Positions 1 to 25,263 of a stretch of DNA of 25,263 nt are shown here, piece by piece (within the stretch, counting starts at the first letter, position 1; every line of letters begins with the position of its first letter). The stretch is taken from positions 1 to 25,263 of the forward strand of contig JBBQSO010000079.1 of the NCBI GenBank assembly GCA_038213805.1, read 5' to 3'. The notes beneath the pieces are model-generated. The model ran no database searches and was not told the origin of the DNA. It saw nothing but the letters and a program-made list of their open reading frames with translations. This stretch comes from Planctomycetota bacterium (lineage in GTDB: Bacteria; Planctomycetota; UBA11346). A program made the translations under genes and the position numbers.

Positions 1-303
1 CTCAACCGCCAGAAGATCGCCGCCCTCGCCGGACTGGCGCCCTACGACCGCGCTTCGGGAACCCACGATGGGCGACGCGCAATCTACGGCGGCAGGAAGC
101 GCCTGCGACGTGCGCTCTACCTCGCTGCCCTCACCGCAACACGGGGCAGCAAGTGGCTCAAGCCAATCTATGAAAGACTCAAAAATGCCGGCAAGAGCCC
201 AAAGGTCGCACTCATAGCCTGCGCACGCAAGCTCCTCGTGCGGCTCAATGGCCTGGCTGCAAACCTGCTCCATCCACCCCAAACACTGCCTCAGGAGGCT
301 TGA
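1..303 (+). CDS. IS110-family transposase/recombinase, C-terminal (Tnp) part; 5'-truncated by the window edge
   Basis: Absent from the ORF track because it has no start. Frame +1 reads LNRQKIAALAGLAPYDRASGTHDGRRAIYGGRKRLRRALYLAAL...YERLKNAGKSPKVALIACARKLL...EA*, with TGA at 301-303. This fits the IS110/IS116/IS902 C-terminal domain (GLAP...SG catalytic-Ser motif, GG R..LR..LY.AA, GK..KVAL.A.ARKL). Codon usage (aaa, ata, aga) is less GC-skewed than in host genes. Confidence 0.95.
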   Translation, partial: LNRQKIAALAGLAPYDRASGTHDGRRAIYGGRKRLRRALYLAALTATRGSKWLKPIYERLKNAGKSPKVALIACARKLLVRLNGLAANLLHPPQTLPQEA

Positions 304-305
304 CT
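300..305 (+). promoter_or_regulatory. Outward-facing -35 hexamer TTGACT in the IS110 right end
   Basis: Near-consensus -35, 13 nt before the CT core. IS621-type elements carry the -35 in the right end and complete the promoter on circularisation. Confidence 0.65.
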
Positions 306-360
306 AACAACACAGTCACTCCTGTTTTATCCGTGATTCCCTCTCCAGCGGAGCGCACCA

Positions 361-1401
361 TCAATGCGGAAACGGCTGCGCCTCGCCTTCCTGAAGAGTC
401 AGGATCTCCACGCCCTTCTCGGTCACCAGGATGGTGTGCTCGAACTGCGCGCTGCGCCGCAGGTCGGCGGTCACCGCCGTCCAGTGGTCGTCCCACATCA
501 CGTGGTGCCAGTCGCCCTGGTTGATCATCGGCTCGATGGTGAAGACCATGCCCGGCAGGATGATGCCGCGCTGCGCCGGATCGTAATAGTGCGGCACCTG
601 CGGGTGCATGTGGAACTGCTCGCCAATGCCGTGGCCGACAAAAGCCTGGACCACGCTGAAGTGGTTGGCCTCGGCGTGCTCCTGGATGGCCTTGCCGATA
701 TCGCGGATCTGCCCGTTCGGACGCACTGCGCCGATGCCGCGCATCAAGCACTCGTGGGTGACCTGCACCAGGCGCCGCGATTCGGCGTCGACGTTGCCGA
801 CCAGCACGGTCTCGGAGAGGTCGCCGTGCATGCCGTCGAGGAAGATGGTGACATCGAGGTTGACGATGTCGCCGTCGCGCAGCTGGCGCGAGTCGGGGAT
901 GCCGTGGCAGATGACCTCGTTGACCGAGGTGCACAGGGATTTGGGATAACCGTGGTAGTTGAGCGTGCTCGGATAGCCGCCCTGGTCGATGTACGACTGG
1001 TGGGTGATGGCATCGATCTCGTCGGTGGTGATGCCCGGGCGCACCGCGCGCTTGGCCGCCTCGAGGGCGACCCGCGCCGCCGCGCAGGCGCGGCGCATGC
1101 GCGCGATCTGGTCAGCGTTCTTGACCACGGTGCGCTCGCGCGGCCCCGCCGGCCGCCCGGTCAGCGCGTAATCCGGTCGCGGGATGTGCGCCGGCACGGT
1201 CCGCTTCGGCGACAGCGCCCCCGGCCGCACCTGATCGATGCGCTCCCCGAGCGCCGGCTGCGCCGCGTGCGCCAGCACGGCGCCCCCTCCACCCCCCGCC
1301 TCGCCCTGCAGCTCCTTGAGCAGGTCGCGCGCCTGGTGGCACTTCTTGTACTTCTTGTCGCTCCCGCACCAGCAGGGGTCGTTGGGGCCCGGTTTCGTCA
1401 T
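361..1401 (-). CDS. map: Type I methionine aminopeptidase with N-terminal SEC-C Zn-binding motif
   Basis: Starts MTKPGPNDPCWCGSDKKYKKCH (SEC-C). MetAP motifs: CTSVNEVICHGIP, GDIVNLDVT, GHGIG..FH, FTIEPM, SAQFEHT. Start placed at ATG 1401 rather than the ORF-track start at 1455. Confidence 0.95.
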   Translation of the reverse strand: MTKPGPNDPCWCGSDKKYKKCHQARDLLKELQGEAGGGGGAVLAHAAQPALGERIDQVRPGALSPKRTVPAHIPRPDYALTGRPAGPRERTVVKNADQIARMRRACAAARVALEAAKRAVRPGITTDEIDAITHQSYIDQGGYPSTLNYHGYPKSLCTSVNEVICHGIPDSRQLRDGDIVNLDVTIFLDGMHGDLSETVLVGNVDAESRRLVQVTHECLMRGIGAVRPNGQIRDIGKAIQEHAEANHFSVVQAFVGHGIGEQFHMHPQVPHYYDPAQRGIILPGMVFTIEPMINQGDWHHVMWDDHWTAVTADLRRSAQFEHTILVTEKGVEILTLQEGEAQPFPH

Positions 1402-1409
1402 GCCCCTGC

Positions 1410-1437
1410 ACCGTAACACGTTGCCCGACCTGGACAA
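1410..1437 (-). promoter_or_regulatory. Candidate sigma70 promoter for map (leaderless or very short leader)
   Basis: Minus strand reads TTGTCC-16 nt-TACGGT with TGn before the -10, then 8 nt to ATG. No clear Shine-Dalgarno. Confidence 0.35.
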
Positions 1438-1520
1438 CCGCCCGGCCACCGGCATTCGTCACCACCTTCGCCAGCGTCTCCACCCCCCTAACCCACCCGA
1501 ATCCCCCGTCCCCCCAGTCC

Positions 1521-1609
1521 CGTGCCTCGTGCCTCGTGCCTAGCGCCTAGCGCCTCTCCCTAGGGTCTAGGGTTTCGGGTTTCGGGTCTCGGATCTCGGA
1601 TCTCGGGTC
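1521..1609. repeat. Two adjacent degenerate heptamer arrays
   Basis: (CGTGCCT)3(AGCGCCT)2 at 1521-1555. TAGGGTC, TAGGGTT, TCGGGTT, TCGGGTC, TCGGATC x2, TCGGGTC at 1561-1609. Located between the divergent map and smc genes. Confidence 0.85.
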
Positions 1610-1671
1610 TCCCATCCCCCACCCCTTGCCCCCGCCCCGCCCCCCCTACCTTGCCAACCCAGGGAGCGTGC

Positions 1672-4600
1672 ATGCGGCTGAAGCGGTTGGAGACTTTCGG
1701 CTTCAAGTCCTTCGCGGACCGCATGACCTTCGATTTCGAGGACGGGATCACCGCGGTCATCGGCCCCAACGGCTGCGGCAAGTCCAACATCGTCGACGCG
1801 ATCAAATGGGTGATCGGCGAGCAGTCGGCCAAGGCCCTGCGTGGCGAGGACATGACCGACGTCATCTTCAACGGCTGCGGCACGCGCCGGGCGATGGCGC
1901 TGTGCGAGGTCACCCTGGTGCTCGACCAGGTCGGCGTCGCGCTGGGCATGGACAGCGACGAGGTGGCGATCACCCGGCGCCTGACCCGCGACGGCACCAG
2001 TCAGTACTTCCTCAACGGCAAGCTCTGCCGCCTCAAGGACATCAAGGAACTGTTCATGGACACCGGGGTGGGCACCAGCGCCTACTCGGTGATCGAACAG
2101 GGCAAGATCGGCTTCATCCTCGAGTCCAACACCAAGGACCGCCGCCAGATCCTGGAGGAGGCCGCCGGCATCTCGCGCTACAAGGCGCGCCGCAAGGTCG
2201 CCCTGCGCAAGCTCGAACGCGTGCAGCTCGACCTGCAGCGCATCGGCGAGGTCCTGGCCGAGGTCCGCCGCCGCGTCAAGGCGGTGACCCGCCAGGCCGC
2301 CGCCGCACTGCGTTTCCAAGAGCTGAACGGCCAGGTGCGCGAGCTGCGCATGGCCTTCGCCCTCGAGGAATACGGGCGTCTCACCGGCGAATTGCGCGAG
2401 CACTCGACCCGCCGCGACGAGTTGACCGCGCGCGGCGCCGAGACCGCCGCGGCCCTGGCCACGCTCGAAGCCGCCCTGGCCACCGCCGACCTGCGCCTGG
2501 TCGAGCTCGAAGGCGAGGTACGCGGCCGTGAGCAGAGCCGCGCCGACGCGCAGAGCCGACGCGACGTCGCCGATGCGCGCGGCAAGGACGCGAAATACCG
2601 CCTCGTTGAAGTCGACCAGCAGGAGGGCGAGGACCGCCAAGCCCTGGCGCTGCACAGCGCCAAGATCGAGGCCATCGCCGCCGAGCACGCCAAGGCCGAG
2701 GCCGCGGTGCGCGCGGTCGAGACCGGCAGCGGCGGCGATGGCGCGCTGAGTGCCGAGATGGTCGAGCGGCGCAGCGCCCTCGACCAGGCGCTGGCGGTGG
2801 TCGATGCGCTGGTGCGCCGCGCCGAGGACGCCAAGGCCAAGCAGGTCGAGTGCCTGCGCGAGCTGTCGCGCGTCGAGGCGGAGCAGGGCCGCGTCGCCAG
2901 CAACCGCCAGGCGGTGCTCGAACGCCGCAAGCGCCTCGAGGACCGCTCCGGCGGCCAGACCGACCAGCTGATGCTCGCGCTGACCGCCGAGAACGCCGCC
3001 AAGGGCGTGCTCGACGCCGGCATCGGCGCCGCCGCCGACGCGCACAGCGCCCTCGACGAGCACATCCGCGCACGCGAGACCGCGCTGGCCGAGGGCAACC
3101 GCCTTGACCAGGAGCTCAACGAGATCCGCCACGGCGAGGCGCGCGCCGAGACCGGCCTGCGCCTGCTCCAGGAGCAGGAGCGCCGCGCCGAGGGCGTGTT
3201 CCGCGGCGTGCGCGACGTGCTCCAGCAGATGGACCGCTTCCCCGGCATCGTCGGCATGGTCGCCGATCTCTGCCGCGTGCCCGACGACTACGTCGTGGCG
3301 ATCGAGACCGCGCTCGGCGGGCAGGCGCAGAACATCGTCACGCGCACCCAGGAGGCGGCGCGCGACGCCATCGAGTTCCTCAAGCGCGAGCGCCGCGGGC
3401 GCGCCACCTTCCTGCCTCTCGACGACATCCGCGGTGATGAGCGCGTCGACCAACAGCTGCTGCGCGAGCCCGGCGTGGTCGGCATCGCCAGCCGCCTGAT
3501 CAGCTACGACGAGGAATATCGCGGCGCCTTCGAGTTCCTGCTCGGCAACGTGCTGATCGTCGAGACCCTCGACCACGGCATCGCGCTGCGCCGCCGCCAC
3601 CGCACGCGCTGCCGCCTGGTCACCGTCGACGGCGACGTCATCAACCCCGGTGGCGCCATGACCGGCGGCCGCCAGCAGGGCGCCGACGGCGGCGGCCTGG
3701 TCGGGCGCAAGAACGAGATCCGCAAGCTCGCGGAAACCATGGACGAACTCGGCGGCCGCAAGCTCGCCATCGGCACCGCCCGCGACGAGGCCAAGAAGCA
3801 GGCCTTCGCCCTGGCGCTGCGGGTAGAGGAGCAGCGCCGCGCCATCCAGGCCGCCGATCGCGCGGTCGGCGAGGCCAAGGCGCAGCTGATGAAGACCGAG
3901 CGCGACCGCCTGCACCTTGAAGAGGCAACCAGCAGCTTCGGCGCCGAACTTGAAGAGATTGCCACCGAACTGGGGCGCATCGAGGGCGAGGCGCGCGATC
4001 TGCTTGGGCAGCATGAGTGGTTCGGCGCGCTCAACCGCAAGCTCGGCGGCGACCTCGCCGCGATGCAGGCCGAGATGGAGGGCGCCGCCCAGCGCCGCAA
4101 CCTGGCGCAGGAGGAAGTCAGCAATCTGCGCGTCTCGCTCGCCACCACCCAGGAGCGCCAGGAGGCCGCACGCAACCACCTCGGCCACCTAGTGCGCAGC
4201 CTGCAGGAGCTCGAAGACCAGAAGGACGAGCGCGAGCGGCGCCTCGCCGGTCTCGACGCGCGCCGCGCCGAACTGCGCGCCATCCAGGAGGAGAACGCCG
4301 CGCTGTTCGCCACCGCCGCCACTGAGGTCACGCGCCTGGCCGAAGAGCTCGGTGGCCTGGTCGGCGAACGCGATGGTCTGCGCAACGGCGTCGAGGAGCA
4401 GCGCCAGCAGGCGCGCGCACTGGCCGGGCGCAATCGCGCCATCGAGCAGGAGCGCGGCGCGCTGGAGCTGAAGATCGGCGAGGGCGGCGTACGCATCGAG
4501 AGTCTCAGCCAGCGCATCCTCGACGACTTCCAGCTCGATCTCGCCGAGGCCTTCGGCAACTACCAGCGCCCGGCCGACCTCGACTGGCCGCGCCTGCGCC

Positions 4601-5406
4601 AGCGCCTCGCCGACACTGAGAAGGAGCTGAACGCGCTTGGCCCAGTCAACTTGGCCGCCATCGACGAACTCAAGGAGGTCCAGGCGCGCGAGGAGTTCCT
4701 CGACCAGCAGTTCACCGATCTCAGCAACGCGGCGACCAAGCTCGGCGAGATCATCGAGCAGATCAACGACGTCAGCCGCAAGCTCTTCCAGCAGACTTTC
4801 AAGGACGTGCGCCGGCACTTCCAGGAGCTGTTCCGCAAGCTCTTCGGCGGCGGCAAGGCCGACCTGGTGCTGGAGCAGCCGCAGGCGACCACCGAGACCA
4901 CCGCCGACGGCGAGGTCATCACCCACAAGGCCGAGCCGCTCGACATCCTCGAGGCCGGCCTCGAAATCGTCGCGCAGCCGCCGGGCAAGAACCCCAAGAT
5001 CATCACCCAGCTCTCGGGCGGCGAGAAGGCCCTGACCGCGATCGCCCTGCTGTTCGCGGTCTACCAGACCAAGCCCAGCCCATTCTGCATCCTCGACGAG
5101 GTCGACGCGCCCCTCGACGAGGCCAACGTCGACGTCTACTGCAGCATGATCCGCGAGTTCGTGCGCGGCGGCGCCGACGCCGCCCCGGCCGCCGACGGCT
5201 CGCCCGCCGGCAGCCAGTTCATCGTCGTCACGCACAAGAAGCGCACCATGCAGCGCGCCGACGCGATCTACGGCATCACCCAGAACGAGCCGGGCGTGTC
5301 GACCAAGATCAGCGTCAAGTTCGAGGAGGTCGGGTCGCTCGGCGACACTGAGCATCCGGGCGAACTCCAGCCGACGGTGCGCGGGGCGGGGCCGTATTCG
5401 GGGTGA
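1672..5406 (+). CDS. smc: Chromosome segregation protein SMC
   Basis: MRLKRLETFGFKSF, Walker A GPNGCGKSN, long coiled coils, hinge (GRATFLPLD...GGAMTGG), signature LSGGEKAL, Walker B ILDEVDAPLD. AGGGAG RBS before ATG 1672. Confidence 0.98.
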   Translation: MRLKRLETFGFKSFADRMTFDFEDGITAVIGPNGCGKSNIVDAIKWVIGEQSAKALRGEDMTDVIFNGCGTRRAMALCEVTLVLDQVGVALGMDSDEVAITRRLTRDGTSQYFLNGKLCRLKDIKELFMDTGVGTSAYSVIEQGKIGFILESNTKDRRQILEEAAGISRYKARRKVALRKLERVQLDLQRIGEVLAEVRRRVKAVTRQAAAALRFQELNGQVRELRMAFALEEYGRLTGELREHSTRRDELTARGAETAAALATLEAALATADLRLVELEGEVRGREQSRADAQSRRDVADARGKDAKYRLVEVDQQEGEDRQALALHSAKIEAIAAEHAKAEAAVRAVETGSGGDGALSAEMVERRSALDQALAVVDALVRRAEDAKAKQVECLRELSRVEAEQGRVASNRQAVLERRKRLEDRSGGQTDQLMLALTAENAAKGVLDAGIGAAADAHSALDEHIRARETALAEGNRLDQELNEIRHGEARAETGLRLLQEQERRAEGVFRGVRDVLQQMDRFPGIVGMVADLCRVPDDYVVAIETALGGQAQNIVTRTQEAARDAIEFLKRERRGRATFLPLDDIRGDERVDQQLLREPGVVGIASRLISYDEEYRGAFEFLLGNVLIVETLDHGIALRRRHRTRCRLVTVDGDVINPGGAMTGGRQQGADGGGLVGRKNEIRKLAETMDELGGRKLAIGTARDEAKKQAFALALRVEEQRRAIQAADRAVGEAKAQLMKTERDRLHLEEATSSFGAELEEIATELGRIEGEARDLLGQHEWFGALNRKLGGDLAAMQAEMEGAAQRRNLAQEEVSNLRVSLATTQERQEAARNHLGHLVRSLQELEDQKDERERRLAGLDARRAELRAIQEENAALFATAATEVTRLAEELGGLVGERDGLRNGVEEQRQQARALAGRNRAIEQERGALELKIGEGGVRIESLSQRILDDFQLDLAEAFGNYQRPADLDWPRLRQRLADTEKELNALGPVNLAAIDELKEVQAREEFLDQQFTDLSNAATKLGEIIEQINDVSRKLFQQTFKDVRRHFQELFRKLFGGGKADLVLEQPQATTETTADGEVITHKAEPLDILEAGLEIVAQPPGKNPKIITQLSGGEKALTAIALLFAVYQTKPSPFCILDEVDAPLDEANVDVYCSMIREFVRGGADAAPAADGSPAGSQFIVVTHKKRTMQRADAIYGITQNEPGVSTKISVKFEEVGSLGDTEHPGELQPTVRGAGPYSG

Positions 5407-5424
5407 CCGGCCGGGGCGGCCGGT
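5406..5424 (+). terminator. GC hairpin directly after the smc stop
   Basis: ACCGGCCG-GGG-CGGCCGGT, an 8-bp stem. There is no U-tract, so terminator function is uncertain. Confidence 0.35.
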
Positions 5425-5651
5425 TGGCTGATGGCTGATGGCTGATGGCTGATGGCTGATGGCTGATGGCTGATGAATCGCGGCCGGAGCCGATCGCGAC
5501 CAAACTTCCTGCAAACTCGCGTGCTCCGGCGCAGATGTCCGTTGCGGGGCGGCTACCACCTCCGGTTTGCCCCGAACCATCCGTATCCCAACCCCTAGCA
5601 CCCGCTCCCACGATCCATCAGCCATCAGCCATCAGCCATCAGCCATCAGCC
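5425..5651. repeat. Inverted pair of (TGGCTGA)n heptamer arrays around a ~130-bp core
   Basis: 7 x TGGCTGA at 5425-5473 followed by TGAATCG. The opposite arm at 5611-5651 starts CGATCC and continues with ~5 x ATCAGCC. Confidence 0.9.
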
Positions 5652-5674
5652 CGCCCCCGTCGCTATTCCCTACA

Positions 5675-5703
5675 TTGCCCTACCGGGCGTGGTGGCCCAT
5701 ACT
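5675..5703 (+). promoter_or_regulatory. Candidate sigma70 promoter
   Basis: TTGCCC-17 nt-CATACT, followed by GGAG and ATG 5721. Confidence 0.35.
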
Positions 5704-5720
5704 CAGCCTCACGGAGCCTT

Positions 5721-7514
5721 ATGCATCTGCCCAGCGTGATCCTCAGCGTGCTGATCTGCTCTGGTGCAGCGGCTATCGGTGCCGAGAACGTTACAACCGT
5801 TCCACCCGCCGCCCCGGCTGCGACCGCGCCGGCGACCCTGACCGCAGACCAGGCCGAAGCGCTGGTCCAGTCCGGACAGGTGGCCATGAAGGATTCCGAC
5901 GCCAAGCCCGAGCGCATCGTCGATGCCGCCATCGCCTTCGGCGCGGCCCTGCCGTTCTTCCAGGCCCAGGGCGACACCGACCGCATCAGCGAGCTGCAGG
6001 CTGACATCTTCTGGTGCAAGAAGCGCATGGACCTCGACGAGGTGAAGAGCTATGTCGCGCAGAAGCATGGTGACGCCGCCAACGCTGCCGCCCTGGCGAC
6101 TGCCGAGCGGATCGCCACCGCCGTCGTCCCGCAAAGCGAGGGCGAGGCCTACTTCACACGCGCCCAGACCTACGCCGAGCGCCACCCCAAAAACGACCTT
6201 GAGGTGGCGATGCGTTACTTCGAGGTCGCCGAGCGCTTCCAGGGCAGCGAGGTCTCACTGAAGGCCCAGAAGTTGAGCCTGGAGGCCCAGACCCGCTACC
6301 TGCGCACCCAGAGCGCGGCAACCGCGCGCAGCCAGGTGCACGACCAGGCCTTCAAGGCGCCGACCCGCGGTGAGGCGGCCCCGCCCGCGGCCGACGCGCT
6401 GAAATCCGCGACTGCGATGGTGCGCGAAAGCTATAAATCCGAGTACGCCCAGACGCGGTCGCGCGCGCACCGCGCCCTGGCGGTCAAATTGCTCGGCCAG
6501 GCCGAACAGACCAGCGACAACGCCGACCTGCGCTATGCGCTCTACGTCGAGGCGCGCGAGCAGGCGGTCGCCGCCAAGGACGTGCCGCTGACCCTGTCCG
6601 CCATCAACGCCCTCGACCGCGCCTACAAGGACGTCGACGCCTTGGCCCTCGCCAAGGTCGCTCTGCCCCGCTGCGGTGGCAGCGGGGCCGCCGCAGTGCT
6701 CAAGCAGCTAGGCGCCCCCGACGATGCCGAGGCCGCCAGCGCGGCCGGACGCTACCTCGGCGTCGAGTGCGGCGCCTGGGAACAGGCGCTGCCGCTGCTC
6801 GCCAAGGGCAGCGACCAGGACCTTGCCAAGGCGGCGCAGCTCGAAGTTGCCGGACCCGCCACCGCGAGCGAGATGAGCCAGGTCGCGGATCGCTGGTACG
6901 ACCTCGGCAAGCCCGCCACCGCCAAACTGCGCGAAGGCCTGTGGATGCACGCCCAGCATTGGTACGGCGAGGCCTCCAAAGTCACCCCGGCCCTGCAGGG
7001 CCTGACCGCCAAGATCGTGGCCAAGCGCCAGGAGGAACTCGCCGCCGTCCTGCCACTGCCCGCCGACTTCGACTGGAGCACGCTCACCGCCGGGCAGTGG
7101 GACCGCCTGCGCGCCCCGGTGGTGGTGGTGCCCGCCAACCAGCCGCGCACCACCACCAGCTTCGTGGTGAGTGCGGAGCGCCCGCTGCGCATCGTCCCCC
7201 CCCCTACCGATGTGTGGCTCTTCCGTATCCAGCAGGGCCGGATCGAGGTCAATCACGCCGGGGCGGTCGATGGCCAGCACCCGCGCTTTGCCGGGCTGGG
7301 CTGCTATATTGAGAGCGGCGTGCGGGGTGACGTGGGCGTCAAGGTTCCCACCGGCGTCATCTCCACCCCTGGGCACCTCGCCTTTGGTCCAGAACTGCCG
7401 GCTCAAGCCGCCGCGACCGTGGTCGGCCGCCGCGGCGGGGGCCTAGGCGCGGCCATCCTGTCGACCGGCAGCGGCGAGATCCGCGTGAAGGTGGTGGCGG
7501 TCGAGGACGAGTGA
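5721..7514 (+). CDS. Secreted helical-repeat hypothetical protein
   Basis: GGAG RBS and a signal-peptide-like MHLPSVILSVLICSGAAAIGA. Ala-rich helical body with GRYL...GAWEQALPLLAKG...DRWY segments of a kind I associate with planctomycete proteins. The ORF-track extension from 5466 runs through the repeats and is spurious. Confidence 0.8.
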   Translation: MHLPSVILSVLICSGAAAIGAENVTTVPPAAPAATAPATLTADQAEALVQSGQVAMKDSDAKPERIVDAAIAFGAALPFFQAQGDTDRISELQADIFWCKKRMDLDEVKSYVAQKHGDAANAAALATAERIATAVVPQSEGEAYFTRAQTYAERHPKNDLEVAMRYFEVAERFQGSEVSLKAQKLSLEAQTRYLRTQSAATARSQVHDQAFKAPTRGEAAPPAADALKSATAMVRESYKSEYAQTRSRAHRALAVKLLGQAEQTSDNADLRYALYVEAREQAVAAKDVPLTLSAINALDRAYKDVDALALAKVALPRCGGSGAAAVLKQLGAPDDAEAASAAGRYLGVECGAWEQALPLLAKGSDQDLAKAAQLEVAGPATASEMSQVADRWYDLGKPATAKLREGLWMHAQHWYGEASKVTPALQGLTAKIVAKRQEELAAVLPLPADFDWSTLTAGQWDRLRAPVVVVPANQPRTTTSFVVSAERPLRIVPPPTDVWLFRIQQGRIEVNHAGAVDGQHPRFAGLGCYIESGVRGDVGVKVPTGVISTPGHLAFGPELPAQAAATVVGRRGGGLGAAILSTGSGEIRVKVVAVEDE

Positions 7515-7535
7515 CTGGTGGCTGGTGGCTGGCAG
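7515..7535. repeat. Short heptamer run CTGGTGG x2 + CTGGCAG
   Basis: Begins immediately after the stop codon at 7514; related to the TGGCTGA unit. Confidence 0.55.
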
Positions 7536-7740
7536 CCGCCCGGTACCAGGCTGGGCTTCCCGAGGACTGATCCAGGGCGGATGGTTGCGCCAGAAGACGA
7601 TCGACGGCGGTTCCGGTTGCGCGATCCCGCTCCCGGCGCATCCCGCGCCCGCAATGCCCGCACCAGAAACCGGTGGACGCGCGCCCGAACGCGGTGGACA
7701 TTTACCCATCCCCCCCGTCCGAATGCATTCCGAGACAGCC

Positions 7741-9414
7741 ATGAGCGACCTCGACAGCGCCCCCAATGCAGCCCTTCCGCCCACGCCCGTCTCCCGCGAG
7801 GAGCTCGAAGCCAAGGCCCATGGTGCGCGCCGGCTCGGCCAGCTCATCCTCGAGAACAAGACCGGCGCCGCGCTCGCCGCGGGGGTGCCACACTTCCGTG
7901 AGGCCGCGCTGCTGTGGGCGCAACTCGGCTCGGCCAATCGCCAGGCCGAGTGCCTGATGGATCTGGGCCGCCTCCACGCCAAGAGCGGCCACCACGGCGA
8001 CGCCGCCAAGACTCTGGTCGAGGCGCTGCGCATCTTTGAAAGCGCCAGCGAGGTGCGCCTGGCGATGGAGGCCGCAGGCCTCGCCGGCCAGTCCTACCTC
8101 GCCGGCCGCGACACCGAGCAGGCGCTGAAATACCTGCGCCGCGCCTTGGAATGCGGCGAGCAGCTCAACGACCATGTGCAGATCGGCCAGTGCCTGCTTG
8201 AGCTCGCCCAGGGCTACGTCGCCACCCAGAAACCGACTGAAGCGCTGAAGTGCTGCGAGCGCGCGCTGGCGATCTTCACCAGCTTCCGCCAAGGCCCGAG
8301 CCAGGCCCAGACCCATGAGTGCATGGCACTCGCGCAGGCCGTCGCCGGCGACGCCGAGGCCTCGGCCGCGCAGTTCGAGAAGAGCGTCGAGATCAGCACC
8401 GCGCTGGCGCGCGTCTTCGAGGCCACCGAGACCCTCAGCCGCTTCGCCGAGATGGAACGCAAGCGCGGCAACTTCGAGGGCGCCATCGCCATCCACGAAC
8501 GCTGCATCGCCATCCACAAGCAGACCGACAACCGCGCCCTGCTCGCGCAGACCCTGCGCCGCCTCGGCCTGGTGCACAGCAAGCGCGGCGCGGTCGATGA
8601 CGCCCTGGGCTGCTACCAGCGCGCCGCCGACATCTGCGATCTGATCAAGGACCAGGACGGCCTCAGCCGCTCGCTCTACCTGCTCGGCGTGGCCGAGGCC
8701 AACGCCCAGCGCGGCGAGGGCGCGCTCACCCACCTGGTGCGCAGCCTGGGCATCGCCGAGAGCACCGACAACCTCACCCAGCAGGAACAGGTGCTGTCGG
8801 CGATGGCCAGCCTCTACCGCCAGCTCGGCCAGGGCGACAAGGCGCTGGCCACCATGCACCAGTGGGTGCTGGTGCTGGCCAAGCTCGGCGACCGCGCCGA
8901 CCAGCTGCGCGTGCTTGGCTCGATGGCAGAGATCCAGCAGGAGATGGGCGCCTACGACGAGGCAGAGAAGCACCTGCGCCGCCTGATCGAGGCCTGCACC
9001 CATCCCGAGGACCAGCACGAGCGCGTGCGCGCCCATCACAACCTCGCCACCATCCTGGCCAAGCGCGGCGCCCACCAGGACGCCATCGAGCACCTCGGCC
9101 AGGCGCTGCCCGGCTTCGCCGACGAACCGGCGATCCGCGCGCGCATCCTACACCAGCTCGGATATTCGGCGCTGCACCTGAACGACGCCAAGACCGCGCT
9201 CAAGCACCTCGAGGACAGCCTCGAGCTCTACGACCAGATCAAGGACGAGAAGGCGCGCGCGCGGCTGCTGGTCGACGTCGGCAACGCCCAGGTGCAGCTC
9301 GGCAACACCGACGGCGCCAAGCAGCTCTTCGAGCAGGCCGCCAACCTCTGCGAGGACCAGGGCGACATGCGCGCCACCACCATCATCCGCAAGGCGAGCC
9401 GCGGCCTGGGCTGA
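7741..9414 (+). CDS. Tetratricopeptide-repeat protein (TPR only)
   Basis: Repeated ~40-aa units of the form A..L..LG..H...G...A...Y..AL.I, with no catalytic domain seen. Start could be 7723 or 7741. Confidence 0.88.
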   Translation: MSDLDSAPNAALPPTPVSREELEAKAHGARRLGQLILENKTGAALAAGVPHFREAALLWAQLGSANRQAECLMDLGRLHAKSGHHGDAAKTLVEALRIFESASEVRLAMEAAGLAGQSYLAGRDTEQALKYLRRALECGEQLNDHVQIGQCLLELAQGYVATQKPTEALKCCERALAIFTSFRQGPSQAQTHECMALAQAVAGDAEASAAQFEKSVEISTALARVFEATETLSRFAEMERKRGNFEGAIAIHERCIAIHKQTDNRALLAQTLRRLGLVHSKRGAVDDALGCYQRAADICDLIKDQDGLSRSLYLLGVAEANAQRGEGALTHLVRSLGIAESTDNLTQQEQVLSAMASLYRQLGQGDKALATMHQWVLVLAKLGDRADQLRVLGSMAEIQQEMGAYDEAEKHLRRLIEACTHPEDQHERVRAHHNLATILAKRGAHQDAIEHLGQALPGFADEPAIRARILHQLGYSALHLNDAKTALKHLEDSLELYDQIKDEKARARLLVDVGNAQVQLGNTDGAKQLFEQAANLCEDQGDMRATTIIRKASRGLG

Positions 9415-9452
9415 TCCCGCCCGGCCCGCGCACCGGGTCACCCGCTCGCGCC

Positions 9453-9755
9453 ATGCCCATCACCGGCCTCCCCAATCCGCACCTGCACCGGCTGTGCCGC
9501 AAATGCCGTCGCTGGCACGAGACCGACGAAGGCAGCATGTGCGCGCCCACCATCGCCGGGCCGCTGTCCTTCCTGCGCAATCTGCGCGCCACCGCCATGG
9601 ACGACGAGACCGTCCAGCACTTCGTGTGCTTCCCCTGCCAGAAGCCCAAGGGCCTGTCGCCACTGTTGAAAATCACGCTGGCGGTGGCCGTCGCCGGGCT
9701 GGTCGCGGGGCTGGCGTCCTACTTCCACCTCATCGATTACATCCTGCCCCCATGA
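9453..9755 (+). CDS. Small CxxC...CxxC Zn-ribbon-like protein with C-terminal transmembrane helix
   Basis: MPITGLPNPHLHRLCRKCRRWH...HFVCFPCQKPK...LLKITLAVAVAGLVAGLASYF. It fills the gap between the TPR gene and queE and is the tail of ORF 8862..9755. Confidence 0.75.
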   Translation: MPITGLPNPHLHRLCRKCRRWHETDEGSMCAPTIAGPLSFLRNLRATAMDDETVQHFVCFPCQKPKGLSPLLKITLAVAVAGLVAGLASYFHLIDYILPP

Positions 9756-9762
9756 ACCGCCC

Positions 9763-10413
9763 ATGAGTCCAAGCACCTATCGCGTCAAAGAGGTCTTCGG
9801 CCCGACCCTGCAGGGTGAGGGCCTGCACGCCGGCATGCCCTGCCTGTTCCTGCGCCTGGCCGGTTGCAACGCTTGGGACGGTCGTGCCGAGACCCGCGCA
9901 GCGTCGGCCTGCCCGTACTGCGACACCGACTTCCGCGGCGGTGGCAGCCTCGATCTGGCGGCGATCCTGGCGCGACTGGATGCACAGCGCGGCGGCACCG
10001 TCAATCCCGGACTGGGGCTGGTGCTGACCGGCGGAGAGCCGCTGCTGCAGGCCGACGCGGACCTGCTCGCCGGGATCGCCGCGGGCTTCCCGTGGGTCGA
10101 CATCGAAACCAATGGCACGCGGCCGTGCCCACCGCGGCCGCCGAACGTGTTCGTGAGCTGCAGCCCCAAGCGCGTCGCCGGCCAGGACGTGGTGGTCGAG
10201 CCGGATTGGTGGAAAGTGCTGATCCCCGACCAGGAAGGCTTCCTTGAACGCGCCTTCGCCAGCGGCAAGCCGGTGTTCGTGCAGCCGACCTGCCCGGACG
10301 GCGGACCAAGCGGGTCGGTATACGCGGCGAATTTGCAGCGCTGCATCAACCTCTGCCTGTCGCGCGGCAGCAGGTTGAGCCTGCAGCAGCATAAGTATCT
10401 GGGGATTCTCTGA
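9763..10413 (+). CDS. queE: 7-carboxy-7-deazaguanine synthase (radical SAM), CX14CX2C type
   Basis: EVFGPTLQGEG...FLRLAGC-NAWDGRAETRAASA-CPYCDTDF, TGGEPLLQ, IETNGT, SPK, LSLQQHKYLG. Confidence 0.9.
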   Translation: MSPSTYRVKEVFGPTLQGEGLHAGMPCLFLRLAGCNAWDGRAETRAASACPYCDTDFRGGGSLDLAAILARLDAQRGGTVNPGLGLVLTGGEPLLQADADLLAGIAAGFPWVDIETNGTRPCPPRPPNVFVSCSPKRVAGQDVVVEPDWWKVLIPDQEGFLERAFASGKPVFVQPTCPDGGPSGSVYAANLQRCINLCLSRGSRLSLQQHKYLGIL

Positions 10414-10429
10414 GGGGAGGCGTGAGGGA

Positions 10430-10548
10430 CGGCTGATGGCTGATGGCTGATGGCTGATGGCTGACGGCTGATGGCTGACGGCTGATGGCTGACGGCTGAC
10501 GGCTGATGGCTGACGGCTGATGGCTGACGGCTGACGGCTGACGGCTGA
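10430..10548. repeat. 17-unit YGGCTGA heptamer tandem array
   Basis: First-base order of the units is C,T,T,T,T,C,T,C,T,C,C,T,C,T,C,C,C. Located downstream of queE. Confidence 0.95.
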
Positions 10549-10788
10549 GACTATCGCGTGTGGCGCGTGGATGGAGCTGAGGTTTGATGGTCCTTGCGAC
10601 GCTCTCACAAACCCGAGATCTCCGCTTTGCTGAAGGTTGCGGCCCAGTGGGCCGCTCTGACGTTGCGATACGAAAGTTCCCAGAACGTGCGGACATCTGA
10701 CCGATAGGAACCCCGCGTAATCGACCCCGCGCCGACTGGGATCATCCGTCCCGCCTTCTAGGACGATCCTGCGTCCCAGCCGCCGTCC

Positions 10789-10812
10789 CGGTCGCACGCG
10801 CGGTCGCACGCG
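10789..10812. repeat. 12-bp direct tandem repeat CGGTCGCACGCG x2
   Basis: Exact duplication about 100 bp upstream of the cytochrome gene. Confidence 0.7.
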
Positions 10813-10913
10813 CTAAACGCCTTCATTCACTTGGGGTAGGGATTCATGCAGCGTCGCGCATCAGACCTGTCCGGCCTTCCCACCCGCTCGCCGCATCGGC
10901 CCAGAACCCGACC

Positions 10914-13900
10914 ATGACCGATCGCCAACCAGCCGCCCATCGCCGCATCCCGTGGGCCCTCCTCGCCCTGCTCCTCGCCACCAACGGGCGCGCGACAGCG
11001 GCCGACGCGCCGGACTTCACCAGTGAGGTGCGGCCCATCCTCGCCAACCACTGCTTCAAGTGCCACGGCCCCGACGAGGTGGCGCGCAAGGGCAAGTTGC
11101 GCCTCGATCTGCGCGCCAGCGGCATCGCGCCGGCCAAGTCCGGCGAGATCGCCATTGTGCCCGGCAAGCCGCAAGCCAGCGAACTGGTCAAACGCATCCA
11201 CAGTACCGACGAGGACGAGGTCATGCCGCCGCCGGCGACCAAGAAGCCGCTCAGCGCGGCGGAGCAGGAAGTCCTGACACGTTGGATCGCAGCCGGCGCC
11301 GAGTACCGCCCGCACTGGGCCTTCGTGCCGCCCGTTCAGGCGCCGCTGCCCGCGGTGCAGCGCACGGATTGGGCGCGCAACCCGATCGACCGCTTCGTAC
11401 TCGCACGCCTTGAACACGCCGGCCTGCAACCGTCGCCGCCGGCCGAGCGGCTGGCGCTGGCGCGGCGTGCGTCGCTCGACCTGATCGGCCTGCCGCCGAC
11501 GCCGGAAGAGGCGGGCGCCTTCGCCGCCGACACCGCACCCGACGCCTATGACCGCTACGTCGACCATCTACTTGCCCAGCCGCAGTACGGCGAGCGCTGG
11601 GCGCGCAAATGGCTCGACCTCGCGCGTTACGCGGACACCAACGGCTTCGAGAAAGACCGCCCGCGCTCTCTGTGGCCGTGGCGCGACTGGGTGATCGGCG
11701 CGCTCAACGCCGATATGCCCTTCGACCGCTTCACCATCCTGCAGCTTGCCGGCGACCTGGTGCCGGGCGCCGGCCAGGACGGCCAGATCGCCACCGGCTT
11801 CAACCGCAACACCATGATCAACGAGGAGGGCGGCATCGATCCGCAGGAGTACCGCTTCTACGCCATGGTCGACCGCGTCGCGACCCTGGGCAAGACCTGG
11901 CTGGGCCTGACCACGGGCTGCGCGCAGTGCCACACCCACAAGTACGATCCGCTCACCCAGCGCGAGTACTACCAGCTGATGGCGTTCATGGACAATGCAG
12001 AGGAGCCGCTGTTGCACCTGCAACCTGCCGACATCGTGCAGCGCCGCGCCGCGGCCGATGCGCGCATCGCCACCCTGGTCGCGGCCCTGCCGGAGCAGTT
12101 CCCGGTCGACCGCGCCATCGCCTGGCTGCCCGACCAGGCGATGACCGTGACCGCGGTCAGCACCGAGAGCGGCGAGCGCGCGGAGCGCCAGCCGGACGGC
12201 ACCTGGCGGATGGCCGGACCGGCGGCCGAGCGCGATGTCTACACCATCGCCATCGACGTCGACGGCGCCTGCGACGCGGTGCGCCTTGAGGCGCTGCCGC
12301 GGCCCGACCAGCCGCGCGGCGGCCCGGGGCGCGCAGCGAGCGGCAACTTCGTGGTTAGCGCGCTGCGTGTCGAGGCCGGGCCGCGCGGCGGGGCACTCGC
12401 CCCGGTGAAGGTCGAGAGCGCCAGCGCGGATTTCTCGCAAACGGGCTACGCGGTCAGCGCAGCGCTGGCTGGCGATCCCAAGGGCGGCTGGGGCGTCGAC
12501 GGCAGCCCGCACATGGACGAGGCGCGCCGCGCCGAGTTCATCCTCAAGGATGGCATCGACCACGCCGGCGGCAGCCGCGTGGTGGTGCGCATCGAACAGC
12601 GTTACGGCGGCCAGCACACCCTTGGCCGCTTCCGCCTCACCCTCGGCCGGCGCGCGGGCGGCGACGAGTCGCCGGCGGGGCGGCGCGTCCTCGCGGAGCG
12701 CGCAGCGGCACAATGGGCCGAGCGCGAAAGCGCCAAGGCGGTACGCTGGACGGTGCTGCGGCCGACCACCATGACCGGCGGCGTCCCCGACCTTGACCTG
12801 CAGGGCGATGGCTCGGTGCTGGCGAGCGGCGACATGACCAAGAGCGACACCTACCACCTGGTGTTCCACCCCGCCGACCGCGCGGCGCTGCGCGGGGCCA
12901 CCGCGCTGCGCCTTGAGGTCATCCCCGATCCGCGTCTGCCTGGCGGCGGGCCCGGGCGGGTGTGGTACGAGGGCACGCCCGGCGACTTCGGCCTGAGCGA
13001 GCTGCGTGCCAGCGCCGACGGCGCGCCTCTGAACTTCGCGCGCGCCATGCAGTCCTTCGCCGCCGACGGCAAGGGCGCGGCCCAGGCCATCGATGGGCGG
13101 CCCGATTCCTTCTGGTCGGTCAGCGGCGGCGAGGGCCGCTACCAGACCGCGGTGTTCGTCTTTTCGCAGCCGCTCGGCGACCAGGCGGAACTCACCCTCG
13201 ACCTGCTCAACGAGCGCTACTTCGCCTGTGGTTTGGGGCGTTTCCGATTCTCGGTGACCAGCGCGCCCGCACCGACCGAAGCCAGCGCCCAGCCGCCGGA
13301 GGTGCAGGACGCCCTGCTGGTGGCCGTTGGCCAGCGCAGCGCAACCCAGCACGCGCTGCTGTACCAGCGCTGGCTGGAGACCGCGCCGGAACTGGCCGGC
13401 GCGCGCGCGCCGATCGATCACGAGCGCGCCCAGCTGGCCGGCGGCGCGACCACCCTGGTCATGCAGGAGCGCAGCGCGCACCCGCGCGCGACCTTCATGC
13501 ACCACCGCGGCGAATGGCTGCAGCCGACCGAACGCGTCAGCGCCGGCATGCCGGCCTTTCTGCCGGCGCTGCCCGCGGGTGCGCCTCGCGACCGCCTCGC
13601 CCTGGCGCGCTGGTTGGTCGACCGCGGCAACCCGCTGACCGCGCGCGTCACCGTCAACCGCCAGTGGGCGGCGTTCTTCGGCCGCGGCCTGGTGCGCTCC
13701 GTCGACGATTTCGGCTACCAGGGCGACAGCCCGACCGACCCTGCGCTGCTCGACTGGCTGGCAGTGGAGTTCATGGAGCGCGGCTGGTCGCTGAAGGCGC
13801 TGCACCGCCTGATCGTCACCAGCGCCACCTATCAGCAGGCTTCGCGCATCCCGCCCACGCTGCTGGCACGCGATCCCGCCAACCTGCTGCTGGCGCGCGC

Positions 13901-14519
13901 GCCGCGCGTGCGTCTGGAAGCCGAAGCCATTCGCGACAGCGTGCTGCGCGCTGCCGGCCTGCTCAGCGCCAAGGTCGGCGGCCCGAGCGTGTTCCCGCCG
14001 CAGCCGGCGAGCATCAGCCAGGAAGGCGCCTACGGCGCGCTGGCGTGGAACACCAGCGCGGGCGAGGACCGCTACCGCCGCGGCCTGTACACCTTCGCCA
14101 AGCGCACCGCGCCCTACGCGCTGGCCAGCACCTTCGACGCACCGAGCGGCGAAGTGTGCATCGCCCAGCGCGACGTCTCGAACTCGCCGCTGCAGGCCCT
14201 GGCCATGCTCAACGACCCGGTATTCGTCGAGGCGGCGCAGGCGCTCGGCAAGGTGCTCGCGGCCAGGCCGGGTACCCCCGCCGAGCGCGTCGACGTGCTC
14301 TTCCGGCGCTGCCTGACCCGCCCGCCGGCCGCGGACGAGGCCGCGCTGGCGCTGCGCTTCCTCAACGACCTGCGCGGGCGCATCGAGCGCCACGAGGTCG
14401 ATGCCGGGGCGCTATGCGGTGAGAAGAGCGGCGAAGCGGCTGCGCTCGCCGAGCGCGCGCTGTGGACGGCGCTGGCGCGCAGCATCCTCAACCTCGATGA
14501 AGCCATCACCAAGGGCTGA
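10914..14519 (+). CDS. Planctomycete cytochrome c / DUF1549 / DUF1553 (PSD1) domain protein
   Basis: Signal peptide; F..EVRPILANHCFKCHG heme motif; HWAF.PP, NPIDRF, YGERWARKWLDLARYADT, CAQCHTHKYDP; NPLTARV.VNR.W, RLEAEAIRD, PLQAL.MLN. Confidence 0.93.
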   Translation: MTDRQPAAHRRIPWALLALLLATNGRATAADAPDFTSEVRPILANHCFKCHGPDEVARKGKLRLDLRASGIAPAKSGEIAIVPGKPQASELVKRIHSTDEDEVMPPPATKKPLSAAEQEVLTRWIAAGAEYRPHWAFVPPVQAPLPAVQRTDWARNPIDRFVLARLEHAGLQPSPPAERLALARRASLDLIGLPPTPEEAGAFAADTAPDAYDRYVDHLLAQPQYGERWARKWLDLARYADTNGFEKDRPRSLWPWRDWVIGALNADMPFDRFTILQLAGDLVPGAGQDGQIATGFNRNTMINEEGGIDPQEYRFYAMVDRVATLGKTWLGLTTGCAQCHTHKYDPLTQREYYQLMAFMDNAEEPLLHLQPADIVQRRAAADARIATLVAALPEQFPVDRAIAWLPDQAMTVTAVSTESGERAERQPDGTWRMAGPAAERDVYTIAIDVDGACDAVRLEALPRPDQPRGGPGRAASGNFVVSALRVEAGPRGGALAPVKVESASADFSQTGYAVSAALAGDPKGGWGVDGSPHMDEARRAEFILKDGIDHAGGSRVVVRIEQRYGGQHTLGRFRLTLGRRAGGDESPAGRRVLAERAAAQWAERESAKAVRWTVLRPTTMTGGVPDLDLQGDGSVLASGDMTKSDTYHLVFHPADRAALRGATALRLEVIPDPRLPGGGPGRVWYEGTPGDFGLSELRASADGAPLNFARAMQSFAADGKGAAQAIDGRPDSFWSVSGGEGRYQTAVFVFSQPLGDQAELTLDLLNERYFACGLGRFRFSVTSAPAPTEASAQPPEVQDALLVAVGQRSATQHALLYQRWLETAPELAGARAPIDHERAQLAGGATTLVMQERSAHPRATFMHHRGEWLQPTERVSAGMPAFLPALPAGAPRDRLALARWLVDRGNPLTARVTVNRQWAAFFGRGLVRSVDDFGYQGDSPTDPALLDWLAVEFMERGWSLKALHRLIVTSATYQQASRIPPTLLARDPANLLLARAPRVRLEAEAIRDSVLRAAGLLSAKVGGPSVFPPQPASISQEGAYGALAWNTSAGEDRYRRGLYTFAKRTAPYALASTFDAPSGEVCIAQRDVSNSPLQALAMLNDPVFVEAAQALGKVLAARPGTPAERVDVLFRRCLTRPPAADEAALALRFLNDLRGRIERHEVDAGALCGEKSGEAAALAERALWTALARSILNLDEAITKG

Positions 14520-14523
14520 TGTT

Positions 14524-15981
14524 ATGACCCATGCCCATGACCTGCGGATGATCCAAGCGGTCGACGCGCGCACGCGCCGGCGTTTCCTCGGCGACTGCGG
14601 CCTGGGGCTGGGGCGCATCGCCCTGGCCTCGCTGCTCACCGGTGGCGCGCTAGGACGCGCGCAGGCCGGCGAACCCGCGGCCGGCCCCCTCGCCCCGCAA
14701 ACGCCGCACTTCCCGGCGAAAGCCAAGCGCGTCATCCAGCTGTTCATGGGCGGCGCGCCCAGCCAGCTCGACCTCTTCGACCACAAGCCGGAGCTGGCCA
14801 AGCTCGAGGGCAAGCCGCTGCCACCGTCGGTGATCGCCGGGCAGCGCTATGCCTTCATCCGCCCCGACGCCGCGGTGATGGGACCGCGTTTCCCGTTTGC
14901 AAAGCATGGGCAGAGCGGGGCCGAGCTCGCCGACAAGCTGCCGCACCTCGCCGGCATCGCCGACGAGGTATGCTTCATCAAGTCGCTGCACACCGACCAG
15001 TTCAACCACGGCCCTGCGCAGGTGCTGATGAACACCGGCTTCTCGCAGCCGGGGCGGCCGTGCCTGGGCTCGTGGGCGCTCTATGGCCTGGGCTGCGCGA
15101 CCCAGGAACTGCCGGGCTTTGTGGTGATGTCGACCGGCGCTGGCGTCAGCGGGGGTTCGGCCAACTGGTCGAGCGGCTTCATGCCCACGCTCTACACCGG
15201 CTGCCGTTTCCGCAACCAGGGCGACCCGATCCTCGACACCTCCAACCCGGCCGGCGTCGACGCCGCGCTGCAGCGCTCATCGCTCGATCTCACCGGCGCG
15301 CTCAACCGCCGCGCCTTGAATGAAGTCGGCGACCCTGAGATCGCCACGCGCCTGGCCGGTTACGAGCTCGCCTTCCGCCTGCAGACGTCGGCGCCAGAAC
15401 TGATGGACCTCGCCAGCGAGGGCAAGGAGACCCTCGACCTCTATGGCTGCGATCCCGCCAAGCCGTCATTCGCGCGCGCCTGCCTGCTGGCGCGGCGCAT
15501 GGTCGAGCGCGGCGTGCGCTTCGTGCAGATCTTCCACGAGGGCTGGGACGCGCACAGCGACGTCACCGGCAACCACACCAAGAACTGCCAGGAGACCGAC
15601 CAGGGCGCCGCCGCGCTGGTCGCCGACCTCAAGCGCCGCGGCCTGCTCGAAGACACCCTGGTGATCTGGGGCGGCGAGTTCGGGCGCACGCCGATGGTCG
15701 AAAGCAACGCCGCCCTCGGCCGCAGCCAGGGCCGCGACCACCACCCGAGCGCCTTCACCATGTGGCTGGCAGGTGGCGGGGTGAAACGCGGACTGACCTA
15801 CGGCGCCACCGACGAGCTCGGCTTCCACGTGGTCGAGAACCCGGTGCACGTCCACGATCTGCAGGCGACGCTGCTGCACCTGCTTGGCTTCGACCACGAA
15901 AGGCTCACGTACCGTTTCGCTGGGCGCGATTTCAGACTGACCGACGTCGATGGGAAGGTGGTCGCGGGGGTACTGGCTTAG
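14524..15981 (+). CDS. DUF1501 domain protein (sulfatase-like fold, Tat signal)
   Basis: TRRRFL Tat motif, AKRVIQLFMGGAPSQLDLFD.KP, WDAH, WGGEFGRTP, GRDHHP, VHDLQATLLHLLG. Typical partner of PSD1 genes. Confidence 0.93.
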   Translation: MTHAHDLRMIQAVDARTRRRFLGDCGLGLGRIALASLLTGGALGRAQAGEPAAGPLAPQTPHFPAKAKRVIQLFMGGAPSQLDLFDHKPELAKLEGKPLPPSVIAGQRYAFIRPDAAVMGPRFPFAKHGQSGAELADKLPHLAGIADEVCFIKSLHTDQFNHGPAQVLMNTGFSQPGRPCLGSWALYGLGCATQELPGFVVMSTGAGVSGGSANWSSGFMPTLYTGCRFRNQGDPILDTSNPAGVDAALQRSSLDLTGALNRRALNEVGDPEIATRLAGYELAFRLQTSAPELMDLASEGKETLDLYGCDPAKPSFARACLLARRMVERGVRFVQIFHEGWDAHSDVTGNHTKNCQETDQGAAALVADLKRRGLLEDTLVIWGGEFGRTPMVESNAALGRSQGRDHHPSAFTMWLAGGGVKRGLTYGATDELGFHVVENPVHVHDLQATLLHLLGFDHERLTYRFAGRDFRLTDVDGKVVAGVLA

Positions 15982-16202
15982 GGACGCGATGCGCAGACCA
16001 ATGCTCTGCTTCATGGTTTTTCGATCTGCTCTCCGAGGGACGGCCACGCACCGAAGACCGTGAATTCCCACGGCTCTTCCGCTCGCGGTTCCGAGATTGG
16101 AATCGCCTGCATCAGCCATTTCCATGCAGCGCGACGCATTTCCAGTGGCGGCAGCCAGTGGCTGGGTACGCTGCAGGCTGCATTGCCGCACAGGAGCAGC
16201 CC

Positions 16203-17750
16203 ATGTCCCCCCGTTCCACGTCCTGGGCATTGCTCGGCCTCTTCCTGGCCGCCGGTTACGGGGGCCAGGTCCACGCCGCCACCGCCGCCAGCGCCGCAGA
16301 CCAGAATCCGGTTAACCAGCGCTGGCTCGACGCGCGCGAGGGGCAGCGCCGGGGCCGCGCCGGCCTGCACAAGGATGCCGAGGCCGACAAGGTCGAGCGC
16401 GCCAAGAAGGCGGTGAAGGTCGCGCTGGAACTGGTGGCGAAGGCCCGCGACCTGCGCGTGCCGGGTCAGGACGCGTTCTTCGCGCGCGTCACCGCCTTCA
16501 TCGGACGCCTCGACCGCGCGCAGGCGGAAACCGTCACCGCCGCCCTCAAGGACCTGCCGGCCGAGCCGGGCAGCGCCGACGCCAAGCTGGTGCGCGAGTG
16601 GACCGCATTCATTTCGGGCCGCCGCACCACGCTGATGAAGCCGACCGAGACCCTGGGCGACAAGGCGCTGGGCGTCGGGGTCTACGACATCGCCCACGAA
16701 TGCCTCGACGAGGTCCTGGCCTTCGACCCCGACAGCCCCGGCCTGCGCAAGGCGCTCAACCTGACCAAGGTCGGCGAACGCTGGTACGGACCCAAGGACA
16801 TGGAACTGGTCAAGGCCGGCCTGGTGTGGGACGACAAGCTCGGCTGGATCGTCGCGAAGGAGGCGGCGCGCTACGCCACGGGCGACTACTTCGACGTGCA
16901 GGCCAAGCGCTGGACGACGCTGGCGGAAGCCAACGCCGCGCACGCCACGCTCGACAAGGAGTGGCTCGTCCAGACCGAACACCTCGAGATCCGCGGCAAC
17001 GCGCCGCTCGCCGCGCTGGTCGGCTCGGCGAACGCGCTCGAGGGTTTCTATGCGCAGATCTTCTCGGCCTACTGCGCCTTCTTCGCCAAGGACAAGGGCG
17101 ATGTGAAGTTGATCTTCGGCCTGCTCGACCATCCCCGGCTCGCGATTTCGATCACCGCCGATCACGACTCCTACGTCAAGTCGCTGCCCAGTGGTGTGAC
17201 CGCGGGCTGGTCGGCGGGCATGTGGATCCCGGCGGCGAACTCGTCGTTCTTCTTCGCCGGGCCGAAGGAACTGATGTTCCACGAATTCACCCACCAGATC
17301 CTCGGCGTGTTCAGTGGTCATGGCGGGGCGCCGGTGTGGGTGGTCGAGGGCGCCGCGGTCTACACCCAATCGCCGACCTACGATGCCGACGGCCGCCTGG
17401 TGCTGGGCGTCCCCGAGAGGAACCACGACATCCGCCGCTACCTGGCTGAGGTGCAGAGCAAGAGCGCGATGCCGCTCGACCAACTCTTCGCCATCGACTA
17501 CGCGGGGTGGTCGGCGGCCAAGGATCCGGGCGCCCAGTACGCCGCCGCCGGTGCCGTGGTGCAGTTCTGCATGGAAGCCGAGCACCGCCGTTTCCGCGCC
17601 GACTTCATCGACTACCTGCGCGACGCTTACCTGGGCCAGACCCAGGGGCACGCGGTGTGGGACTATCTCGGCATGACGCGGGCGGGCTTCGCGTCGAGCT
17701 TCGCAAGCTGGGCAGAAGGCGGCGGGAAGTCGGGCGATCCGCGGATTTGA
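16203..17750 (+). CDS. Secreted protein with HExxH zinc-metallopeptidase-like (MA clan / DUF1570-like) domain
   Basis: AGGAG RBS; signal peptide MSPRSTSWALLGLFLAAGYGGQVHA; FHEFTHQ followed by PVWVVEGAAVY. Confidence 0.78.
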   Translation: MSPRSTSWALLGLFLAAGYGGQVHAATAASAADQNPVNQRWLDAREGQRRGRAGLHKDAEADKVERAKKAVKVALELVAKARDLRVPGQDAFFARVTAFIGRLDRAQAETVTAALKDLPAEPGSADAKLVREWTAFISGRRTTLMKPTETLGDKALGVGVYDIAHECLDEVLAFDPDSPGLRKALNLTKVGERWYGPKDMELVKAGLVWDDKLGWIVAKEAARYATGDYFDVQAKRWTTLAEANAAHATLDKEWLVQTEHLEIRGNAPLAALVGSANALEGFYAQIFSAYCAFFAKDKGDVKLIFGLLDHPRLAISITADHDSYVKSLPSGVTAGWSAGMWIPAANSSFFFAGPKELMFHEFTHQILGVFSGHGGAPVWVVEGAAVYTQSPTYDADGRLVLGVPERNHDIRRYLAEVQSKSAMPLDQLFAIDYAGWSAAKDPGAQYAAAGAVVQFCMEAEHRRFRADFIDYLRDAYLGQTQGHAVWDYLGMTRAGFASSFASWAEGGGKSGDPRI

Positions 17751-17769
17751 CCGGCGGCGAACCGGCCGG
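17751..17769 (+). terminator. GC hairpin after the stop codon
   Basis: CCGGCGGCGAACCGGCCGG forms an imperfect stem-loop without a U-tract. Confidence 0.3.
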
Positions 17770-17965
17770 ACGGACAGCCGGGGATGACCGGACGTTCCAG
17801 ATTGATGGAGTTTAGCCCGGCTTCCTCTGGTTCGCCTCTCTGGTCCTCAATGGTTTTTCACGCTGATCCTGCACCTTTGCGCCTGTGAGGCACTCGGCCG
17901 GTCAACAGCCGCCGGGCACGCGGTATCACTTGGCCGCCACACGCCCGCATTTCACGAGGAACCCG

Positions 17966-19882
17966 ATGCTCCGTCCCCTCGTCCTGACCCTCGCCTGCAT
18001 GCTGGCCGCGACTGCGGCCGATGAACTCGCCGCCATCCCCCGTCGCCTGCCCGCCCCCGGCGTGCCCCTGCCCGAGGCGGAGCGCGCGGCGCTCAGCAAG
18101 GAGCTGGCCGCACTCACGCCGCGCCTGGCCAAGGCCGGAGCACACGCGGCCGATGCCCAGGTCTTCGCCAAGGCCGTGGCCTACGCGCTGCGCTTCGACG
18201 AGTTCTACGACCTGGCCAAGGACGTGCCCAAGGCGCACTGGGCGCTCGCCCAGGCGGTGGAGCGCCTCGACCACCTCGACGCGGCGCCGTGGGCGCAGCA
18301 GCCCGGCCCACAGGCGCTGGCCTACGTCTCGGCGGTCGACGGCTCGGTGCAGCCCTATGGCGTGGTCATCCCCGAGCACCTGCCGGCGGGCAAGGTGCCG
18401 CTCTACATCTGGCTGCATGGCCGCGATGAGAAAGGCACCGACCTGCACTTCCTGTGGGCGCGCGCCCACGACCGGGGCGAGGTCCACCCCGACGACGCCC
18501 TCGTCGTGCACGCCTTCGGCCGCCAGTGCATCGGCTTCAAGTCGGCGGGTGAGACCGATGTCATCGACGTCGTCGAGGCGGTGAAGCAGCGCTACCAGAT
18601 CGACCCCGAGCGCATCGTGCTGATGGGCTTCTCGATGGGCGGCGGCGGTTCGAAGCAGGTCGCCGCGCACTACACCGACCACTACTGCGCCATCCACACC
18701 GGCGCCGGCTTCGCCGAGACCGCGCGCTTCTGCCACCTGAAGAAGGAGGACTTTCCGCCCGCGTATGAGCAGACGCTGTGGCAGGTCTACGACGTGCCGA
18801 ACTACGTGCGCAATCTCTTCAACGTGCCGTTCTCCTGCTACAGCGGCGAGAAGGACGGGCAGAAGCAGGCCGCCGACGTGCTCGCCGAAGCCTTCACCGG
18901 CGAGGGCCGCACCCTCACCCAGTACATCGGCCCGGGCGCCGGCCACTGGTACGAGAAGGCGACGCTGACGCGCATCCTCAGCGATCTGCACGAGCAGGTC
19001 GCCAAGGGCCGCCCGCACGATCCGCCCGCGCTGAGTCTGCAGACGCGCACCTTGCGCTACCCGCGCATGTTCTGGCTGCAGGCCGAGGGACTGGAGCACC
19101 ACTGGCAGGACACCCGCATCGACGCCACCGCGCAAGGCGCGACCGCGACGCTCGCCACGGTCAACCTGACGCGCGTGAAGGTCGCGTGGCCCGGCCTGGC
19201 GCACGGTGGCACCGTCACCATCGACGGCCAGGCCGTGGCGGTGCCAGCCGCGCCCGCCGGTGCGACCCTGATCAAGGACACCGGACGCTGGCGGACCGCG
19301 GCGCCTGCCGACGACGCCGGACTGCGCAAGCGCCCCGGCCTGCAGGGCCCGATCGACGACATCTTCATGGAGCCGTTCCTGGTCGTCATGCCCAGCGGCA
19401 CCTCGCCGAACGTGCGCTTCCAGCGCTGGGTGGAGTTCGAGTCGCAGCACTTCCGCGAGCGCTGGGCCGGCGTCCTGCGCGGTGAACTGCGCGAAAAGAA
19501 GGACAGCGAGGTGACTGCCGACGATCTCGCCCGCTACCACGTGCTGGCCTGGGGTGACGCCGCTTCGAACACCCTGATCGCGCGCACCCTGACCAAGCTG
19601 CCGATCGCCTGGGACGCGCAGGACATCCACGTCGGCGCGCAGGCCTATCCCGCCGCCAGCCACGCCCTGGCGCTGATCCAGCCCAACCCCCTCAGCCCGG
19701 GCAAGTACCTGGTGCTGAACAGCGGCGTGACCTTCCGCGAATCTGACGACCGCAACAACGCCATGCAGAACCCCAAGCTGCCGGACTGGGCGGTCATCGA
19801 CCTCGACAAGGCCCCGGACGAACACGCAGCCGGCGGCATCACCGCCGCGGGGTTTTTCGATGAGGCGTGGAAGGTGAAATAG
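17966..19882 (+). CDS. Secreted alpha/beta-hydrolase (S9 peptidase/esterase-like)
   Basis: GAGG RBS; signal peptide; DGSVQPYG, WLHGR, nucleophile elbow GFSMGG, GEKD, GAGH. Confidence 0.85.
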   Translation: MLRPLVLTLACMLAATAADELAAIPRRLPAPGVPLPEAERAALSKELAALTPRLAKAGAHAADAQVFAKAVAYALRFDEFYDLAKDVPKAHWALAQAVERLDHLDAAPWAQQPGPQALAYVSAVDGSVQPYGVVIPEHLPAGKVPLYIWLHGRDEKGTDLHFLWARAHDRGEVHPDDALVVHAFGRQCIGFKSAGETDVIDVVEAVKQRYQIDPERIVLMGFSMGGGGSKQVAAHYTDHYCAIHTGAGFAETARFCHLKKEDFPPAYEQTLWQVYDVPNYVRNLFNVPFSCYSGEKDGQKQAADVLAEAFTGEGRTLTQYIGPGAGHWYEKATLTRILSDLHEQVAKGRPHDPPALSLQTRTLRYPRMFWLQAEGLEHHWQDTRIDATAQGATATLATVNLTRVKVAWPGLAHGGTVTIDGQAVAVPAAPAGATLIKDTGRWRTAAPADDAGLRKRPGLQGPIDDIFMEPFLVVMPSGTSPNVRFQRWVEFESQHFRERWAGVLRGELREKKDSEVTADDLARYHVLAWGDAASNTLIARTLTKLPIAWDAQDIHVGAQAYPAASHALALIQPNPLSPGKYLVLNSGVTFRESDDRNNAMQNPKLPDWAVIDLDKAPDEHAAGGITAAGFFDEAWKVK

Positions 19883-19884
19883 AC

Positions 19885-19993
19885 AGTCCGGAAGTCCGGA
19901 GGTCCGGAAGTCTCGTATGAAAACATCTGATCCAAGGCATGTGCCACGGGAGTCCGGTGGCCGTCGACTTCCGGACTCCCGGACTTCCGGACC
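19885..19993. repeat. Inverted octamer arrays (AGTCCGGA)n / (TCCGGACT)n between convergent genes
   Basis: 27-bp arms at 19886-19912 and 19966-19992 with 2 differences, separated by a 53-nt spacer. Confidence 0.9.
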
Positions 19994-19998
19994 CTCCG

Positions 19999-20700
19999 CT
20001 ATGGCCTGCCCACCACCTCCAACACCACCCCGCCCTTCGCATCCAGCAGCTTCTTCAGACTGCCATCCGCGGCTGCCTCGACGCTGAAGGATTCGCCTGC
20101 AATTGACACCTGCGGGCCGGTCCAGGTCAGTGCGAGCGGGTCGGCTGCGCGCGTACCGAACAGATCGACCAGGCGCGTCTGGCCGTTGCCGCCCGCGTGC
20201 CAGGCCAACGCCAATTCCAGCGGCGCGAGGTGCAGGTCCCAGGCGATAGCCCCGGCGAGCACGCGCACTTGCGGATCGTTGTGCTGCTCGCCGCCCTCTC
20301 CGACTACCACGTCGCGCGTGACCTTATAGCCCGGCGGTCTGGCGTTCGGCACCACCTGCGAGGCCGTATCACGGCCGTTCCAGGCGATCACGCGCAGCTG
20401 GTCGTCGACCAGCACGAAAGGGCAGTCGCTGACCACCACGCGGCCGAGGGCCTCGGGGGCTGGCGGGGTGTAGACCACTTCGAGCGCACGCTTGCCGCCG
20501 AAGCGCGCGTCGGCACTGCGCAGGCGCGCCCAGAACGGCTGGCCATTCCAGGTGCCATGCAGCTCCTGGTCGGGCTTGGCCAGGGTCGGCAGAGTCGCGG
20601 AGACGTTGCCCGGATCGGGCGGCACGTCGGCGGCGCGCAGCGCGCTTGGCGTCACCAGGCAGGCGGTGAACAGGCTGGCCATCAGGCAGGGGATGCGCAT
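19999..20700 (-). CDS. Secreted hypothetical protein
   Basis: Signal-peptide-like N-terminus, GGAG upstream, operon-like spacing to the upstream gene. Confidence 0.72.
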   Translation of the reverse strand: MRIPCLMASLFTACLVTPSALRAADVPPDPGNVSATLPTLAKPDQELHGTWNGQPFWARLRSADARFGGKRALEVVYTPPAPEALGRVVVSDCPFVLVDDQLRVIAWNGRDTASQVVPNARPPGYKVTRDVVVGEGGEQHNDPQVRVLAGAIAWDLHLAPLELALAWHAGGNGQTRLVDLFGTRAADPLALTWTGPQVSIAGESFSVEAAADGSLKKLLDAKGGVVLEVVGRP

Positions 20701-20712
20701 CGGAGCTCCGCG

Positions 20713-21204
20713 TCAGGGACCGCGCCGTCTCAGCCAACCGAGGCCGCAGCAGGCCAGGCCGGCGAGGACCATGGCCATGCCTTGCTCATGGTTCAAACCG
20801 CCCGCGTTGGCGGCTTCGGAAACCATGAACGCGGTACCCTCGGGATCGTTCAGCTTGAAGAACACGCGCCGGCCGCGCCCCTCGTGCAGATAGGTGCGCT
20901 CGAGGGCGGCGGCCCGCTCGGGATCGACCAGGGGGTCATCGACCGGGCGGAAGCCGCGATCGGCCTGGGTCCAGCCGAGCAGGTGCACGCGCGGCGCCTT
21001 GGGCGAGGCAGGCAGCTCGTACTCGTAAATGACGCTGAAGCGCACCTTGCCGCCCTCAGCCGGCAGCGGCAGGACCTCGAGGACGCGCGCCCACACCATC
21101 TGGTAGCGCGCCATCGCGCGCGCCATCGGCCACACCAGGACTCCACCGATCACCACCAGCGCGAAGCCAAGCACGATCAGCAGGCGGGCGGCTGATCTGC
21201 TCAC
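20713..21204 (-). CDS. Two-TM membrane protein (DUF3592-like architecture)
   Basis: GTG start overlaps the FAH stop (GTGA). N- and C-terminal hydrophobic helices flank a beta-rich part (VIYEY...VFFKLNDP). Confidence 0.7.
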   Translation of the reverse strand: MSRSAARLLIVLGFALVVIGGVLVWPMARAMARYQMVWARVLEVLPLPAEGGKVRFSVIYEYELPASPKAPRVHLLGWTQADRGFRPVDDPLVDPERAAALERTYLHEGRGRRVFFKLNDPEGTAFMVSEAANAGGLNHEQGMAMVLAGLACCGLGWLRRRGP

Positions 21205-22082
21205 GGGTGCACCAGGGCGACGCGGTTGCGCAGCCGCCCGAGATCGGCGCCGGGCGCGGCGATGGCGCATTCCACCAGCTCGCCGGGGGCAAGGTAGCGC
21301 GGCGGCTTGCGCCACTGACCGACCCCGGACGGCGTGCCGGTGCTGATGATGTCGCCGGGCTCCAGGGTCAGATGGTGGCTGATGTATGAGACCAGGCGCG
21401 GGATGCCGTGGATGAGGTCGTCGACCAGCGCGTCCTGCAGGGTCTCGCCGGCGATGGTGGTGGTGACGCGCAGCGCACGCGCATCGGGGACCTCGTCAGC
21501 GGTGACCAGGGCGGGGCCACAGGGCAGGAAGCCGTCGCAGCTCTTGGCGCGCAGCCACTGCCCGTCCTGCTGCTGCCAGACGCGCGCCGAGATGTCGTTC
21601 GCGACCATGTAGCCGGCGATGTGCGCCTGGGCGGTGTCCTCACCGACGTGGCGCGCACGCCGGCCGATGACCAGCGCCAGCTCGACCTCGTAGTCGGGGC
21701 CGCAGGCGGTGCCGGGCAGCGGGATGTCGTCCTCGGGGCCGGCCAGGGCGTTGGCGAACTTCGCGAACAGCAGGGGCTCGGCCGGGAAGGGCTTGCCCTG
21801 CTCCGCGGCGTGGGCCTTGTAGTTGAGGCCGATGCAGATGATCTTGCCCGGATCGGTAACGGGCGGACCGAGGCGCACGCCGGCGCGCGCGATGGTCGGC
21901 GCCGCGGCGCCGGCCGCGTCCATCAGCGTCGCGAGGCGCGGCAGGTGGCCACCCGCGAGCAGCAGACGTACGCTGCCTGGCAGTGTCGCATCGAGGTCGC
22001 GGACAGGCGTGATGCGCGTGCCGTCGTGATGGAGGATGCCGGGCTGTTCCGTGCCGGGCGTTCCGAAGCTCACCAGTCGCAT
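21201..22082 (-). CDS. Fumarylacetoacetate hydrolase family protein
   Basis: KIICIGLNYKAHAAE, DYEVELALVIG, NDISAR, W.RAKS.D.F.P.GP, LEPGDIISTGTPSGVG. Confidence 0.93.
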   Translation of the reverse strand: MRLVSFGTPGTEQPGILHHDGTRITPVRDLDATLPGSVRLLLAGGHLPRLATLMDAAGAAAPTIARAGVRLGPPVTDPGKIICIGLNYKAHAAEQGKPFPAEPLLFAKFANALAGPEDDIPLPGTACGPDYEVELALVIGRRARHVGEDTAQAHIAGYMVANDISARVWQQQDGQWLRAKSCDGFLPCGPALVTADEVPDARALRVTTTIAGETLQDALVDDLIHGIPRLVSYISHHLTLEPGDIISTGTPSGVGQWRKPPRYLAPGELVECAIAAPGADLGRLRNRVALVHP

Positions 22083-22165
22083 GATCGGCCCACTGTCGGC
22101 CGCCCGCCGTGGGCCGCAACCGCCGCCCGCCGAGCCCGCGGATGGCGCGTCACCCTCGCGAACCC

Positions 22166-22307
22166 GGCGATTCCTACCGCCAAGACGCCAAGCGAAGCCA
22201 GCGACGATGGAGGCCAGGCGCTGCTACGCTCACGAGATGCGCGGATGACCGGTGCGCGAGCGGCGATCCGCGCTTCGATCCTTGGTGTCCTGGCGGTCGA
22301 GATCGCC
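22166..22307. repeat. REP-like long imperfect inverted repeat (CGCCAAGA unit)
   Basis: ACCGCCAAGACGCCAAG (22176-22192) against CTTGGTGTCCTGGCGGT (22281-22297). Extended by GGCGAT/ATCGCC outside and CGAAGC/GCTTCG inside. Confidence 0.8.
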
Positions 22308-22315
22308 TGACACGT

Positions 22316-22798
22316 TCAGGGAGCGGCCGGCGCCGGTGCGCGTCGCTTGAAGCCGGCCTCGTCGAGGCCCTCGACCTCGCCGGCTGCAGTCAGCACGTAG
22401 GCGATCGGCGGCACGTCCTCCTTGGCGACCTCGCCGGCGGCGCCCCATGGCTCGCCACGAGCGATGCCGGCGTGGTTGGTATCACTCCACATCACCACGT
22501 AGTCGGCGGGCGCATCCGGCGGCGGCCGGCGGTAGCGGTAGACACCCGCGCCACGCACCGCCGGCGCCATGATCCCCAGGTGCGCGTCCTTGAGCAGCTG
22601 ACCGAGCCCGTCCGGCCACGCCTGGTGGTGGTCGCGGTAGGCCTGCAGCGCGGCGGCGAACTCCTTGAGCCGGGCCTGGCTGGCGAGGCGCTGGACCGCG
22701 GGACGCTCGGTGGCGGAGCGCAGCGAGCGGTTGACCAGCATCGCCCCGGCGGCGAGCACCGCGAGCATCAGGATGGCGACCAGCGTGGCCTTGTTCAT
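22316..22798 (-). CDS. Membrane-anchored pseudopilin-like hypothetical protein
   Basis: N-terminal hydrophobic helix, then RLKEFAAALQAYRDHHQAWPDGLGQL, resembling the GspG-like helix; no canonical G|FTLxE cleavage site. Confidence 0.6.
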   Translation of the reverse strand: MNKATLVAILMLAVLAAGAMLVNRSLRSATERPAVQRLASQARLKEFAAALQAYRDHHQAWPDGLGQLLKDAHLGIMAPAVRGAGVYRYRRPPPDAPADYVVMWSDTNHAGIARGEPWGAAGEVAKEDVPPIAYVLTAAGEVEGLDEAGFKRRAPAPAAP

Positions 22799-22836
22799 GC
22801 GCGACGCTCCCGCCTGGCGTAAGGTGGGCCCGGATG

Positions 22837-23607
22837 TCAGGTCGAGGAATAGAAACCAGAGCCGAACTGGAGCTTGCCGGTGTCATCGGAGAGCAGGCAG
22901 CGCTGCTCGATGTCCTTGCTCAGCCACTGGCCGTCCTCGAGGGTCAGGCGCAGGCCGATCTGGACCTTGGCCGGCGCCGGGCTGTTGGCGTGATCGAGGA
23001 TGCAGCGCCGATGCACGCCTCCCCACAGGTCGCAACTCAGGCGGCGACCGGTCTTGACCAGTTCGAGGTTGCGCGTCCAGCCATGCTCGACCAGGCCGTG
23101 GCGCAGGCGCCCGGCCAGGCGCGGCTCGATACGTACCTTGCGCCAGTCCTGTTCGGCAGGACGGCGGCACAGGAACCACGCGCACAGGCGGTCGAGTTGC
23201 GCATCGGCCAGGCCACCCCAATAGGCGGCGTCGTTGTCGATGACCTCGACCCAGGGCTGATTGCGCTCCTCGGCCCAGGCGATCAGGCTGCGGTCGGCGG
23301 GCGGCTTGCCGGTCGACGGGTCGCCGGCGACGAAGAACACCGATCCGCTCGCCACGCCCTCGGTCTTGCTGACCCGGCTGTCGCTGAGCATCTCACGCAG
23401 GCTGACGCCGACGCGGGTGCCCTCCTGGACACGCTCAAGCTGCGGCTGTGAGCCCTCGACCAGCAGCCAGCCATTGGCCATGCCCTGGTTGTCGGCGAAA
23501 TTAAGCGCCTCGTGGGTGCTCATGTGGGTCAGGCCCACCACCCGGGAAGCGCTGCGCGCATGCGGCGGGTAACCGACCATGGTCATCGACCAATTGAGCA
23601 ACGCCAT
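22837..23607 (-). CDS. Hypothetical cytoplasmic protein
   Basis: Starts MALLNWSMTMVGYPPHARS after a GAGG RBS, with normal globular composition. The ORF-track extension to 23901 is low-complexity intergenic sequence. Confidence 0.75.
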   Translation of the reverse strand: MALLNWSMTMVGYPPHARSASRVVGLTHMSTHEALNFADNQGMANGWLLVEGSQPQLERVQEGTRVGVSLREMLSDSRVSKTEGVASGSVFFVAGDPSTGKPPADRSLIAWAEERNQPWVEVIDNDAAYWGGLADAQLDRLCAWFLCRRPAEQDWRKVRIEPRLAGRLRHGLVEHGWTRNLELVKTGRRLSCDLWGGVHRRCILDHANSPAPAKVQIGLRLTLEDGQWLSKDIEQRCLLSDDTGKLQFGSGFYSST

Positions 23608-23663
23608 CGAGGTCCTCTGCGGATGGATGCTAGTAGGGACGTTGAAGGCTACAACGGTGAGGA

Positions 23664-23900
23664 AGGGGAAGGCTGAGGGGAGCAGGAGGGCGGGACTGAG
23701 GAAGGAAAGCCGGGAGAGACGCACCATGAAGGTCTGCCGACACCGGCGCGATCCACTGCTCGCTAAATGCTGCCCTTCCTGTCCTTTTGTATGCTTTCCC
23801 ATTCCGCCCACGTGCCTCCCACTGCTGCGCTCTTGCCGCCCCTTCCTGCCTCCCCCGCTGCCCGCTTGTCTCCCCCCCTTGCCTTCCCCTGCTCCCCTCA
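23664..23900. repeat. Purine-rich and pyrimidine-rich inverted tracts between divergent genes
   Basis: TGAGGGGAGCAGG (23674-23686) against CCTGCTCCCCTCA (23888-23900). AGGGGAAGGC (23664-23673) against GCCTTCCCCT (23881-23890). Confidence 0.6.
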
Positions 23901-23913
23901 CCTACTGCGAGTG

Positions 23914-25032
23914 ATGCCCGCCGTCCGCCACCTCTACCTGCACGTGCCCTACTGCCAGGCAAAGTGCCCGTACTGCGACTTCAACTCCATCGCCGGGCGC
24001 GACGACGAGCATGCGGCTTATGTCCAGGCCCTGCTCGCCGAGGTCCGCCGGCTGCCGCGCGGGCCCTACGACACGGTGTTCATCGGCGGGGGCACCCCGA
24101 CGCTGCTCGGGCCACGCCTGCTGGAGGGGCTGCTCGCCGGCCTGCGCGACCACCTGCTGCTGGCGGACGGCTACGAGTGGACCTGCGAGGCCAACCCGGG
24201 CAGCAGCGACGCCGAGCGCTTCGCCATCCTCGCCGCGCACGGCGTCAACCGCCTCAGCCTGGGCGTGCAGTCGACCCACGACCACCACCTCGCCTTCCTC
24301 GGGCGCGTGCACCGCGGCGCCGAGGCCGAGCGCGCCCTGACCCTGGCGCGCGCCGCGGTGCCGCGCGTCAGCGCCGATCTGATCATGGGCCTGCCTGATC
24401 AGACTTCTGCGGAACTCGCCGCCGACCTGGAGCTGTACCGTCGCCACGATCTCGCCCACGCCTCGGTCTACCACCTGACCTACGAAACCGGCACCGAGTT
24501 CCACGCGCGGCGCGCGCGCGGCGAGCTCACCGACATCGCGCCGGAGCGCAGCCGCGCGCTCTTCGCCCAGGCCTGGGACGGCCTCGCCGCGCTCGGGCTG
24601 CAGGCCTACGAGACCAGCAATTTCGCGCGCGTCGGGCAGGAGTCGCGGCATAATCTCGCCTATTGGCTGCGCCGCGACTATCACGCGGCCGGCGCCGGCG
24701 CCGTCAGCACCGTGGCCGGCGTGCGCACCACGCGCGAGAAGCATCCCGCGCGCTACATCGCCGCCGTCGCCGCCGGCGATACCGCGCTGTGGAAGACTGA
24801 ACACCTGACTGCCGCCGAACTGCTCGCCGAGACCTGGATGCTTGGCCTGCGCTTGGCCGAGGGCGTCGCCACCGCCGACCTCGCCGCGGCCGGCGACCGC
24901 GAGGAGCGCTGGCGCCCGCGCGCCGCGGCGCTCATCGGCGAAGGCCTGCTGGAGGAGCGCGCCGGCCACCTCAGGTTGACCCGCGCCGCGCGCGCGGTGC
25001 AGGACGAGGTGACGGTGTATTTGCTGCCGTGA
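23914..25032 (+). CDS. hemW: Radical SAM heme chaperone HemW (HemN-like)
   Basis: HLYLHVPYCQAKCPYCDF, FIGGGTPT, EANP, NRLSLGVQS, YETSNFA, and the HNLAYW (HNxxYW) signature. Confidence 0.9.
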   Translation: MPAVRHLYLHVPYCQAKCPYCDFNSIAGRDDEHAAYVQALLAEVRRLPRGPYDTVFIGGGTPTLLGPRLLEGLLAGLRDHLLLADGYEWTCEANPGSSDAERFAILAAHGVNRLSLGVQSTHDHHLAFLGRVHRGAEAERALTLARAAVPRVSADLIMGLPDQTSAELAADLELYRRHDLAHASVYHLTYETGTEFHARRARGELTDIAPERSRALFAQAWDGLAALGLQAYETSNFARVGQESRHNLAYWLRRDYHAAGAGAVSTVAGVRTTREKHPARYIAAVAAGDTALWKTEHLTAAELLAETWMLGLRLAEGVATADLAAAGDREERWRPRAAALIGEGLLEERAGHLRLTRAARAVQDEVTVYLLP

Positions 25033-25044
25033 TCGCGACGGGGA

Positions 25045-25218
25045 ACGGATAAAACGGGAGACGCGGAGACGCGGAGGGAAGAGGAGGAGAGGTGAGGGGC
25101 AGGTCGCTTGGACGCGGGACGACGCTGAGTCCCTCACATCCGACGTCATCGCGAAGCATCGCGAAAAAATGTCCTCCAGGCTGGTCCATCCTCTTCCGAC
25201 CTCCGCGTCTCCGCGTCT
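25045..25218. repeat. REP-like inverted repeat built on the ACGCGGAG / CTCCGCGT octamer
   Basis: Perfect 19-bp arms AGACGCGGAGACGCGGAGG (25059-25077) and CCTCCGCGTCTCCGCGTCT (25200-25218), with inner extension GGAAGAGGA/TCCTCTTCC. The right arm stops abruptly at CT 25217-25218. Confidence 0.9.
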
Positions 25219-25263
25219 TGTAAGTTCTCTTCACCCACCCGCGAGGCGAAGTGGCAGCCTGGG
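25217..25263 (+). mobile_element. Probable left end of an IS110 copy (core CT, -10 box, start of bridge RNA); truncated by the window edge
   Basis: The repeat arm is interrupted at CT and followed by TG-TAAGTT, which sits 17 nt from the right-end TTGACT if the two ends are joined. A small hairpin follows. Confidence 0.65.
25233..25263 (+). ncRNA. Putative 5' start of an IS110 bridge RNA (partial)
   Basis: A at 25233 lies 7 nt after TAAGTT. Hairpin CCAC-c-CGC-gag-GCG-aa-GTGG at 25235-25254. The guide loops would lie beyond the window. Confidence 0.4.

Follow-up and report, generated by a model that had tools for sequence, protein, structure and literature searches.

An insertion sequence (IS) breaks off at the beginning of a planctomycete contig, and the DNA just beyond it resembles a stretch of host sequence 25 kb away; what the element is, where it ends and how it came to its site are the questions that this locus raises. 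The DNA analysed here (the window, 25,263 nt) is the whole of contig C79 of a 5.5-Mb, 180-contig planctomycete assembly with 69% G+C, which is 90% complete and 2.6% contaminated. We are highly confident that window positions 1-320 and 25217-25263 represent the right end and the left end, respectively, of two copies, in direct orientation, of an IS110-group insertion sequence of ~1.31 kb, which, as judged from its sequence, would be RNA-guided and would enter a CT within a host repeat.

In the anatomy that we propose, the element would begin with a CT core, followed by a non-coding left end of 343 nt, a gene for a recombinase of ~317 aa with DEDD and Tnp domains, a right end of 17 nt and a second CT core. 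This gives an element length of ~1311 bp with both CTs counted, and a relative that is complete on one contig (L104) has an equal length (~1311 bp). The window starts within one copy (copy A) and stops within another (copy B); it begins inside the element because the element is multicopy. Positions 1..303 on the forward strand contain the 3′ part (last ~100 codons) of the recombinase gene of copy A, with the stop codon TGA at 301-303 and a match to PF02371 (E 3.1e-11), and the right end comprises the 17 nt past this stop codon (304-320). The first-pass annotation had read an IS110 right junction here, which the Pfam match and the CT-bounded junctions described below bear out.

The remainder of the element is held by contig C138, the end of which is 99.6% identical to copy A over 278 nt. 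From the CT at C138:7957, a 343-nt non-coding left end extends up to an ATG and is followed by an open frame of 308 aa, or ~317 aa when the window's part is added. Copy B provides the first 45 nt of the left end (25219..25263, forward strand, TGTAAGTTCTCTTCACCC...), including the right donor TGTAAG and the −10-like TAAGTT. Together with the preceding CT, these 47 nt (25217-25263) are 97.9% identical to C138:7957-8003, and identity is 98.4% when 15 nt of host repeat are included (window 25202-25263 against C138:7942-8003). A long non-coding left end and a short right end, without long terminal inverted repeats, were found in this element, and a long left end with a short right end is the rule for the IS110 group in the sections of the published account available to us (PMC11208160).

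The assembly is broken at every copy, no single copy has both flanks, and left and right junctions cannot be paired; the copies of the element account for the assembly breaks at these points. Contigs of two public runs that contain the stretch include none that crosses the element, no empty allele and no circle junction. In these two runs, the depth of the IS unitig is 38.8 and 45.3, compared with 7.5 and 9.2 for the flanking unitig, a ratio that hints at ~5 element copies and is not a copy number as such. The two direct copies bracket a chromosomal segment of 24.9 kb, which could be excised or amplified.

The full protein encoded on C138 (308-aa frame) matches PF01548 (7.9e-26) and PF02371 (3.4e-14) and displays the N-terminal DEDD (RuvC-like) and C-terminal Tnp domains of the IS110 group. 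Among solved structures, the best-scoring one by sequence is the ISCro4 transposase (PDB 9t56; E 2e-37 over residues 6-296), an element that was compared by its protein alone, and solved IS621 (PDB 8wt6) is matched with an E of 2.2e-34. Aligned with ISCro4, the protein has the motifs IGIDV, MEST and KTDPIDAR at the DEDD positions (D11, E54, D96 and D99 by count); a Ser is present in a DRASG motif, at which place the alignment to ISCro4 is ambiguous. A search of species-representative genomes with the recombinase yielded nearest relatives from many phyla at ≤49% identity (best-segment tblastn), and these relatives were left out of the flank analysis.

Five junctions between the element and its host could be collected, of which three are left junctions (C138:7957, the end of C35 and window 25217) and two are right junctions (window 320 and C81:83). 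At the right junction of copy A, the last seven nucleotides of the element before the core form the left donor (LD) ACAGTCA (312..318, forward strand; the LD of IS621 is ACAGTAT), and the CT core follows at 319..320 on the same strand. Beyond it lies the right half of an interrupted repeat unit (321..334, forward strand), consisting of the right target (RT) CCTGT at 321-325 and TTTATCCGT; this half fits the repeat consensus ...CTCCTGTTYTATCCGG, and CCTGT together with the core CT is the exact complement of the guide termed RTG below. The second right junction reads ...ACAGTCACT/CCTGTTCTATCCGG, where the slash marks the junction; both are of the form ACAGTCA-CT/CCTGT, and their flanks are CT-CCTGTT(T/C)TATCCG.

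At the other end of the window, a left junction that the first-pass annotation had overlooked reads ...CCTCCGCGTCTCCGCGT-CT/TGTAAGTTCTC, in the same orientation as copy A. Its CT core occupies 25217..25218 (forward strand) and is preceded by the left part of the second arm of a repeat doublet, which copy B interrupts (25183..25216, forward strand; nhmmer match 25183-25218). This arm contains the left target (LT) TCCGCGT at 25210-25216 with another CTCCGCGT octamer before it. Two of the three left junctions (C138 and window 25210-25218) read TCCGCGT-CT followed by TGTAAG; the third, on C35, reads TCCCCCT-CT, lies outside the repeat and agrees with the guide at 5/7 positions. The C35 junction is located 13 nt upstream of the ATG of an unannotated ORF that has no Pfam family, for which reason an identification of this ORF as an HNH protein was dropped. 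The expectation that collected flanks would show TCCGCGT-CT on the left and CT-CCYGT on the right was thus realised at both right junctions, as CT-CCTGT, and at two of three left junctions, with C35 departing from it.

Left and right junctions have nothing but CT in common, and the same CT core was found at all of them (three left and two right) without any other target duplication. When a left flank, a single CT and a right flank are joined, they give the uninterrupted host repeat, and intact copies of the repeat may be taken to serve as a paralogous empty site. The element boundaries are the same in related elements: all related left ends seen (13/13) start with CT/TGTAAGT, and all related right ends listed (11/11) finish with ACAGTCA-CT, with flanks that differ widely beyond that point.

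The host repeat was searched for in the 5.5-Mb assembly with an nhmmer profile built from 71 seed copies, which identified 116 copies; 48 inverted '-+' doublets account for 96 of these. The first-pass annotation had named a REP-like octamer repeat of the host, entered at CT, as the target, and the 116 copies and the flanks that rebuild an intact unit agree with this. Three of the 116 matches are situated on C79 and C138, two at left junctions and one in an intact unit at 25044-25095; nhmmer did not score the short right halves on C81 and at window 321, which are outside the 116. Doublets are 140-263 nt long, and their spacers of 28-147 nt are mostly unique, with resemblance in two pairs only. 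DNA folding of 12 sampled of the 48 doublets gave hairpins with z from −3 to −16.

The repeat consensus (...GTCCTCCTCCGATCTCCGCGTCTCCGCGCCTCCTGTTCTATCCGG...) is composed of tandem CTCCGCGN octamers followed by CTCCTGTT, and uninterrupted copies read ...CTCCGCGTCTCCGCG(T/C)CTCCTGTTYTATCCGG. Within the ~55-nt repeat, the target is positioned close to the outer end, where the last of the tandem CTCCGCGN octamers meet. The pattern TCCGCG[CT]CTCCTGT occurs 42 times in the genome; among uninterrupted copies the commonest site is TCCGCGC-CT-CCTGT (29), TCCGCGT-CT-CCTGT accounts for eight, and other variants exist besides. The intact unit of the window (25044..25095, reverse strand; nhmmer E 9.4e-8) is the first arm of the doublet and is unoccupied. 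It contains a potential target that reads TCCGCGT (25061-25067), CT (25059-25060) and CCCGT (25054-25058), the last being an unoccupied variant with one mismatch to RTG.

Repeat examples in the window are positioned after the stop codons of genes for an M24 peptidase and a HemN-like protein. At the orthologous site after the M24 peptidase gene, three related genomes (G001, G004 and G002) have a short spacer and no repeat unit, and in G008 the unit there is intact and diverged (...CTCTGCGTTCTCCTGTTAAAATTGCC). In our own assembly, the gene next to this site in the relatives is on contig C53, which terminates with a (CTGATGG)14 array and a hairpin in place of an IS junction, and the comparison therefore yielded no true empty allele for the insertion. 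In being short, abundant, intergenic-looking, arranged mostly in inverted doublets able to form a hairpin and used as an IS landing site, the repeat is like the REP/REPIN doublets reportedly described by Bertels and Rainey in 2011. It differs from them in its ~55-nt tandem-octamer unit, which is no short palindrome, in its unique spacers and in the lack of RAYT-like genes within 3 kb. Five matches to PF01797 (Y1_Tnp) were found in the genome, which at 90% completeness may lack such a gene, and none of them is within 3 kb of a unit; we therefore call the repeat REPIN-like and do not regard it as a proven REP.

The left end, which is complete on C138, appears to encode a bridge RNA of the IS621 type, ~190 nt in length, with a 5′ hairpin, a target-binding loop and a donor-binding loop. 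This candidate was identified from our own alignment of 15 left ends, and a search of the element against Rfam 15 returned only sub-threshold chance matches and no bridge RNA family. On C138, the target part reads ...GGUGGCGUUCG-UUCCGCGUCAU-[GAUCGCUCGCGCGAUCG]-U-ACAGGAG-UUUUGAACAC... and the donor part reads ...CCCGA-ACAGUCACC-[UGAACCGGGGGGUCACCCCCGUGUUCG]-CUUCUGCAAG-CC. According to the available portions of the IS621 reports (PMC11208160, PMC11208158), the guides LTG and LDG follow the top-strand sense of left target plus core and left donor plus core, respectively, RTG and RDG are antisense to the core plus the right target and right donor, and two handshake bases come after RTG.

Read by these rules, the putative target loop spells the target found at the junctions. 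RTG (ACAGGAG) is the exact complement of CT-CCTGT at 7/7 positions, and LTG (UCCGCGUC) runs in the sense of the left target TCCGCGT-C and would pair with the target's bottom strand. Over the left target and core together (TCCGCGT-CT), the LTG region (UUCCGCGUCA / UCCGCGUCA) agrees at 8/9 positions. The donor loop corresponds to the element's own ends in a similar way: LDG (ACAGUCAC) shares its sense with the right end ACAGTCA-C, with 8/9 agreement between ACAGUCACC and ACAGTCA-CT, and RDG ((C)UU..GCAAG) could pair discontinuously with the left end CTTGTAAG (CTTGT..AA) with two bases looped out. The LTG and LDG bases opposite the second core base are A and C, not U, and on that side the first core base alone is covered.

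A U follows RTG in 15/15 left ends; in keeping with the handshake rule, this U can pair with donor position 7 (A) but is unable to do so with target position 7. At the second handshake, the base after RDG (C) is unpaired with target position 7, and no consistent pairing was found across relatives, which leaves this second handshake unsupported. Target and donor loops that match the ends and flanks of their own element are thus present, as expected of a bridge RNA in the IS110 group, and the complementarity between guides and flanks can be read directly from the DNA. The annotation had put the target as TCCGCGT-CT-CCYGT; TCCGCGT-CT-CCTGT stands, the ambiguous CCYGT does not because the guide specifies CCTGT, and the form with TCCGCGC is the commoner one in the genome (29 versus 8).

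Structure predictions are consistent with a conserved RNA. The fold of the element's own RNA has −104 kcal/mol (z = −5.65 versus shuffles), and RNAalifold on the 15 left ends predicts 51 pairs, 17 of which have compensatory changes. Paired cells amount to 97.2%, compared with 90.4% in shuffles (0/500 reach 97.2%) and with 32-46% when the partners are slid. The 5′ part of LTG is complementary to RTG (helix 4), with compensatory changes in four of five predicted pairs. This complementarity of the two target guides stems from the location of the target, at a junction between two tandem octamers in which position i resembles position i+8.

Related elements allowed guides and flanks to be compared across different insertions. 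A DNA search of 41 relatives' genomes revealed elements with 68-76% identity in G002, G008 and G013, and a pattern scan of 48 family genomes found only the already known G000, G008 and G013 and nothing further. A metagenome scan with a 19-nt donor-loop pattern gave 20 loci, comprising 12 relatives (65-82% DNA identity) and eight chance matches. The RTG test set consisted of the 12 elements with a readable right flank, that is, 11 metagenome loci and our own. In 11 of these 12, the reverse complement of RTG equals the core plus 5 nt of the right flank at 7/7 positions, and the exception (L101) agrees at 5/7.

The 12 elements carry eight distinct RTG sequences, and at least nine natural guide variants are known when CGCAAAG of G008 is added to the eight with a right flank. 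Over the five non-core positions, cognate pairs agree at a mean of 4.83 positions versus 2.43 for cross pairs, and a 5/5 agreement is reached in only 1/124 cross pairs. Support from LTG is less strong than that from RTG. In a fixed register (n = 10), LTG agrees with the left target at 7/7 positions in three elements, 6/7 in two, 5/7 in two (G008 and G013) and 1-2/7 in three; the cognate mean is 4.8 versus 3.12 for cross pairs, and the three LTGs at 1-2/7 improve with a one-base register shift. This covariation of flanks and guides supports RNA-guided targeting, as had been proposed from the bridge-RNA model of IS621: the guides spell the target, and the guides of relatives change along with their flanks. 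Targets of the relatives are likewise junctions of tandem octamers (nonamers in L101), for example CTTCGTGT-CTTCGTGC-CT/TCGTGG in L119. The last 14 nt of the left flank recur as an inverted copy (≤3 mismatches) 41-163 nt upstream in 7 of the 10 flanks examined, so the insertion site would usually lie in the 3′ arm of a hairpin.

The observation that opened the study was that positions 319-334 (CTCCTGTTTTATCCGT) match the reverse complement of 25045-25060 at 15/16 positions, a count that our comparison reproduced. The similarity also begins exactly at CT, as had been stated, with A before it on the IS side (ACAGTCA-CT, 312-320) and T on the repeat side (TCCGCGT-CT, reverse complement of 25059-25067). 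A lone pair of this kind in 25 kb is weak evidence, and by our estimate any-versus-any comparison of 16-mers in 25 kb of 69% G+C DNA can give a near match, so one may ask whether a chance resemblance happened to lie beside an unrelated IS end. The 116-copy family makes the match solid, two matches at ≤2 mismatches arose in 0/100 dinucleotide-preserving shuffles, the guides match the same sequence and a similar junction stands at the other end of the window; chance is in our view an exceedingly improbable explanation.

It might also be supposed that the 14 nt past position 320 (CCTGTTTTATCCGT) belong to the element, whose true right end would then be at ~334, and that the similarity at 25045-25060 marks a solo IS end or a MITE. 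The flank on C81 does continue in a similar way past the CT, at 12/14 positions over 14 nt, which is the kind of shared sequence that the first-pass annotation had named as speaking against its own reading, yet both copies occupy the same host repeat, and the similarity arises because they do. The 14 nt recur in the 116-copy repeat, where they are preceded by CTCCGCG octamers and not by IS sequence, and the repeat has no similarity to the IS ends beyond CT. In addition, beyond the terminal ...ACAGTCA-CT of the 11 related elements, the flanks vary and agree with the respective guides. We consider an end at ~334 highly improbable.

A third reading would leave the boundaries in place and have the recombinase recognise the repeat through protein-DNA or DNA-structure contacts, such as the doublet hairpin, with the complementarity between left end and target not directing insertion. 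The position of the target in one arm of a strong hairpin doublet in the 12 sampled, the inverted copies upstream in 7 of 10 left flanks and the target stem-loop of ISPpu10, reported as an added layer of specificity in what is accessible of that study (10.64898/2026.03.19.712850), all point in this direction. However, guide and flank change jointly over eight RTG variants, which a protein-only reading leaves unexplained, and the homology to IS621 and ISCro4 is clear; we judge such a reading very unlikely. DNA structure could act as a second layer over RNA guidance, which is compatible with the RNA-guided insertion that we favour.

Under RNA-guided insertion, excision would produce a circle in which the right end is joined to the left end, creating the donor site ACAGTCA-CT-TGTAAG together with a TTGACT-17 nt-TAAGTT promoter. 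The −35-like hexamer TTGACT (300..305, forward strand) overlaps the stop codon 13 nt upstream of the core and would sit 17 nt from TAAGTT in the circle. A hexamer of the form TTGA(C/T/A)N occurs 12-13 nt upstream of the core in 12/12 right ends (11 relatives and the window). We infer from these elements a junction promoter in the circle, such as the one that IS621 uses according to the portions of its description at hand (PMC11208158). The complex of recombinase and RNA would then recombine the donor CT with the CT of TCCGCG(T/C)-CT-CCTGT. Circle formation, promoter use, RNA expression and catalysis are all expected here by homology to IS621.

By every sequence-level criterion that we applied, the element is a member of the IS110 group of bridge recombinases, and it would work like IS621 of Escherichia coli. 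As far as the published descriptions of IS621 are available (PMC11208160, PMC11208158), both have a DEDD and Tnp recombinase, CT cores at both ends and a long left end with a bridge RNA composed of a 5′ hairpin, a target loop and a donor loop, and both have their target within a host repeat, intergenic in IS621 and intergenic-looking here. The placement of a −35 in the right and a −10 in the left end, and the U after RTG able to pair with donor position 7, are also shared (PMC11208158). In the supplement of PMC11208160, as far as it is accessible, the IS621 donor is given as ACAGTATCTTGTAT, so the IS621 left donor quoted in the first-pass annotation, ACAGTAT-CT, was correct. Our donor ACAGTCACTTGTAA (ACAGTCA-CT-TGTAA) agrees with it at 11/14 positions. 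The same supplement shows an LDG reaching no further than the first core base and a discontinuous RDG, ...AUUUGCAAG, which pairs with its donor in the manner of the RDG ending in GCAAG found here.

The element also differs from IS621. RTG is 7 nt long here (core plus five) and 4 nt in IS621, and LTG comprises the left target and the first core base only, whereas that of IS621 covers the second core base too (PMC11208160, accessible supplement). The target guides are mutually complementary in our element, and no such complementarity is seen in the IS621 RNA as printed in that supplement. The target is TCCGCG(T/C)-CT-CCTGT as against ATCAGGC-CT-AC in wild-type IS621, according to the available text of PMC11208160, and the host belongs to the Planctomycetota. 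ISPpu10 and ISPpu9 of Pseudomonas putida are similar in using one conserved intergenic repeat as their site, with the target beside or inside a sequence that forms a stem-loop, as far as the accessible parts of the reports go (10.64898/2026.03.19.712850, PMC12288879). Compared with them, the stem here consists of two ~55-nt units separated by unique spacers of 28-147 nt, and a structural role for it is putative.

REP-like targets, CT cores and natural concordance of guides and targets have been published for IS110 elements, as the available sections of PMC11208160 document, and no new mechanism is revealed by our analysis. What is new is limited to the specificity TCCGCG(T/C)-CT-CCTGT, the host repeat family and the habit of this clade of using tandem-octamer junctions with a self-complementary target loop. 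In the literature searched, which lay outside ISfinder, we found no description of the element, its target specificity, the host repeat or the octamer-junction habit. The locus offers a well-documented natural example of bridge-RNA targeting outside the Proteobacteria. Eight or more guide variants that stand beside the DNA they spell are ready-made pairs for probing the rules of IS621, including the 7-nt RTG, the 8-nt LTG and the self-complementary target loop.

We suggest, tentatively and with more doubt than confidence, that a planctomycete IS110 clade (65-82% DNA identity) has specialised on the boundary between tandem (CTNNNNNN)n octamers that lie in the 3′ arm of hairpin-forming inverted doublets. 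The complementary guides might close the target loop as a helix, acting as a gate until the right DNA opens it, and the doublet hairpin might provide a second layer of specificity, as in ISPpu10. If this is true, the guide variants, at least nine in number and each matched to a lineage-specific octamer, would record the co-evolution of guides and host repeats.

A third left junction of the IS110-group element (locus L002; C35:49739–49754, on another contig of the planctomycete assembly) lies outside the host repeat; 13 nt separate the element copy there from the start codon (ATG) of a downstream ORF, which is Cys-rich and matched no family in a Pfam search. The insertion point is a purine-rich, Shine–Dalgarno-like stretch. 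Its complement reads TCCCCCT-CT and agrees with the left guide (the LTG of the bridge RNA target loop) at five of seven positions; this copy looks like an off-target insertion. In X2, one of the two public sequencing runs that hold the window stretch as contigs, one contig at the loose end past window position 323 reads the IS end plus CCT and then diverges (ATATGGATGG...), which suggests that the element has inserted at an additional site in that community. The gene adjoining the right junction in the window (364–1455, minus strand) appears to be ordinary; its product is an M24 peptidase of the methionine-aminopeptidase type that carries a SEC-C zinc motif at its N terminus.

The host repeat forms 48 inverted doublets genome-wide with unique spacers of 28–147 nt, as exemplified by window positions 25044–25218. 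Different from classical REPINs and MITEs, which have conserved interiors, these doublets have unique interiors. Another short-tandem-repeat element of this genome occupies approximately the last 210 nt of contig C53, which lies outside the window and adjoins its start as placed by synteny, where 14 tandem CTGATGG heptamers are followed by a perfect hairpin of approximately 44 nt. For L118, a related element from the metagenome scan, a run of TATCCGC heptamers is present beside the insertion in the right flank and an inverted run, (GCGGATA)n, approximately 120 nt upstream in the left flank; together these runs constitute another predicted hairpin built from short tandem repeats.

On the contig carrying the full left end of the element (C138), a minus-strand reading of the bridge RNA's conserved 5′ hairpin (8123–8152, corresponding to 424–453 of locus L001) gives an intrinsic-terminator-like structure in which a perfect stem is followed by TTTTTT. 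The A-run preceding the bridge-RNA 5′ hairpin is unchanged in all 15 relatives compared. The terminator-like hairpin might serve as a block on antisense read-through into the left end.

Element copies in the same orientation are present at both ends of the window (1–320 and 25217–25263). Synteny with relatives argues that this contig is chromosomal rather than a small circle. Because one copy of the element lies at each end of the contig, both in one orientation, a chromosomal segment of 24.9 kb lies between direct repeats, and this segment could undergo excision, duplication or inversion via recombination.

Follow-up and report, generated by a model that had tools for sequence, protein, structure and literature searches.

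An IS110-group insertion sequence with a predicted bridge RNA and a predicted junction promoter, inserted in a REP-like repeat of a Planctomycetota genome

The window analysed here, 25,263 nucleotides long, is an entire contig (G000:C79) of a Planctomycetota genome assembly. Pfam families were found in 8 of its 25 long open reading frames, the remaining 17 being mostly overlapping frames; they comprise methionine aminopeptidase, SMC, a TPR protein, a PSCyt1/PSCyt2/PSD1 protein adjoining a DUF1501 protein, a prolyl oligopeptidase-like protein, an FAA hydrolase and a HemN-like radical SAM enzyme. The PSCyt1/PSCyt2/PSD1 (DUF1549/DUF1553) protein is 1201 aa long and lies, with the DUF1501 protein directly after it, at positions 10914–15981; the Pfam label for its first domain is 'Planctomycete cytochrome C'.

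At each end of the contig a host repeat meets a mobile element (Table 1). The window opens within the 3' end of an IS110-type recombinase gene, of which it holds the last 100 residues and the stop codon, a fragment that by itself matches PF02371, the IS116/IS110/IS902 transposase domain. The right end (RE) of the element, ...TTGACTAACAACACAGTCA-CT, lies at 300–320 and is laid out as TTGACT-AACAACACAGTCA-CT, with the final CT at 319–320; the TGA stop codon of the recombinase sits inside TTGACT, and 17 further bases lead to the end of the RE. At the other extremity the left end (LE) reads CT followed by TGTAAGTT at 25217–25226, and the contig stops 45 nt into it. The final 64 bases of the window are ...CCTCCGCGTCTCCGCGT-CT-TGTAAGTTCTCTTCACCCACCCGCGAGGCGAAGTGGCAGCCTGGG, in which the CT is followed by TG-TAAGTT-CTCTTC-A at 25219–25233, as an earlier note on this DNA had read it.

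Table 1. Features of the element and of its target repeat at the two ends of the window.
Feature	Positions	Strand	Remarks
Recombinase gene, 3' part	1..303	+	Residues 217–316 of 316; stop 301–303; Ser235-Gly236; PF02371 3.1e-11
Predicted -35 half, TTGACT	300..305	+	Overlaps stop codon; TTGAC/TTGAA at same place in relatives
Left donor ACAGTCA + core CT = element right end	312..320	+	C79/C81 similarity ends at 320; left donor guide 8/8
Host flank CCTGTTTTATCCGT, right half of REP-like target arm	321..334	+	First 5 nt = right target
REP-like pair, left arm	25045..25088	.	Minus strand = empty near-target TCCGCGTCTCCCGT, 13/14
REP-like pair, right arm split by insertion	25189..25218	+	Left target TCCGCGT 25210–25216; core CT 25217–25218
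LE, first 45 nt	25219..25263	+	Right donor TGTAAG 25219–25224; predicted -10 TAAGTT 25221–25226
Predicted start; first strand of 5' RNA domain	near 25233; from 25234	+	Fold of full LE

The LE tip occurs on three contigs of the genome (the end of C79, C138 and the end of C35) and the RE tip on two (the starts of C79 and C81), and copy-to-copy similarity ends at CT in all five junctions, three LE and two RE. The note had taken the window end for the left end that matches the IS110 element at position 1, and this is borne out by C138, a near-complete copy (locus L005), which runs from its own repeat flank through the same LE and the gene into window 1–278, to 42 nt short of the RE end. The part of the element outside the window, L005 1518–2784, corresponds to G000:C138:7959–9225. 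C138 is identical to window 25219–25263 at 44 of 45 bases of the LE and to window 1–278 at 277 of 278, and element copies differ by one base in the 45, 85 and 278 nt compared. As assembled, the element measures 1307 nt plus the CT core, with an LE of 341 nt, a gene of 316 codons and an RE that extends 17 nt beyond the stop codon.

Because the interior was assembled just once, on C138, while the tips lie on several contigs, the copy number must be at least three. The contig of the IS body has a depth of 38.8 and 45.3 in two metagenome runs, against 7.6–10 for the C138 flank, depth not being equivalent to copy number. Three more short metagenome contigs link a repeat arm to the LE tip. The element copies account for the assembly breaks at these places.

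Given its gene content (smc, map, hemN-like), the contig is most likely a 25-kb chromosomal segment between two direct element copies and not a small circle. We also considered a 26.5-kb circle closed by one IS copy, which we judged unlikely with smc, map and hemN-like genes aboard; the support for it, that 321–334 completes the palindrome at the far end (13/14), was discounted because repeat arms are alike everywhere. The direct copies (window 1–320 and 25219–25263) bracket 25 kb with smc, map and the hemN-like gene, a stretch that would be a substrate for IS-mediated deletion or amplification.

A DEDD RuvC-like ORF joining the C-terminus at 1–303 had been expected beyond the contig end, and C138 carries it. 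The gene starts at L005 1859 and ends at window 300. Profile and PDB searches used the 308 residues, of 316, that are available from C138: these match PF01548 (DEDD_Tnp_IS110) at 7.9e-26, with 91 bits against a cut-off of 29, and PF02371 at 3.4e-14. When all PDB chains were searched, only two sequences matched, the ISCro4 transposase (9t56, 2e-37) and the IS621 transposase (8wt6, 2.2e-34), both alignments spanning query residues 6–296. D11/E54/D96/D99 align with IS621 D11/E60/D102/D105, and S235-G236 lies four residues past a conserved Pro, like S241-G242 of IS621 and also as in ISCro4; HMMER set a 2-residue gap before the Ser-Gly motif, and the Ser-to-Ser match requires moving this gap. With the roles of the DEDD and Ser residues taken from the description of IS621 (PMC11208158), the ORF is, as judged from its sequence, intact with all catalytic residues. 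No second PF01548 gene was found in the genome by profile search. Elements of the IS110 group have a long LE and a short RE, and their LE RNA has a stem-loop at its 5' end plus two others that contain internal loops (Durrant 2024 PMC11208160). Here too the LE is long and the RE short, long terminal inverted repeats are absent and CT is present once per junction. The element is a canonical IS110-group insertion sequence and a previously undescribed member of the family.

The host DNA at the insertions is repetitive. An inverted repeat in the window, with 30-nt arms at 25059–25088 and 25189–25218 that are 87% complementary, ends exactly at the T of the CT at 25217–25218, where the note had seen the right arm break. 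The left arm extends outward to 25045–25058, and the complement of this extension is found behind the other IS end, at window 321–334 (13/14), and not behind 25218; the same continuation as 321–334 is present in unoccupied repeat copies. A 20-mer of the host repeat, CTCCGCGNCTCCGCGNCTCC, has 111 occurrences in the genome at two mismatches or fewer, and there are 44 convergent repeat pairs, 75–193 nt apart, with unrelated interiors. The 14 bases contacted by the guides described below, TCCGCGTCTCCTGT, occur unoccupied at 10 perfect, 52 one-mismatch and 65 two-mismatch sites in the genome. One-mismatch empty sites mostly have C or G replacing the T beside the core, and the left arm of the window palindrome is one such site. 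The target of the element is one arm of a multi-copy REP-like repeat, in which the same position has been hit repeatedly. The arms of the host repeat span ∼45 nt around a tandem 8-mer (CTCCGCGN twice), as at G000:C21:47888–48040 and C31:15994–16130, and with its arms conserved but its interiors variable the repeat does not resemble a simple REP doublet or a MITE.

One junction speaks against this account. The C35 copy (L006, G000:C35:49746–49839) lies in a non-repeat site, GCGTCCCCCT-CT, with 5 of the 7 left-target bases. The right flank of this insertion was not found in the assembly. It is possible that C35 represents an off-target or half-match insertion.

Beyond the LE tip the note had expected a non-coding stretch with two guide loops, and C138 supplies it: an LE of 341 nt (L005 1518–1858) with two stem-loops that contain internal loops. 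The left target guide (LTG), UCCGCGUC at L005 1728–1735, equals TCCGCGT plus the C of the left flank (8/8), in line with the target guide expected in the note. The distal hairpin of the target loop, GAUCGC-UCGC-GCGAUC, separates it from the right target guide (RTG), ACAGGAG at L005 1756–1762, which is the reverse complement of CT+CCTGT at window 319–325 (7/7); together they specify the target TCCGCGT-CT-CCTGT. In the second loop the left donor guide (LDG), ACAGUCAC at L005 1799–1806, equals ACAGTCA plus the C of the RE (8/8) and is followed by a hairpin, and the right donor guide (RDG) is the word CUUCUGCAAG at L005 1835–1844, ending GCAAG. The donor guides thus correspond to ACAGTCA-CT-TGTAAG at the joined ends, and the donor ACAGTCA-CT-TGTAA proposed in the note finds both its guides in the C138 LE. 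CTTGT of the joint is the partner of the last five RDG bases, one pair being a G.T wobble: the 'TACAA-like' right donor guide that had been foreseen is present, but as UGCAAG, the G in place of A giving the wobble. By a pairing of our own, the first three bases of the RDG can pair with AAG if two bases bulge, which resembles the discontinuous right-donor pairing described for IS621 (Durrant 2024 PMC11208160). The IS621 donor string given in the note, ACAGTAT-CT-TGTAT, has no occurrence in the main text of Durrant 2024 (PMC11208160).

With order and spacing as expected, LTG, RTG and LDG together match at 23 of 23 positions; the best score among 1000 shuffled LEs was 19. In the IS621 scheme each loop's 5' side has the sense of the top strand and the 3' side is its reverse complement, and all four guide pairings include the core (Durrant 2024 PMC11208160). 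The guides here obey the published strand rule; the second core base is unmatched in both left guides, which have A and C in place of T.

In the predicted fold of L005 1712–1858 the target loop and the donor loop each consist of a stem, an internal loop and a hairpin. The target loop has basal stems at 1712–1719/1772–1779 and 1722–1726/1766–1770 and a distal hairpin at 1736–1755 (L005, MFE fold), and the basal stem of the donor loop, UCCC/GGGA, is predicted to take in the GGGAG ribosome-binding site of the recombinase gene. The RNA of the full LE folds at -193 kcal/mol (z -8.5). A search of L005 1300–2000 against Rfam 15 gave 9 matches at E ≤ 10, all far under the gathering score and none IS110-related; since no bridge-RNA model was matched in the Rfam copy used, this null says nothing against the RNA. 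As part of an explanation that we hold to be very probable as a whole, the LE is predicted to encode a bridge RNA with target-binding and donor-binding loops.

We then considered how these features fare in relatives. One genome per species was scanned and the best 80 of 175 relative-encoding stretches were kept, the most similar relatives in this species-representative scan having 45–49% protein identity and coming from many phyla. The element ends among them, read from within-genome copy sets, have the form AACACAGT[TC][AG]-CT-TGTA[AT][GC]TT throughout. Motif searches placed both ends in 31 of the 80; 49 loci lacked one or both motifs and went unscored. In the 31 loci the RTG matched at 7/7 in 19, at 6/7 in 10 and at 5/7 in 2, and the LDG at 8/8 in 28. 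At one locus, L049 (CAVWTH010000008.1, ∼1351), the recombinase ORF stops after 150 codons in the frame in which the match starts, indicating either a broken copy or a frame shift in the translation used here.

For covariation we used one copy per lineage from nine lineages, eight of relatives and our own. Their targets are wholly different, for example AAGCGG-CT-TACGA, TCAACT-CT-GAACA and TGAACA-CT-GACCC. The cognate LTG and RTG score 12–15 of 15 (15 in our own element), as against a mean of 10.4 and a maximum of 13 in the 72 non-cognate pairings, the single 13 being between two sister lineages, and the cognate pairing was the best in 9/9 rows. Because the targets are unrelated between lineages, the agreement of guide and flank reflects covariation and not shared ancestry of one site. 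In folds computed with the guides constrained to be unpaired, a target loop of basal stem, internal loop and one distal hairpin was predicted in 8/9 lineages, and the same fold of the donor loop in 5/9, two of the other four having a misplaced RDG anchor. In a 12-sequence alignment, 4 of the 10 pairs that make up the donor-loop stems have changed in a compensatory way. MAFFT and RNAalifold applied to the LEs of relatives, which are 194–262 nt long as against 341 nt in our own element, recovered partial structure only, of 10 and 8 pairs. The left-guide mismatch at the second core base and the RDG wobble are also present in multi-copy relatives.

A protein search of 40 related genomes gave a match in 8. 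The best match within the genus is a C-terminal fragment with 54–55% identity, and the best of all is in G013, from another genus of the same family, with 65–69% aa identity over fragments. Ends, RTG, LDG and loop stems in G013 agree with those of our own element. Its insertion repeat, related to ours, is TCCCGNN-CT-CCTGT, and the looser pattern TCCCGNNNNCCTGT has 119 matches compared with 8 for a control pattern; the G013 LTG differs from our own where the two repeats differ (CCGCG versus CCCG). At its insertion loci (L102, G013:C197, 381–692 on the minus strand; L105, G013:C29, 1480–1682) this LTG matches only 5/8 at both LE flanks, with the three core-adjacent bases unpaired, and because of this core-adjacent LTG pairing seems to be dispensable in G013. 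A contig of metagenome run X3 (L005 1795–2098) carries a diverged copy of our own element, which differs at 14 letters and has lost 3 nt in the hairpin of the donor loop; its right donor guide has a G-to-T change, as does that of G013.

The sole unusual feature of the element is its 5' RNA domain, ∼100–150 nt longer than in relatives: the LTG lies 210 nt from the LE tip, as against 54–64 nt in seven lineages and 106–107 nt in two. What the note took for a hairpin after 25233 is, in the predicted fold, the 5' strand of a more extensive domain, truncated by the contig end. The extra 5' part precedes the target loop and is predicted to comprise two long hairpins and a three-way junction, with the helix GCCAUG/CAUGGU enclosing the second hairpin and the target loop. 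The domain has no second copy in the genome. G013 also has a long 5' domain, and in its two hairpins three pairs are changed on both sides (A-U to G-C, C-G to U-A and C-G to G-C); this two-sequence comparison is suggestive of a domain conserved as structure. That the extra ∼195-nt structured domain is a functional add-on and not mere filler is a tentative idea, which we rather doubt. If it were true, the domain might act as a stabiliser or a second protein-binding platform, or as a processing/attenuation module governing how much bridge RNA there is relative to recombinase mRNA. The LE also contains a 12-bp GC hairpin (L005 1682–1711; G000:C138:8123–8152), terminator-like in having T6 after it on the minus strand. 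We rejected a role for it as a conserved minus-strand terminator of outward or antisense transcripts: G013 keeps the hairpin without the T run, and there is no minus-strand promoter-like site downstream.

When RE and LE are fused at their shared CT, TTGACT is followed by a spacer of 17 nt and TAAGTT (counted by hand and by script), exactly as the note had proposed. The -35 agrees with the consensus at 5/6 positions and the -10 at only 3/6, so that the promoter falls below the 9/12 demanded by a generic promoter scanner; the promoter call therefore rests on conservation and not on strength of consensus. A predicted split promoter at the RE–LE joint, with the -35 in the RE and the -10 in the LE, was found in 9/9 lineages, our own and the eight of relatives. 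The -35-like hexamers are TTGACT in four lineages, TTGAAA in three and TTGACC and TTGCTT in one each, with 5/6 consensus positions in 8/9; the spacer is 17 nt in seven lineages and 16 nt in two; and the -10-like hexamers, TATCTT in four, TATGTT in three and TAAGTT in two, have the form TA[AT][GC]TT in 9/9. The TGA within TTGA is a stop codon in 5/9 lineages, and part of the -35 conservation may be due to coding; in L018, however, TTGACT persists although the stop codon is at another place.

The circle of IS621 rebuilds a junction promoter, and small-RNA reads begin behind it in IS621 and five orthologues (Durrant 2024 PMC11208160). We take the life cycle of the present element from IS621, for which the picture is itself still being revised, a 2026 preprint arguing for single-strand excision. 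The junction promoter and a start near 25233 are in this sense predictions. None of the sequencing runs listed as containing the element is an RNA run. The RE–LE joint has no exact 22-mer match in the assembly, and none was seen among the Logan contigs listed for three metagenome runs, in a comparison whose reference ended 42 nt before the end of the RE and with contigs that drop rare forms.

The bridge RNA could instead be made mainly from the integrated copy, by host read-through or from a promoter internal to the LE, with the junction -35 and -10 a by-product of the conservation of donor sequence and stop codon. The weak -10 and the double use of TTGA as stop codon would fit such a scheme, as would the ∼195 nt between the predicted start and the target-binding loop, which leave space for another start, and integrated IS621 loci do express bridge RNA, if weakly (Hiraizumi 2026 PMC13626964). 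We nevertheless think it unlikely: in the integrated copy the host repeat bases GACCTC occupy the -35 position, no other promoter-like site was found on either strand of L005 1400–2784, a mere by-product would hardly explain the TTGACT of L018, and the reads from IS621 and its orthologues argue for the junction.

The element ends, the gene with its catalytic residues, the guide matches, the conservation of guides and of the split promoter sequence and the repeated insertion are all observed, and we conclude that the window very probably ends in the LE of an IS110-group element with a bridge RNA and a putative junction promoter. Transcription, its start site, the circle and recombination activity would follow by analogy with IS621. 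By that homology, excision would join the RE to the LE at the CT core, so that TTGACT from the RE would come to lie 17 nt upstream of the LE's TAAGTT, in a promoter that exists only in the excised form. This promoter would drive the bridge RNA and, probably, the recombinase. The target loop of the RNA would pair with the target in the repeat and the donor loop with the joined ends of the element itself, and the complex of recombinase and RNA would then insert the circle at the CT of another copy of the repeat.

It might be argued that the copies are inactive relics, the guide matches recording past activity. Neither left guide matches the second core base, the RDG requires a G.T wobble, and no RE–LE joint was seen in the assembly or among the metagenome contigs listed; but core mismatch and wobble are shared with multi-copy relatives, the unbroken ORF lacks none of the catalytic residues, the copies scarcely differ (one difference in 45, 85 and 278 nt) and the depth of the IS contig exceeds that of its flank in two metagenome runs, with the proviso on depth given above. 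We regard the relic reading as improbable. That the guide-like words of the LE are captured pieces of a host repeat that is abundant (111 arms in the genome), as the shared sense of LTG and repeat might hint, is scarcely credible, since the RTG reads as the reverse complement and follows 28 nt downstream, on the far side of a hairpin, exactly as in relatives with unrelated targets, and the donor guides match the element's own ends and not the repeat.

With an element that very probably uses a bridge RNA and has a predicted junction promoter, the locus offers a worked example of how contig ends by themselves can reveal a bridge recombinase's target, donor and guides and its predicted junction promoter. 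A natural system whose 14-bp target is GC-rich is thereby added, from a lineage with under 50% identity to any relative in the species-representative genomes searched; the known IS110 mechanism is left unchanged.

The closest parallel is IS621 of Escherichia coli (PMC11208160, PMC11208158). The two share a DEDD RuvC-like domain and a Tnp domain with Ser-Gly (E 2e-34 to 8wt6_A, over residues 6–296 of the 308 tested), a CT core, a long LE and a short RE, an RNA (here predicted) in which 5' structure is followed by target loop and donor loop, and insertion into repeated extragenic palindromes; the promoter split over the RE–LE joint of IS621 has a predicted counterpart here. Of the two loops that of the donor is the better conserved, as has been described for the second loop of bridge RNAs (Durrant 2024 PMC11208160). 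They differ in the target, the natural one of IS621 being ATCAGGCCTAC as against TCCGCGT-CT-CCTGT here; in the length of the RNA, 177 nt as against an LE of 341 nt and a predicted RNA of ∼325 nt; in the 5' structure, a single stem-loop as against a three-way junction and two hairpins; and in the left guides, which here do not match the T of the core. By sequence the best relative of solved structure is the ISCro4 transposase (PDB 9t56, E 2e-37), a comparison made by protein only. The relatives analysed here (L016–L095 and G013) have in common with our element the end pattern AACACAGT..-CT-TGTA..TT, the layout of the loops and the predicted split promoter. In its choice of site the element recalls ISPpu9 and ISPpu10 of Pseudomonas putida, described as multi-copy IS110-family elements all inserted in one repeated intergenic palindrome (PMC12288879, 10.64898/2026.03.19.712850); the ISPpu10 target adjoins a GC-rich stem-loop (10.64898/2026.03.19.712850), and the target here likewise lies within a long inverted repeat, the two being likened by description.
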